A stretch of 64,000 bases of DNA from the NCBI GenBank assembly GCA_963762565.1, contig CAVXLD010000012.1, positions 256,001 through 320,000 on the forward strand, given 5' to 3'. The notes below the pieces were generated by a model. That model had not been told where the DNA came from, ran no database searches, and saw nothing but the letters and a program-made list of their open reading frames with translations. The stretch is from an uncultured Verrucomicrobiae bacterium (GTDB lineage Bacteria; Verrucomicrobiota; Verrucomicrobiia; Chthoniobacterales; JAFAMB01). The stretch's first letter is position 1. Each line of letters starts with the position of its first letter. Shown here one piece after another: positions 1-64,000 of the stretch. The translations under genes and the position numbers were made by a program.

Positions 1-809
1 AGCCGGTTTAATCACCGTGGTGCAGGCTCAAGCTCACGGGTGTAACCCAAAAGCTCTCTGTCACAGTCCTGGATCTGCTTTTGCACCTCTTGGTATTGAG
101 CCCAAGCCTTCGCCAGCACAAAGAGATGCTCTTTACGCCAGTCGCCTTCCAAAGATTTGACGACCTTCTCTTCAGAAGCCCGGATGCGCTTATCGCGCAA
201 CTTCGCTAATTGCACTGGATCTCTCTGCCCGCTTAAGAGGCAGCACGTGGCCTGACCGGTAAGGCCGCTTAGATCGTCAATGACGTGGTGCAGCTTGATA
301 TTCATTTGCGCCAGGCTGCCTGCATATGCTGCACGTGCTGAGCGGCAGGGAGAGCAAGTTTTGCCGGAAGCATAAGAGCGGGTGGCGCAAATAGTCTGAG
401 CGGGACGAAAGGAGCCCAACAGCAAGCCCACACTGTGCAGATACTGCAACCACTGGCAATCCCGCACGTCGCTCTTGCGACCTGGCACATTCTTGACATG
501 CCGTGCGTTAACTAAGCAGACCTTCAGCCCCGCATCCTCCAGCAATTGATAAAGCGGTATCCAGTACACCCCAGTGGCTTCCATCGCCACGCTCTGCACT
601 CCACAGTCAACTAACCACTGCACGATGGCCTTAAGATCTTGAGTAAAAGCCTCAAAGCGGCGCACCGAGTTTTGGTCACCCTCGGCCGCGACGGCCACCC
701 AGATTTCCTCAGCTCCCAGATCAATGCCAGCCGCGTTGGGTTCCTGCTCACGGATCGCTTTAGTGGCTTCAGGCTTGGTTTTTGCTTTTGTTTTCCTATG
801 CTCTTTCAT
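1..809 (-). pseudogene. IS110-family transposase/recombinase (DEDD RuvC-like N-terminal domain), frameshifted, probably continuing off the window edge
   Basis: Motifs AAGIDLG, VAMEATGVYW and GRKSDVRDCQWL are typical of IS110. Conserved-looking sequence switches frames near 330-390 (RQNLLSL and AAQHVQHMQ lie in other frames), and there is an early stop at 12-14. ATG at 807-809. Confidence 0.85.
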
Positions 810-814
810 TGGGA

Positions 815-1015
815 TTGGCCAACGAAGGAGGCTTGGCTCAGACGGCGAAAAATAGAGACATTCTCGTGAACGGAGTCCTGGATCCACTTAGACGGATTCC
901 GGCCACCACTGAATTGATCGCAGCGTCTGATTCCATGCTTTCAGTCGGGCTTAGCTACCACGGAGCACCACTGTGGCCTCGGATTACTTGCTAAGCCTCC
1001 TCGTTGGTGCTCCTG
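815..1015 (-). ncRNA. Structured non-coding left end of IS110 (candidate bridge RNA)
   Basis: Complementary segments 819-834/993-1007, 962-970/1005-1013 and 948-955/990-997 lie directly upstream of the IS110 CDS. Confidence 0.5.
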
Positions 1016-1320
1016 CCTTAGCAACTCCAAAACGCTGCTGCACCATAAATCGAATGTTCCCTCTCCGAATTGCACCCGCGTAGCGGGTTGGAGATGCTTT
1101 CAGGGCGCACCTCTCGACGCCAGCACCAAGGGCTGAAGCCTAGGCTGTGATGTATAGCCGCTTCGCGGCAAAATCCAACAGAGCCTAGGCGAGCTGGGCT
1201 CGACCGGAACGGGCTCGCCCCGCGGCTGCGGGAAAGGCAGCGGCTTGTCGGGTGGCGACCCCGACGGCCTCGCACGTGTCCTCCATAGCTTTAGCGACGG
1301 AGGAAGCGACGCAGCGCTCT

Positions 1321-1826
1321 TTGGTGGGGCGAGGCTCCCGAATAATCCAGGCGTTTGTCCAAAGCGGTTGGGAGTGCCGGCCCGCAGCATACTGTTACGG
1401 CTTAAATCGCGCCGAGCCGTGGTCTACCGTGGGCCACGGCTCGGCGCGCCTATCCGCCCTGTTCATGCAACTCCCGGCGTTTGTGTGATGCACCCTTGGT
1501 CAATCGCTGGGCCGTTCGGGAGGGTCCGTGGTCAAGACATAGGTAACAAATCATGGTCAAGACATGGGTAACAGGTACATACAAAAAATGACTGGGGTGA
1601 CTCGGAGATCCGCCCAGCTGGCCGACGGAGGTCAGCTGATAAAAATCGCATGCCGATCGTTCGCGAGAATGGTCGCTTCTGCCCTCTCACACATTTCACC
1701 CTCAAAAAGGACAACCAAAGGAACCATACATTTTTTGATTGCCCAAGAATAGGTATATAAAAAGCACATTTTCTCGACAAAGTGTTACCTATGTCTTGAC
1801 CACGTTCAGGAGCCTCGCCCCACCAA
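1321..1826. repeat. REP/REPIN-like family A element, interrupted by a MITE
   Basis: Inverted arms TTGGTGGGGCGAGGCTCC (1321-1338) and GGAGCCTCGCCCCACCAA (1809-1826). The interior is homologous to 30140-30355 in reverse orientation. Confidence 0.85.
1523..1808. mobile_element. Non-autonomous MITE with IS481-like ends
   Basis: TIR core CGTGGTCAAGACATAGGTAACA on the left, with its reverse complement ending at 1804 on the right. A tandem second copy lies at 1556-1573. Flanking direct repeat GGAG at 1519-1522 and 1809-1812. Confidence 0.7.
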
Positions 1827-1840
1827 AAGCGACCCGCCTC

Positions 1841-2512
1841 CTAGCTCCTGGCTCCTTCCCCGGGCTCCTGGCTCCTTTGCATTTTCCGCCGATAGTAGCG
1901 TTTCGCCTTCGCTCTGCTGCCGCAATCATCCATGTCACACCACCGCCGGGTATGGTTCTTCGTGAGATCGAGAAACAACCAGCCACATTCCTCGCCGGCG
2001 CATTGGCGGACTTTGCTTAGGGACTCGCTGGATCCCAACAATTCGGCCGCCGACCAGGCAACGGGTCCTAATAGACGCGCTTCATCCAACATACAGCCGG
2101 TGCGGAAACAGACCAGCCGTTCACCTTCTGCGCCAACCTGTAAAGTGATTGGTGTGCGAGCGAGCAGACCATTGATTACGTCCAAATCGCACTTCGACGG
2201 TTGCCGGCCCTGGCTGACGTCGCTAAACGCGCGGTAAAGCCCTTCTCTGAAATCCACCGCTAAATGGAGGAGACGCTCGGCTTGAGCTGGAACCATCGCG
2301 CCCTGGCGCAACATCTCTGTGCTGGCGGAGTCATCCAGGATGTCCGCCTGACGCGCCCAAGTTATCAGGCTTTTGAATGAGGCGAGTTTTTCCCTGGGGT
2401 GCGACGCTCGGTGATTCCCGACCGTATTCGTAAAGTCCAGACAGAGAACCCCGCCGATCCAACCGAAACTGGTTTCAACATCCGGATCGCTGCTGCGCGA
2501 CAAGTTTTCCAT
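1841..2512 (-). CDS. ABATE/CGNR zinc-finger domain protein (putative regulator)
   Basis: LCLDFTNT at the N-terminus and CAGEECGWLFLD...RRWCDMDDCGSR at the C-terminus. Confidence 0.9.
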   Translation of the reverse strand: MENLSRSSDPDVETSFGWIGGVLCLDFTNTVGNHRASHPREKLASFKSLITWARQADILDDSASTEMLRQGAMVPAQAERLLHLAVDFREGLYRAFSDVSQGRQPSKCDLDVINGLLARTPITLQVGAEGERLVCFRTGCMLDEARLLGPVAWSAAELLGSSESLSKVRQCAGEECGWLFLDLTKNHTRRWCDMDDCGSRAKAKRYYRRKMQRSQEPGEGARS

Positions 2513-2592
2513 AACACCGTCAAAATAGCACTTGCATGGTAATAGACAATAAGATATTTATTACTGTCGATATCCACTTTAGAAGGTTAAAT

Positions 2593-2847
2593 ATGAAGGT
2601 CATTCAATTTTCCGCAGGAAGCGATCCAAGTGTTACCGAGGTGTTGTCTCCTTTTAGCGGTCAACGCGCGCGAGTGTATCGGGCGTCTGTTCGCGGCATA
2701 CTCGGGGAAATGGCTCACTTTCCAGGAGGTCGAGCTCAGTTGATGAAGGTCCCGAAACTGGGATATTCGTTGGAGACAGTGGTCTTTGCCGTCTTTGGTG
2801 CAGCTTCGCTTGCACTGGTATTAATGCCCTTTTTAGGGGTAAGTTGA
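2593..2847 (+). CDS. Small hypothetical protein with C-terminal TM helix
   Basis: 84-aa ORF after AGAAGG, with a hydrophobic C-terminus, divergent from the CGNR gene. Confidence 0.45.
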   Translation: MKVIQFSAGSDPSVTEVLSPFSGQRARVYRASVRGILGEMAHFPGGRAQLMKVPKLGYSLETVVFAVFGAASLALVLMPFLGVS

Positions 2848-2923
2848 CCGATCACAGATCGATAACCGTTGTACTATTAAAAATTAGTATAAAGAGTAAT
2901 ACTCCCATACCCCGGAACATCCG

Positions 2924-3319
2924 ATGAGCAGAAACCCATTTAGTCACATTGATTTGCGGGTGCGCAGCCTCGCTAAGGTAAGCGGCTTTTATCGGGCCTT
3001 ACTTCCTGAGCTTGGATTTACGGTGTGGTGGGGAGAAGACGGCGGAGAATGGCGAGGTGCGTCGACCGATGAGGCTTTTCCTGGGAAAGCTTTCTTTGGC
3101 TTTACAGAAAATCCTGAGCACCTGCCGACTGCGACTTGCATCGCTTTTTGGGTCGAAACGCCTGAACAGGTCGACCGAATCGGTGAAGTCGTAAGAAAGG
3201 TTGGCGGACTGAACATCGAGGGCCCAGTGGTTGCTGAAGAATACAGCAACGATTATTACGCCGTGTTTTTCGAGGATCCGGACGGGAACCGGCTGGAGGT
3301 AGTGCACCGGACGAGGTGA
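2924..3319 (+). CDS. VOC/glyoxalase family protein
   Basis: HIDLRVRSL and YYAVFFEDPDGNRLEV motifs. Confidence 0.9.
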   Translation: MSRNPFSHIDLRVRSLAKVSGFYRALLPELGFTVWWGEDGGEWRGASTDEAFPGKAFFGFTENPEHLPTATCIAFWVETPEQVDRIGEVVRKVGGLNIEGPVVAEEYSNDYYAVFFEDPDGNRLEVVHRTR

Positions 3320-3502
3320 ACCGAATGGTTCGAATTAACCCCCGAAAACGCGGGGTTGGGGGTGCTTTCACCGCCGCACTTTTTGCGCATCGCCTGGAGG
3401 CGAAATAAAGGATCGGAGCTTCTTCATTGCCGGAGCTTTGCGCCTTTCAAAAATCGACGCGCATTTTTGGGCGAAGCAGACTAAAGATTGGCGTAGCGCC
3501 CC

Positions 3503-4000
3503 GTGAAAAACATCCCCAAAATTGCGTTGCTGATCATCCTGCTCCTGAGCTCTTGCACCCTGGTTTCACCCTTCTTGCCCGCGAGCCCGAAAAATTACGG
3601 CGGTGGCAATGATTACGCGGTCGGCGAAGCACAACCGTATCCTCAAGAAGTGAAATTAGCAGAGCAACGCCTGGCCAACTTTATCCGTCGAGCCGACCCC
3701 GAGCAAAGACAGTTGCTCGATCAAAATCCTTATGTGGCCGTGCAGGCCTACGAATTGGTAGCCGGCCAAATTTGGCCGTTGGAGCGGGAATTGGCCTCAG
3801 GACGAGTCCGAACGATGGATTATGTGCAGGACCAGCAAAACATACCCAATTATCCTGTCGAATTCTTGTTGCTTTTCGATCAACGAACGCGACGCCTTGT
3901 CAGGCCCGATGGCGTACTCATTATGGACCAGCCCCGAAGGGGTTCCGTCGCCAACTTTGCCGGCGTGAAAGCAATCTACGCCGGAACTGGTTGGTGGTGA
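3503..4000 (+). CDS. Hypothetical lipoprotein
   Basis: Signal peptide with lipobox-like LSSC. C-terminal domain resembles 32834-33340. Confidence 0.75.
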   Translation: MKNIPKIALLIILLLSSCTLVSPFLPASPKNYGGGNDYAVGEAQPYPQEVKLAEQRLANFIRRADPEQRQLLDQNPYVAVQAYELVAGQIWPLERELASGRVRTMDYVQDQQNIPNYPVEFLLLFDQRTRRLVRPDGVLIMDQPRRGSVANFAGVKAIYAGTGWW

Positions 4001-4057
4001 GTGGGTTACGAGTTATAGGTTCTAAGTTATAGGCTTTAAGTTTACGCCGAAAAACGA

Positions 4058-4081
4058 GGGGCCCCACTCGTCGTGGGGCCC
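4058..4081. terminator. GC-rich hairpin between convergent genes, flanked by heptamer repeats
   Basis: GGGCCCCAC-TCGTC-GTGGGGCCC with (CTTAGAA)n on the right. Confidence 0.45.
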
Positions 4082-4112
<31 letters not shown>

Positions 4113-4129
4113 CTTGAACCTTGAACCGC

Positions 4130-5701
4130 TTAGACCGCGGCGGGCTCCAGATTCTCGGACGGAGAAGGAGCTTTCGAGGATTCTCTAGACTGCTGACGGT
4201 ATCGATTAACGGCGTTCAAATAGGCGCGAGCGCTTGCGTCGATGACATCGGTACTCGCTCCTTTTCCGGTAACGAGGCGACCTTCACCAAAATCGCATTT
4301 CACGGTTACCTCACCGAGGGCATCCTTTCCACCGGACATCGACTCTACGAGATATTCGACCAAGTGACCGCTGTGGTGAAGGATCCGATCGATGGCTTTC
4401 ATAGCGGCATCGACTGCGCCGTTTCCGGGGGCAGAGTCTTGCAGCAACTCATCACCTTTTCGCAGTCGGACCGTAGCCGTTGGCACAGTGCTCGTGCCGG
4501 AAGTGACGTGGAGATATTCGAGCTGCCAGGTCTCTCCGGATGACCCGAACGCGTCGTCGATCAGCGCCGCCAAATCTTCGTCGTAAACAAATTTCTTTTT
4601 GTCGCCGATCTCTTTGAAACGGACGAAAAGACGATTGATCTCTTCGTCGCTTAGACGGTGTCCCAGGTGTTCTAAGCGCTTTACCATGGCATGCCGGCCA
4701 CTGTGTTTGGTCAACGGAAGCTCAGACTCACCCCAACCAACATCATGCGGGTCCATGATTTCATAGGTTTCACGATGTTTCAGGATCCCATCTTGATGGA
4801 TACCCGCTCCGTGAGCAAAAGCGTTCTCGCCCACGATCGCTTTGCTCCTGGCCACAGCGAGGCCGCACATGCGGCTGACCAATCGTGAGGTCTTGACGAT
4901 CTCCTGATAGTTCAAATCCGTGTGATAACCACCGTAGAAATCCTTTCTGGTTTTCAAGGCCATCACGACTTCTTCGAGAGCGACATTACCGGCGCGCTCG
5001 CCAATGCCATTGATGGTTCCTTCGACTTGCCGAGCGCCGGCGCGGATCGACGCAAGTGAATTCGCGACCGATAAACCCAGGTCATCATGACAATGAACAC
5101 TGATAACCGCGTCATCGATATTTCTGACGTTGTCTTTCAAATACTGAATTAGTGCTGCGAATTGCTCAGGGACCGCATAACCCACGGTGTCGGGAATGTT
5201 AACCGTGGTAGCGCCGGCTTCGATTGCAGCCTGAAGTACTTTGGCCAAAAATTCCGGCTCGGTTCGAGAAGCGTCTTCGGGAGAAAATTCGACGTCTTTG
5301 ACCAGGGCCTTTGCCCGTTTAACTCCTTCGACTGCAAGGCGAACCACCTCTTCATCCACCTTTTTGAGCTTGTGATCGCGATGGATCTTTGAGGTGGCGA
5401 GAAAGACGTGAATGCGGGCTCGGTCACCAGCCGGTTTTACTGCGGCTCCGGCGGCGTCGATGTCTGCCGGGGTACAGCGAGCGAGCCCGGCGATAATCGG
5501 GCCGCGTACCTCAGTAGCAATTTGTTCGACGGACGCAAAATCGCCATCGCTGATAACGGGAAACCCAGCCTCAATAATATCGACATTGAGTCGTTGCAGT
5601 TGTCGGGCGACCTCCAGCTTCTCGCGGAGATTCATGGATGCTCCGGGACACTGTTCTCCGTCGCGCAAGGTAGTATCGAAGACAAAAATCTTTTCGGACA
5701 T
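4130..5701 (-). CDS. leuA: 2-isopropylmalate synthase
   Basis: DTTLRDGEQ, HCHDDLG and GIGERAGN motifs plus the C-terminal regulatory domain. Confidence 0.97.
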   Translation of the reverse strand: MSEKIFVFDTTLRDGEQCPGASMNLREKLEVARQLQRLNVDIIEAGFPVISDGDFASVEQIATEVRGPIIAGLARCTPADIDAAGAAVKPAGDRARIHVFLATSKIHRDHKLKKVDEEVVRLAVEGVKRAKALVKDVEFSPEDASRTEPEFLAKVLQAAIEAGATTVNIPDTVGYAVPEQFAALIQYLKDNVRNIDDAVISVHCHDDLGLSVANSLASIRAGARQVEGTINGIGERAGNVALEEVVMALKTRKDFYGGYHTDLNYQEIVKTSRLVSRMCGLAVARSKAIVGENAFAHGAGIHQDGILKHRETYEIMDPHDVGWGESELPLTKHSGRHAMVKRLEHLGHRLSDEEINRLFVRFKEIGDKKKFVYDEDLAALIDDAFGSSGETWQLEYLHVTSGTSTVPTATVRLRKGDELLQDSAPGNGAVDAAMKAIDRILHHSGHLVEYLVESMSGGKDALGEVTVKCDFGEGRLVTGKGASTDVIDASARAYLNAVNRYRQQSRESSKAPSPSENLEPAAV

Positions 5702-5793
5702 AAAGCTGTTTCAGTTCGGTTTGAGGATTTGGTGAGGAGTTCTTTAATGTCGACGTTGTCGTCACCTCGACGAACGCGACCAGACTAACCAAC

Positions 5794-5880
5794 TTAGAGA
5801 CTGAGGAGGAGAGAATCGTTCGGGGCGCCACTCCCGAGGAGGAGGAGCTCAAGGCTAAGCAGCTGAGCGAAAAGACGCAT
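5794..5880 (-). CDS. Leucine-rich leader peptide MRLFAQLLSLELLLLGSGAPNDSLLLSL
   Basis: 28 codons, 12 of them Leu including a CTC x4 run. ATG at 5878-5880, TAA at 5794-5796, 92 nt upstream of leuA. Confidence 0.8.
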   Translation of the reverse strand: MRLFAQLLSLELLLLGSGAPNDSLLLSL

Positions 5881-5955
5881 GTGAAGGCAAGGCTACAAGG
5901 CAATTACAAGTTTGCAAGCGAGAATGTTAAGAACGAGCGAGACGTCGTGATCGCT

Positions 5956-6201
5956 GGAGGGGAGCCGCTTCCGCCTATTTCATCGCGAGCGCCCTGTTTC
6001 AAAATCGGTGACTGGTTAGACCGCAAATCGTTCGCTAGCAGGCGGCTCCCGGGATCTGCCCCTGACGAGCCAACGTCCAGCGTTGAGGAAAACGCTGGGT
6101 CGTTCTCGGGAGCCGCCTGTTAGGAAAATATCGTTCCGTTCAACCACTACAAAGCAAAGATATGCCGCCTTTACGGGAAAGGGCGGAAGCGGCTCCCCTC
6201 C
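5956..6201. repeat. REP/REPIN-like family B element
   Basis: Outer arms GGAGGGGAGCCGCTT/AAGCGGCTCCCCTCC and inner arms AGGCGGCTCCCG/CGGGAGCCGCCT. Confidence 0.85.
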
Positions 6202-6210
6202 AACCGGGCT

Positions 6211-6675
6211 CTACTTGCATTCGGGGCATTTCCCGAAAAACTCCAGAGAGTGCCGGAGCTCAGTAAAGCCGTAACGCTTACCGATCGCCTGTTCCACCTT
6301 CTCAACCGGACAAGAGTCCACCATCAAAGTTACCCGGCCGCACCGGGTGCAGATCAGGTGATCATAATGTTGCCTAGGGTCTAGCAGCTCGAAATAGCTA
6401 CAAGACCGGTTAAGATGGACCCGTTGCGCCACGCCTAACTCCTCCAAGACACCCATTACCCGGAACACAGTGGCGTAGTCCGGAGTGACGCCGTCGGTCA
6501 CCGAGCGGTGTTGAATCTCCTCGAGTGATAACGGCTCTCTCGCGCTGAGCAACGTTTCCAAGATCTTTTGCCGCCCTTTTGTCACCCGAAGTCCACGAGA
6601 GTGGAGCAGCGTAAGGATCGCTTCCAGGCTCAACTCAGAGAGCGGTGAATGAAGCTCATGTCCCATCTTGCTCAA
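6211..6675 (-). CDS. Fur-family metalloregulator
   Basis: GLRVT, ATVFR, HYDHLICTRCG and a C-terminal CPEC. Confidence 0.92.
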   Translation of the reverse strand: MSKMGHELHSPLSELSLEAILTLLHSRGLRVTKGRQKILETLLSAREPLSLEEIQHRSVTDGVTPDYATVFRVMGVLEELGVAQRVHLNRSCSYFELLDPRQHYDHLICTRCGRVTLMVDSCPVEKVEQAIGKRYGFTELRHSLEFFGKCPECK

Positions 6676-6853
6676 TTTAACCGCATCTAGTGTGGTCGCG
6701 CACGGAAAAGGTGATTAGTGATTGGTGATTAGTGATTAGTGAAAAAAGCTGTGTCTGGTTGGAGCGCGAGAAGCTCGTGGTACGGATTTTCTCGGTGTCG
6801 TCATCGATGGTGCTCAGCGGCCGGTCCACCAATCACCAATCACCATTCACTAA

Positions 6854-7867
6854 TCACCCTTCCACCACGCCCGGCAGTAGCTTGCTGAGCTCCGCTTGGA
6901 TGCTGCTGAAACTGACGCGTTCTCTAGCCCGATTCAGCATCGATTCAACGACCTGGTTGTAGTCGGGATTGATAGTTAGCAGGCGCAGCATACGCTCCAA
7001 CAAGGCGTCAAAGCTTTGCCGATCACTGACTAGCTCAGGAACAATTTCCCGTTCAATAGCGCCGTTCCCCCCAACTGTGGGAATTCCGCATAGGAGCGCA
7101 TCGCCTGCTACTTGTCCCGGAACCCGGCTCTGGTCGAACTGGAGTACCAGTCGATGACGGCGTAATACCTGCGTGTACTCAAAGTAAGGCATCGGCGACA
7201 GGACAGTCAGCTGGTCGGCAGGAAACCGGAGAGCTGCCAACAATTTCTTTGACCCGATTGAACCTTTGTCTATCACAGTCACCGGGTGTGACGTCTTTCT
7301 TGCTCCCGCCAGAGCGAGCAAATGGTTTCGCGAGGGGACATCAAACTCGCGCGTCCCAATAAAAATGCCGGCCCGCTTTTCGACCGGTAACGACAGATTC
7401 CAGTTTGATTCGTCGATCGGATAAGGAGTAGGTAAATAGGATACCTTCCGGGAGACGGATCGATAGAGGGGAACTAAATCCGGCGTACTTGAAAGACACA
7501 GGTCAGCGTTTGCCGCAATTTCGCAGAAAGTATCGAACAGTCTGGCGTCTCGGAGTTGAGCGGCAATTTGGTGGGTACCTGATTCCTTAAAGGAGATGGC
7601 AACGACACATCCGTGCGCCTTCAACGTAGCCAGCGCTGATCGCGCGGCTTTGAGGTTCCCCCGCAGAAGCAACAAAACGTTGCGATGTTGCCCGGCCAAT
7701 GTGGTTGTCCGGTAAAACCCGCCGTTGGTGCAGGCTGCATAGGCGTGATAATTCAACGGCGGATGGCCGCTAAAACTCGGCTGAGGCAGTGCATTCCGGA
7801 ACGGTTGGTCTGGATCCCGACCCAAAGGATTCAGTACTGCTAAACCGGGTAAAAAAGCGAAGTTCAC
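6854..7867 (-). CDS. Hypothetical protein, glycosyltransferase GT-B-like C-terminus
   Basis: 337-aa ORF. PGQVAGDALLCGIPTVG resembles the GT-B 'EA..CG.PVV' motif. Confidence 0.6.
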   Translation of the reverse strand: MNFAFLPGLAVLNPLGRDPDQPFRNALPQPSFSGHPPLNYHAYAACTNGGFYRTTTLAGQHRNVLLLLRGNLKAARSALATLKAHGCVVAISFKESGTHQIAAQLRDARLFDTFCEIAANADLCLSSTPDLVPLYRSVSRKVSYLPTPYPIDESNWNLSLPVEKRAGIFIGTREFDVPSRNHLLALAGARKTSHPVTVIDKGSIGSKKLLAALRFPADQLTVLSPMPYFEYTQVLRRHRLVLQFDQSRVPGQVAGDALLCGIPTVGGNGAIEREIVPELVSDRQSFDALLERMLRLLTINPDYNQVVESMLNRARERVSFSSIQAELSKLLPGVVEG

Positions 7868-8062
7868 GCCGAAAACGAAGATTTAAGATCCACAGATTAC
7901 ACAGATTACGCAGATTTCGATTAGTGCTTCGGTTCGGGTCCTTGGTAAAGAGAGATCTATGAGGCCGTAAACTTGTTTTAGCTGACTGGGCGAAAAGTAC
8001 TGGGAAACGAAATCTGTGTAATCTGCGTAATCTGCGGATTTTAAAGTTTGGCGATCGGGGGA

Positions 8063-8536
8063 TTAGAATGGACCGTTGGCGGACGTGACGTTGTGCGGAA
8101 CGATCAAAACCGGGCAGCGCGCGCGTCCTAAGATGCCCTCGGTTACCCCGCCCTCGAACAGGTGGTAGAGCGCCCCGTGATGGTGAGACCCAATCACGAT
8201 GAGGTCGACCCGCTCGCTTTCCGCTTGCGCCAGGATTTCCTCAACGGGCGGGCCCTGACGCTCGATAGTTGTTGATGTTAGGCCGACCGAAGTGACCATC
8301 TCTTCGAGCTCGGCAAGCTTCTTCTTCATCGCCTCTGCGACCTCGGGTTCGTCCCGGACGGGCGGTGGGACGAGGTTCGGTCCCGCGCCAAAGTCGATGA
8401 TCTCCCCGCCGGGCTCGGTCCATTCAACGTGCATCAACGTAATGTGACTCTGAAAAGGCTTAGCTAAATAGACCGCCGCCTTCACCACTTTGAAAGTCAC
8501 ATCCGAAAAATCGATCGGCACCAGAATTGATTTCAT
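8063..8536 (-). CDS. Universal stress protein
   Basis: ILVPIDFS, DLIVIGSH and CPVLIVP motifs. Confidence 0.93.
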   Translation of the reverse strand: MKSILVPIDFSDVTFKVVKAAVYLAKPFQSHITLMHVEWTEPGGEIIDFGAGPNLVPPPVRDEPEVAEAMKKKLAELEEMVTSVGLTSTTIERQGPPVEEILAQAESERVDLIVIGSHHHGALYHLFEGGVTEGILGRARCPVLIVPHNVTSANGPF

Positions 8537-8712
8537 TTCTCTCCGAACTGCCAATCGCAATCTAACCGCGGAGTGGTTCAATAGGGCAAAGAAATAAAAT
8601 TATGAAGGTCCTCGCATTCCGGCGACCGGCGCTGGGTTCTTCGCGCGTAATGTGACGGGGCCATGCATATACACTCCCTGGACTTCCGCCCATAAATCAA
8701 AGAATCTTTCCC

Positions 8713-10074
8713 ATGGACGACCTTTTTGCTGAAGCGGGGACGCCAGCCGCCGATCCGGTGCAAGGCAACACTCCGTTGGCGGCGCGGATGCGTCCAATGT
8801 CTCTTGATGAATTCGTTGGTCAGGACCATATCCTCGGCCCAGGAAAACTCCTACGGCGAGCGATTGAATCGGATCGGCTAACTTCGATTATCCTTTATGG
8901 ACCCCCGGGCGTTGGCAAAACGAGTCTCGCCCAAGTTATTGCAAAAACGACTAGCTGCCATTTTGAGCGTCTCAGCGGAGTCGAAAGCAGTGTCGCTGAT
9001 ATTCGAAAAACGGTGGCTGCAGCTAGCCTCCGATTAAAGAGCCGGGGAATTCGTACGATCTTATTTGTGGATGAGATTCATCGGTTCAACAAAGCACAAC
9101 AGGACGTATTGCTGCCCGATGTGGAGAGCGGTGTTGTCCGGTTAATCGGAGCTACGACTCACAACCCATTTTTTTACGTTAATAGTCCGTTGGTCTCCCG
9201 GTCTCAGATTTTTCAGTTGGAGTCTCTGTCGACGGAAGCTGTCACCCAGCTCATGCAGCGAGCGATACGGGATCCTGAGCGGGGGCTTGGGAAGATGAAG
9301 TTGGATATTGATTCAGACGCTGTCGCTTTCCTGGCAGCCTCCAGCGAGGGTGACGGCCGCCGGGCGCTAAATGGGTTGGAGATCGCGGCTTTAACCGCTC
9401 CGCGAGCTGATGATGGTTCAGTTCATATCACCCGGGCGATAGCCGCCGAATGTATCCAGAAGAAATCGATTCTTTACGATGCTGATGAGAACGAACATTA
9501 CGATACCATCAGCGCCTTTATAAAAAGTATGCGCGGGTCTGACCCGGATGCTGCTTTGTATTGGTTGGCAAAGATGTTGTATGGGGGTGAAGATCCCCGG
9601 TTCATTGCTCGGCGGATTGTGATCGCGGCAAGTGAAGACGTCGGGATGGCCGATTCACAGGCCCTAATGGTGGCAGTGGCAGCCCAACAAGCCGTGGAAT
9701 TTGTCGGAATGCCTGAAGGAAGAATACCGCTGGCTCACGCCGCGGTTTATGTCGCCACCGCACCAAAAAGCAATCGTGCTTATGTAGGACTGGAACGGGC
9801 TACAGAAGACATCAAACAAGGGAGGGTCCTGGCTGTGCCCAAGTACCTACGCGGCTCGGGCTCAAAACTCCTGGGCGGAGGCGGGGACTACAAATACGCG
9901 CACGACTATGAGGAAGGATACGTTCCGCAAGCCTACTTACCCGAAGGCCGCCGCTACTACGAGCCGAGCGAAATTGGCTTTGAACGCAAGATCAAGGAGC
10001 GCCTAGACTATTGGCGTCAGCTTTTTGAGCAATCCCAGCCAAGCTCGCCTGAAGCTCGCTTGGATGACAAATGA
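8713..10074 (+). CDS. rarA: Replication-associated recombination protein A (MgsA)
   Basis: [16 protein letters not shown] and YDTISAFIKSMRGSDPDA motifs. Confidence 0.97.
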   Translation: MDDLFAEAGTPAADPVQGNTPLAARMRPMSLDEFVGQDHILGPGKLLRRAIESDRLTSIILYGPPGVGKTSLAQVIAKTTSCHFERLSGVESSVADIRKTVAAASLRLKSRGIRTILFVDEIHRFNKAQQDVLLPDVESGVVRLIGATTHNPFFYVNSPLVSRSQIFQLESLSTEAVTQLMQRAIRDPERGLGKMKLDIDSDAVAFLAASSEGDGRRALNGLEIAALTAPRADDGSVHITRAIAAECIQKKSILYDADENEHYDTISAFIKSMRGSDPDAALYWLAKMLYGGEDPRFIARRIVIAASEDVGMADSQALMVAVAAQQAVEFVGMPEGRIPLAHAAVYVATAPKSNRAYVGLERATEDIKQGRVLAVPKYLRGSGSKLLGGGGDYKYAHDYEEGYVPQAYLPEGRRYYEPSEIGFERKIKERLDYWRQLFEQSQPSSPEARLDDK

Positions 10075-10174
10075 CAAATGACAGATGACAAATTTTCCGC
10101 TGCGTCGCGTCTCGATTAATTTGTCATTTGGGATTTGTTATCTGTCATTCGAACGAGTTTCCGGCGAGTTCGCC

Positions 10175-10978
10175 TCAGCATTTTGTGGCCATCGCGGCTT
10201 CTTCGTCGCGCTTGCGTTTTCTCTCGATGAAACCGGAGGCGAGGATGCAGATCTCATAAAGGACATACATGGGGGTGCCCATGATGAGCATAGAAACGAT
10301 ATCCGGGGTGGGAGCGAGAAACACCGCGGCGCAGAATATCAGGACGACGGCGTAGGCTCGAGTTCGGCGAAGGAGTGAGGTGGAGACGAGTCCGAGGCGG
10401 ACCAGAACGAGAACCACAACAGGGAGCTCAAACGCTACCCCGAAACCGACGCAACATTGGGTCACAAATGAAAAGTATTCGCGAACGTTCCAGGTTGGGG
10501 TCCAATGCATCGCGATGGCGTCATGGAAAAAGAAACGCAGGGTCGGTGGCAGGACAAAGAAATAGCAGAAAACGACGCCACCCAGGAAGAGTCCAAACCC
10601 GACCAGTACCGCGGGCAACATCGCCTTCTTTTCCTGCGGGGTAAGAGCAGGCAATACAAACGTACCAGCAAAGTAAATCAGGAACGGAAAGGCGATCACT
10701 AATCCGGCGTAGAAGGCCAGCTGTATCGAGATCGTCATCGAATCTGCGACTCCGAATGCGGCCAAGCTCTTTAGAAGGTTAGGATCCAAAGCTTGCAACG
10801 GATGCTGCAGGATATCAGCAAGTTGATAACGGAAGCAGAAGGACAGCATCATGGCGATCCCAAGGGAAATCGCCATTTTGACGATGACCCACCGCAGATC
10901 TTCCAGGTGATCCAGGAATGGTTTGACTGCTTCCGGATCGTTTCCTTCCCGGAATTTGAAAAAGTTCGAGAGCTTCAT
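10175..10978 (-). CDS. tatC: Twin-arginine translocase subunit TatC
   Basis: PFLDHLEDLR, GVAFELP and PTPD motifs with multiple TM helices. Confidence 0.95.
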   Translation of the reverse strand: MKLSNFFKFREGNDPEAVKPFLDHLEDLRWVIVKMAISLGIAMMLSFCFRYQLADILQHPLQALDPNLLKSLAAFGVADSMTISIQLAFYAGLVIAFPFLIYFAGTFVLPALTPQEKKAMLPAVLVGFGLFLGGVVFCYFFVLPPTLRFFFHDAIAMHWTPTWNVREYFSFVTQCCVGFGVAFELPVVVLVLVRLGLVSTSLLRRTRAYAVVLIFCAAVFLAPTPDIVSMLIMGTPMYVLYEICILASGFIERKRKRDEEAAMATKC

Positions 10979-11054
10979 TCAGGCTGCATTTCTAGCAAAT
11001 CTATAGCTCACAAAACTAACGCATGCTACCGGTCCGGCAGCTGCCGGTCGTCCG

Positions 11055-11633
11055 TCATACAAACCCCCACGTCACCATTCTGGCGAACAACGCCAATGTA
11101 TTGGCATCCTGAATGGTACTATCAGCGATCATCCCGCGTAATTCATCCAGACTGAATTCCCGGTGCTGGGAAATCGCTTCCGCTTGTTCGGGACGGGATC
11201 CGAGCTCGTTCTCGCGCACGGATCTGGCCACAAAAAGGTGGTTTTCCTCATCAGTGAAACCTTGGGAAGGGAAGTAATGCCCGAGATAGGTGAGACCTTC
11301 TGCCGACGTCAACTCGTAACCCGCTTCTTCCGCTAGTTCGCGTAAGACCGTATTCCGTAGCTGTTCGGGACTCGGAGCTTTTGATTCATCGACTTGGCCG
11401 GCCGGAAATTCCCAGAGCCAACGCCGGACCGGAATTCGGGCTTGATGTATCAACACGAAACGGCCTTCGCTTGTAATCGGTGCAACCACTACCGCTTTTT
11501 TTCGGCCGACCACCGTCCAACGACGCGGCCGATTTTCACCTGGAATGACGACCGTTTCATCCCGTACCTCAATATGAGCGTTACGGAACAAGACGTCGCT
11601 TTGGGAAACGACCCAGTCGGTATCGTCATTCAC
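11055..11633 (-). CDS. NUDIX hydrolase (ADP-ribose pyrophosphatase-like)
   Basis: EFPAGQVD...RELAEEAG Nudix box. GTG start overlaps the argH stop. Confidence 0.9.
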   Translation of the reverse strand: MNDDTDWVVSQSDVLFRNAHIEVRDETVVIPGENRPRRWTVVGRKKAVVVAPITSEGRFVLIHQARIPVRRWLWEFPAGQVDESKAPSPEQLRNTVLRELAEEAGYELTSAEGLTYLGHYFPSQGFTDEENHLFVARSVRENELGSRPEQAEAISQHREFSLDELRGMIADSTIQDANTLALFARMVTWGFV

Positions 11634-12993
11634 GAAGCCTTGCGTCCCATGCTTCCAGCTCCGCCGCAACATTTTTTGCCGAGGGCGCGCCGATGGCGAC
11701 TCGTTTACTCATCGCCATATCCAGTTGAAACACCTGATAAAGGTCAGATTCAAACCGGTCGCTGAATCTGCGGAACTCCTCCAACGAAAGGTTTGGCAAC
11801 CCGCGTTGCTGCTGTTGGGCATACGCTACGAGGCCACCAATTGCTTCGTGCGCTTTTCGGAACGGCAGGCCGTGCAAGACGAGGTAATCCGCTAAATCAG
11901 TGGCCAATAGTGCCGGATCACTGGCCGCTCGCTCCATCGTTCCGGTATCGAACTCGAGCTCCCGGACCATGGCGGTGTAAACTTCCAATACCAGCCTGAC
12001 TTGGTCGATCGAATCGAAGACCGCCTCCTTATCCTCTTGCAGATCCCGGTTGTACGTCATGGGCAACCCCTTAGTAACAGTCAGGAGAGTTACCAAATTC
12101 CCAATGAGTCGCCCGGTCTTGCCTCGGGTCAGCTCACAGACATCCGGGTTCTTTTTTTGGGGCATCAGGCTGGACCCGGTGCTGTAACCGTCACTGATCC
12201 GCACGAACTTAAATTCAGAAGAAGCAAACAGGATCAAGTCTTCACTTAATCGGGAGAGATGGACGCCGACCATGGCCAACACAAAAAGCACTTCTGCCAC
12301 AAAATCGCGGTCGCTGACTGCGTCCATGCTGTTATGAGTGACCTCCGGGAAATCCAGGAGCCGAGCTACGTATTCCCGGTCGATCGGAATAGTTGATCCG
12401 GCGATTGCTCCCGAACCCAACGGCATCCGATTGATCCGTTTACGGGCATCGGCCAATCGTTCCTTGTCCCGTTCGAGCATTTCCGTATACGCGAGCAAGT
12501 GATGAGCGAGCAAGACAGGCTGTGCTCGCTGCAGGTGGGTGTAACCCGGGAGGATAGCGCCTGGATGTTTTCGGCTCACCTCGATCAGCGCTCGTTGCAA
12601 ACCGATCAAGAGGTTCCGCAACTCGACGCACTCGTTGCGTAGGTAGAGACGCAAATCGAGAGCCACCTGGTCGTTCCGGCTGCGGGCGGTGTGCAATTTA
12701 GCGCCCGCCGGTCCGATTCGAGTCGTTAAGACGGACTCGATATTCATGTGGATGTCTTCCAACTCGATTCGAAATTGGAACGTGCCGGCCTCGATCTCTT
12801 TCTCGATCTCCAGCAGGCCGGTCTCGATCTGGGACAACTCCTCGGCGGTCAGCAGCCCGGCTTTGTGTAAGGCCTTTGCGTGAGCGATCGACCCAAGGAT
12901 ATCAAACTTGAACAGCCGCCAATCGAACGAGATGGATTCAGATAAGCGCTGCATCGCGGCCGCGGTCACTTGTTGGAAACGTCCTCTCAACAT
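11626..12993 (-). CDS. argH: Argininosuccinate lyase
   Basis: HTARSRNDQ, GYTHLQRAQP and GSSLMPQKKNPD motifs. Confidence 0.97.
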   Translation of the reverse strand: MLRGRFQQVTAAAMQRLSESISFDWRLFKFDILGSIAHAKALHKAGLLTAEELSQIETGLLEIEKEIEAGTFQFRIELEDIHMNIESVLTTRIGPAGAKLHTARSRNDQVALDLRLYLRNECVELRNLLIGLQRALIEVSRKHPGAILPGYTHLQRAQPVLLAHHLLAYTEMLERDKERLADARKRINRMPLGSGAIAGSTIPIDREYVARLLDFPEVTHNSMDAVSDRDFVAEVLFVLAMVGVHLSRLSEDLILFASSEFKFVRISDGYSTGSSLMPQKKNPDVCELTRGKTGRLIGNLVTLLTVTKGLPMTYNRDLQEDKEAVFDSIDQVRLVLEVYTAMVRELEFDTGTMERAASDPALLATDLADYLVLHGLPFRKAHEAIGGLVAYAQQQQRGLPNLSLEEFRRFSDRFESDLYQVFQLDMAMSKRVAIGAPSAKNVAAELEAWDARLRE

Positions 12994-13118
12994 GGAGAGC
13001 GAAGCTAAGCTGGGCGGCGCAGACCGCCCAGAAGTTTTTCTGCGCTTCTTATCTCGATAGTCAGAGGTTCCTTTCCGCCGCGGCTTGCTCTCTTTCAGAA
13101 TGTCGCTGTCTTTTTCGC

Positions 13119-14081
13119 CTACGCGAGGTGCGGCGAATGGGACAGGGCAGACATCGGTGACGACGGATCGATGGGCAGTTCCGACGGGTAAGGCATGCTG
13201 TCTTCTGCACCATGCCGAGAGAAGCTGAACGCCATCGCTTGAGCTCCCACATAGGTAGCATGAGCCAGATCTCCGCTGCCCACTAAAGCGATACCGGCCC
13301 AGGCGGTAAGGCATTCAACAGAGCCTGCATCTTGCACAAAAGGCGCCGTTGGGACCGGTTGGATCCCGCATTTTGTTCCATCAGAAAATATTAACCAATG
13401 ATGTTGCTGTTTGATGATCACGTTCTCAACCCCGCGCTGATGCAACTCGCGAATTGCGTGGTCTAAGTCATCACGTCCGGTCAGCAAAAGCGCGTCAAAA
13501 TCATCTGCGACCACTAAATAATAAGATCCCATCGGGAACTGAACCGGCTGTTGAACGGGCGCCGCGTGCACGACCAAGCGCTTTCTGTGGTGGTGGCATA
13601 GCCGGTAAATTTCCAATAAGACGGAGGGAGAAATCTCAAACTGAGTAAAGACGAGGTCGCTTCTCCGGATAGCGGGTTCAACTTTCCGCACCAGAGCGGG
13701 CGAGAACTGAATGTTGGCGGATGTTGAAACCAGGGCTGCGTGAGCGGCTGTCTTCCGTTCTTGGAAAATCATGGCGACGCCAGTCTTGGACGACGGCAAC
13801 TCGATAAAATCAGAAATGTCGATGCCTTCCCTGGCCAATCGTTCGAGCGCCAGTCCCCCGAAGGTATCCCGGCCATGCGCGCCAACAAATTTTACTTGGC
13901 ACCCGTAGCGTGCGGCAGCCACGGCACAGTTCGCCCCTCTGCCACCGGAAAACATTTCGAAATCTCCACCCAGTATAGACTGCCCTTTAACCGGTATAGC
14001 GTTACACCAAATCACGAGATCCGTGTTGTAACTGCCGATGACAACCACTTGCAGACTTCGATACTTAATTGGCGACGACAT
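13119..14081 (-). CDS. PfkB/ribokinase-family protein with degenerate catalytic motif
   Basis: GSYNTD and GGRGANCAVAAAR are present. The GAGD motif is replaced by GSVE. Confidence 0.85.
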   Translation of the reverse strand: MSSPIKYRSLQVVVIGSYNTDLVIWCNAIPVKGQSILGGDFEMFSGGRGANCAVAAARYGCQVKFVGAHGRDTFGGLALERLAREGIDISDFIELPSSKTGVAMIFQERKTAAHAALVSTSANIQFSPALVRKVEPAIRRSDLVFTQFEISPSVLLEIYRLCHHHRKRLVVHAAPVQQPVQFPMGSYYLVVADDFDALLLTGRDDLDHAIRELHQRGVENVIIKQQHHWLIFSDGTKCGIQPVPTAPFVQDAGSVECLTAWAGIALVGSGDLAHATYVGAQAMAFSFSRHGAEDSMPYPSELPIDPSSPMSALSHSPHLA

Positions 14082-14231
14082 AAGGAGGACTGTCAAGAAT
14101 GCGTCCGTCCCGGGTAACCAACAATCTATACGAACAAAGTGACCAATACAAGGTCCGTTAGACCCTACTAAGTTATTGGATTTGCGGAACTTACAGTTGT
14201 CGGCACACTGCTTCTCGCTAATTCCCTGGGT

Positions 14232-15443
14232 TCATCCCAGCCCGAACCCGGCGTGAACAATATTTGCGCCCTCATCGACCCGGTCCTCGTCCACGATAAC
14301 TGAGATCTTGATTTCCGAAGTGGAGATCATCTGCATGTTGATCCCGGCATGCCCGAGTAGCTCAAACATTTTAGCCGCGACCCCGGAGTGCGAACGCATC
14401 CCGATACCGATAACGCTGAGTTTAGCAATGCCGCCAACGGCTTTGAATCCTTTGGCGCCAATCTCGGTAACGATCGGATCCAAACAACGTTCGATCTTGG
14501 GCAGCTCGTCGGCTTGAATCGTGAAAGTGATGTCGGTCGTACCCTCGGCAGAGACGTTCTGTACGATCATATCGACATTCAAATTGGCGGCGGCGATGGC
14601 ATTAAAGACCCTGGATGCGACACCGGGCCGGTCTGGGACTTGGCTGACCGTCACCTTGGCCTGGCGTCGATCCACGGTGATCCCTCGGATCACCACTTTT
14701 TCCATACTGGCAGTTTCTTCTTTCACGATAGTTCCGGGTTCATGGTTAAAACTGCAACGAACCTCAAAAACGACTCCGAACTTTTTGGCGAATTCGACGG
14801 CCCGCGATTGCATGACCTTGGCTCCCAGGCTGGCCATCTCCAGCATCTCATCGTAAGAGATCTCGGAGATCTTCTGGGCACTCGGCACAATGCGGGGGTC
14901 ACAGGTATATACGCCTTTAACGTCGGTAAGAATCTGGCAAAGATCTGCATTGATCGAAGCTGCCAATGCTATCGCCGTTAGGTCTGAACCGCCTCTTCCC
15001 AGGGTCGTAATCTGGCCCTCCAAGCTTTCCCCTTGGAAGCCGGCCACGATCACAATGCTGCCTGAATCCAGCAAAAGATGGATCCGCTTTGGAGAAATAT
15101 TAGCGATTTTCGCTTTAGTGTGAACCCCGTCGGTCACGATCCCGGCTTGAGCACCCGTCAGCGAAGTGGCCTGGCCGCCCAGTCCATTAATGGCCATTGC
15201 CGTCAAAGCGATCGTGGTTTGTTCTCCGGTGGCCAGAAGGACATCCATCTCGCGTTCGCTCGGATGTGGCGCCACTTCGCTTGCCAATTTGATCAGGCTG
15301 TCCGTCATCCCTGACATCGCAGAGACTACCACCACGACTTGGTTCCCGGCCTTTTGAGTCTCTAAAATCCTTTTCGCGACGTTCTGGATTCGTTCGGGAT
15401 TGGCGACCGAAGTCCCACCATATTTCTGGACGATAAGGCTCAT
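14232..15443 (-). CDS. lysC: Aspartate kinase
   Basis: VQKYGGTSV, TTLGRGGSD and two ACT domains. ATGA overlap with thrC. Confidence 0.97.
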   Translation of the reverse strand: MSLIVQKYGGTSVANPERIQNVAKRILETQKAGNQVVVVVSAMSGMTDSLIKLASEVAPHPSEREMDVLLATGEQTTIALTAMAINGLGGQATSLTGAQAGIVTDGVHTKAKIANISPKRIHLLLDSGSIVIVAGFQGESLEGQITTLGRGGSDLTAIALAASINADLCQILTDVKGVYTCDPRIVPSAQKISEISYDEMLEMASLGAKVMQSRAVEFAKKFGVVFEVRCSFNHEPGTIVKEETASMEKVVIRGITVDRRQAKVTVSQVPDRPGVASRVFNAIAAANLNVDMIVQNVSAEGTTDITFTIQADELPKIERCLDPIVTEIGAKGFKAVGGIAKLSVIGIGMRSHSGVAAKMFELLGHAGINMQMISTSEIKISVIVDEDRVDEGANIVHAGFGLG

Positions 15444-16528
15444 GACAACAGACCTAGAACCGATTCTTTGGTCGCCTCCGCTTTTAACGGCGCCGGACAG
15501 CGCTCTAAAACCGAAGCCACATCCTTTAATCCGTGACCGGTTAACGTTAAAACGATATTGCTCTGCTCCGGCAGCTGAGCCAACGGACAGGTGTGGCATC
15601 GCCGGGCTGGGTCTGCACACTTCATCAATCCGGCCACGGAAGCTGCGCTGGCCGGCTCGGCAAAAACCCCCTCGTTGGCGGCTAACCAGCTTTGAGCAGT
15701 GAAAATCTCGTCGTCTGTAACGATGTCAATCTCGCCGCCTGACTCTTTAATTGCGATTTTGGCGGGCCCCCAACTGGCCGGGTTCCCGATCCGAATGGCT
15801 GATGCTGCCGTCTCCGGGGAGGGAACGACTTGGTCAAAGAAGATCGGAGCCGCTCCAGCCGCCTGAAAACCGAGCATGCGCGGCGTGCGGCTGGCACGGT
15901 GCCGGTACTCTAGATAGCCTTTCCAATAGGCTGTGATGTTGCCGGCGTTTCCAACCGGCAAAATGTGTATCTCGGGGGCATCACCAAGCTCATCGACGAT
16001 CTCAAAAGAGGCGGTCTTCTGGCCTTCGATACGATCGGGGTTAATCGAATTTACGACTGCAACCGTAGGCTCCTTTTGGAGTTCGCGGATCACGTTCAGA
16101 CAGGCATCGAAGTTGCCATCGATCCCGATGACGGTTGCGCCGTAGACAAACGCTTGAGCGATTTTACCCGCAGCGATTTTGCCGGCTGGCAAAAGTACAG
16201 CGCAGCGCATACCGGCCCGAGCGGCATAAGCGGCCGCGGCAGCGGATGTGTTTCCGGTTGAAGCACAGACCAAAGTCTTCGCGCCTCGCTGCGCCGCCAG
16301 GCTCACCGCTAGCGTCATTCCACGATCCTTAAACGAGCCCGTCGGATTGGCGCCCTCGAATTTTAGAAAGACGCGGCAACCTTTCCCCACCAACGCCGCA
16401 AGTTTGGGCGACTCAATTAACGGGGTTGATCCCTCGCCCAACGTGACCACTGGGGTCGCTTCTGTGACCGGGAGCAGGTTGCGGTATCGGCCAATTACTC
16501 CGACAGACCGATCGGTTCTCGGGTTCAT
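15440..16528 (-). CDS. thrC: Threonine synthase
   Basis: NPTGSFKDRG, CASTGNT and TGHGLKD motifs. Confidence 0.96.
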   Translation of the reverse strand: MNPRTDRSVGVIGRYRNLLPVTEATPVVTLGEGSTPLIESPKLAALVGKGCRVFLKFEGANPTGSFKDRGMTLAVSLAAQRGAKTLVCASTGNTSAAAAAYAARAGMRCAVLLPAGKIAAGKIAQAFVYGATVIGIDGNFDACLNVIRELQKEPTVAVVNSINPDRIEGQKTASFEIVDELGDAPEIHILPVGNAGNITAYWKGYLEYRHRASRTPRMLGFQAAGAAPIFFDQVVPSPETAASAIRIGNPASWGPAKIAIKESGGEIDIVTDDEIFTAQSWLAANEGVFAEPASAASVAGLMKCADPARRCHTCPLAQLPEQSNIVLTLTGHGLKDVASVLERCPAPLKAEATKESVLGLLS

Positions 16529-17814
16529 GTCAAAATCCAGAGCAGGATCGGCGGGCCCTTTACGCATGCGAGACGCTTTATCTCTTCAACGGCCGTGCGC
16601 ATCCGGCCAAAAGGCGCATTGTGAATCATCAGGACAAGAGGGACCGCGGCAGCGTCATGGCCCTCGGGTTGGATCATAGACGAAATACCGATGTCGTGCG
16701 TCCCAAGGATCCCGGCGACCTGTGCCAAAACCCCTGGGCGATCGTCCACGGTCAGCCGCAAATAGAAGCCTGAAACCAACTCATCGGTCGGCAAGCATTT
16801 CCCATAAAGGCCATGCGGCGTAAACCCGAAGGCTTTCCCTCCGGAATCGATCCAGATGGCGGCTTGAGCCAAATCGCTGATGACGGCGCTCGCCGTTGGG
16901 TCCTGTCCTGCCCCTCGCCCGTAGAATAGGGTATCGCCGACGATATCGCCTCGCACCATCAATGCATTAAAGACGCCGTTGACTGATGCGAGGACATGTC
17001 CTTGGGGCACCAGGGTCGGATTCACCCTTACCTCAACCGATGAATTCGAGTCCGCTCGGATTGTTGCTACCAGCTTGATCCGGTACCCAAGGTCATGAGC
17101 GAAACGGATATCGGCTGCGGAAACGTGCTCAATCCCCTCGACATAAACTAATCTGCTATCGACCCAGAAGCCGTACGCTAATGACGCTAGAATGATCGCT
17201 TTGTGGGCAGCGTCCCAACCGTTGATATCCAAGGTCGGGTCGGCTTCGGCGTATCCATTCGCTTGTGCCTCTTGGAGCGCTTCCGGGAAATCAATGCCCG
17301 CCTCTGTCATCCGGCTCAGTATGTAATTGCTGGTACCGTTTAAAATGGCGTGGATCGATTGTAAGTGGTTACCAATGAACCCCTCCCGAATCGATTTGAT
17401 GATAGGGATTCCCCCGGCGACCGCTGCCTCGAAAAACACTGGTACATTGACATCGGCAGCGAGCTCGAAGATCTCGGCTCCTTTTTCAGCAAGTAACGCC
17501 TTGTTGCCGGTGATCACCGGTTTACCGGCTTTCAGTGCTCGCTTGAAAAGTTCGTAAGGGAGATCGATACCGCCGATCAACTCGACCACGATACCGACTT
17601 CCGGGTCGTCCACCACGCTTTCCCATCGATCCGAGAGGATGGCCGCGGGCGGTTGCACACTTCTGGGCGTGGACAAGTTGCGGACGGCGATTCGGCGAAC
17701 CTCCAATTCCAGGCCCACTCGTTCAGTCAAAAGCAAATTGTTTTGGAGCAGCGATCGATAGACACCAGTTCCAACGGTGCCCAATCCGGCCAGACCAATC
17801 CCGATCTTTTGCAT
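16525..17814 (-). CDS. hom: Homoserine dehydrogenase (with ACT domain)
   Basis: GLGTVG, EAAVAGGIP and GYAEADPT motifs. Confidence 0.97.
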   Translation of the reverse strand: MQKIGIGLAGLGTVGTGVYRSLLQNNLLLTERVGLELEVRRIAVRNLSTPRSVQPPAAILSDRWESVVDDPEVGIVVELIGGIDLPYELFKRALKAGKPVITGNKALLAEKGAEIFELAADVNVPVFFEAAVAGGIPIIKSIREGFIGNHLQSIHAILNGTSNYILSRMTEAGIDFPEALQEAQANGYAEADPTLDINGWDAAHKAIILASLAYGFWVDSRLVYVEGIEHVSAADIRFAHDLGYRIKLVATIRADSNSSVEVRVNPTLVPQGHVLASVNGVFNALMVRGDIVGDTLFYGRGAGQDPTASAVISDLAQAAIWIDSGGKAFGFTPHGLYGKCLPTDELVSGFYLRLTVDDRPGVLAQVAGILGTHDIGISSMIQPEGHDAAAVPLVLMIHNAPFGRMRTAVEEIKRLACVKGPPILLWILT

Positions 17815-18040
17815 ACAGAAGAGGCGCACCTTCGTGGAATCAGGGGGCAGTGTAAAGTAGAACGTGAGACGTGAGAAGTGAGAGGTGAGAAGTGATTGGT
17901 TGAAGCGCCTCGGGGTGGAAAGCATAAGCGCCGTGTCGTAGGCTTGGCGAAAGCCAGGCACGGTTCAGGCTCAGCATCGTCCATGGCGCCGCTACCACCA
18001 ATCACTTCTCACCAATCACTTCTCACCTCTCACGTAAGAG

Positions 18041-18805
18041 ATGGATTCTACCCAACGTTTCAGCGATCGAGTTGAAAATTACGCCAAATTTCGGCCCAAT
18101 TATCCCGATGCGTTAATCCGATTTGTACTCGAGCGATTGCCCGCGCCTGCGGTGATTGCGGATATCGGCTCAGGGACGGGGATTCTGTCTGATCAATTGC
18201 TTGGCGCCGGATACACGGTGTTTGGGGTTGAACCCAATGAGCCGATGCGCCTGGAAGCAGAACGGCGCCTCGGTACTCGGTCGCGGTTCCAGAGCCTAGC
18301 TGGCACCGCTGAGGCCACAACGCTGGCTACGGGCTCGGCTCAGGCGATCACCTGTGCACAGTCCTTTCATTGGTTCGATCGGACGCGTTGCCGGGCCGAG
18401 TTCGACCGGATTCTGCAGTTGCCGAGACTCGTGTTGTTGATTTGGAATGAGCGAGCTTCAGGCGATTTAATGGAGGAGTACGACCAGATCTTACAAGAGT
18501 CTGCGGCGGACTATCACAGTGTGAGCCAGCGTAATATTACCGATGTTGATGCTGCTGAGTTTTTCGCGCCGTACTCGGTCGAGAGATTCCATTTTCCGCA
18601 TGCGCAATGCTTGGACCGAGAAAGTTTCCTCGGTCGAGTGCTTTCCTCCTCCTATTTTCCGAATGTGGGACAACCAGGGCACGAAATCGCCATGGAGAAG
18701 ATGCAGGCGTTCTTTGACAGATCCGCTCCGTCCGGCCGCTTCGATTTTCCGTATGAGACCCGAGTCTATGCGGCGTGCCTTACCGGTTCACGGTCTGCTC
18801 CTTGA
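18041..18805 (+). CDS. Class I SAM-dependent methyltransferase
   Basis: ADIGSGTG and AQSFHWFD motifs. Confidence 0.92.
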   Translation: MDSTQRFSDRVENYAKFRPNYPDALIRFVLERLPAPAVIADIGSGTGILSDQLLGAGYTVFGVEPNEPMRLEAERRLGTRSRFQSLAGTAEATTLATGSAQAITCAQSFHWFDRTRCRAEFDRILQLPRLVLLIWNERASGDLMEEYDQILQESAADYHSVSQRNITDVDAAEFFAPYSVERFHFPHAQCLDRESFLGRVLSSSYFPNVGQPGHEIAMEKMQAFFDRSAPSGRFDFPYETRVYAACLTGSRSAP

Positions 18806-18830
18806 AAGCAACGCCGGTGTCACTCCCTTT

Positions 18831-19229
18831 TCAATACCTGATAAAGCCGAACAAGAGGTGAGGATGCCGGCGTTTCCACTCGTCGCTGGATGTGTCCCGA
18901 TATTGTGTCGTATAGCCGGTGCTGGGGACCTGCTGGAAAATCCGGTAGACCCTGATGTGATTATAGGTCGGGTCGACCCTCGATTGTGAGACGCTGACTG
19001 GATCGGCGGCGACATGACTGCCCTTCGAAGCCGTTGTGGAGCGGCTAGCACTCGTCGCGCTGGCTGAATGACCTGAGGTGCCCGCTGAATGACCGCCTCC
19101 TGAGGAACCACCTCCCCCGCCTGACCCACCCGAACCATGACCTCCGTGGGCAGAAGCCACGTTGGCGAACGGCAAACCGGCGATCGCGATCACCAGGAGC
19201 ATACGCCTTAAAAACGCATTTGCGCCCAT
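18831..19229 (-). CDS. Secreted Gly/Ser-rich hypothetical protein
   Basis: Signal peptide ending ASA, a Gly-rich stretch, and C-terminal HLLFGFIRY. Confidence 0.6.
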   Translation of the reverse strand: MGANAFLRRMLLVIAIAGLPFANVASAHGGHGSGGSGGGGGSSGGGHSAGTSGHSASATSASRSTTASKGSHVAADPVSVSQSRVDPTYNHIRVYRIFQQVPSTGYTTQYRDTSSDEWKRRHPHLLFGFIRY

Positions 19230-19310
19230 AGATAGAAATACCTCCTTCGGTGAGCATACCGCTACCTGCGTTAGGTTCAAATTGTCGCGCGGTGAGCTCG
19301 TTGATCCGTA

Positions 19311-19588
19311 CTAGTGTCCTGTCCCATAAATAGCGTGGCTTTCGCCGTCGGTCAGTTGGCTGTTTTTCAAGGCGCGAGCGACGAGCATATCTAGATCGAT
19401 ACGTAAGGAGCGAGCAACGCAGAAAAACAGCCAACTGGCCACGGCCCGAAGGGTTGCGATGAAAATGGACCGGCGGCTGCGTTGCTCGTCGGTTACGTAT
19501 CAATCTAAATATGCGCTCTCCTCGCGTCTTGCCGGCGGCCCATTTTGATCGCAACGAAAGCCACGTTATTTATGGGACAGGACACTAG
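19311..19588. mobile_element. MITE with 34-bp terminal inverted repeats (including flanking CTAG) and two internal hairpins
   Basis: CTAGTGTCCTGTCCCATAAATA(G/A)CGTGGCTTTCG at both ends (33/34 match). A second copy starts at 63822. Confidence 0.88.
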
Positions 19589-19622
19589 ATGAAAGAAATC
19601 AGAACACGGCTATTAGAAATCT

Positions 19623-20495
19623 GTGCCCAGTCCTGGTCTTTGTGCGCCTTCTTGGCAATTAACTTGGCGAACAGTGGCTGAATGTACTTCTGAGGAGGTA
19701 GCAGCCTCGATCGTCCATTGTTTTCAAGGCTACCTGGTCCCCATGACGTTTTCTGTGGAAAGATATGAGGTCCGTTTTCGAGCAGAGAATCTCGACCCAT
19801 TCGCGAGCCGGCTTTATTACAGCAACGAAGCGCTGGCCGCGGCTGTGATGATCGCTCGGCGAGGATGGACTTCGCGGTTAGCTGCCATGGCGGTTGCTCC
19901 CGATTTCCGAGGGCGCGGACTGGGAAAAAATGTGATGAAGGTCACGCTGGAAGAAGCGGTTCTTCGAAAGGATCGCGGGATGATTCTCGAAGTAATCGAG
20001 CAGAATCCAGCGGCGGTCTCACTTTACAGCGCCGTCGGTTTTCGCTTGATGCGCAGGCTTGTCGGGTATGATTTCGTTCCCTCCGGTGCGGGCAATGTTG
20101 CCTCGGACCTCGACCGTCTGAACGAAATCGATCCATTAATCGTCGCGCGACTCGTCGCAGCAGAGGGTAAACCCGATTTACCATGGATGTTGATGCCTGA
20201 GACCTTAGCGGCAGCCACACCGCCGGTTCAGGCTTTTCATCTCGACGATATTGCTTTTGCCACCGTCGCGGATCCCAACGCTGAGAAGATTGTAATCCGA
20301 ACGCTTCTGGTCAGAAAGGCGCATCAGAGGCAAGGCTGGGGATCGAGACTCCTAGGTGCTCTGGAAGCACGCTTTGCGGATCGGCCAATGACGATTCCGA
20401 GTCTGGTGCCGGAAAATATGGCGCCTGGTCTTTTCCGGAGAGCCGGCTGGCAACGGCAAGCGCTTAACCAGTTCGAAATGAAAATAGAGTTTTAA
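19623..20495 (+). CDS. Tandem GNAT acetyltransferase (start uncertain)
   Basis: Two acetyl-CoA motifs, FRGRGLG and QRQGWG, plus NPAAVSLY. Confidence 0.88.
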   Translation: MPSPGLCAPSWQLTWRTVAECTSEEVAASIVHCFQGYLVPMTFSVERYEVRFRAENLDPFASRLYYSNEALAAAVMIARRGWTSRLAAMAVAPDFRGRGLGKNVMKVTLEEAVLRKDRGMILEVIEQNPAAVSLYSAVGFRLMRRLVGYDFVPSGAGNVASDLDRLNEIDPLIVARLVAAEGKPDLPWMLMPETLAAATPPVQAFHLDDIAFATVADPNAEKIVIRTLLVRKAHQRQGWGSRLLGALEARFADRPMTIPSLVPENMAPGLFRRAGWQRQALNQFEMKIEF

Positions 20496-20504
20496 CTGCT
20501 AACT

Positions 20505-20687
20505 GTGGAGCGCTGCCGCGCATGCGAGGCCGTGGTAAGCAAGGGAATGGCGTGATGCATGCCCATTTCTGATGGCGACTTGTGGCCCGACTTCCGCTCC
20601 GTCGCGCACGAAGAGCACAGCCAGTCAAAGACCCTGGTGCACTATGGGCTCTTCTCACCACGGCCTCGCAAGCGAGGCGCGCTCCAC
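20505..20687. repeat. REP/REPIN-like family D element
   Basis: GTGGAGCGC...GCGAGGCCGTGG / CCACGGCCTCGC...GCGCTCCAC. The right arm recurs near 37371-37396. Confidence 0.7.
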
Positions 20688-20701
20688 GGGTGGCGGCCCT
20701 T

Positions 20702-21865
20702 CTAGCCCTGCTTTAACAGCTCAAGAACCCGATCTACTTCGTCCTCGGTATTGTAGAAGTGCGGGCTGAACCGCAGGTAATTTATGCCTTGGCGATCTTG
20801 TCGAGGCGAACAGACCACCCGGTTTTCGCTCAATCGCTTGTGCGCCGAAGCGATGTCGCGGCCAGGGTGCGATACCGTAATGATACCGGACTGATTTGCT
20901 CGAGCATGGTTTACTCCCAACGACTCGAATCCGAGTTCTCCTAGGCCGGAAACTAATCGGTTTCTGATAGATAGAATGCGCTCCGCGATCTTCTCAATTC
21001 CGACGTCGAACAGGAGATTAATGGCGGCTTTCATCCCGGCGATCCCGGGATAATTGAGAATACCCGGTTCATAACGCTGAGCGCCCTCCACAAACTCGAT
21101 TTTATTCTGGGCGACGTAGCCCAGACCCTTGACGTTCCAGGCTCCAAGCAAGGTTGGCCGGCAAAGATCGAAGAGCTCCTTTCTTACATAAACCACACCG
21201 ATTGCTACGGGACCGAGCAACCATTTGTGCGCATCTGCACTAAGAAAATCAACGTATTCGACTGTGGTCGGGAATGCGCCCAAAGTCTGGATCGCATCTA
21301 GGCAAAAAAGAATACCGCGTCCCCGCAATACTTTACCAATGGCGGAAATATCGATCCGGAAACCCGAAATAAAGCTGCAGGAGGCAAGAGCTACGAGCTT
21401 CGTCTTGGGTGTGAGTACTCGATCCAGAGTTTCGACGGTGAGCTCTCCAACTTGCGCCGGTTCGACAAACCTGACCACAACGCCCTTTTCCCGGAGGTTT
21501 ATCCAGGGATAAACATTGGCCGGGTAGTCGTCCAAATAGCAGACGATTTCGTCACCTGGCGACCAAGTGATCCCGTTGGCGACTAGACTTAGACCTAACG
21601 AGGTGGGCCCGAGCAATGCGATTTCTTCTGTAGAGGCGTGCACCAGCCGGGCTGCTGATTCGCGGGTTTGCTGAATCAAGGCCAGCGTCTCCGGATAATC
21701 AGGGAAATCTTCTGAATGCCCTTGAATAAACCGGCTCATCGCTTCTGCGACCGGACCCGGCATTGCCGTGACTGCGGCATGCGCCATGAAAATCTTCGAT
21801 TTGGAGATCGGGAAGTATCGTTGGCGGATGGTGGTGTCCGATAATAAAGAAGTGAGCAAATCCAT
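20702..21865 (-). CDS. Class V PLP-dependent aminotransferase (cysteine desulfurase-like)
   Basis: DAIQTLG, SADAHKWLLGP and RFSPHFYNT motifs. Confidence 0.92.
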   Translation of the reverse strand: MDLLTSLLSDTTIRQRYFPISKSKIFMAHAAVTAMPGPVAEAMSRFIQGHSEDFPDYPETLALIQQTRESAARLVHASTEEIALLGPTSLGLSLVANGITWSPGDEIVCYLDDYPANVYPWINLREKGVVVRFVEPAQVGELTVETLDRVLTPKTKLVALASCSFISGFRIDISAIGKVLRGRGILFCLDAIQTLGAFPTTVEYVDFLSADAHKWLLGPVAIGVVYVRKELFDLCRPTLLGAWNVKGLGYVAQNKIEFVEGAQRYEPGILNYPGIAGMKAAINLLFDVGIEKIAERILSIRNRLVSGLGELGFESLGVNHARANQSGIITVSHPGRDIASAHKRLSENRVVCSPRQDRQGINYLRFSPHFYNTEDEVDRVLELLKQG

Positions 21866-21977
21866 TAGACCAAAGATGTACCGCGAATGGAGGCGAATAA
21901 ACGCGAATAATGTTTGAGCTCAAGCAAGGCGGCAAACGATGAACTCGCCCATGCAGGCTGAGAGGTGAGAGCGGCGT

Positions 21978-22176
21978 GGAGGGGAGCCGCTTAGTAGGTA
22001 GGCAAGCTCTATCGGTAGGTGGCAGGCGGCTCCCGGGAATGACCCAAGCCGCAAAGCTCTGCCCAATGCCTTTGGTTCTGCCTCCGGATGATAGAGCTAC
22101 CGCGCGTTGGGTTATTCGCGGGAGCCGCCTGTTGCCAACTGATAGAGTTTGCTACCCTACAAAGCGGCTCCCCTCC
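21978..22176. repeat. REP/REPIN-like family B element
   Basis: Same four arms as 5956-6201. Confidence 0.85.
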
Positions 22177-22199
22177 GCACCACCCATCTCACATCTCAG

Positions 22200-23153
22200 G
22201 TGAAACCCACCGATACTCCGACTCGCGATGATGCTGCCAATCTGGTTCGCTCGAGACTAGGCCTGGAGCCGGTCGAGATTCGGCGGTTTTTAACCGGGCT
22301 TTGTCATTACGTTTTTTCGGTGACGACCGCTGACGGGCGAAAGTTAGTGGTGCGTATGGCAACTCCTCCAACAAAACGTCTCTTAGCGGGTGGCATCTAC
22401 TGGAATGAGTTTCTGCGGCCGATTGGGGTGCCGTTACCTAGAATGATAGCAGCCAGCCTCGAGCGTTCCGAAATCCAATTTGCGTTTGTCATCCTGGAAC
22501 ACCTTCCGGGGTCCGATTTAGGCGAAGTTTATCAAAGCCTGTCTTCGCCCCAGAAACTTGAGGTCGCTAGCGAGGTGGTTCGAATTCAGAAGAAAGTGTC
22601 AGTCCTTCCCAAAGCGGGCGGGTTCGGGCTAGCGTGTTCGTACTCAGAGCCTCCGGCTTATAGCGGCTGGGAGGCAGCGATTTTAGCGATTCTTGAACGG
22701 GCGCACCAACGGATGAGCGAATTCGATCATCCGGGCAGTCTATACGTTGCCAGGCTTAGGCAAATCCTTAGCCGCTATGAGACCTACTTCACCGCCATCC
22801 AGCCGGTTCCTTTTCTGGACGATACCACAACAAAGAATGTACTAGTGGAGCAGGGCCGCCTAACCGGCGTGGTCGATGTTGACCAGCTCTGTTTCGGCGA
22901 CCCGTTGTTAACCGTCGGGTTGACCCAGACAGCCTTGCTAGCCCATGGCCATGATGTCGACTACGTCGAGCATTGGATGAATCTTCTGGAGCTTACTGAA
23001 CAGCAGCGACTGATGGTAAAGGCTTATACCCTGCTATTCTGCGTCGACTTCATGAGCGAGCTGGGACAGCGCTTTAACAAGGAGGAGCAGCCAGGGATTA
23101 ATCCGGATAAGTTTGCCCGGTTAAAGTTAATCTTTGAAACACTGGCGGAATAG
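22200..23153 (+). CDS. Aminoglycoside phosphotransferase (APH)-family kinase
   Basis: DDTTTKNVLV and GVVDVD...GDPL motifs. Confidence 0.82.
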   Translation: MKPTDTPTRDDAANLVRSRLGLEPVEIRRFLTGLCHYVFSVTTADGRKLVVRMATPPTKRLLAGGIYWNEFLRPIGVPLPRMIAASLERSEIQFAFVILEHLPGSDLGEVYQSLSSPQKLEVASEVVRIQKKVSVLPKAGGFGLACSYSEPPAYSGWEAAILAILERAHQRMSEFDHPGSLYVARLRQILSRYETYFTAIQPVPFLDDTTTKNVLVEQGRLTGVVDVDQLCFGDPLLTVGLTQTALLAHGHDVDYVEHWMNLLELTEQQRLMVKAYTLLFCVDFMSELGQRFNKEEQPGINPDKFARLKLIFETLAE

Positions 23154-23161
23154 CATACCCG

Positions 23162-23827
23162 GTGACGCTAGAGAGCATGCAAACGAATTCAGAAAATGTT
23201 AATCCCAAGCTCGTCTTGTTCGATATCGGCGGCGTGATAATCGACCTCGATTTTTCGGATGCGCGAACGACGTTGGAGTCCGAATACCTGATGGACCCCG
23301 AATCGTTTTTGGAGCTAACTAGATCCAGCTTCAAGGCGCAGGTGCTTTCCGTTACGGAGAAGGCTATGATAGGCACAATCGGAACGGACGAATACCTGCT
23401 GGCGTTTCAAAAAGCCTGTAAACGCCCAGTGCCAGTGGAGACCGTCCAGCGACTCCGTACGAGCATGCTTGGTCCGGAGAGACCGGAGATGCTGGCATTT
23501 CTGCAGGAGTTGAGGAAAGAGATCCGTCTTGCCGCGTTCACTAACACAATCGAATTGCACTGGAGCCTGCTTACTGACCCAAGGAATTACCGGTTTCCCC
23601 AGCTGTTCGAGACGGTTTTTGCTTCTCATTTAATCGGGGAAGCGAAACCTTCGAGACAATCATTTAGCACGGTATTGGACGCCCTTGGTCTTAGCCCGGA
23701 AGAGGTGGTTTTTATCGATGATTCCGAGGCGAACGTTTCGGGAGCCTCTCAACTCGGGATCAAGGGAATTGTTTTTAAGAATTTAGGGTCGCTGCGCGAA
23801 GAATTGCGACAATACATGAATCTGTAA
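23162..23827 (+). CDS. HAD-family phosphatase
   Basis: FDIGGV, TNT, KP and FIDDSEANV motifs. Confidence 0.92.
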   Translation: MTLESMQTNSENVNPKLVLFDIGGVIIDLDFSDARTTLESEYLMDPESFLELTRSSFKAQVLSVTEKAMIGTIGTDEYLLAFQKACKRPVPVETVQRLRTSMLGPERPEMLAFLQELRKEIRLAAFTNTIELHWSLLTDPRNYRFPQLFETVFASHLIGEAKPSRQSFSTVLDALGLSPEEVVFIDDSEANVSGASQLGIKGIVFKNLGSLREELRQYMNL

Positions 23828-24278
23828 ATGGATTGGGGTCAGATTACCTTTCGCCTGGCCAACCGAGAGGACATGCCCTTCTTGCTGGATTTGCGCCAGC
23901 AAACGATGAACCCGCATTTACTTGCATCGGGTGTAACCCCGTCCGTGGCGGAGCATGAGCGACGGATTCTTTTTCGATTCGATTGCGCGGAGATCATTGA
24001 GCTTGGCGGTGGGGCGATCGGCCTCTTAAAGATCGTTCGCGATGGGAAAGACTGGTGTCTAATCCAAATTCAGTTGAAGCCGGGGTTGCAAGGCCAAGGC
24101 CTTTGGTACTCAGCTTATACAATCGCTCATTGACGAAGCCCGGAAGGCGGAAGCGTCTTTGAGCCTCCAGGTGCTTAAGGCGAATCCAGCGCGTCGTTTG
24201 TATGAGAGGCTTGGATTTGCGGTGCTCACGGAGACCACGCATGCCTATCAAATGCGGTTGGAACGCCACGTTTTGTAG
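23828..24278 (+). pseudogene. GNAT acetyltransferase with a 1-nt insertion frameshift
   Basis: QGQGL then a frame switch at CTTTGG (~24102). The other frame continues GTQLIQ...LQVLKANPARRLYERLGF to TAG at 24276-24278. Confidence 0.85.
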
Positions 24279-24451
24279 CTCTGAACCGCACTGGCGTTCT
24301 GTTGCGCTCTCAGCACCCCAACCCGCTACGCGGGTTCATTCCGACTTGGCGCACTACCTCAACACTCGATTACTCCATTACTCCGCTCGGCCGTATTCGA
24401 GAACGAGGACGACGACGAGAACGAAATGCCCGGTGTGCGCAGCCTAGCCGC

Positions 24452-24817
24452 CTACCGCTCGTTTTTCGTGCGTTCCCCTTCTTCGATGAGCTTCCAAAAA
24501 CCGGTGCTTTGTTCTAACTGTTCGTCCTCGGCCAAGGGTAACTTCGATCGAAACAGGAAATCGCCGATTGTGTTTTTATGAAGGACGCGATGGACCAGAA
24601 TCCCTTCCACGGTGCGAGCGAAGTAGATTCGATAGTCGCTGGCTCGATAACGGTAGAGTTTTTTACCTTCCCGTTCGATCACGCCGAAAGCCTTTGAATC
24701 CAGATGATCGAGGTTTTCCGGTAGAAACTGAAACTCAGCTAGCAACTCCAGTTGCAGTTTTTTCGGGATCTTAGCCATCTCAGCCGCGCTGATCTCGTTA
24801 AAAACAATCTGGTACAT
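24452..24817 (-). CDS. RelE/ParE-fold protein
   Basis: MYQIVFN...LYRYRASDYRIYF...VHRVLH pattern. Confidence 0.7.
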   Translation of the reverse strand: MYQIVFNEISAAEMAKIPKKLQLELLAEFQFLPENLDHLDSKAFGVIEREGKKLYRYRASDYRIYFARTVEGILVHRVLHKNTIGDFLFRSKLPLAEDEQLEQSTGFWKLIEEGERTKNER

Positions 24818-25028
24818 GGCGTGTTCGAAAGGTAGCACAGGTCGTTAACACTGCATGCGGCCAGTGGTTCGCAACTGAAAACTTCATCTTTAAAAGTCGG
24901 CCGAGCGACGCCGCCGTAGAGCCTGCGTGGATATTTGCAGCTGGTCGCGCCAACGATGCTCTTATGAGTGATAAAACAATTCTGTAATCTGTTAGACAGA
25001 ATAGCGTCTTGCCACTATTGTTTTTCTT

Positions 25029-25250
25029 ATGCCGATGGTGGAGGAGATACAGAAATTGTTGCAGGCAGAGCCTTTTGTCCCGTTTTCAATCGCGACGGAT
25101 GACGGCACTGTGCGTCCGGTCCAAAGCCGTGACCACGCCTTGATCGGCAGAACTCATCTGGTGTTATTGGACAGCCTCCGAAACATCGAACTGATTAACC
25201 GGCGCAAAATAACCAGTGTTTCGATAAAAGAAGAGGGTTGGCAGCCATAA
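25029..25250 (+). CDS. Small hypothetical protein (PFxPFxI...DG type)
   Basis: 73-aa ORF in an AT-richer intergenic context with a plausible globular sequence. Confidence 0.6.
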   Translation: MPMVEEIQKLLQAEPFVPFSIATDDGTVRPVQSRDHALIGRTHLVLLDSLRNIELINRRKITSVSIKEEGWQP

Positions 25251-25293
25251 GTTTTTCCATAACGGCTAAAGGCCATCTCAGGTTTTGTGACTT

Positions 25294-25944
25294 TCAGGCG
25301 TGTTCATTGGCCTCCGTTTTTCCGGCGGCGGCAGCGGCCAGCCGTTCGCCCAGTTTCCTCCGCTGGTTACCGTACCAAAGCGACCAACCCAACAGGCCGA
25401 AATAGATGCTGTAACTGATGATCGGTGAAATCACGAGGAACAGCCCAGTTGGAATGGTAAAGGCCAAAATAATCTTCAGGGTAGCTTCAACCAGGAGACC
25501 GACACCCCATACGACCGTCATCAGGTAAAAGGTGAAACGGAAACCAGGAATCGACCAGCGGGATGCGAACACTTCTCCGTTCGTCCCCTGTCTTGTGACG
25601 GTCGTTTTGGCGAGGTAGAACAGCAAAGGTCTGGGAGAGAGTAGTGATCCCAGGAAAACCAGACCGAAAATTCCGGTGATAAACGATTCACGAATCAAGA
25701 GTAAACGCGGCCTGCCGCCGAGAAGAGTGGCGACCAGCGTTAACGCGATTCCGGAGATCACCAATAGGCTGAGGGCATCGAGTTTCCGGCTCCAAATTAT
25801 TTGTCCGATGCTCCAAAGGATGGGTGGCGCTGCCGAGACGATGAGCGCCGCAGTCTCTGACATGTGCCCTGTGGCCAATTGATAGACCAGGAACGGTCCA
25901 CCCAGGTTAACTACGAAGTCTAATGCCACGAATACTCGGCCCAT
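25294..25944 (-). CDS. VC0807-like membrane protein
   Basis: Multiple TM helices with LIRESFITG and RPLLFY motifs. Confidence 0.8.
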   Translation of the reverse strand: MGRVFVALDFVVNLGGPFLVYQLATGHMSETAALIVSAAPPILWSIGQIIWSRKLDALSLLVISGIALTLVATLLGGRPRLLLIRESFITGIFGLVFLGSLLSPRPLLFYLAKTTVTRQGTNGEVFASRWSIPGFRFTFYLMTVVWGVGLLVEATLKIILAFTIPTGLFLVISPIISYSIYFGLLGWSLWYGNQRRKLGERLAAAAAGKTEANEHA

Positions 25945-26123
25945 CCGATCAAAGACTCACGCAAAGGTGCAAAGACGCAATGGAAACAGAAGAGATATTA
26001 AACACAAAGCAGATTTCGCCCCATCTCCCCGTTTAGCTACGTCGGTCAGGGACGCGAACACAAAAGACACCAAGTAGGAATTTTGTCATTTGCCATTTCT
26101 TCTGTGTCATTTCTCATTCCCTC

Positions 26124-26768
26124 ATGCGTCTTTCTCTCCTGCTTAGCCTATTCCTGGCAATACCTGCTTTCGCTCAACTGAAATGGGAAACAATGGAGCA
26201 ATCCCTGAAGGCGAAACCTGGCGACCGCGAGATTGTGGCCACTTATCGGTTCACCAACACCGGAACCACTCCGATTACGATCGATAATGTCCATACCTCT
26301 TGCGGCTGCACGACTGCGGCTCTGGCGAAGAATGATTATGCGCCGGGCGAATCCGGACAAATCGTAGCGCGGATGGACATCGCCAAGAGAACCGGACATC
26401 AAGAAAAGTCGATCGTGGTGACCACAAAACAGAATCCGAGATCGCCCACGGTCTTGCGGCTGCTGGCTGATATCCCGGAGGCGGTGGTGATGAAACCGAC
26501 ATTCGTGATGTGGGCGCTGGGAGAGACCCCAAAACCGAAGACAATCGATATCAAAGTCACTGACGGATTCCCGGTGAAATTGCTCAAGGTCGATTCTGAT
26601 AATCCGGATATCAAAGTGGATGTAAGCGAAGTTCGTCCGGGCGTAGAACTGGAAGTGAAGGTGACCCCGAAAGACACCTCACGTCCGGAGATGGCCACGT
26701 TGCTGATCAGAACCAATTATCCGTCTGACAACCCGCAAACCTACTACGCTTACGTCAAGGTCAAATGA
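26124..26768 (+). CDS. DUF1573 domain secreted protein
   Basis: Signal peptide and FTNTG..PITI..V.TSCGCT motif. Confidence 0.88.
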   Translation: MRLSLLLSLFLAIPAFAQLKWETMEQSLKAKPGDREIVATYRFTNTGTTPITIDNVHTSCGCTTAALAKNDYAPGESGQIVARMDIAKRTGHQEKSIVVTTKQNPRSPTVLRLLADIPEAVVMKPTFVMWALGETPKPKTIDIKVTDGFPVKLLKVDSDNPDIKVDVSEVRPGVELEVKVTPKDTSRPEMATLLIRTNYPSDNPQTYYAYVKVK

Positions 26769-27187
26769 CGGCCCTAAGGCAAGCTGGATTGATCTTGTTG
26801 ATCGCGGTAGGGCTAGCCGGTGTGACGGCGGCAATTCGTCCACAGCGGCCCTCGTTCTTAGCACCCCCACGAGATTCGAACGAGGTCACCCTAGCTCAGA
26901 TAAAACAATGGGCAGGGGCGGTTTTGTGGGTAGATGCGCGCTCTGAGCCGGAGTTCGCGTCCGAGCACGTGCCAGATGCCATTTGTTTGAACTTCGACAA
27001 CTGGACCGAAGAATTCCCAAAGTTTCTTGATCGGTATACCGCTGGCCAGCGAGTCGTCGTTTACTGTAGCGCGACATCGTGCCAATTGAGCCGCGAGATC
27101 GCCTCCAAGCTAAGGGCTAGCGGAGTGGACGACGCTTACTTTCTGGAAGGAGGCTGGGAAGCTTGGAAACAGCAGAACCGCCCATGA
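26765..27187 (+). CDS. Membrane-anchored rhodanese-like protein
   Basis: VDARS..EF..EHVPDA, VYCSATSC and LEGGWEAW motifs. Confidence 0.9.
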   Translation: MTALRQAGLILLIAVGLAGVTAAIRPQRPSFLAPPRDSNEVTLAQIKQWAGAVLWVDARSEPEFASEHVPDAICLNFDNWTEEFPKFLDRYTAGQRVVVYCSATSCQLSREIASKLRASGVDDAYFLEGGWEAWKQQNRP

Positions 27188-27630
27188 GCACGGTAACCCA
27201 ATCGATTGCCGGCCGCCCGATTGTGCGCGTGGCTCGCATGGCACTTCGCTTTTTGATAGCGGCGCTCTTGTTATTTGCCGCCGTTACCAAGTTGGTCGAT
27301 CCAAGCTCGTTTGCCCAACAGATCGCGAATTATCAGCTGACGCCCTGGCCTGCCACCGCCGTCCTCGCCGTTTTCCTTCCGCCTTTGGAGCTGTGCGTAG
27401 GGATTTGCCTGTTGATCGGGCGATGGGAGAGCGGAGCGCTGATTTGGCTGGCAACCTTGCTCACGATATTTTCCGGCGCATTGCTCAGCGCTATTATCCG
27501 CGGCCTGAGCATCGATTGCGGTTGTTTCGGGCGCTCGGTTGAAAACACCGGTACCCTTTGGCCGCTAATTCGGAACCTGGCGTTATTGGGTGTAACTGGG
27601 TTTCTTTGGGTTTCGCGGAAGAGGAAATGA
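27184..27630 (+). CDS. MauE/DoxX-family membrane protein
   Basis: KLVDP..FA..IANY, RGLSIDCGCFG and LIRNL motifs. Confidence 0.9.
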   Translation: MSTVTQSIAGRPIVRVARMALRFLIAALLLFAAVTKLVDPSSFAQQIANYQLTPWPATAVLAVFLPPLELCVGICLLIGRWESGALIWLATLLTIFSGALLSAIIRGLSIDCGCFGRSVENTGTLWPLIRNLALLGVTGFLWVSRKRK

Positions 27631-27660
27631 TGATCGCCTTGCGATGCGGGCGGATGCCCG

Positions 27661-27840
27661 GGGAGGGATCGCTGCCTGTCCGACATAGCCTTCTATCTGC
27701 CGGTCTTTCTTACAGGCGTTGGCGACGTCGGATCCCCGGGATCTGCTGTTAACAAGCCGGGCACGTGTTTTAATCGCGGACGAAAATACACCTTTGTATT
27801 GCGGCACACCTTCGCGGCGCGCGGGGACGCGCGCCCTCCC
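27661..27840. repeat. REP/REPIN-like family C element
   Basis: GGGAGGGATCGC...GCGCGCCCTCCC arms, also at 44193-44344 and 58455-58576. Confidence 0.75.
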
Positions 27841-27921
27841 TGCCGGGGGCCAGAATCGACCCCTTTTCCACCCCCCTTTTTTTTATTTGTCATCGGTCAT
27901 TTGTCATTTGTCATTCTTCGT

Positions 27922-29019
27922 ATGACACCTCCCCATCGCTGTTGGGCTGAAATTGATCTGGGCGCTCTAGCGGCCAATCTCTCGCAACTGAAGCAGCGAG
28001 TGCCTCCCGAGGTGCAGTTCGCTGCGGTAATCAAGGCCGATGCCTACGGGCACGGACTGCAGCCGGTGGCCACCGCCTTAAAGGATCAAGTCGATCTATT
28101 GGCGGTGGCCAACGCGGCTGAAGCTGAAGAGATCAGACGGGCCGGTGTCCAAACTCCGATTATGATTCTTGGCCCGGCTATTTCGGAAGAACTTCCCATT
28201 GTGGTTCGGGAGCGATTCATCCCAACTCTTTCGACCGCCGAAGAAGGTCGTCGCTTAGCGGATCTGGTGACCAGCGCACCGTTGGATGTGCATTTTGTAT
28301 TGGACACCGGCATGGGTCGGATCGGCCTTTGGAATGGGGAAGCCGTTGAAGAGTTTCGCCGCCTGACTCAGTTGCCTCAGCTCCGGGTTACTGCTCTCTC
28401 TTCGCATCTGCCGGTTGCCGACGAAGACGGTGAATATACTTCCGATCAACTCGACCGATTCCGTCGCGAGGCTGAACAGCTTTCGGGAACCTTACCTGCA
28501 ACCATCTTAAATAGCGCGGCCGTATTGCGTTTCGGTGACACTGCGCGAGCCGGAGATGTGGTGAGGACCGGTCTGGCTCTATACGGGATTTGCCCGCTGC
28601 CGGAATTTCAGTCGCTCTTTCGTCCGGTTCTATCCTTGAAAACCAGGGTGGTGCTGATCCGGACCTTGCAAGCCGGCCGAACAATCAGTTACGGGCGAAC
28701 CTTTACGACCGGCCGCGAAACCAAGGTAGCGACCATCGGAGCGGGTTACGGCGACGGTTATCCACGTCATTTATCGAACGTTGGCGCCGAGGTCTTAATC
28801 CAGGGACACCGTTGTCCGGTTCTCGGTAGAGTTACCATGGATCAAACCATGGTCGATGTTTCCGGATTGGCATCGGTAAACATCGGTGACGAAGTTGTGC
28901 TCATCGGCCGGCAAGGTGCCGAAGAGATTCTGGCTTCAGAGCTAGCACAAAAGTCAGGGACTATCACTTGGGAGATTTTTACAGGAATCACAAAACGCGT
29001 TGTCCGCGTGTACCGGTAA
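27922..29019 (+). CDS. alr: Alanine racemase
   Basis: AVIKADAYGHG, DTGMGRIG, GYGDGY and GRVTMDQ motifs. Confidence 0.97.
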   Translation: MTPPHRCWAEIDLGALAANLSQLKQRVPPEVQFAAVIKADAYGHGLQPVATALKDQVDLLAVANAAEAEEIRRAGVQTPIMILGPAISEELPIVVRERFIPTLSTAEEGRRLADLVTSAPLDVHFVLDTGMGRIGLWNGEAVEEFRRLTQLPQLRVTALSSHLPVADEDGEYTSDQLDRFRREAEQLSGTLPATILNSAAVLRFGDTARAGDVVRTGLALYGICPLPEFQSLFRPVLSLKTRVVLIRTLQAGRTISYGRTFTTGRETKVATIGAGYGDGYPRHLSNVGAEVLIQGHRCPVLGRVTMDQTMVDVSGLASVNIGDEVVLIGRQGAEEILASELAQKSGTITWEIFTGITKRVVRVYR

Positions 29020-29068
29020 CCTGGCCGATAAATCGCTGCACCCCCAAAAATCGTAGTTGACGCACGCT

Positions 29069-29089
29069 TCTAATGAGATTGATTCTCAA
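29069..29089 (+). promoter_or_regulatory. Fur-box-like operator
   Basis: TGAGATT-G-ATTCTCA (7-1-7 arrangement), 13/19 match to GATAATGATAATCATTATC. It lies just downstream of TTGACG and upstream of an iron permease. Confidence 0.7.
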
Positions 29090-29098
29090 CTACAAGCG

Positions 29099-30160
29099 AT
29101 GAACGGCGGACTCACCATCCCTTACGTCAGGAATGAACGCCAGGAAAAATCCGCGTTCCGATTGCCGATCTGGTTTCTTATCACGGCAGGGCTGGTCGTT
29201 GCTTCGGTATTGGTTTGGCAAGGAATCACCGCCCACGGTTCTCCGGATCCGACGGTGGCGAACACCACCCGTATCTCGGGCATCTTTGACATCGGGATCC
29301 TGGTCTTTCGAGAAGGGTTAGAATGTATCCTGGTTCTCTCGGCGATCATGGCGAATATGGTCGGGGATCGAGAGTCGCACCGAAAGCCTGTGGTCACCGG
29401 GGCCGGCGTTGGGTTCATTGTCACAATCGTCACTTGGTTTGTGGCTGTCGGCATTATCAGCGACCTGAACCAAAGCATTTCCGCGCTGGACTTGCAGGCC
29501 GCAACCGGCCTGCTAGCGGTCATTGTGCTCCTGGTGGTGATGAATTGGTTCTTCCACAAGGTCTATTGGGGGGGATGGATCTGTTTCCATAACCGCCGAA
29601 AACGTGACCTGCAGGCGGGAGCTAAGAACGCACAAATCACGAAATGGAGTTTGCTCTGGGGTCTCGGACTTCTCGGGTTTTCTTCGCTGTACCGGGAAGG
29701 GTTCGAGGTCGTTCTGTTCCTGCAAAGCTATTACCTGAAGATGGGATGGAAACCGGTTCTGTTCGGGGCTGTGCTCGGATTGATTTTTTCGGGATTGGTC
29801 GGTGTCCTGACCTTTGTCGCGCATCGCCGGCTTCCGTACCGGAAAATGCTGGTATTGACTGGGATTCTTTTGGGCGCGGTGCTCCTGGTCATGGTGGGAG
29901 AGCAAGCGCAAGAAATGCAGCTCGCGCATTGGATACCGACCACGAAGGTAGACTTGCTCAGCGGTATTCCGGATTGGGCCGGGGTCTGGTTTTCGATTTA
30001 CCCGACGGTCCAGACCCTCGTAGCGCAGTTTCTGGCGGCCCTTGTGGTGGTCGGATCTTACTTCTTCGCACGACGGAGTGGGGGGCGGGGTGGGGGAGCT
30101 AGCGGCGAGTGCGTAGGAAGTAAGGAGGAGCGAGGAACTTTGGTGGGGCGAGGCTCCTGA
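29099..30160 (+). CDS. FTR1/EfeU-family iron permease
   Basis: Two REGxE motifs (REGLE, REGFE) and multiple TM helices. Confidence 0.92.
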   Translation: MNGGLTIPYVRNERQEKSAFRLPIWFLITAGLVVASVLVWQGITAHGSPDPTVANTTRISGIFDIGILVFREGLECILVLSAIMANMVGDRESHRKPVVTGAGVGFIVTIVTWFVAVGIISDLNQSISALDLQAATGLLAVIVLLVVMNWFFHKVYWGGWICFHNRRKRDLQAGAKNAQITKWSLLWGLGLLGFSSLYREGFEVVLFLQSYYLKMGWKPVLFGAVLGLIFSGLVGVLTFVAHRRLPYRKMLVLTGILLGAVLLVMVGEQAQEMQLAHWIPTTKVDLLSGIPDWAGVWFSIYPTVQTLVAQFLAALVVVGSYFFARRSGGRGGGASGECVGSKEERGTLVGRGS

Positions 30161-30355
30161 AGAGCTCGGCGATTGACCACGGGTAGACCGTACGAACGTC
30201 GAGATATGAATGAGCAAGGCCGATAGACGCGCCGAGCCGTGGCCCACGATAGACCACGGCTCGGCGCGATTTTAGGCGTAACAGCACAACGTGGACTGAC
30301 GTTACCGACAGCTTCGCGTGGGCGGCTGGGTTATTCGGGAGCCTCGCCCCACCAA
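30140..30355. repeat. REP/REPIN-like family A element (uninterrupted)
   Basis: Arms at 30140-30157 and 30338-30355. Confidence 0.85.
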
Positions 30356-30370
30356 GGCCGCTCACAGCTC

Positions 30371-31585
30371 CTAGCCTTCCCCTGCCAGCCTAAACTTTCG
30401 GTCGGGTTCGAGACTGCCCTCTAGGCCGGTCTTGATCCATTGTTCCCCGTTCTCGAACTGCGCGAGCCGGGAGACATCGACCTCGCCGCTAAGGTCGAGC
30501 GGTCGGGGCAGAAAATCGCCCGAGACAAGCAACTCACCAGACCGCGTTTTGAGGTCGTTCGCGTTAACCGGTTCACCATGTCCGTTCGATTCGGAGGATC
30601 GAGGTTCAATCCTGATTTTGACGTCAGCGAAGAACTCACCGACCCAGCGAGCGGCGCCCACGCTCTGGTACTCATTCAAGGAACAGGAGGCCAACGGGAC
30701 GTCTTGCCCGAAAACGAGCTCGACATTGGCAAATTGCTGGCAACGGACAAAGAACTCGAGGCTCTCCGGTGGCAATGGAGCATCGATAATGAAGATCTTA
30801 TGCAGGGGCGATGAATTCTTGCGTAAGTAATGCAAAAGAAATGCGGCTGGCGCTGTAACTCGAGCCGGCTGAAACTTCTCAACTTGCTGGCTTCGAGAAC
30901 GCTGGGAGAGCAGGCCAGGTCTAACTGGGACGACGCTCGTCGCTCCAGCGGTTGAATTAGCCAATAGAAGCAACGGCCAATCGCAAAGATCGATCTCGCC
31001 TGCCTTCATTTTCAGATAGCTCACCAAGCGTTGTACCGATCGGGAGAGTTGAGATTGCGTCCATCCTCGAGGCTCGAGCCCGCCGAAACCGGCTCTTCTC
31101 AGTTCAATCAATGCCAAATCTGTTTTAGCCAGCTCAACCGGTGTGCCGAACTTGCCAATCCGCAAGATTCGATTCTCGAAACGAAAGGCGTGCGGGAAAA
31201 GCTTCTTCGGAATCAAACGCAGCTGGCGGTGAAAACGCTGAGCCAACCATTTAGATTGGGGTAAGACGCAGGCTGCTGGCCGGCACTGTTCCACCCACTG
31301 GGCGAAAGGCTTCAAGCTGGTTAATGCGTCGCACAAGGTCGGAACCGCTCCGATTTGCAAAAGCGCTAGCAAAAATAGATAAAGCTCTTGGGAGGGGTCC
31401 AACAGCATGAGAACCTGATCTCCTTTTTTTATCCCTTCTTCATCGAGGCGCAGGGCGAGAAAATCGACGGACCGGTTGAGAGCAGCGTACGTCAGGACTC
31501 GGTCCCCGAAGAAGGTCCGGTCCACAATAGCTGGCACTCCAGGTTGAAGTTCAGCACGATGCCGGAGGGTTTGAATGATGTTCAT
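30371..31585 (-). CDS. AMP-binding (adenylate-forming, OleC-like) protein, degenerate
   Basis: LTYAAL...GIKKGDQV...LALLQIGAVP N-terminus. It lacks the TSGSTG loop and the C-terminal subdomain. Confidence 0.7.
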   Translation of the reverse strand: MNIIQTLRHRAELQPGVPAIVDRTFFGDRVLTYAALNRSVDFLALRLDEEGIKKGDQVLMLLDPSQELYLFLLALLQIGAVPTLCDALTSLKPFAQWVEQCRPAACVLPQSKWLAQRFHRQLRLIPKKLFPHAFRFENRILRIGKFGTPVELAKTDLALIELRRAGFGGLEPRGWTQSQLSRSVQRLVSYLKMKAGEIDLCDWPLLLLANSTAGATSVVPVRPGLLSQRSRSQQVEKFQPARVTAPAAFLLHYLRKNSSPLHKIFIIDAPLPPESLEFFVRCQQFANVELVFGQDVPLASCSLNEYQSVGAARWVGEFFADVKIRIEPRSSESNGHGEPVNANDLKTRSGELLVSGDFLPRPLDLSGEVDVSRLAQFENGEQWIKTGLEGSLEPDRKFRLAGEG

Positions 31586-31637
31586 GGTTGATCCGGGAGA
31601 CCAGCTACCTAAACCGGGTGAAGCCCCAAAGGGCATT

Positions 31638-32570
31638 TCACAGAAATCGAAAACTAAACTGACGACTCAGAATGCCTTGAGGTTGAATCACCTGGATTCC
31701 GATTTTCTTCTCGAAAGGTTCTTGCTGTTTGTGGTCCGGCAGACCCCAGCATGGCTCAATACATATGAAAGGGTTAAGATCGCTCCAGATCGTAAAGAAC
31801 GGCGCTTCGGAAAGGTCTATTTGGACTTCCCTCTTTTCTTTCAGGTCCTGAAGTTTGACGACGTATTCGTCGACTTCAATCGCTTGTATCAGGAATGAGT
31901 CAGGGAGCTCAAAAGGCTTGCAGGGAAACGAGTCGCCTGCAGAACTGAAATCAACGGTCTCGCCGCTCAAAAAGTTCCCGGGAGCGAGATAACGCCGGTA
32001 CTGCCCTCGCGGGAGGATAATGCGAGCTTCGTCAATTGAACTGACCCTAAGCCCCGGATGAAGGCCGAAGCTGACATGGGCTGGCCGATTCGGCTCCTGA
32101 TTGGCGAAGGTAAAAACGACCGTCAAATCTCGGCCGGATAAGACATAATCGATCTGAAATGCGACCCGGCGTGGGTACTCTGTCTTAGCAATGGCTTCCG
32201 CTGGCAGCTGATAACGCAGGGTCGCGTTCTCCTCTGAAATCAAGACGTTGGGAGCAGCGAAGACTTTAGTGCGGATGAAACTATGGTTGCCTCCCCGGAT
32301 TTCCTCTCCTTCATACAACGTGTGTTCTCCCAGTAGACGATGGATGTAATAGCCCATAACGGTGGCGTGGCTTTTCCATCCGCTCGCCGGCGCACTTGTG
32401 TCTCCGTCCCGATACAAATAGCCTACCCAATCACCTCCCGGGGCGCGTTTGGCCAAGCTGACCAATTCGGCGCCGTGATCACTCACGATGATTCGCGTCT
32501 CGTTCTTGAGATCGACTATTTCGTCGAGGTGCTGTCCATTCTGTTCAAAGCTTCGATGCCCAAATCGCAT
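31638..32570 (-). CDS. Aldose 1-epimerase (galactose mutarotase-like) family protein
   Basis: GAELVSL, SFGLHPG and PFICIEPCWG motifs. Confidence 0.85.
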   Translation of the reverse strand: MRFGHRSFEQNGQHLDEIVDLKNETRIIVSDHGAELVSLAKRAPGGDWVGYLYRDGDTSAPASGWKSHATVMGYYIHRLLGEHTLYEGEEIRGGNHSFIRTKVFAAPNVLISEENATLRYQLPAEAIAKTEYPRRVAFQIDYVLSGRDLTVVFTFANQEPNRPAHVSFGLHPGLRVSSIDEARIILPRGQYRRYLAPGNFLSGETVDFSSAGDSFPCKPFELPDSFLIQAIEVDEYVVKLQDLKEKREVQIDLSEAPFFTIWSDLNPFICIEPCWGLPDHKQQEPFEKKIGIQVIQPQGILSRQFSFRFL

Positions 32571-32745
32571 ATCCTTAAAAAAACGCGTTAACGCCGGTAA
32601 TGCAGTGAGCGCCGTGAACGGGCCCGCGAATACCTAGCGCAAAAACTTGGAGCAGGTTCTCAGCAGCTACAAGTAGGTCTTAAAGGAAAAAGCGAACCGG
32701 GCCTTCGCAGGAGGGCGAGACGATACCGCGGAAGCCAGTCTTAGA

Positions 32746-32777
32746 CAAAAGGGGCGAACCCTTGGTTGTTCGCCCCT
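32746..32777 (-). terminator. Intrinsic terminator after the lipoprotein gene
   Basis: GGGGCGAAC-8 nt-GTTCGCCCC followed by TTTT on the minus strand. Confidence 0.7.
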
Positions 32778-32833
32778 CGTTCACGGTCCGGCAGTGGCCG
32801 GAGCGCTGTCCGCGGTCTCGCTCGTTCCGGGGG

Positions 32834-33340
32834 TTAACTACCCACGTATTCGGCAGAGTAACTGTCGTATTTCTGGACCTGTCCGTCCTTCGGCGCGCTC
32901 TTAACATCATAAACGCTGTTCCCGATCACCTGTTTCGACTCGGTATCGTAGATCATCACGCTCTTGGCGCCTTTATCATCTTTTTCTTGAACAGTCGAAA
33001 CGGCGATATAGCGCTGCTTGTGTACCCTTGCTTTACGTTCCGCCGACATTTTTTCGTAAGCTAATCTGGCTCGCTCTTCCGCAATGCGACGTTGTCTCTC
33101 CGTAGCTTCATGTTTCGCAATGACATAAGCGATTGCGCCAACAGCAGCGCCGGTTCCCATGCCGATGGCAACGGCCTGGGCATTGCTTGCTCCTGAGGCC
33201 TTGGCAATTCCTCCCGCTAAAGCGCCGGAAGTTACCCCGGCAATCACCCCGGTCGTTTCCGGCGACATATTTTCACAGCTGGTGAAACCGATGGTAGCGA
33301 ACAGAGTAACGCAGGCAGATGTAGTTAAACTTAGTTTCAT
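32834..33340 (-). CDS. Glycine-zipper lipoprotein
   Basis: Lipobox FTSC and GxxxG zipper helices. Confidence 0.82.
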   Translation of the reverse strand: MKLSLTTSACVTLFATIGFTSCENMSPETTGVIAGVTSGALAGGIAKASGASNAQAVAIGMGTGAAVGAIAYVIAKHEATERQRRIAEERARLAYEKMSAERKARVHKQRYIAVSTVQEKDDKGAKSVMIYDTESKQVIGNSVYDVKSAPKDGQVQKYDSYSAEYVGS

Positions 33341-33625
33341 ATAAGGGTCGAGCCGGCTAGCTTACCCGGGGGCGGCCTTGCGGCTCAAGCTCGTTTTGTG
33401 TCAGGAGCCAGGAGCTAGAATCTAGGAGCTAGGAGGGCACCGTGGTTCGTGGAGAACACACTGGTAGATAGAACACGCTGGGCTCCGCGAACGGATGGGA
33501 CATATAGGACCTATGGGACCTATATGTCTATTTCCTATAAGTCACATAGGTCCTATCGGTCCTATTCATGTTGGTGCGCTGGAACTCCCACGCGTCGACC
33601 CGCCGACACGCCCATACGCCGATGG

Positions 33626-36600
33626 CTACCTTTCCTTCGGCTGCTGAGGACTATTGCTGTCGTTTTGAGGAGACGGTTGTTCCTGATTGGAACCAAAGGG
33701 TATTTTATTCTTGCGGCACCATTCTATGGCCAATGGATGGCCCATCTCTGCTGCCTTTTTTATGTACGCCGTGCCAGCATTGCGGTTCTTGGCACCATTG
33801 ATCCCTTCGGTCAGTGCGGTTCCGTAGAGATAAAGTCCAACCTCATCGTTTCGATCCGCAGCCAGCTTAAAAAGGTTGACCGCGCGCGGCACATCTTTGG
33901 TAACTCCTTCGCCTAGGAGATACATGACTCCAAGATTTGCCATCGATCGCGAGTACTGCATGGCGATCGCTTGCTGGTAGTAAGCGACAGCCGATTCGTA
34001 GTTGTGGATCTTGCGATAGTAAGATCCTAAGAGATCGATTGCATTCGGGTTCCGCAATGCCGCCGCCTCTTGTAAATAAGTTAATGCCTTATTCTCATCG
34101 GTGGGCACCAGCTTGCCGTAGTAATAACATTCGGCGACACAGTACTTCGCAAAGGCGTCGCCCGAGTCGGCTGCTTCTTTCAAATACTGGAACGCTTTAG
34201 CATCGTCTGCCGCATTGTGGTGCCGGGCCAGCAGCAGACCTGCTTCGCGCTTGGCGGTCACATTACCTTTAGCCGCTGCCTGTTCGAACCAATCGAGTGA
34301 ATAGGCCGTTTGAGTGGCAAGGGTGTTCTCGGCCAGCAGCAGCATGGCCTGAACGACGCCGCTCTTAGCCGCCGTCTCAATGTCAGGTTGAACAATCGAG
34401 AAGTTGTCGTGGGTGACCTTCGTTTTGCTGGAACGAACCTCTGATAACAGGTTCTCCAGACGTTTACGCGTCTCGGCCGCGCCCGAGGGATATTGAGCGA
34501 GAATATTGTTGAACTGCTTCAGCGCTCCGGCCCAGTCACCTGCGCGTTCCAAATCATCGGCCGCTTTCAGTGCGATAGCCAAGGCGTCTGTCGGAGGTGA
34601 CACTGAGGGAGTTACGACCGGAGTAGGAATAGGGGTTGCCGTCGGTGTCGGAATGGGCGTGGGCGTAGCCGTTGGATTTGGCGTTGGTTGCCTTGGCGTT
34701 GTCGGGGTCGCTGTGGGGGTTGGGGTACTTCGCCGTGGCGTTACCACCGGAGTCGGCGCTGGTGTCGACGTTGGAGTCGGCGTCACCTGAGCGACGTTCG
34801 GCCCTTGAAAGCTGTTTATCGTTTGCCACACGAAAAATCCGCCAACACCGAGCAATAGGAGGATGAAAACGACCAGAGCTAGGATGAGCAACAGCCCGAT
34901 CACAGAGAACTTCGATCGTTTCGGCGGCGGTGCTGCTGTCGGCGGCGCTTCCGTTGGAGGTCGGAACGGTAACGGCGGTGGAGCTGAAGTTGCTACACCG
35001 GACGAGATTGGGTCGACGTTAGAAACGGGGGTTGAGATTGGAGGGCCTTGTGCGCTCGGCAATTTCGTCGAATAGCCTGACGGTGCCTGCGCCGGGGCCG
35101 GCGGGACCACCTCCGGTGCCGGGGGGTTCGTCATCGGCGGCGATTGACTCTGCTGCGTTGGCGCTGATCCAACGCGTGACGGCATGCCAGTGGCCAGCGA
35201 TTCCTCGCCGCGTACGACCCGGGCGAGTGCGTCTGCAAATTCGACCGATGACGCGAAATCGTCAGCGATGCCTCTTCTCAGTATTGCGTTCCCCGCTTCG
35301 GAAAGACTGGGTACTGGGCTCACACGGCCGGAAGAGTCGACGGTGGCTCGAGGTCCACCCAGCAGTTCATAAGCCAGCAAGCTCAACATGCGAGTGTAGG
35401 AGCTTCTCGCCCCTCCGGCTGCAACGGTGTGTTGCACCACGGTGGCTGCGCCCCCCCAAGTCGCTGCCGAGTCTGCGGCCGAAACCGAAAAGTCCAGGGG
35501 AGTAACTTTGGCGTTAAAAGGAGGCCACGTTGACAGCGGTTGTTGCAAGAGACCCGGTGTAATCGCCGCCTGAATTAGACCAGGGTACGTCAATTGAACT
35601 CCGTTCAGGGTTAGATCCACCGAACTGAGATGGTGCGCAGTCGCGTGGTCGGCTAACGCCGCCAGTTGATTGAGTAGCGGGGGCAGTTCTTGGGCAGTTA
35701 CTTCGCCCCGGCCTCTGAGGATGGCTAGCAACGTCGGCCCAACCACGAACTCCTCAACCAGGTAAGATTGCTGATCCGTGCTCTCTAACGAAAATACTTG
35801 TCTGAGCGATTCGTGGGGAGCTTGCTGGAGTTTTTCGACCTCTTGCTCGACCCAAGTGAACTTTGGTTTGTCCGCCAGGAATTGTTCACTGAAAATCAAA
35901 AGCGAAACACCTCGAGCTTGTCGAAGATCGTGAGCATAAAATTTTCGACCTTGAGGAACTTCCTGAATCTCTCGTACCAGTTGATACCGTTCCCCAACGA
36001 TGGTTTGAGCCGCCAGCGGCTGGGCCGCCTCTAACATAGTCACTTCCCCGGTGGCTACCGTGTCGCTTGGCTCTGTTACTACCGGTGGTCCACTTTTTAC
36101 GGGCGCCGGCGCCGGACCAACCTGCAATTGTTCCAGACAAGAAACGATCTCCTGTCGCAGGTCGCCGGGTGTTTGCGGACGTTTGTCCCGGTCTTTGTCC
36201 ATCATCTTCAGCACCAGGTCGACGACGCATTGAGGCTGGTTTTGTAGGGGCTCCAATGGCACCGGCTTGTACAGGTGCTGACTCATGATCTGCGGGACTG
36301 AGCCGGAGAACGGCGGCCGTCCCGTCAACATATAATAAAGCGTTACCCCCAGGGAATAGATGTCAGACCGAATATCGATATCCCGTTCTTCCAATTGTTC
36401 GGGGCTGGCGAAGTGAGGTGTTCCAACGAACCCGCCGGCTTGAGTGAGCGTGCCGGAATCGTCACCTTCTGTTTTAGCGCTCTTGGCCAACCCAAAATCG
36501 ATGACCTTAACAATGCGTTCGCCATCTTGGTCGACCAACATCAGGTTGGCCGGCTTCAGGTCTCGATGAACCAAGTGTTGCCGGGCTGCTGCCGCCAGAG

Positions 36601-36985
36601 CGCGAGTGACTTGCAGACAAATATTGAGCGCCTCAACTGGCTCGAGTGCACCCTTTTTCTCCTTCTCGATATAGGAAGCGACGGTCTGACCGTCGATAAA
36701 CTCCATCGCATAGAAGTAGCAATCGTTATCCGAGCCGAGATGAAAAACCGAAGCGACGTTCTGGTGGCGCAGAGCAGCGGCGGCGCGTGCTTCCCTAAGA
36801 AATCTTTGCCGGGCGACCTCGCTGTTAAGATACGTATTGTTGATCACCTTTAGCGCGACCGTGCACCGTAGATTGGTGTCGAACGCTTTATAGGTGATGC
36901 CCATCGCGCCCTTGCCTAATTCCCAGAGGCTCCCGTCTTCGCGCCGGAGTACTTGATAGTGCTGATAATTCTCGGCTTCGGCCAT
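33626..36985 (-). CDS. Membrane Ser/Thr protein kinase with second kinase-like domain, Pro/Thr linker and Sel1 repeats
   Basis: LGKGAMG, VALK, HRDLKPAN, DFG and SPE motifs. TM helix after residue ~695. Sel1-type repeats in the C-terminus. Confidence 0.93.
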   Translation of the reverse strand: MAEAENYQHYQVLRREDGSLWELGKGAMGITYKAFDTNLRCTVALKVINNTYLNSEVARQRFLREARAAAALRHQNVASVFHLGSDNDCYFYAMEFIDGQTVASYIEKEKKGALEPVEALNICLQVTRALAAAARQHLVHRDLKPANLMLVDQDGERIVKVIDFGLAKSAKTEGDDSGTLTQAGGFVGTPHFASPEQLEERDIDIRSDIYSLGVTLYYMLTGRPPFSGSVPQIMSQHLYKPVPLEPLQNQPQCVVDLVLKMMDKDRDKRPQTPGDLRQEIVSCLEQLQVGPAPAPVKSGPPVVTEPSDTVATGEVTMLEAAQPLAAQTIVGERYQLVREIQEVPQGRKFYAHDLRQARGVSLLIFSEQFLADKPKFTWVEQEVEKLQQAPHESLRQVFSLESTDQQSYLVEEFVVGPTLLAILRGRGEVTAQELPPLLNQLAALADHATAHHLSSVDLTLNGVQLTYPGLIQAAITPGLLQQPLSTWPPFNAKVTPLDFSVSAADSAATWGGAATVVQHTVAAGGARSSYTRMLSLLAYELLGGPRATVDSSGRVSPVPSLSEAGNAILRRGIADDFASSVEFADALARVVRGEESLATGMPSRVGSAPTQQSQSPPMTNPPAPEVVPPAPAQAPSGYSTKLPSAQGPPISTPVSNVDPISSGVATSAPPPLPFRPPTEAPPTAAPPPKRSKFSVIGLLLILALVVFILLLLGVGGFFVWQTINSFQGPNVAQVTPTPTSTPAPTPVVTPRRSTPTPTATPTTPRQPTPNPTATPTPIPTPTATPIPTPVVTPSVSPPTDALAIALKAADDLERAGDWAGALKQFNNILAQYPSGAAETRKRLENLLSEVRSSKTKVTHDNFSIVQPDIETAAKSGVVQAMLLLAENTLATQTAYSLDWFEQAAAKGNVTAKREAGLLLARHHNAADDAKAFQYLKEAADSGDAFAKYCVAECYYYGKLVPTDENKALTYLQEAAALRNPNAIDLLGSYYRKIHNYESAVAYYQQAIAMQYSRSMANLGVMYLLGEGVTKDVPRAVNLFKLAADRNDEVGLYLYGTALTEGINGAKNRNAGTAYIKKAAEMGHPLAIEWCRKNKIPFGSNQEQPSPQNDSNSPQQPKER

Positions 36986-37469
36986 GGTGGTCGTCGCGGT
37001 AACTAATATAAGGCTGCCATAGAAGCAACCGTAATGGAAGACGCTAGATGGCCCTTGGTGATTGCGTAATTTTTTCGACGGCCGCCGGTTGTTTGCACGA
37101 TCTCACTAGTAATCAGTAATCAGTAGAACAGTAATCAGTTTCAGATTTTCCGTATTTGAGAACACCCCGACCACCGGCCACGCGTGACTTATAAGTCCCA
37201 TCAGTCCCATAGAGCTCGTCGCGCAGTAGGCCCTGCGAAGGCGGACCCCATCCGTGCCACTCCAGAACGTTTGTGCGCACTGAGGCGGTTACCGCACGCT
37301 GAGCCGCGACCCGATCGAGGACAGCTTGTCCGCCGTAGCCCAATCTCTATGTCGCCACCCGCTCAATGTCGGCCTCGCAAGCGAGGCGCGCTCCACGACA
37401 ACGAGTCAGCGAAGGCGGAAGGACGAGTACGAACCGGCCAACCAATCACCTCTCACCTCTCACGCGCAG

Positions 37470-38528
37470 CTAGTCGCCCAGCTCGAACCGTATTATCGGC
37501 GTAAAGGTGCCTCCGCCCGGAGGAGGCGGAAGCTTAGTGATTTTCTGACCGGCTTCCCTGACCGAGTCATCGACGACAGCGTTACCTGAACCGTCTACGA
37601 TCGTGAATTCGGTTACGGTCCCGTCTGGTTCAATCTTCAGGCGCACGTTGACCACGAGAGTAGTGCCGGCTGGGATTTCGCCGTGAGGCTGGTTCCAGGC
37701 GGTCTGGAACCGGTTCTTGATGATCTCCGCGTACATGCCGATGTCCGCTTCACCGTTGCCCGTTCCTTTGCCATGTTCGTCGCCCTCGCCATTTCCTTCT
37801 CCGTTCTGCTTCTCAGATTTGTTGCCGTTTCCTTCGGAGTGATTTTTCTCTTCCTTCGAACCATTCTTGGCTTCTCCGGCTCCTTCAGCGGAAGCTTTTG
37901 GTTTAGGAGTGCCGCTTGGCTTTGGTTTAGTGGACTCTGATGCCTTCGCTTTTGCTGAAGCTGTGGGTTTCGCGGAAGGCTTAGCGCTTGGCTTGGGTTT
38001 AGGGGTCGGTTTTGCCGTGGGTTTGGGAGTCGGAGTCGGTTTTGGCGTCGGCTTCGGGGTTGGTTTAGGTGTGGGAGTCGGTTTTGGCTTCGGTTTTGGC
38101 GTCGGCGTTACCCTTGGGGTCGGTGTCGAGGTTGGCTTTGGCGTTGGGGTTGCGCTCGGGGTTGCCACCGGTAGTTCGCTCGGTTGTTCTGAGGGCGGTG
38201 GCGTTGCCGGCGGGGGAGTCTCGACGGGTGTCGGCGGCGGGGTTGACGGCTCTGGGGTTGGCGGTGGCGGTGTGGGTGTCGTTTCTGGAGTGGCTTCCGG
38301 TGTTTCTTCGGTTTCCGGTGTGTTATTGCCAGCTGCCGGGCTGCCCGCGTCGGTACTCCCGAATGAACCGGGATTCATCCAGACTAATTGTTCTTCCTTC
38401 TTCTTTGCCGGGTGCAGCGTCAGCACAAGAATCACTGTCAGCCCGATCAGGTGCAGGACAGCGATAATGATGACGTTTCGAGTGAACCCACCGGATCCGC
38501 GAAACTCGCCCTCCTCTTCCGGCATCAT
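37470..38528 (-). CDS. TonB/TolA-like energy transducer
   Basis: N-terminal TM with HxxxL, long Pro/Thr/Lys linker, and C-terminal SGNAVVDDS domain. Confidence 0.88.
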
Positions 38529-38618
38529 TGAGGTCCCGCCTCCGCTTCGCTTCCTCGGTCGGCTAGCGGGACCGGGCTATGAATGGCAAGACAGCGCGAC
38601 AAGTTCCGCCTCCGCGAG

Positions 38619-39044
38619 CTATGGCGCGACAGGTTCATCCGGACGAGTCGCCACGCCGACCTTCGAGATCTGCGCTCTCTGTAGGATGTCCATCACCGCA
38701 ACAAATTGTTGGACGCTCAGCGACTTGTCCGGGCGAACGATGACAGGCGCTTCTGGCTTCTCGGTATGTAAGGTGATCAACCTCTCTTCCAACGTCGCCG
38801 GGTCCACCGGTTCATTGTTGAACGTGAGGTTATCCTCCTTATCGATAGAAATGGTCTGCGTCTCCGCCAGATTCACTGACTGATTGGCCTGAGCACTGGT
38901 CGGCACCACCAAATTAACGCTGTTCTCCATCAAGGGAGTGGTGATGATGAAAATGATTAACAGAACAAAGGCCAAGTCCAATAGCGGAGTCACGTTGATC
39001 TCGGTCAACGTATGCATGGTCGGACGATCAGAAAAACGGCGCAT
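38619..39044 (-). CDS. ExbD/TolR protein
   Basis: INVTPLLDLAFVLLIIFIITTP motif. Confidence 0.93.
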   Translation of the reverse strand: MRRFSDRPTMHTLTEINVTPLLDLAFVLLIIFIITTPLMENSVNLVVPTSAQANQSVNLAETQTISIDKEDNLTFNNEPVDPATLEERLITLHTEKPEAPVIVRPDKSLSVQQFVAVMDILQRAQISKVGVATRPDEPVAP

Positions 39045-39053
39045 AGCATTTAC

Positions 39054-39815
39054 CTACCTGGCAACGAAGGATCGGCTCCCGTGATTCACATACTTGTGCT
39101 CGAATTCTGAGGCGAGTTCGGCGGCGAAGTTGTCGTTTTGTACGATGAGAGAACGGATGCTGGTGACGAGAAAATTGTAGCCGAACATGGCCGGGATCGC
39201 CACTAGCAAGCCGGTCACGGTACAAATGAGAGCGCCGGAAACACCGGGAGCCATCGCTGACAGACTGGCTGAACCCGCCAGGGCAACGCCGGAGAATGTC
39301 TCCATGACGCCCCAGACGGTGCCAAGCAGGCCGAGAAATGGAGCTCCACTGACTGCGGTCGCTAACAGAATCATTTGCGATTCCAAACGGAGTGCGGACT
39401 CACCGACCGCGCGTTCCATGGCGCTGGTAACGACATTCATCTGGGACGGCGTGATCCGCTCCGCCACCTCAAGGCGGGCTCGAAAGGTTTCATCAACTTC
39501 CGTGGCTCCAAGCAGGTGCAGAGTTAGTTCTCGGCAACCAGCCCGATAAATCGAGAACATGGGAGAACCATCGAATCGGCCCTGCGCCTCGTAGAGATGC
39601 AAAGGCTGACGCTCGGACCGGAACCTTTGCAGAAACCGGTCGTTCTGCTTCCTAGCGAGCCGGACCATCCTCATCTTCGTTACCATCACGGACCAGCTGA
39701 AAATCGAGGCGATAAAGAGCACCGCGAGAACTAATTTCCCTTCAAGGGTTGCCTCGGTAAACGCGTAAAGGATCCCGCCGGATTGGGCAGCTAGCAGCAA
39801 GTTCGGTGCTAACAC
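39054..39815 (-). CDS. MotA/TolQ/ExbB proton channel
   Basis: APFLGLLGTVWG and GLLVAIPA motifs. GTG start chosen by eye. Confidence 0.93.
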   Translation of the reverse strand: MLAPNLLLAAQSGGILYAFTEATLEGKLVLAVLFIASIFSWSVMVTKMRMVRLARKQNDRFLQRFRSERQPLHLYEAQGRFDGSPMFSIYRAGCRELTLHLLGATEVDETFRARLEVAERITPSQMNVVTSAMERAVGESALRLESQMILLATAVSGAPFLGLLGTVWGVMETFSGVALAGSASLSAMAPGVSGALICTVTGLLVAIPAMFGYNFLVTSIRSLIVQNDNFAAELASEFEHKYVNHGSRSFVAR

Positions 39816-40103
39816 AGCTCCTGGTGCATCGTTGCCTGCCAGTCTAGCGAGAAAACCTCGGAGCCGCAAGAAGGGTTCGCCGTTTACCGTTCATCGTTCG
39901 GCGTTTGGCGTTTGGCGTTTGAGACCTACAAAGTCCTATCAGTCCCATAGACCTCGTCGCGCCCTAGGCTTGGCGAAGGCGGATCCCATCGGTGCTACGT
40001 CTGCTTGGCTTTGTCTGCCCTAACGCTTGCCACACTGCATTCGCCTCATATAGGTAAATGGTGCTGGGCATTCTTGAGCGATGCAGGGTACTAATTTTGC
40101 CAT

Positions 40104-40880
40104 ATGCTTTTCGGTTCACGACGATTGATCCTGGCGGTATGTGTACTCTTTCCTGCCGCGTCCTTCGCCGCGCAGAACCGGTACGACATTCTTGCCCGTG
40201 TCCTGCAACCCTATTTGACCTTGTTCTTCTCTAAGTCCGGCGGCAAAGCGGTTGAAATGGAAGTGGTGGTCCGTTCGATCGAGGGCAGGAATTCTGCAGC
40301 TTATTCAACCATAGTGAATCAACCAGTCAAACTCAGCTTTCAAGGTCCAGACAAACTTCGCGTGGAGATAACCGACCCGGATCATCGGAAAATCGTTTGT
40401 CGGAGCGGGCAACGAGTATGGGTTTATCCACGAGAGTTAGGGGCTGAGGTAGTAGCGACGGCATCAAATGCGGAGAAGAATGGCCAAGCACAGGAGTTTC
40501 GGTTGCCGCTCAATGATCAGGAGATCCTATTACTCCCTGCGATGTTCAAGATCATGCACTGCAACAGCGTGACCGATTCGTGGGGTTCGCCTGCCTGGGA
40601 TATGGAATTTCGGACCGATCCCACTTTGGAGAAAGAGTTGAACGCGACGCCTGTCGTGGTCGAAGCGTTGGTCCGGCAGAATGACTTTGGAGTTGAGCAC
40701 GTCAAAATGCGCAGCGGTGTTTGGTCTGGGGAGATGGAGATCAGCTCCGTCCGATTCAGCACGCAGTTACCGCCGGAAACCTGGGAACCATCCGCCGATT
40801 TAGGGGCTGAGGTCGTAGAGTTGCCTCCAGGTTTATTGAGTTCGGCTTTAAAGAAAGTGTCGAACCTCAACCTCCAATAA
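40104..40880 (+). CDS. Secreted protein, LolA/DUF2092-like fold
   Basis: Signal peptide and FQGPDKLRVE...GQRVWVY motif. Confidence 0.65.
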   Translation: MLFGSRRLILAVCVLFPAASFAAQNRYDILARVLQPYLTLFFSKSGGKAVEMEVVVRSIEGRNSAAYSTIVNQPVKLSFQGPDKLRVEITDPDHRKIVCRSGQRVWVYPRELGAEVVATASNAEKNGQAQEFRLPLNDQEILLLPAMFKIMHCNSVTDSWGSPAWDMEFRTDPTLEKELNATPVVVEALVRQNDFGVEHVKMRSGVWSGEMEISSVRFSTQLPPETWEPSADLGAEVVELPPGLLSSALKKVSNLNLQ

Positions 40881-40885
40881 CCCCA

Positions 40886-41383
40886 ATCCGCAGATAACAG
40901 AAGCTCACACAAAGTCACGAAGGCACAAGATTTTAATAGCCGCAAAAGAGCACAAAGAACGCATGAACGGCGCCTCCGCGAGGCCGCCGACGAAGAAGAG
41001 TTTTAATATCCGCAGATTACGCAGATTACGGTTTGGGGCGGAGCCGAGCGGCGACACAAAAAGGGCCGCATCTTAATTTTGCGCCTTTCGGTTCGATCCT
41101 CGAGGAAACTTAACCCCTTTTGAGGATCCGCAGATTACGTAAATCTCGTTTAGGAGACGAACATCTTCGAGAGAAAGCCACAAACCGCTGACACGAGGAC
41201 GCGTTCTGCGATCACTTATCGCCTACATCCGCCTCAAACCGTAATCTGCGTAATCTGTGTAATCTGCGGATATAATTACTTCCTTGCGGTCTTTGCGCTC
41301 TTTTGTGGCTATTAAACTCTTTGTGTCTTCGTGCCTTTGTGTGAGGGTCTCCTATCTGCGTAAATCTGCGTTCATCTGCGGTT
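40886..41383. repeat. Four-layer nested palindrome of short-repeat families
   Basis: CGCAGAT, CACAAAG/CACGAAG, GCAAAAGAG and CAGATTACG arms recur in mirror order on the right side. Confidence 0.8.
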
Positions 41384-41400
41384 GGCATCTTGTTTCCTGA

Positions 41401-42603
41401 ATGAAGGCCGGTTTTCTCGATAAGTTGATTGAGCGGATCCGCCGGATTCAGCCGGAGGAAGTGCAGAACTATCTTGCGCGACTGGCGCGGGAAAAAGGGT
41501 TCCTCGAGCGGATCTTTGATGCGCTGCAAGAGGGTGTCATTGTGACCGACACCCAAGGTAAGATTGAGTTTTTGAATGCTGCCGCCGCCCAACTTTTTGG
41601 AGTACCCGATCCGGACAACGCCGCGGGCAAACCGATCGATGATATCTTGCACGGGTTGAGCTGGAATTCGCTTCGTTCCGCGGAGAGCACGGTGAGCCGC
41701 GATATCGAAGTCTTTTATCCCCAGCATCGGTTTCTGAATTTCTATGTGGCCCCGCTGTACTTAGATAAACCGGTACCGGGTTCGAGCGCTGTGATTCAGG
41801 ATCTGATCGCCTTTGCAGTGATTCTGCGAGATATCACTGAAGAACGGCGCAGCGCCGAACGCACGATCGAGAGCGAGAAACTTTCCGCGTTAACTATGTT
41901 AGCTGCAGGCGTCGCTCATGAGATCGGTAACCCCCTAAACTCGCTCAACATTCATCTGCAGCTGATTGAGCGTAAATTAGGACGGTTACCGCCCACTACT
42001 CGTGAGTCCATCGAAGAATCGTTAACAGTTGCCCGATCGGAGATCCAGCGTCTCGATTCTATCGTCCATCAATTTCTGCGAGCGATTCGTCCTACCACCC
42101 CAGCATTTGAGCCTTACCAGGTAAACGATTTGATCAAGGAATCCGTGGCGTTCCTCCAACCCGAGATTGAAGATCGTGATATCCTGGTGGAGACCGATCT
42201 GGACCCTGACTTGCCAATCGTGGAGGTCGATCGCGATCAAATCAAGCAGGCCTTCTACAACATCATTAAGAACGCCTTTCAGGCGATGAAGACCGGAGGC
42301 ATTCTTTATATCAGATCGTGGCCGGATGAAACCTACGTCTCGGTTTCTTTCAGCGATACCGGAGGTGGAATCTCTTCTCAGGACATGACTAAGGTTTTCA
42401 AGCCTTACTTCACTACGAAATCTTCCGGTTCAGGTCTAGGACTGCTCATTGTCAGACGAATCGTTCGTGAACACGGAGGAGAGATGGAGATCGAAAGCAA
42501 CGAAGGCAAAGGAGTCCGCGTCAGCATCCACCTGCCGCATGGAGACAAGCGAACGCGGTTGTTGCAGGATCGGCGGGAACAGGAAGTGATTGGTGAGAGG
42601 TGA
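41401..42603 (+). CDS. PAS-domain sensor histidine kinase (NtrB-like)
   Basis: GVAHEIGNPL H-box, NIIKNA, DTGGG and FTTK..GSGLGL motifs. Confidence 0.95.
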   Translation: MKAGFLDKLIERIRRIQPEEVQNYLARLAREKGFLERIFDALQEGVIVTDTQGKIEFLNAAAAQLFGVPDPDNAAGKPIDDILHGLSWNSLRSAESTVSRDIEVFYPQHRFLNFYVAPLYLDKPVPGSSAVIQDLIAFAVILRDITEERRSAERTIESEKLSALTMLAAGVAHEIGNPLNSLNIHLQLIERKLGRLPPTTRESIEESLTVARSEIQRLDSIVHQFLRAIRPTTPAFEPYQVNDLIKESVAFLQPEIEDRDILVETDLDPDLPIVEVDRDQIKQAFYNIIKNAFQAMKTGGILYIRSWPDETYVSVSFSDTGGGISSQDMTKVFKPYFTTKSSGSGLGLLIVRRIVREHGGEMEIESNEGKGVRVSIHLPHGDKRTRLLQDRREQEVIGER

Positions 42604-42623
42604 GAGGTGGTTGGTGATTGGTT

Positions 42624-42731
42624 GGTAGCGCGAAAATCTCGGCGGGCGGAGCGCTCGCCGCGGCTCAAATCCGGCGCGATCAATTATCCGATGAAGCTCA
42701 GCCTTCGGCGCGCCGAGATTTTCGGCCTACC
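42624..42731. repeat. REP-like family E palindrome (GTAG foot)
   Basis: GGTAG..CGAAAATCTCGGCG / CGCCGAGATTTTCG..CTACC arms. Confidence 0.65.
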
Positions 42732-42797
42732 GGCCGCTTACCCGGCCTTCTTTTCTTTCACTGAATACTGATTACTGTTCACTGATTACTATCTCCC

Positions 42798-44177
42798 ATG
42801 CTGGGCACGATTCTTATTGTTGATGATGAAAAGCACACGCGGGAAGGCCTGCGTCAGTCGTTAGAAGAAGAGTTCGATGTCTATACGGCGAGCAATATCG
42901 ATGAGGCGCTTAATGTCCTGGACGCGGACCGGGTCGACCTCGTCTTGACCGATCTGCGGCTTGGCGGTGAAGATGGAATGGCGTTGATCGAGAAGGTGTT
43001 GCAGCGGGCACGTCCGCCGATTTGTATTCTGATGACAGCTTACGGCTCCATCGCCACGGCGGTTGAAGCGATGCGGAAAGGGGTCTACGACTTCGTTACC
43101 AAGCCGATCAATCTCGACGAGCTGGGGATGAAGATCCGCCGGGCAATTAACGGACAGCGACTCGAGCAGGAGAATCAACAACTGAGACAACAGGTCGAGC
43201 AGCGGTTCGGGCTAGAGAGCTTGATCGGTGAATCGCCGGCCATGCATCGGATTTTGGAAACGATCCGCCAGGTTGCTCCCACTCGTGCTACCGTGTTGAT
43301 CCTGGGCGAAAGCGGCACTGGCAAAGAATTGATTGCCCGGGCCATTCACAATCTGAGCAATCGCAATAAAACGCGATTTGTGGCGTTTAATTGTTCGGCG
43401 TTCTCGCCGCAACTGGTTGAGAGTGAATTGTTCGGCCATGAAAAAGGCGCGTTTACCGGTGCGAGTGAACGGCGAATTGGACGTATCGAACAAGCGGCCG
43501 GCGGCACTTTGTTTCTCGATGAGATCGGTGAGATCGATGCGAATGTGCAGGTGAAACTTTTGCGCGCGCTTGATCCCGGAGTCTTCGAAAGGGTTGGCGG
43601 GAACCAAACGATCAAGACCGACATACGATTGATAGCAGCCACTAACCGCGATCTGATGCGTCTCGTCAGCGAGAAGAAGTTTCGAGAAGATCTTTATTAC
43701 CGACTGAATGTGGTTCAGATCCGGGTTCCTCCGCTCAGAGAAAGAAAAGAAGATATCCCGCTGCTAGCCAATGCCTTCCTAAAAGAGATCAGCCAACGCG
43801 ATAACAAAACGTTTCGGCCGCTTTCCCCTGAAGCGATGGATGCGTTATTAGGTTATGATTGGCCTGGCAATATTCGAGAACTGAAGGGCGCCATTGACTC
43901 GGGAGTAACCTTAGCAACCGGCCCGCAAGTTACTCTGACAGATTTACCGCTCACGATCTCTGAAGCCCGGTTCTCCGCTTCCGCCGGCATTGATGAAGCT
44001 GGCGGGCAAATGAACTTACATAACAACGAGCTGCGCCTCATCCTGCGAGCGCTGGAAGAAACTCACGGAAATCGCACTGAGGCCGCTAAGAAGCTAGGGA
44101 TTAGTCGTCGTACGCTTCATCGACGTTTGAAAGAGCTGAACCTCACAACAAGCGAGAGCGAGCAAGAAGGAGCGTGA
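42798..44177 (+). CDS. Sigma-54-dependent response regulator (NtrC/AtoC-like)
   Basis: REC domain, GESGTGKE, GAFTGA and a Fis-type HTH. Confidence 0.96.
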   Translation: MLGTILIVDDEKHTREGLRQSLEEEFDVYTASNIDEALNVLDADRVDLVLTDLRLGGEDGMALIEKVLQRARPPICILMTAYGSIATAVEAMRKGVYDFVTKPINLDELGMKIRRAINGQRLEQENQQLRQQVEQRFGLESLIGESPAMHRILETIRQVAPTRATVLILGESGTGKELIARAIHNLSNRNKTRFVAFNCSAFSPQLVESELFGHEKGAFTGASERRIGRIEQAAGGTLFLDEIGEIDANVQVKLLRALDPGVFERVGGNQTIKTDIRLIAATNRDLMRLVSEKKFREDLYYRLNVVQIRVPPLRERKEDIPLLANAFLKEISQRDNKTFRPLSPEAMDALLGYDWPGNIRELKGAIDSGVTLATGPQVTLTDLPLTISEARFSASAGIDEAGGQMNLHNNELRLILRALEETHGNRTEAAKKLGISRRTLHRRLKELNLTTSESEQEGA

Positions 44178-44192
44178 GCGCTTTGAAAGAAT

Positions 44193-44344
44193 GGGAGGGA
44201 TCGCGTCCTCGCGATCCGTTATTCGCAGGGCGCCGTGTGTCTCTCGATCCAGCGATGAAAATGCGTCCGGGGTTTGGGAAGCTTTCCCAGCGCGTGAGGA
44301 TCCTCCGTCGCTAAAGCTATGGCGGACAGGCAGCGCGCCCTCCC
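44193..44344. repeat. REP/REPIN-like family C element with nested small repeat
   Basis: GGGAGGGATCGCG...GCGCGCCCTCCC arms with insert CCTCCGTCGCTAAAGCTATGGCGGAC at 44302-44327. Confidence 0.75.
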
Positions 44345-44353
44345 GAGCCAGGG

Positions 44354-45316
44354 CTATTGGTTATTCGCGAAGCGTGTCCCGACAGGAAGCGGAAAACCAC
44401 GCACGAATTCCCTAGCGCTCATACGCCTTTTCCCTTCCAGTTGAATCTCAAGGAGCAACAGGCTTCCTTCGCCGGAACCAACAATAATTCCGCGCTCGAC
44501 ATGCCGTACCACGGTTCCCGGAGCGCCTGCCAACCGGTGTATCGGTAGAACCCGATGTAACTTTAACCGGAGCAATTTCCCGGAAAAATCGAGCACCGTG
44601 TAGGCGCCAGGCCATGGATTCATCGCTCGAACCAATCGGTCCAGGTAAAACGCTGGTCGGGTCCAATCGATCCGCCCTGTGTCACGATCGAGTTTAGGAG
44701 CGTAATTGGCCTGAGACTCATCCTGTTTGATGCGCGGCGCAGTTCCGGCTGCTAATCGGGCGATGGTCTCCTCCAGTATGGCTGGGCCGAGCTCAGCCAA
44801 TCGATCATGTAATGAACCGCCGGTCTCGCGATGCTGAATCGCGATAGAATGCTGAAGGATGATATCACCAGTATCGAGTCCTTCTGCCATGTACATCGTG
44901 GTGATCCCAGTTCGACGATCACCAGCTAGAATGGATGCTTGAATCGGGGCTGCGCCCCGGTGCTGCGGTAAGAGAGAAGCGTGTAGATTGATACAAGCGA
45001 TCTTTGGCATCTCCAAAAGCGATTTGGGCAAGATCTGCCCGTAAGCCATAACGACGATCAAATCGGGCGAAAGAGCTTGGATTTCGACCAGCGCATCTGG
45101 CTTACGAACTTTTGTTGGTTGTAAAACCGGTACACCGAGACTGCCCGCCAGCTCTTTGGTCGGAGGCGCCGTCAATTTCTGAGCCCGACCCACCGGTTTA
45201 TCGGGCTGGGTCACAACCCCAACTAGCTGAATATGCGGCGCGGATCCCAACCAGCGCAGAGACGAAAGGCCAATTTCCCCGCTCCCCATAAAAACGACGC
45301 GAAGAGACGCAGCCAC
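44354..45316 (-). CDS. fmt: Methionyl-tRNA formyltransferase
   Basis: VVTQPDKPVGR, NLHASLLP and LDTGD motifs. Confidence 0.96.
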   Translation of the reverse strand: MAASLRVVFMGSGEIGLSSLRWLGSAPHIQLVGVVTQPDKPVGRAQKLTAPPTKELAGSLGVPVLQPTKVRKPDALVEIQALSPDLIVVMAYGQILPKSLLEMPKIACINLHASLLPQHRGAAPIQASILAGDRRTGITTMYMAEGLDTGDIILQHSIAIQHRETGGSLHDRLAELGPAILEETIARLAAGTAPRIKQDESQANYAPKLDRDTGRIDWTRPAFYLDRLVRAMNPWPGAYTVLDFSGKLLRLKLHRVLPIHRLAGAPGTVVRHVERGIIVGSGEGSLLLLEIQLEGKRRMSAREFVRGFPLPVGTRFANNQ

Positions 45317-45380
45317 GGAGACAAAGAAGGTCAGGAGTGCAAGGAGTGCAAGGAGGTGATGCGATCAGGCGAGGATCCAA

Positions 45381-45658
45381 CTGGAGGGGAGCCGCTTTGG
45401 ATCGTACTAAAAGACCCCGCGATATTTGTCTTGGTGCGAGCGCGACAAAAATCTCGTTAAACAGGCGGCTCCCGGGAACGTTTCGACGCTTGGTAGGTTT
45501 ATCTACGCGTATGAATAATCTCCGAACCGACCGCTGGACAAGACATCGCGCGCGGTAATTCGCGGGAGCCGCCTGTTTAACATCCAGTTCGGCTTTCCCG
45601 ACGCTGGAAAGAAAACGACGATATCGTTAGGGCACGACCCAAAGCGGCTCCCCTCCAG
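45381..45658. repeat. REP/REPIN-like family B element
   Basis: Same four arms as 5956-6201. A half copy lies at 46490-46584. Confidence 0.85.
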
Positions 45659-45673
45659 GCTCGATGTCCGCCG

Positions 45674-46282
45674 CTACGCGTTGAAAGTCAACGAGCCGTT
45701 TCTGGTCTCCCAAATCTTGGAAAGAATATCCAAGGAGACTTTCACTGGTGGCTGACTAGCGTCGATCTTGGTGACAATACCGGCAAAATGCTCTAAAATC
45801 GGTTTCGTTTCCTCCTCGTAAAGCGCAAGTCGATGCTGGATCACTGCTTCGCTGGCGTCGTCCAAGCGGTTTTCCTTCAACGCCCGTTTTCGAATCCGTC
45901 GCACCAGCTCCTGACGGTTTGCACAGGAGAGATGAAAAACCTGTTTTACATCGATCATCGGGACCATCAATTCAGCCTGGGCTACATTTCTGGGTATTCC
46001 ATCAAGGATCATGACGTCGATGTCGGGCTTGAATCTAGCGGCTCCTACCTGAGCGTCGATACTCTGGTGCCATAGCTCGATCGTAAGATCGTCCGGAACC
46101 AGTAAACCTTCACTTGAGTATTCGATAAACTTTTTGCCAATTGGCGTCCGCGTATCCAGTTGGCGAAACACTTCGCCGCACGCAAAATGAAAAAATCTCG
46201 GCACATTACCGAGAATTTTACCCTGTGTACCTTTACCGCCGCCCGGCGGACCGACAAGCAGATAGCTAACGTAACGATTCAT
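45674..46282 (-). CDS. Adenylate kinase family (short LID)
   Basis: GPPGGGKGTQ, LDGIPR and RLDD motifs. Confidence 0.9.
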   Translation of the reverse strand: MNRYVSYLLVGPPGGGKGTQGKILGNVPRFFHFACGEVFRQLDTRTPIGKKFIEYSSEGLLVPDDLTIELWHQSIDAQVGAARFKPDIDVMILDGIPRNVAQAELMVPMIDVKQVFHLSCANRQELVRRIRKRALKENRLDDASEAVIQHRLALYEEETKPILEHFAGIVTKIDASQPPVKVSLDILSKIWETRNGSLTFNA

Positions 46283-46730
46283 TGGTTCTAGGGGGTCCCT
46301 TTTGTCCCTTGGTTAAGTGCCTAGATTCTCTCCGTTTCGTGCAACCGGCAACCGTAAAAAAAGTAATCAGTAATCAGGTAGGTCAGTAATCAGTTTCAGG
46401 AAGCAGGAGCGAGAATCCAGGAGCCAGGAGGACCCGGGTCGGGCGGGCGTCCAACTGGCATGCCCACAAACCTCTTCGCGCTGAGTCGTTCCCGGGAGCC
46501 GCCTGCTTAGAGAATTTGCGGACATGCACGCGCAGAGACAAATACCGTTGGGTCTCTTGGCACGATCGAAAGCGGCTCCCCTCCGGCGCGCACTGACTAC
46601 CCAGCGCCTCCTGACTCCTGGATTCTGGCTCCTGGCTCCTACACTGATTACTGCCCTACCTGATTATTGATTACTTTCAGGCCACGTATCTGCGGTTGCG
46701 CTGCGGGCAAGGTTAGCGAAGGTTTACTCT

Positions 46731-47171
46731 GTGAATCGCCGGCCCCGAGCCTTTCGTTTGTTTCAGATCCAAGGAAAATTAGGGGACGTGGCTTATGAGA
46801 TGACGCGCGTCAATTTCTCGCGTTTGCAATCGGGTGAGAACCGGTGGCAACCTGCGGTGAACATGTTTGTTTGTCCGCGCTGCCTTCGCATTTGCGCCGA
46901 TCTTGCTGGAGTTGATCCTGAAGAGGTCGAGCTTTCGGTCAGCAACGGAAAGCTCTTGATCAGCGGATACCGTCCCGCGCCGGAACCAAGTTCTGAACCG
47001 GAAGTAGAGGTGGGCCGCGTCAAGGCCGTGCGAGTTTTAGCCATGGAGATCGATTACGGCGGCTTCGTCCGCGAGATTACATTGCCCGACGATGTCGACC
47101 TGGATCGGGTAAAAACCGATTGGAATAATGGGATTCTTTGGATCCATATCCCGCGCCGGTCGCACGCCTGA
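46731..47171 (+). CDS. Hsp20/alpha-crystallin family protein
   Basis: DLAGVD, EIDYGGFVREI.LP and NGILWI motifs. Confidence 0.9.
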   Translation: MNRRPRAFRLFQIQGKLGDVAYEMTRVNFSRLQSGENRWQPAVNMFVCPRCLRICADLAGVDPEEVELSVSNGKLLISGYRPAPEPSSEPEVEVGRVKAVRVLAMEIDYGGFVREITLPDDVDLDRVKTDWNNGILWIHIPRRSHA

Positions 47172-47252
47172 GCCATCCAGGCTATGGCGTGCGCATGCTC
47201 CGGCGACGCCGGATCATGCGCTCGTTTATCCGAATCAAACTTTCTCTAGAAA

Positions 47253-49763
47253 ATGACACCATCGGACCAGAATCCTTTTAACGGAGGCTTCGAACACCCT
47301 ATGTCTGCGTCTCCTGATGACCGGGCAGATTTACGCGAGTCTGGCGTGACGGGAGACGGGAGTCAGCAACCAGAGGTCGCCGGCGATGACAACGCCGCCC
47401 GGAAATCCGGAACTGCCGGTTCGGAACTCGACATCGCTATTCTTCCTTTACGAAATGTCGTCATCTTTCCCGGGATGGTTGTACCTCTCACCATTGGGCG
47501 TCCATCCGCGTTGAAGCTGATCGACAACGAGCTTCCGGAAAACAAACAGCTCGGGCTGGTGACGCAACGAAGTGAGAGCCAGGAAAAGCCTGCAGTCGAC
47601 GATCTTTATCCGGTGGGCGTTTTAGCGCAGGTACTTAAGCTGGTCCGGCATGACGACGGGACCGCCGTCCTGTTTGTCCAAGCGCAACAACGCATCAAGA
47701 TCGTCGAGTTTCAGCAAGTCGAGCCCTATTTCCGGGCACGGGTTGCCGATTTGCTTACGATCACGCCGGAGCCGCAGAGCAAGGAGCTGGAAGCCTCGTT
47801 TAACAATTTGAAGCAAGCAGCAGGCCGGTTACTTGATCTTTCGCCCGATATTCCGGAACAAGCGCGGGCGGTTCTAGCTAATGTCGCCAACCCGGAACAA
47901 CTGGCGGATTTGCTCTCGGGCAACCTGGCCATTGAGACCCCGGTGAAGCAGCGAATCTTGGAGGAACCGGATTTGCTGCAAAGGATACGACTGGTCCAGG
48001 AAGCATTGCAGCGCCAAATCGAGATTGCCGAGCTCCAGCAAAAACTGCGGCAGGATGTCGAAGGCCATTTTTCCGATAGCCAACGCCGGGCCTATCTCCG
48101 GGAACAACTCCACGCTATTCAGCGCGAATTGGGTGAAGAGGAGCCCGGTGACGAAGAGCAGGTAGCTCAACTCCGAAAGAAATTGACGGACGCCGGAGCG
48201 CCACCGCCGGTAATGGAAGTGGCTGAGAAGGAATTAAAACGACTAGCGCATATTCCAAGCGCCAGCCCTGAAAGCTCGGTGATCCTCTCTTACGTTGAGA
48301 TGCTGGCCGATCTTCCTTGGGGAAAACGAACTGAGGACCTCCGTGATCTCGCCAAAGCGCAGGAGATCCTTGATCGCGACCATTTTGGACTCGAGAAAGT
48401 CAAACGCCGTATCGTCGAGTTCCTGGCTGTACGCCAATTGAACCCGGAAGGACGGAGCCCCATTCTCTGTTTTATCGGACCTCCTGGGGTCGGTAAGACG
48501 AGTCTCGGTCAATCGATCGCCGATGCGTTAGGTCGCAAGTTTTCTCGGATTTCGTTGGGCGGTATCCGGGACGAAGCCGAAATCCGAGGCCATCGTCGTA
48601 CTTACATCGGCTCCATGCCGGGAAGAATCATTCAAGAAATTCGCCGCTTGGGTACCAGGAATCCTGTGTTGGTTTTGGACGAGTTAGATAAGGTGGGGTC
48701 CGATATGCGCGGTGATCCCTCGAGCGCCCTTTTGGAGGTGCTAGATCCTCGTCAGAACAACGCGTTTGTCGATCGTTACCTGGATGTTCCATTCGATCTG
48801 AGCCAGGTGATTTTCATCGGGACCGCCAACTACGTCGAAGGGATCCCGGCTCCGTTGCGCGACCGGATGGAGATGATTGCGATCCCCGGATACACGGAGA
48901 CAGAAAAGCTCCGGATCGCGCAAAATTACCTGGTGCCTCGTCAACTCCAGGAGAACGGCTTGAAGCCGGAACAGTTCCGGTTCTCCGAAGAAGCGATCCT
49001 CGCCATTATTCAGGAGTACACTTACGAAGCCGGCGTTCGTGATCTTGAGCGGAGAATTGCCGCCGTCTGCCGCAGTGTCGCCGCCGAGATTGCCAGAGGA
49101 ATCCACGCAACTGGTCTGGAAGCGTCCGCTTCTTACGTGCGCGGGATTCTGGGAAATGCAGCCCGTAGTGTCCGAGAGCAAAAGTTGAGCGAGAACTTGG
49201 TCGGGGTCGTGACTGGGTTGGCTTACACACCGACCGGTGGCGACATTTTATTTATCGAAGCCACCAGATATCCGGGTAGAGGCGGGCTGATGCTAACGGG
49301 TCAGGTTGGTGACGTGATGCGAGAATCAATGCAAGCTGCCTATAGCCTGGTTCGGAGTCGTGCGAAGCGGCTCGGTATCGATCCTGAAAGTTTCTCTGAA
49401 AGCGACGTCCATATTCATGTTCCAAGCGGTGCTGTGCCCAAAGATGGTCCTAGCGCCGGAGTTGCTATCAGTACGGCAATCGCCAGCTTGTTCAGCGGTT
49501 ATCCAGTCAGAAACGATGTGGCGATGACCGGCGAGATCACGCTGCGCGGCGCCGTGTTACCCATCGGCGGACTAAAAGAAAAGAGTCTCGCCGCCTTGCG
49601 CGCCGGCGTTGATGTGGTGCTCTTCCCCAAAGCCAACGAAAAAGACCTCGAAGAAGTGACCGCCGAAGCCAAACAGCGCCTTCAATTCCATCCCGTCAGC
49701 ACCATCGACGAAGTGTTCAACGAAGCGTTGGTCAAACCCCAACCGCAGACGAGCGCAGATTGA
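47253..49763 (+). CDS. lon: Endopeptidase La
   Basis: [17 protein letters not shown] and GGLKEK motifs. Confidence 0.97.
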
Positions 49764-50151
49764 CAGATAGGGCTCACACAAAGGCACGAAGGCAGAAAGA
49801 AGAGAAGGCAGATACGATACGCAGATTACGCAGATTACGCGTGAGGTGTGAATGTGACCGGGGCTAGACGCACGCGATACGAGGAACACGATCTCCTTTA
49901 GAGCTCTTTTTTTTGCGATCTTTGCGCCCACGCCCGCAACGCTTCGCGTAGCGGTGCGGGCGGGTCTTTTTGCGGCTATTGAATCTTCGTGCCTTCGTGC
50001 CTTTGTGTGAGCCTCTCTTATCTGCGTCGATCTGCGGTTAAGGTTTTCTGTTTCGGATCAATTCGCGGGGGCGATTGAAAATATCGATGTCGGTTAGCGT
50101 TGCGACCTTTGGCCGGATCGCGTTTACTCGGAGTTCCCTTTCGGGTGACGT

Positions 50152-52152
50152 ATGGCTCGCTTCTTCGATCTTAACCCCCAGCAACAAGCGGCGGTAAAGT
50201 GTACAGAGGGACCACTTCTCGTACTGGCCGGGGCCGGGACCGGTAAGACCCGGGTGATCACGATGCGGATCGCCTACCTGCTGCATCAGGGAGCGTCGCC
50301 CGATAGTATCTTGGCGGTGACGTTTACTAACAAAGCCGCTAACGAGATGCGAGGCCGGGTCGCTCAGTTAGTGGATAAGGCCGAAGCGAAGAAGATCACA
50401 GTTTGTACTTTCCACTCACTTTGTGTTCGCGTCTTGCGCCAGGATATTGAGCGGCTGGGCTACAAATCTAACTTCGCCATTTATGATGAAGGCGATCAGC
50501 TGGGATTGATTCGCAAGATCATCGCCCGGATCTCAGCCAAGAACGAAAAGTTGGATCCTAATCTGGCCAAGAATTTAATTAGCCGAGCCAAGAACGAACA
50601 TTGGAAAATCAAAGAACCCGGGGGTGAATCCAGTTTGCCGGCAGCGGTGTTCCATCGTTATCAGGAAGATTTGAAAGCCGCTAATGCGGTTGATTTCGAC
50701 GATCTCTTGATCTTAACCGTCGGCCTTTTCGAACAGCATTCGGACGTCGCCCAGAAATGGCAAAACCGGTTTCTTTACGTCATGGTAGACGAATTCCAGG
50801 ATACCAACCGGCTGCAGCTCGAACTGATTCTTTATCTGGGAGCAAACCATCGAAACGTCTGTGTCGTTGGTGATGACGATCAGAGCATTTACGGTTGGCG
50901 TGGCGCCGAAGTAGCCAATATTTTGGAGTTCGAACATCACTTCCCAAATCCGGAAATTGTAAAGCTCGAACAAAATTATCGAAGCACGACCGCGATCCTG
51001 GGTGCTGCTAACAGTATTATCCGGCATAACCCCGGACGGCGTCCAAAATCGCTCTGGAGCCAGAACGGTGAAGGCGAAAAAGTGACCGTGATCGAAGTCC
51101 CGGACGATCACGAAGAAGCAAGTTTTGTGATATCCGAGATTCAGAAACGGCAACAGATTGGCAATCTGACTTGGAACCGGTTTGCCGTCATTTTCCGGAT
51201 GAACACTCAATCCCGGTTGCTGGAAGAAAATCTCCGCCGGCTCCGTATTCCCTATCGCATCATCGGTGGGCGCAGTTTCTTCGAGCGTCGCGAAATAAAA
51301 GATATCCTGGCTTATCTTTCCTGTTTAGCTAATCCAAACGATGATCTTAACTTATTGCGAATTGTTAATACTCCGACTCGGGGAATTGGTAGTTCCACCA
51401 TTGAACTTGCGGTAGCCGAAAGTAATCAGCACAAAACCAGTGTCTATGAGACCTTGCGGTCGCCGGCATTCTTGGATCTGTTAAGCTCACGGACCAAGGC
51501 AGCGGTAGAGAAGTTCAGCGAACTACTCGATCGCTATGAAACGGAACTGCTTCAACCGTTAGCTAACTTGAGCGCAGTCGTCGATAAACTTTTATGGGAG
51601 ATCGACTATTCCGGGGAGCTCAGACGAAGTTGTAAAACACCGGACGAGGTTTTGAACCGGGAAGAGAATGTGCGCGAGTTAGTTCGAACACTGGGCGATT
51701 TCCAGAGCCGATCGACGGATGGTTTAACGGGTTTCTTAGCGGAGGTGACGTTAGATCAGGATCGGGAGGAAAAATCGGAGAACGATCATGACGGCGTGAC
51801 GCTGATCACCTTTCATGCGGCCAAAGGGCTGGAGTTTCCGCATGTGTTTCTGGTCGGGATTGAGGAAGGCATCTTGCCACATGACCGCTCGAAGGTGGAC
51901 GGCCAGCTAGACGAAGAACGCCGCCTATTCTATGTCGGGATCACCCGCGCAATGGAGTCCTTAACTATCACTCATTGCACCGGCCGAATGAAATACGGGA
52001 GCGCAAGTCCTTGTCACCCAAGTAGTTTCCTGAAAGACCTGGATCCTGCGTGCGTGGAAATTGTTAGTTATCACGTCATCGCGAACCAGCCCGCCAGTGA
52101 AGTAACGGCGCGCACCCATTTCGCCAAGATGCGCGAACTTCTAGGGCAATAG
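50152..52152 (+). CDS. UvrD/PcrA/Rep helicase
   Basis: AGAGTGKT, VDEFQDTN and EERRLFYVGITRA motifs. Confidence 0.96.
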   Translation: MARFFDLNPQQQAAVKCTEGPLLVLAGAGTGKTRVITMRIAYLLHQGASPDSILAVTFTNKAANEMRGRVAQLVDKAEAKKITVCTFHSLCVRVLRQDIERLGYKSNFAIYDEGDQLGLIRKIIARISAKNEKLDPNLAKNLISRAKNEHWKIKEPGGESSLPAAVFHRYQEDLKAANAVDFDDLLILTVGLFEQHSDVAQKWQNRFLYVMVDEFQDTNRLQLELILYLGANHRNVCVVGDDDQSIYGWRGAEVANILEFEHHFPNPEIVKLEQNYRSTTAILGAANSIIRHNPGRRPKSLWSQNGEGEKVTVIEVPDDHEEASFVISEIQKRQQIGNLTWNRFAVIFRMNTQSRLLEENLRRLRIPYRIIGGRSFFERREIKDILAYLSCLANPNDDLNLLRIVNTPTRGIGSSTIELAVAESNQHKTSVYETLRSPAFLDLLSSRTKAAVEKFSELLDRYETELLQPLANLSAVVDKLLWEIDYSGELRRSCKTPDEVLNREENVRELVRTLGDFQSRSTDGLTGFLAEVTLDQDREEKSENDHDGVTLITFHAAKGLEFPHVFLVGIEEGILPHDRSKVDGQLDEERRLFYVGITRAMESLTITHCTGRMKYGSASPCHPSSFLKDLDPACVEIVSYHVIANQPASEVTARTHFAKMRELLGQ

Positions 52153-52303
52153 GGAATCTCGCGACAGGCGGAGTCTCGGCAATGGATCCGGCAGAGAGAT
52201 TACCTTTGTCCCGGAGGGACTGAATGATAGACCGAGGGCGGCTGCGCCGGCTTCCAGCGCAGCGACTCCTAGCTTCTAGATTGTGGCTCCTAGCTCCTAA
52301 TCC

Positions 52304-53017
52304 TCACGCCATCGCTTTCTTGTACCGGTCGCCGACGTAGTCCCAGTTCACTACGCTCCAGAATGCTTCAATATATTGAGGACGCCGGTTTTGATGTTTC
52401 AGGTAATAGGAATGTTCCCAAACATCGAGTCCGAGCAACGGCACCTGATGTTTAGATATCGGGCTATCCTGATTCGGGGTAGAAGTGATCTCGAGCTCTT
52501 TTCCGTTTAAGACCAGCCAGCCCCAGCCACTGCCAAAGACGCGGACGCTCGCTTCAGAGAATTTCTTTTTGAATTCGTCGTAACTGGAAAATGTCTTATC
52601 AATAGCAGCTCCAAGATCGCCATTAGGTTTGCCGCCTTCGTTCTTTTTCAGCATCAACCAAAAGAGCGAGTGATTGTAATGACCGCCGGCATTGTTCCGC
52701 ACAACAGTACGGATGTGTTCTGGGAGTTGGTCCAGCCCGGTCAATAATTCTTCGAGAGTCAATTTTTGAAATTTTGGATCAGCTCCTGCGAGCGCTTTGT
52801 TCAGGTTTTCGACGTAGGCAGCATGATGTTTGTCATGATGGATCTGCATGGTTTCGGTGTCGATATGCGGTTCGAGGGCGTCGTATGGGTAGCCGAGGTC
52901 CGGCAACTTATAAGGATAAGTGAGTTTCTCCTCATTTTCTGCTTGGATTAATGAGGGAGCCAGAGTGAGCGCGCCCGCGGTGAGGGCGACAGTCTTAATT
53001 GCTTCGCGACGGGTCAT
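52304..53017 (-). CDS. Fe/Mn superoxide dismutase with Tat signal
   Basis: HHDKHH and DVWEHSYY motifs. N-terminal TRREAIK twin-arginine signal. Confidence 0.95.
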
Positions 53018-53288
53018 AATGGGGTAGCATAGCGAAGGGGCGTGTGGGCGAAAGGGCTATATAGGCGAAACGGCGTGTCGGCGAAACGGCGAGAGGGCGA
53101 CAGGGCCGCGGCAGATGGATAGGCGCGGCAGAAGCCTAGTCGGCAAGTACGGCAAATAGCTACCCAGCGCGTCTCGAGGTATCGCCGTTTCGCCCGTTCG
53201 CCCTATCGCCGTTTCGGACTTCCCGCCTCCTCCCCGATCTCCCCTTGTCATCAGAGGGTGTCGCTCCTATACTCTCGGGCTGTTTTTT

Positions 53289-55091
53289 ATGAAAACTACT
53301 ACTACATCCAAGACGGCCAAACTCCATCCTGGCCCCGAACGGGGCGAAACGATGAACGGCGCCGAGATCCTCGTCGCTAGTCTGGAGCGGGCAGGGGTAG
53401 ATGTAATTTTCGCTTATCCGGGGGGCGCCAGTATGCCGATTCACCAGGCGTTAACCCGGTCAAAGAAGATTCGCACGATTCTTCCCCGGCATGAACAAGG
53501 AGGCGTTTTCGCCGCCGGCGGTTATGGCCGGGCAACCGGGCGAGCCGGCGTTTGTATGGCGACTTCGGGCCCCGGGGCCACCAATCTCGTGACCGGTATC
53601 GCGGATGCTTATATGGACTCGATCCCGCTGGTGGCGATCACGGGTCAAGTTCCCCAGGAAATGATCGGACGCGGCGCCTTCCAGGAGACCGACTTTTTCG
53701 GAATGACACTGCCGGTCGTGAAACACAGCTACCTGGTGATGGATATTCATGAGATCCCCAGGGTGGTGAAAGAAGCATTCTACATCGCGGAGACTGGACG
53801 GCCGGGGCCAGTGGTGATTGACGTTCCGAAGAATATCCAGAACCAGACCGCACAGCCTATTTTCCCAGCCGATTTGACGTTGCGCGGGTACGATCTGCCT
53901 CCACAAGCAGATCTGGTGGCTTTGAATGAAGTGATCGGACTGATTAAGTCTGCGCATCGTCCCATGATTTATGCCGGGGGCGGCATCATCTCTTCGCACG
54001 CAGCCGCTGAACTCTTGGAATTCGCAGAGCGGACCCAGATCCCGGTTGCGACCACTTTAATGGGAATCGGCGGATTTCCTGAGAATCATCCGTTGTCCCT
54101 GAAATGGTTAGGAATGCACGGGACCGTGTATGCCAACTGTGCCGTCAACGAATCGGATCTGTTGCTGGCTTTAGGTGTACGGTTCGATGACCGCGTCACC
54201 GGCAAGGTCGAAAAATTCGCCGAGCACGGGACTATCGTGCACATCGATATCGACTTCTCAGAGCTGAACAAGAACAAGGTGGTCCGGCTGCCGATCCATA
54301 GCGATATCAAATACGCATTAACGGAGCTGAACCGATTGTTGGCGGAGGGCGGGTATGAGCGGCATTCGAACAAGTTCACCTTGCACGGAAAATGGTTCGA
54401 CCAAGTGCAACAGTGGAAAGCGCGTTACCCGCTTGATTTCCAGGATACAGAAGACCTGATCCAGCCTCAGTACGTGGTGAGTCTCTTGAACGAGATGACT
54501 AAGGGTGACGCGATCATTACCACTGGCGTGGGGCAACATCAGATGTGGGCTGGACAATATTATCAGTTCAGCGAACCGAGACAGTTTCTGACGTCCGCCG
54601 GGTTGGGAGCAATGGGTTTTGGGTTCCCGGCTGCTCTAGGCGCTAAGGTGGCGCATCCGGACCGGCAAGTGATCGATATTGATGGCGATGGATCGTTCTT
54701 GATGAATGTCCAGGAGTTAGCCTGTGCTCACATCGAAGGGATCGCCGCGAAAGTGATCATCCTAAATAACCAACACCTAGGGATGGTGGTGCAATGGGAG
54801 GATCGATTCTACAACAGTAACCGGGGCCATACATTCCTGGGTGACCCGCGTGACCGGGAACGGATTTATCCGGACTATGTGCAGCTATGCAGTGGTTTCG
54901 GAGTTCCCTGCGAGCGCGTTCTGCAAAAGAAAGATCTGCGGGCAGCGTTGCAACGGATGTTGGATTCGAAAGAGTGTTACGTGCTCGACGTCATGGTGCC
55001 TTACACCGAGCACGTGCTCCCGATGATCCCGGCCGGTAAGACCTATCGCGACATTATCATCGACGAGCGCCAAGGGAAATTCGAAGGATAG
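53289..55091 (+). CDS. ilvB: Acetolactate synthase large subunit
   Basis: YPGGA, RHEQ, GDGSF and NN motifs. Confidence 0.96.
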
Positions 55092-55154
55092 CCTTCGAAT
55101 TTCCGAAGTGATTGGTGATGGGTGACAGGTGATTGTTGGGGATGGGTTGCAGCA

Positions 55155-55436
55155 TTGGTGGGGCGAGGCTCCTGAATCGCCTGAAATGGTTCGCAAGGCG
55201 GATATGCATACCCTAGACCGACGAGTTTTTTTGTGCCTAAACGCTGCCGAGCTGTTCCCAGCGCTTGCCGACAGAGTCATCTGTAGCCCCATCGACTTTC
55301 CCATCGAAGGAGACGGGTAGCGCTGAGCAGTGGCGTACACCGCTCGGCGGTTTTGAGTTGTAAAAACGCGAAGTTTCAACGTCCGCTAATCTCCCTTGTT
55401 CGAGCCTTTAGGCCTGCCGGAGCCTCGCCCCACCAA
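55155..55436. repeat. REP/REPIN-like family A element
   Basis: Arms at 55155-55172 and 55419-55436. Confidence 0.85.
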
Positions 55437-55449
55437 CGGAGCCCAGCGC

Positions 55450-55602
55450 TCACCAATCACCAATCACCAATCACCAATCACCAATCACCAATCACCAATC
55501 ACCTCTCACCAATCACCTCTCACCTCTCACCTCTCACCTCTCACCTCTCACCTCTCACCTCTCACCTCTCACCTCTCACCTCTCACCTCTCACCTCTCAC
55601 CT
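55450..55602. repeat. Heptamer tandem array (TCACCAA/TCACCTC), about 22 units
   Basis: TCACCAA x7, TCACCTC, TCACCAA, TCACCTC x12, then a partial unit. Confidence 0.95.
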
Positions 55603-55644
55603 TCAGGGTTGTAGGGGCTGCAATTGCGGTTTAAGTCAAGCGCG

Positions 55645-57096
55645 ATGGAAGAGAACGAGCTTTTGGCGGTGCGCCGCCAAAAACTGGAACAGTTGATCGA
55701 AAAGAACCTGGCACCGTTTGGGGGGCGCTTTGATGTCTCCGGGACGATAGAAGAGATCCGGCGAGGATTTGTCGAGGGCCGGAAAGTGGCATTAGCCGGC
55801 CGGATCACGGCTCATCGGAACATGGGTAAGAGCCAGTTCTTGGACCTGAGCGATCTGACCGGGCGTTTGCAACTCTATTTGAACCTCAAAGAGTTGCCTC
55901 CTGAGCAGGCCGAATTGTTCGGGCTCGTCGATATCGGAGATTTTTTAGGTGTTACCGGGGAAACGTTTGTGACCAAGACCGGTGAACCAACGGTTCGCGC
56001 GGAATCGTTGCGACTCTTGTCTAAGACGCTGCGACCGCTGCCCGATAAGTGGCATGGAGTAACCGATGTGGAGATCCGGTATCGCCAACGTTATCTCGAT
56101 CTGATCGCGAACCCGGAATCGCGTCGGGTATTCTTGATCCGGAGCCAAGTCCTCCGCGAGATCAGGCAGTTCTTTTACGACCGCGGCTTTATCGAGGTGG
56201 AAACGCCGATGATGCAGACGGTGGCTGGCGGCGCTGCAGCGCAGCCGTTCCAGACTCATCACAACGCACTGGGAGTCGATCTTTTTCTGCGGATCGCGCC
56301 GGAGCTTTATCTAAAGAGGCTGTTGGTCGGCGGTTTTCCCAAGGTTTTCGAGTTGAACCGAAACTTTCGGAACGAAGGAATTTCGCGGCGCCATAACCCG
56401 GAGTTCACCATGCTGGAAGCTTATTGGGCTTATGCAGACTTTGGGTTGATTGCAGAGCTCGTGGAAGATTTGATCTGCCATCTAGCCGAGCTGATAACGG
56501 GCGGCCTAAAGATCGAGCACAAGGATTCGGAGGGAAACGTGAGGCGGACTGTTAACCTGGCGCGGCCCTGGCGCCGGGCGCGATATCATGATTTGATCCG
56601 GGAAATCGATCAGAACTGGTTCGATCTCACCATTGACCAAAAACGCCGTCGTTGTCAGGAGCTAGGGGTTGAAATCTCACCGGCAATGGCAGAATTCGAA
56701 ATCACTCAGCAGGTGTTCGAAAAATTAGTGGAAGAGAAGACGATCGACCCAGTGTTCGTCACACATCTGCCGGCTGAATTGGTGCCATTAGCAAAACAGA
56801 ACCCGGCGGACTCGAGCCTGGTGGATGTTTATGAGCTGATCATTAACGGACAAGAATTCTCGCCTGGCTATTCGGAGTTGAATGACCCAATTACTCAACG
56901 ACAGAGATTAGTTGAGCAAGCCGGTGAAGAAACCCAAAAGATCGACGAAGAATTTTTGTTGGCGCTGGAGTATGGGATGCCGCCTGCTGGCGGGTTCGGT
57001 TTAGGCATTGATCGTTTAGTAATGCTTTTAGCGGGCGCAGAATCGATTCGGGATGTAATTCTTTTCCCGCATTTGAAACCGAAAACCCGAGAATGA
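55645..57096 (+). CDS. lysS: Lysine--tRNA ligase (class II)
   Basis: YRQRYLDL, FRNEGIS.RHNPEF and GLGIDRL motifs. Confidence 0.97.
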   Translation: MEENELLAVRRQKLEQLIEKNLAPFGGRFDVSGTIEEIRRGFVEGRKVALAGRITAHRNMGKSQFLDLSDLTGRLQLYLNLKELPPEQAELFGLVDIGDFLGVTGETFVTKTGEPTVRAESLRLLSKTLRPLPDKWHGVTDVEIRYRQRYLDLIANPESRRVFLIRSQVLREIRQFFYDRGFIEVETPMMQTVAGGAAAQPFQTHHNALGVDLFLRIAPELYLKRLLVGGFPKVFELNRNFRNEGISRRHNPEFTMLEAYWAYADFGLIAELVEDLICHLAELITGGLKIEHKDSEGNVRRTVNLARPWRRARYHDLIREIDQNWFDLTIDQKRRRCQELGVEISPAMAEFEITQQVFEKLVEEKTIDPVFVTHLPAELVPLAKQNPADSSLVDVYELIINGQEFSPGYSELNDPITQRQRLVEQAGEETQKIDEEFLLALEYGMPPAGGFGLGIDRLVMLLAGAESIRDVILFPHLKPKTRE

Positions 57097-58436
57097 GCGT
57101 CGCGGTTTCGGCTGAGGTCAAAAGGGATACAGCATATGCGCATCAGTTCAGCTTTTATAATCAGCTGAATTTCCAGATCATGTTGGGGACCCCGATGATC
57201 GTGTACGCCAAATCCCTTGGTGCCAGCTCGACCACCATCGGTATTGTTGCGGCTCTGGCCCCTCTGTTAACGGTGCTACAGCTACCCACGGCTTATTTCA
57301 TCCCAAAAGTCGGCTATAAGAAGTTTGTTTTGCTGGGCTGGTTTTCCCGGACGTTGACCGCCTTCAGTCTCGCCCTGCTGCCAGCGCTAACTGCGTTTGA
57401 TAATGCGACGAAGATCAGCCTGATGTTGATGGCCTTGTTCATCTTCAATACCTTGCGAGGGATCTCCACCGGCGCGTGGTTACCTTGGCTAACCTCGTTG
57501 GTTCCGGAGGAACGAAGGGGGCAGTTTCTTCGAAAAGATCAAACCTATGTCCAGGTTGGCGGCCTTCTGGCGATGGTCCTTTCGACTGTTGTGCTATGGA
57601 GCAGCTCTAAACCGTGGCATTTTGGGCTGCTTTTCTTCCTTAGCGCCTGCGCAGCCACGTTGAGTTTCTTCTTTATTCGCTTGGTTCCAGATGTTGAGGT
57701 TGGCGAGCAGGTCCGGACCTCAAGCCAGCCGGTTCCCTGGGCGGCGATGCTGAAATATCCTCCGTTCAAAAAACTACTGATTTTTACAGTGGTCTACAAT
57801 TGGGTGATCGGTGGGCTGGCCGCGTTTGTCGTCGGATTTTTGGAGAATATCGGTGGGTTCAGCGATGGCATGATTCTGGGTTGCAACATGTTCGCGTTTG
57901 TTGGTGCGGCAATTAGTGTCCCGTTAGTTGCCGGTCTTATGGACCGGACCGGGACCAAGCCAATCCTTCGGATCGCCTTAGTTTGTTATTTTTGGGCGGT
58001 AATCTGTTGGCTGCTGATCTCGAGCAATCTGATGGCCACGACTCCGCTGATGGTGGTGTTGATTTACCTAATCTTGGGAGTGGCGGGCGGCCTATTTGGG
58101 ATTGCCAATGTACGAATTGCGATGGACACCATGCCCTTGATGGGCAGAAACCATTTCTTTGCTCTTTTTACAGTGTTTACCTCGATTAGCCTAGGATTAG
58201 CGCCGATTTGCTGGGGGATCTTTTTGGATGCTGTTGGGCACGCCCAGTTCCAGTTGGGGGTGTTCCAAGTGAACCGGTATAGCCTCTACTTCCTGATGCT
58301 GACTGGGCTGGTTGCAGTTACATTTGTTCTGGCTACGCCGCTGGAAGAAAAGAAAGGCGAACCGTTATCCCTCGCACTGCGCGATGCCGTCATCTACGCT
58401 CGGCTCCGTTTATTTAACCGGTTGTTGAACCGATGA
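57093..58436 (+). CDS. MFS transporter
   Basis: About 12 TM helices with LVPEERRG and MDRTGTK loops. Confidence 0.88.
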   Translation: MSVAVSAEVKRDTAYAHQFSFYNQLNFQIMLGTPMIVYAKSLGASSTTIGIVAALAPLLTVLQLPTAYFIPKVGYKKFVLLGWFSRTLTAFSLALLPALTAFDNATKISLMLMALFIFNTLRGISTGAWLPWLTSLVPEERRGQFLRKDQTYVQVGGLLAMVLSTVVLWSSSKPWHFGLLFFLSACAATLSFFFIRLVPDVEVGEQVRTSSQPVPWAAMLKYPPFKKLLIFTVVYNWVIGGLAAFVVGFLENIGGFSDGMILGCNMFAFVGAAISVPLVAGLMDRTGTKPILRIALVCYFWAVICWLLISSNLMATTPLMVVLIYLILGVAGGLFGIANVRIAMDTMPLMGRNHFFALFTVFTSISLGLAPICWGIFLDAVGHAQFQLGVFQVNRYSLYFLMLTGLVAVTFVLATPLEEKKGEPLSLALRDAVIYARLRLFNRLLNR

Positions 58437-58454
58437 TGGAGGCGCTCATCCCTT

Positions 58455-58576
58455 GGGAGGGATCGCGTCCTCGCGATCCGTTGTTACCGAAGCCGAGCAC
58501 GCGTTGTGGTCTCGGACGAAAATACGTCTTTGGATTCTGGCAAGTCCTCGCGGCGCGCGGGGACGCGCGCCCTCCC
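58455..58576. repeat. REP/REPIN-like family C element
   Basis: GGGAGGGATCGCGTCCTCGCG...GGACGCGCGCCCTCCC. Confidence 0.8.
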
Positions 58577-58587
58577 TTCCTTTCAAC

Positions 58588-59904
58588 GTGAAAAAGCCGC
58601 TGCTGCCATTCAGTTATTTTATCGCGCTGCGATATCTTAGACCGAAGAGGACCTTTCTTTCGGTCATCACTCTAATATCGATCATTGGCGTCGTACTCGG
58701 CATTAGCGTTCTGATCATTGTTATTTCGGTGATGACCGGCTTTGAACGTGAGCTGGAACGCAAGGTGATCGGTTTTGATGCGCATATCACGATCAGCCCT
58801 GAGCCGAACACTTTTCTTAGTAACTGGCGAGAAGCCATGAAAGTGGCTGAAAAAGTACCGGGTGTCACCGGCGTAACGCCAACGACTCTGGAACCGGTAA
58901 TCATCGAGTTTAAACAAAGTCGCATGACGGTCCTGGTCCGCGGCCTCGACCCGTCACTGGGAAGCGACAAAGTGATCGACCTCAAATCCGCCGTGGTCGC
59001 AGGGAAATTTGATTTAAACGGCAGCGATAAATGCTTGCTCGGCACTGAGCTGGCCGGTACCCTGGGACTTGAAGTCGGAGACAAGATTACGATCTACTCG
59101 GGTGGTAACCCCAACCACATCATCGATCTGCTGAAACAGGCGCAGGATCACCCCGAAAATAAGGATTCGATCCAGAAAGCGATCGATCTGATTGTGCCGA
59201 CCGAGCTAACGGTAACCGGCATCTTTAGCACCGGCCGGTATCTATACGACTCAAATTATGTGATCGCACCGCTCAACGTCGGGCAGGAGTTATACGGTCT
59301 CGATGACGCGGTCCATTTTGTCCTGGTGAAGACTTCTGACCCTTACAAGGCTGACGGAATCGCGGCTCAACTTAACCGTGAACTGGGCCAACGAGATCCG
59401 CCGTTACATGCCGTTTCTTGGTTGGATCAAAACCGGGATTATCTGGACGCGCTCCGAGTGGAACGCACCACCATGTTCTTCATTCTTACCTTTGTCGTTA
59501 TCGTGGCTGCGTTTGGTATCATGAGTACGCTCATCACGACCACAGTCCAAAAGACCAGGGAGATCGGGGTAATGAAGGCGCTCGGAGCCACCATGGGACA
59601 AATGCTGTGGGCATTTCTTGCCCAGGGCACCTTGGTTGGTTTCTTTGGCACCTTGATTGGGTTGGGTACCGGCATATTTCTGGTGCAATACCGGAACCAG
59701 GTGCGCGATTTTCTTGGGTCTGCTCTTCACATCCATCTGTTCCCGGCCTCGGTCTATCAATTCTCGGAAATTCCAGCGGAGATCGTCCCGCATGATGTCG
59801 CCGTCATCTGTATCAGTGGTTTTCTCATATGCACGGTGGCGGCACTGATCCCGGCGTTCTTTGCGGCCCGACTCGATCCCGTGAAGGCGCTTCGTTTCGA
59901 ATAA
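58588..59904 (+). CDS. Lipoprotein-releasing ABC transporter permease (LolC/E)
   Basis: IALRYL, SVMTGF, KTREIGVMKALGA and AARLDPVKALRFE motifs. Confidence 0.93.
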   Translation: MKKPLLPFSYFIALRYLRPKRTFLSVITLISIIGVVLGISVLIIVISVMTGFERELERKVIGFDAHITISPEPNTFLSNWREAMKVAEKVPGVTGVTPTTLEPVIIEFKQSRMTVLVRGLDPSLGSDKVIDLKSAVVAGKFDLNGSDKCLLGTELAGTLGLEVGDKITIYSGGNPNHIIDLLKQAQDHPENKDSIQKAIDLIVPTELTVTGIFSTGRYLYDSNYVIAPLNVGQELYGLDDAVHFVLVKTSDPYKADGIAAQLNRELGQRDPPLHAVSWLDQNRDYLDALRVERTTMFFILTFVVIVAAFGIMSTLITTTVQKTREIGVMKALGATMGQMLWAFLAQGTLVGFFGTLIGLGTGIFLVQYRNQVRDFLGSALHIHLFPASVYQFSEIPAEIVPHDVAVICISGFLICTVAALIPAFFAARLDPVKALRFE

Positions 59905-60142
59905 AGTTCTGGTGTCAGCCTCTGTCCCTATTTAAAATGCGGGATTTAGTGGTTACTGAGAATTCACCACAGAAACACAGAGAGGAAGCCGAAAACAACC
60001 GCGAATAGACACGAATAAACGCAGATATTCACGGGGTCGCCCTCGAAAATCTATCTGCGTACATCTGCGTTAATCTGCGGTTAGTCTTATCCTTCGTGTT
60101 CTCTGTGTCTCTGTGGTGAAATAAATCGGGGACCCCGCAAGC

Positions 60143-60511
60143 ATGATCGCAGATTGGGAAACGTTCGTCGCGCGGCACACTGGGCGAGCTGAGTTCGATC
60201 TCGGCTTAGTTCAGCCTGGGGACACGCTCCGGGTCGTAACCGATCACACCGATTACGTGTTTGAGATTGTAGAGGGAGCAGAGGCTCAACTCCGGTGTTC
60301 TCGTCCCGATCGTCCCACTGGGCGGGTCCGCATCTCTGGTTGCGGTTTCGCTTTTTCAACGACTTTTAAACCGGGACGATTGTTCTGCGGTGGCCGGCTC
60401 GAATTTACGTTTCTGCGGAATGATATACCGGCTCGGTACCGGACAACGTCGATCAACGCGATCGTTCATAGTCATCGCGGGGAGCGCGACGTGGATTTCG
60501 AACGGTTTTAG
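60143..60511 (+). CDS. Hypothetical protein
   Basis: 122-aa ORF with ATG start filling the gap between repeat blocks. Confidence 0.55.
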   Translation: MIADWETFVARHTGRAEFDLGLVQPGDTLRVVTDHTDYVFEIVEGAEAQLRCSRPDRPTGRVRISGCGFAFSTTFKPGRLFCGGRLEFTFLRNDIPARYRTTSINAIVHSHRGERDVDFERF

Positions 60512-60596
60512 GGAGTGGGAGGGTTTTCTGGGGTGGTTCGGATAGGACTTATGGGACCTATAGGACCAATATGTCTCTCGGTATCCCAACACTCCG

Positions 60597-62258
60597 TCAC
60601 TCCAATACTCCATCACTCCGCGGTTTTTCCTTCGGTGTTATCCAGTGCTCCGCGACCACGAAGAGAACAGTCATCATCATGGTCAGGGTAAGGAGGAGCG
60701 CGGGGACGTAGCCAGTTCTGTACCGGTCAAGGTCGAGCGTGTGTACGACCCCGACCGTCAGCATGTTGCCGTAAACGGCGGTGCTGACCATGACGGCGGC
60801 CAGGGCTGCAAGCCGCAGGTCTGGCAATCTGCGGCTTAAGAATACTGGAAACAGAGCAGCGAAAAACGCCAACTGGATGAAGGAAGCGACTTTAGCCAGA
60901 CCGATCGCTGCATAGCGCAACCAATTGACGCAATCGACTTTCCAACCTTCCTGGTACACTTTCTCAAGGTTGTTGAGATAGGAGAGATAAGCAGGTTGAA
61001 CCCTTTGGTAGTCCTTCGATTCGGCATCAGCCAATAGGGCCTGCGGTGACGGGCTGAATCGAGCCGCGATATCGATGGCTCGCCGCTTATTCACCGAATG
61101 TGCCGCGAAATCACGGCTTGGCGCTGATAGAAAGATGCGCATTTCCTTGCCGATTTTGGACAGCATTGCCCCGGGTGATTTAATCCAGGTTTCGAAATAG
61201 GTGGAATAACAGAGATTGACCAGCTCCGGGTCAGTTAGCTTTTGTTCGGCCGCGAACGCATGGAAGAAATCTTTTGTGTACATGATGTAGTCGGGCGCGA
61301 AACCGAGGGTGGGACAACCGAGTGGCACTTTGCGGGCTTCGCTCCAGGCTTGCCTCAGCCCTTGATAAAATTGGGCATCCCGGTCAGTGGACGGAGGATC
61401 CGCCTCCGCTCCGCTACGGCGCGACGGGTCCGCCTCCGCTCCGCTACGGCGCGACGGGTCCGCGTCCCCAATCAAGTGTTCCTTTTCCGCGTTCTGCACG
61501 ATCTGGGCAGCGTGTATTGAGACCAACGTGAACGGAAGGAAGGTTCGAGAACTCGCGTCTTTGCGAAAGCCGAGCAGGTTGGGCAAAACGAACAAGCCTC
61601 CGGTAGCGAGTATTGCCGCGTACGTAGGAACCCAGCGTAACGAGCGTGAACCGGTGCCGAAAATGCCCGCAATCAAGAGGAGGAAACTAGGGATCAGCGC
61701 AAGTCCCCAACTCGGCTTTAACAGCAGCACACAATAGGAAGTAAGTAGGGAAGCGGCGCCGAAAAGGATCGCCAGGAAATTTTGGTGCGAAACCCAACGC
61801 GCCCGGATGTAGGCGAGAACGAAAATTAGATACAGCAGAACGAAGAACGCCATCACGCCTTCGGGTTGAACGGTCATTTCGAAACGGGCCTGAGTAGTGT
61901 TCAGCAAATAAATGCCAGCGGTTGCTGCTCCCAGCAGCACCGCGAACCCGTGACAAACAGCAGTCCTTCTCGGAAAGAGCGATAGCCAGATCCGTAAGCC
62001 GACCCAGAAGAGCGGAGCGGCGGCCAGACTGAGACACTGTTGCACGCGGACGATCCACGAAAAATCACCGCCTAATTTCAAGATTAGCGCCAGAATACCG
62101 GGATAAAACCAGGCCCGCCCGTCGGTTTGCTGAAACCCAGCGCCGCCCAGCCAAGAGAGCGCTGGATTCAAATAGCCCCACGAATCTGGCGTAAGAAGCG
62201 GAACGGCGGGAAGACCGGCGCGTTGTTTAATTCCCCAGAGGACGGCTGCCAGCACCAA
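60597..62258 (-). CDS. Multi-pass membrane protein (GT-C-like), start uncertain
   Basis: PDSWGY, PE, LKP and RY motifs with many TM helices. Confidence 0.75.
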   Translation of the reverse strand: MVLAAVLWGIKQRAGLPAVPLLTPDSWGYLNPALSWLGGAGFQQTDGRAWFYPGILALILKLGGDFSWIVRVQQCLSLAAAPLFWVGLRIWLSLFPRRTAVCHGFAVLLGAATAGIYLLNTTQARFEMTVQPEGVMAFFVLLYLIFVLAYIRARWVSHQNFLAILFGAASLLTSYCVLLLKPSWGLALIPSFLLLIAGIFGTGSRSLRWVPTYAAILATGGLFVLPNLLGFRKDASSRTFLPFTLVSIHAAQIVQNAEKEHLIGDADPSRRSGAEADPSRRSGAEADPPSTDRDAQFYQGLRQAWSEARKVPLGCPTLGFAPDYIMYTKDFFHAFAAEQKLTDPELVNLCYSTYFETWIKSPGAMLSKIGKEMRIFLSAPSRDFAAHSVNKRRAIDIAARFSPSPQALLADAESKDYQRVQPAYLSYLNNLEKVYQEGWKVDCVNWLRYAAIGLAKVASFIQLAFFAALFPVFLSRRLPDLRLAALAAVMVSTAVYGNMLTVGVVHTLDLDRYRTGYVPALLLTLTMMMTVLFVVAEHWITPKEKPRSDGVLE

Positions 62259-62360
62259 GAGCAGAGCGGCAATATCGAGTTTATAAAAGGAAAGTTTTTG
62301 GCTGCTGATGCGGCAACATGGACAGCCGTGACAGCGCCGTCAACGCCGAGAGCGAGACTT

Positions 62361-62565
62361 GGTAGGGCGAGGCTCCGGAACGACCGAACTGGGGTCGCAA
62401 GGCGGAATTGCTCTCCGCGGTACATGGGAGGCAACACCTTAAAGCTGCCGAGCCGTGGATCGCGCAACCCGCGGCTCGGAAGCTTTTAGACGGTGTACCC
62501 GATATACCGGCGAACCGCATTCAGCCTTGCGACCCTTTTCGGCTATTCCGGAGCCTCGCCCTACC
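62361..62565. repeat. REP/REPIN-like family A element (GTAG variant)
   Basis: GGTAGGGCGAGGCTCCGGAA / TTCCGGAGCCTCGCCCTACC arms. It contains the hemL stop codon. Confidence 0.85.
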
Positions 62566-63838
62566 TTAACCCTGCCCGCATTACTTCTATGGTCCGGGCG
62601 AGGTCAGAGTGAGTATGAGCCAGGCAAAGGAAACCTGCCTCGAATTGGGACGGGGCAAAATAGATTCCCGAACTCAAGCAATGATGGAAGAAGGACCGGA
62701 ACGCGGCCAAGTCTGAGCGCCGGGCATCGCTAAGGTTGTGCACAGGTGGTTCGCAGAAGTAGAGGCAGAACATAGAACCAATGCGTTGAAACGCGTAATT
62801 TCTGCCGGTTTCACTTAAGGTTTGCTTGACCGCAGCTTCCATTTCACTCCCCAGCTTCTCTAATCGGTTAAAACCGTCGTTGTGTTCGAGTTCCCGAAGC
62901 TGGGCTAGCCCGGCGGCCATGGCCAGCGGGTTACCCGACAACGTGCCGGCCTGATATACCGGTCCGTCCGGGGACAACTGGTCCATGATCTCGGCGCGAC
63001 CGCCAAATGCACCGACCGGAAGGCCGCCTCCGATTACTTTGCCCAGTGCGGTCAAGTCGGGGCGGATTCCAGCCAGTTCTTGGTAACCGCCTTTTGCCAA
63101 GCGAAATCCCGTCATCACTTCGTCAAAGATCAAGAGCGACCCATGAGTGGAACAGAGCTGGCGTAACTGTTCCAAAAATCCGGGTAGCGGCAAGTAAAGG
63201 CCGGCGTTAGCAGGTACTGGTTCGACGATGATAGCGGCAATCTTCTCGCCTTGGGCGTCGAAGATCGCAGCCAGTTTTTCCGAGTCATTGAATGGCAACG
63301 TGATCGTTAGTGCAGCCAACTCCGCAGGGACGCCGGCGCTGTCAGGTGAGCCATGAGTCAAAGCTCCACTACCAGCTTTAACCAAGAGAGAATCGACGTG
63401 GCCGTGATAACATCCCTCGAATTTAACGATAAAATCTCGCCCGGTATATCCGCGAGCCAGCCGGATGCACGACATGGTTGCTTCCGTGCCGCTATTAACC
63501 ATCCGCACTTTCTCCACCGATGGCACCCAGCTACAGATAAGCTTCGCCATTTCGACTTCGAACGGATTCGGGATGCCAAAGCTGAGGCCGTTGACTGCTG
63601 CTTTTTGCACCGCTTCCACCACTATCTCTGGCGCATGCCCGAGAATGGCGGGTCCCCACGTCCCAACAAAATCGATGTATTCCCGGCCGTTTACATCCCA
63701 GAGGTGCGAGCCTTTGGCTTTAGTGACAAAGAACGGCTCTCCTCCAACGTTGCGAAAAGCTCGGACCGGAGAATTAACCCCGCCGGGAATGTATCGGCGC
63801 GCCTCCGAGAATAAAGATGCATTTGTTTCCTGTCCCAT
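62561..63838 (-). CDS. hemL: Glutamate-1-semialdehyde 2,1-aminomutase
   Basis: PGGVNSPVRAF, NSGTEA, FDEVMTGFR and GKVIGGGLP motifs. Confidence 0.97.
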   Translation of the reverse strand: MGQETNASLFSEARRYIPGGVNSPVRAFRNVGGEPFFVTKAKGSHLWDVNGREYIDFVGTWGPAILGHAPEIVVEAVQKAAVNGLSFGIPNPFEVEMAKLICSWVPSVEKVRMVNSGTEATMSCIRLARGYTGRDFIVKFEGCYHGHVDSLLVKAGSGALTHGSPDSAGVPAELAALTITLPFNDSEKLAAIFDAQGEKIAAIIVEPVPANAGLYLPLPGFLEQLRQLCSTHGSLLIFDEVMTGFRLAKGGYQELAGIRPDLTALGKVIGGGLPVGAFGGRAEIMDQLSPDGPVYQAGTLSGNPLAMAAGLAQLRELEHNDGFNRLEKLGSEMEAAVKQTLSETGRNYAFQRIGSMFCLYFCEPPVHNLSDARRSDLAAFRSFFHHCLSSGIYFAPSQFEAGFLCLAHTHSDLARTIEVMRAGLR

Positions 63839-64000
63839 AAATTGCATGGCTTTCGCCGTCGGTCAGTTGGCTGTTTTTCAAGGCGCGAACGACGAGCATA
63901 TCTAAATTCATACGTAAGGAGCGAGCAACGCAGAAAAACAGCCAACTGGCCACGGCCCGAAGGGTTGCGATGAAAATGGGCCGGCGGCTGCGTTGCTCGT
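63822..64000. mobile_element. Second copy of the CTAG-flanked MITE (cut by the window end)
   Basis: Near-identical to 19311-19489. Confidence 0.88.

Follow-up and report, generated by a model that had tools for sequence, protein, structure and literature searches.

The 64-kb window, that is, the whole stretch of 64,000 nucleotides that was analysed, carries a 272-bp gene-less element that is almost certainly a non-autonomous MITE of the IS630 type. As a MITE it is of a known, ordinary kind; what is out of the ordinary is its shared, selected core. The interior consists of two inverted copies of one ~55-nt core, each on a ~25-bp stem, with a GNA mini-hairpin between them. One structured interior, selected on non-canonical pairs, recurs across phyla and transposase families. 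On balance, the account we favour is that of an IS630 MITE with a passenger core that acts on folded single-stranded DNA. New here are the identification of the element's two loops as inverted cores, evidence that refutes pairing from loop to loop, ends matched directly to those of two IS families, a core-to-end spacing that is fixed, a sequence-level comparison with ERIC and the case of hemL.

The initial annotation had described a MITE with twin hairpins at 19311..19588, and these coordinates are right. Complementarity between the two 34-nt arms, 19311-19344 and 19555-19588, reaches 97%, and both hairpins and the CCC-GAA-GGG mini-stem (19445-19453) are present where they had been placed. The outermost CTAG represents the target together with a TA duplication, which leaves an element proper of 19314-19585 and a TIR proper of 31 bp. 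The folding z-score is about -14 on both strands, with none of 200 shuffles equally good. A single listed ORF runs across the element, which has no transposase; the listed IS630 genes all lie outside. Being gene-less, TIR-bounded and multi-copy, the element is upheld as a MITE, and, as had been proposed, it is more elaborate than an IS remnant. Its features are as follows.

19312..19313, no strand: left TA of the target duplication (in CTAG)
19314..19585, no strand: whole MITE, 272 bp, double-core form, delimited by repeats; end bases near-invariant across 68 ends, position -3 variable
19314..19344, plus strand: left TIR, 31 bp, IS630-like by end comparison
19344..19445, plus strand: arm 1, stem 19344-19368 / 19422-19445, which closes core 1 (folding)
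19368..19422, plus strand: core 1, with CAAGGCG, tandem G·A steps, apical hairpin and GAGCAACGCAG; the purine-rich strand is the plus strand
19445..19453, plus strand: junction mini-hairpin CCC-GAA-GGG with a GNA loop
19453..19555, minus strand: arm 2, stem 19453-19477 / 19531-19555, which closes core 2 (folding)
19477..19531, minus strand: core 2, inverted copy of the core 1 module; the purine-rich strand is the minus strand
19555..19585, minus strand: right TIR, with an outward-reading ATG at 19572-19574
19586..19587, no strand: right TA of the target duplication

Two copies had been reported; the source genome (G000) in fact holds 34 full-length copies, with 41 paired elements and 120 end-like hits, and the median pairwise identity among the full copies is 0.949. 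A MITE match was found in 20 of 24 genomes of the family compared to none of 16 genomes of other families in the order, and a plasmid search with either form of the element gave no match. Read from outside, the 68 ends begin with C (47) or T (18), followed by T (56), A (59) and an almost invariant GTGT. TA flanks both sides of 16 of the 34 copies, at 11 CTAG targets and 5 others; since these five are not CTAG, a 2-bp TA duplication is favoured over a 4-bp one. Identical 2-bp flanks occur in only 16 of the 34 copies, and many copies deviate from a TA duplication. The window holds a second copy:

63825..64000, continuing to about G000:C12:320097, no strand: second MITE copy, inserted in the 5' end of hemL

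The site of this copy is empty in all five same-genus genomes, which read CTAG, CTAG, CTTG, CTAA or CTCG; the result applies to the second copy only, the flank of the first being too diverged for alignment with relatives. TIR variants were present at both ends of one copy 18 times, compared to 5.9 times after shuffling (maximum 14). These paired changes are partly due to shared descent, and three double changes are confined to single copies. In about half of the 34 copies, core 1 or core 2 has acquired an extra 18-nt mini-hairpin, inserted at one fixed place just after CAAGGCG and in two co-varying versions.

A search for a transposase with like ends led to the IS630 family. Among the IS630 ends of relatives, the best agree with the TIR in 19 of 21 bases (right ends of L041 and L060), and those of L049, L050 and L065 in 15-17. 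The source genome itself has two intact IS630 copies of 355 aa, which are 99.6% identical and score above the cut-off of NF033545.

G000:C5:13195-14358 and G000:C1:708563-709726, strand not given: intact IS630 copies (L021, L022), NF033545

Each of the two shares a TA with a full MITE copy, an adjacency expected by chance about 1 time in 10,000 by rough arithmetic (10,546 CTAG sites, about 120 MITE ends). The ends of these resident copies agree with the MITE end in no more than 12-13 of 21 bases, so that the genome may at present lack the mobiliser. Core-bearing MITEs abut an IS630 at 4 of 30 loci, and other IS630 flanks resemble further MITE ends. One relative (G017) has 48 IS630 matches, several of which adjoin copies of the studied MITE. 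From the family and the end matches, we infer that IS630 would be the mobilising and catalysing partner: its transposase, supplied in trans, would bind the 31-bp ends and direct insertion to TA, in most cases within CTAG. RUP of Streptococcus pneumoniae (107 bp) is linked to its proposed mover, IS630-Spn1, by evidence of the same kind (PMC2229807). RUP resembles the studied MITE in being gene-less, in its TA target, in a TIR similar to that of an IS630 and in its IS association, and differs in that the sections of PMC2229807 on RUP describe neither a conserved non-canonical core nor a double-arm form.

The two 53-nt loops had been described as near reverse complements of each other, with several mismatches becoming G-U pairs on the minus strand. 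Both points hold, with 41 of 53 positions Watson-Crick in an ungapped comparison and 3 (plus strand) or 4 (minus strand) of the mismatches G·T. From this complementarity the initial annotation had derived a two-state or kissing-loop RNA/ssDNA structure. A switch of this kind, with loop 1 paired to loop 2, now appears highly improbable. The loops are not open, as each self-pairs through tandem G·A steps, and loop 2 written on the minus strand is the same module as loop 1. Loops 1 and 2 of one copy are no more alike (0.664) than loops taken from randomly paired copies (0.670), and 77% of shuffles were as high; across the 34 copies there was no compensatory change between the loops, and their variable tips match in none. 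We forced the loop-to-loop rod and the two-arm fold in turn, using RNA and DNA energies on both strands of all 34 copies. The rod was the better fold in 3 (RNA, plus), 7 (RNA, minus), 2 (DNA, plus) and 6 (DNA, minus) copies, hence in at most 7 of 34. What speaks for a switch is that the two folds are close in energy in the window copy, where the rod is favoured by 3.0 (RNA, plus) and 7.9 (RNA, minus) kcal/mol, disfavoured by 3.9 kcal/mol (DNA, plus) and about equal (DNA, minus). However, this copy is the extreme of the set, being the most complementary of the 34 (0.78). In addition, the 18-nt insertion in one loop usually has no mirror in the other, and most relatives elsewhere are single-core and hence have no partner loop. 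The loop-to-loop complementarity is a by-product of the inversion of one module.

An exact pattern built on this module matched at least 123 stretches in GTDB genomes and at least 120 in metagenomes. Starting at a stem, the fold passes into an internal loop, C-AAG/(A,C)-G, and a short helix that has a 3-nt bulge; two or three tandem G·A steps follow, spaced by one or two normal pairs, and a further short helix leads to a variable tip. Pairs fixed by the pattern carry no weight in what follows, and the cores are related, so that the counts are not of independent events. Among the matches listed, 116 of 118 unique genome cores have a Watson-Crick pair between two G·A steps (G:C 71, C:G 35, A:T 8, T:A 2), compared to a mean of 55 and a maximum of 72 after shuffling. 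The metagenome set gave 105 of 106 further cores, again among the matches listed (shuffles: mean 49, maximum 69). The left GA, which the pattern leaves free, is present in 109 of the 118 and 101 of the 106 unique cores listed. In an alignment of 116 sequences from the matches listed, the structure was 88.7% paired, with a covariation of 0.502 compared to 0.144 when shuffled and at most 0.131 when slid. Lower-stem mismatches among the matches listed were G·T 92 times and A·C 33 times, which indicates that it is the purine-rich strand that folds. Collectively, covariation shows the core as one that would fold on its purine-rich strand into a non-canonical G·A helix, and selection on the non-canonical pairs appears visible at the level of sequence. 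Two known motifs were considered for this fold and rejected. A kink-turn has a 3-nt bulge and then, directly 3', tandem G·A; here, the bulge lies 3' of the GA with paired bases between. attC, as commonly defined, has a different motif order.

The core is widespread. Among the matches listed, 80 titled genome loci belong to the Acidobacteriota, Proteobacteria, Bacteroidota, Myxococcota, Nitrospirota, Nitrospinota, Elusimicrobiota, Actinomycetota, Gemmatimonadota, Planctomycetota, Omnitrophota and Verrucomicrobiota; viral contigs gave no match to the pattern. An enclosing inverted repeat was found for 81 of the 123 genome loci listed, and the 42 without one include some cut by contig ends. Most of the bounded elements listed are 157-169 bp long and have a single core at their centre. 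Among the matches listed, the distance from an end to the start of the core is 53-58 nt in 66 of 81 genome and 56 of 72 metagenome elements with an inverted repeat (79 metagenome elements examined). A rough sorting of the ends of these 81 gave IS630-like (41), TWAGGG (23), CAGCCCGTGG (5), GAGCCTGTGAA (3) and other (9) classes. The CAGCCCGTGG class shares its ends with autonomous elements whose best family is IS1182 (E 1e-46; 159.6 bits, below the cut-off of 270). The IS1182/IS5-like partners are found at L239 and also L362; at L239:1720-1920 (G060), two tandem IS1182-like copies enclose a core MITE, which shares CTAG ends with both. A partner IS was sought for the TWAGGG class, and none was found. 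Searches with IS701-type (PF13546), DUF4096 and DUF772 profiles returned no shell partners, only unrelated elements.

Double-arm forms with the same junction were found in Nevskia, where the second core is confirmed, and in Bordetella sp., Omnitrophota and L146, where the second arms are more diverged; in the clearest of them, the core lies ~56 nt inside each end. A Shewanella locus (L104) considered as a double-core element has neither a second core nor the junction. At L090 and L066 the cores form a direct tandem repeat, unlike the inverted pair of the window MITE. One Nitrospirales chromosome (G064, L093) holds at least 150 core copies in shells of at least three types with TWAGGG-like ends, for which a partner IS was sought and none found. 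Inspection by eye of 12 copy-rich regions of this chromosome revealed no dedicated neighbour gene, nor was there one among 103 of 142 neighbouring ORFs of the metagenome copies listed. Searches of the literature found no description of the core or of its sharing between IS families, and a search by core sequence words returned only unrelated titles; subscription papers, figures and supplements, which lay outside these searches, may hold one.

Further IS630-like shells of the source genome also hold the double core, or part of it, with CG as the boundary on either side; one of these shells matches the ends of the IS630 L051.

G000:C3:44497-44712, C13:127500-127781, C15:17380-17583, C1:522446-522640, C7:337023-337180 and C7:80799-80998, strand not given: double cores in other shells

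The TIR of the studied MITE was also observed around no interior or around other repeat families (G000:C10:130778-130823, C10:226498-226698, C11:174149-174465 and C7:270040-270331). One hybrid among these elements has a different shell at each end.

A recurring interior could also be a core with no function, that is, one ancestral interior that spread horizontally, its ends swapped by recombination and its pairing kept by templated repair on a fold-back strand. The distribution is patchy, as such a history would have it, with the strict core pattern in none of 300 other genomes of the phylum; the TIR ends change together, and the same interior sits in several shells of the source genome. We nevertheless regard this explanation as quite unlikely. 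Templated repair would lead to perfect palindromes, and the G·A steps and bulges would vanish instead of being kept while the single pairs between them swap. Moreover, stems and tips diverge freely, yet the spacing to the end stays at 53-58 nt.

A further possibility is that the core is itself a REP-like mobile unit, which a single-strand nuclease (RAYT, GIY-YIG) or else an IS110 recombinase would cut out and place in MITE shells. The CG that bounds the double core on both sides in four different shells of the source genome would fit such a unit, as would small hairpins inserted at one fixed position in the core. This reading is very doubtful, since no core was found at any of 12 Y1_Tnp loci, which also argues against a REP or REPIN by RAYT link, or in the flanks of a small GIY-YIG gene. 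No nuclease recurred among 103 proteins neighbouring the metagenome copies listed, the one IS110 among the neighbours listed lies outside the element, and most hits of a loop profile that fall outside paired elements lie in other shells or in broken copies. REP doublets (REPINs) and CGTC-tagged REPs do resemble the studied MITE in having two related inverted hairpins, and some REP dimers lie inside longer palindromes (PMC3733652). As characterised in the sections of PMC3733652 on these repeats, however, they are much smaller units, and the MITE differs from them in its IS-type TIRs and TA duplication and in having no GTAG or CGTC tag. By that source's definition, a REP carries such a tag at the foot of a 20-40 bp palindrome, and the arms here are ~100 nt with neither. 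CIR repeats of Caulobacter likewise have two long arms and a linker, but as described in PMC2229807 they lack a 5'-3' terminal stem and expose a GANTC site.

The function that we consider plausible, though short of probable, is that of a folded single-strand DNA signal that would help the element to spread. The core would be a passenger module, and a widespread host or transposition factor would recognise it in the form of folded single-stranded DNA. Placed at a constant distance from the end, it would raise the copying rate or survival of the element, and the double form would give each end, and each strand, a correctly placed core. A passenger that raises spread would explain why the core is found in MITEs of different IS families. 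Internal enhancers of transposition of the Stowaway MITE mPing/Ost35 type, known from plants, indicate that interiors may raise mobility beyond what the ends do; these enhancers are eukaryotic, and the likeness is one of idea only.

The main rival is a role in RNA, which we judge unlikely: the core would be selected as folded in read-through transcripts, where it would be cut or protected by RNases or bound by an RNA-binding protein, so that insertions are tolerated, and the double form would work in either direction of transcription. Tandem GA in a C-GA-G context is also stable in RNA. The G·A ladder of the two-arm fold is obtained with an RNA model too, the excess of G·T over A·C is as compatible with RNA as with DNA, and ERIC affects mRNA stability in an orientation-dependent manner (PMC2229807, PMC10969869, in their passages on ERIC). 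In contrast, single-core elements are sense and antisense to co-directional neighbours about equally often, 13 to 12 in genomes and 15 to 20 in the metagenome set, by rough gene calls among the matches listed. By similarly rough calls, 14 of the 34 genome copies lie between divergent genes, with 9 and 6 co-directional and 5 convergent. An Rfam search of the MITE gave no real match, the best being mir-34 (E 4.9; 14.6 bits, where the cut-off is 53.4). In 33 of 34 copies the junction loop is GNA, with ANA as well as GNA in other genomes, and GNA mini-hairpins are much more stable as DNA than as RNA, according to the part of PMC13037366 that treats them. The single-strand DNA reading is favoured because there is no strand bias, the junction loops are GNA and the TIRs change together. 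Replication arms assigned by GC skew showed no bias (36:29 and 18:19); a free half-split gave p = 0.04, but the split did not fall at the skew switch.

ERIC is a known element whose interior resembles the core by inspection. Like the studied MITE, ERIC (IRU, RU-1) of the enterobacteria is a TA-ended MITE. Its 127-bp consensus, as given in Table 1a of PMC2759123, has the block order of loop 2: first CAAGGCG, then tandem G·A steps two pairs apart, next GAGC/GTGA under a variable tip and lastly CAACGC. We folded five E. coli K-12 ERIC copies, which have CAAGG-like starts, tandem G·A below the tip (GAGC/GTGA) and AACGC ends; three of the five have two further G·A steps. One E. coli ERIC has the apex GAGCATA / TATGTGA, of a kind (GAG...TGA) seen in 15 of 118 cores among the matches listed. 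When E. coli K-12 was searched with a loose pattern of the skeleton, there were 16 hits, five of them ERIC-like, compared to 9 control hits. A covariance model of the core (R1), which is shorter than the ERIC core, produced no genome-wide hit on ERIC; it scored 18-20 bits on 3 of 4 loci with default filters and fell to background level with filters off. ERIC differs in its longer core, of 72 nt, with an extra helix, its unrelated ends and its single core, and the 272-bp length and the ends of the studied MITE, unlike the consensus, set it outside ERIC. The MITE is thus built like ERIC but is not one, and the two may share descent. YPAL/RU-2, considered on account of its 168-bp length, was rejected by eye from the table in PMC2759123.

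Bacterial MITEs are usually treated as IS remnants. MITE clusters are mostly genus-specific (PMC11602168, in the part on clusters), and MITE interiors are unrelated between families in Neisseria, in E. coli and in Anabaena (PMC3184786, in its account of these families). We advance only tentatively the broader idea that bacteria share one superfamily of MITE interiors, of which ERIC would be the best known: a tandem-G·A single-strand hairpin that joins unrelated IS ends (IS630, IS1182/IS5-like and others) at fixed spacing and recruits a conserved cellular protein, so that tiny elements replicate. If so, MITEs would be built from a reusable part and not left by IS deletions, and the double core of the window would be the symmetric version. 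Were the core a relative of ERIC, it would give a handle on why the ERIC interior is conserved and how ERIC moves; this question is directly testable, as the core can be mutated and a candidate transposase family is available.

The initial annotation had also placed both copies immediately upstream of genes and suggested that the element may act as a portable 5' UTR. The first copy does lie upstream of an ORF of the GNAT family, but the second is inside the 5' end of hemL, which it faces with the opposite end from that which the first copy turns to its gene.

19623..20495, plus strand: GNAT acetyltransferase ORF, neighbour of the first copy; its start is probably the ATG at 19743
62561..63838, minus strand: hemL (glutamate-1-semialdehyde aminomutase), TIGR00713 above cut-off; the frame starts in the TIR of the second copy

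The second copy was inserted after the fifth codon of hemL, and its TIR supplies an in-frame ATG that preserves length and frame. The protein here starts MGQETNASLFSE; four of five relatives, of equal length, start MTQ-x-x-S-x-x-LFSE, and the fifth starts three codons later. MITE ends can thus rescue an insertion into the start of a housekeeping gene. If the whole element were transcribed, the hemL ATG would be inside the terminal stem. The portable 5' UTR survives only as this one end that supplies a start codon; as a general role it fails, since the orientation to neighbouring genes is not fixed. The outward ATG of the TIR opens a frame of at least 100 codons at 10 of 102 ends, and that of the first window copy (19572-19574) closes after 6 codons. 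A second N-terminal replacement was considered for an MFS gene at G000:C3:584901 and rejected, as its relatives appear to start at a kept TTG. No sigma-70 promoter pattern was found inside or beside the element, and three weak terminator-like sites were found in or beside it.

Several other repeats and genes were observed. Many other REP-like families occur across the 64-kb window, and heptamer tandem repeats of the TCACCAA / TCACCTC type form inverted pairs around unique interiors at 55416-55604, 17845-18035, 6699-6864 and 42567-42624. The small stand-alone GIY-YIG gene at G000:C1:180071-180283 (minus strand) has tRNA-like repeats on its flanks. RAYT-type Y1 transposase genes, one with an internal stop, are present at G000:C7:408772, C3:712536, C3:55497, C9:102253 and C1:119032, with inverted repeats of their own that are unrelated to the studied MITE.
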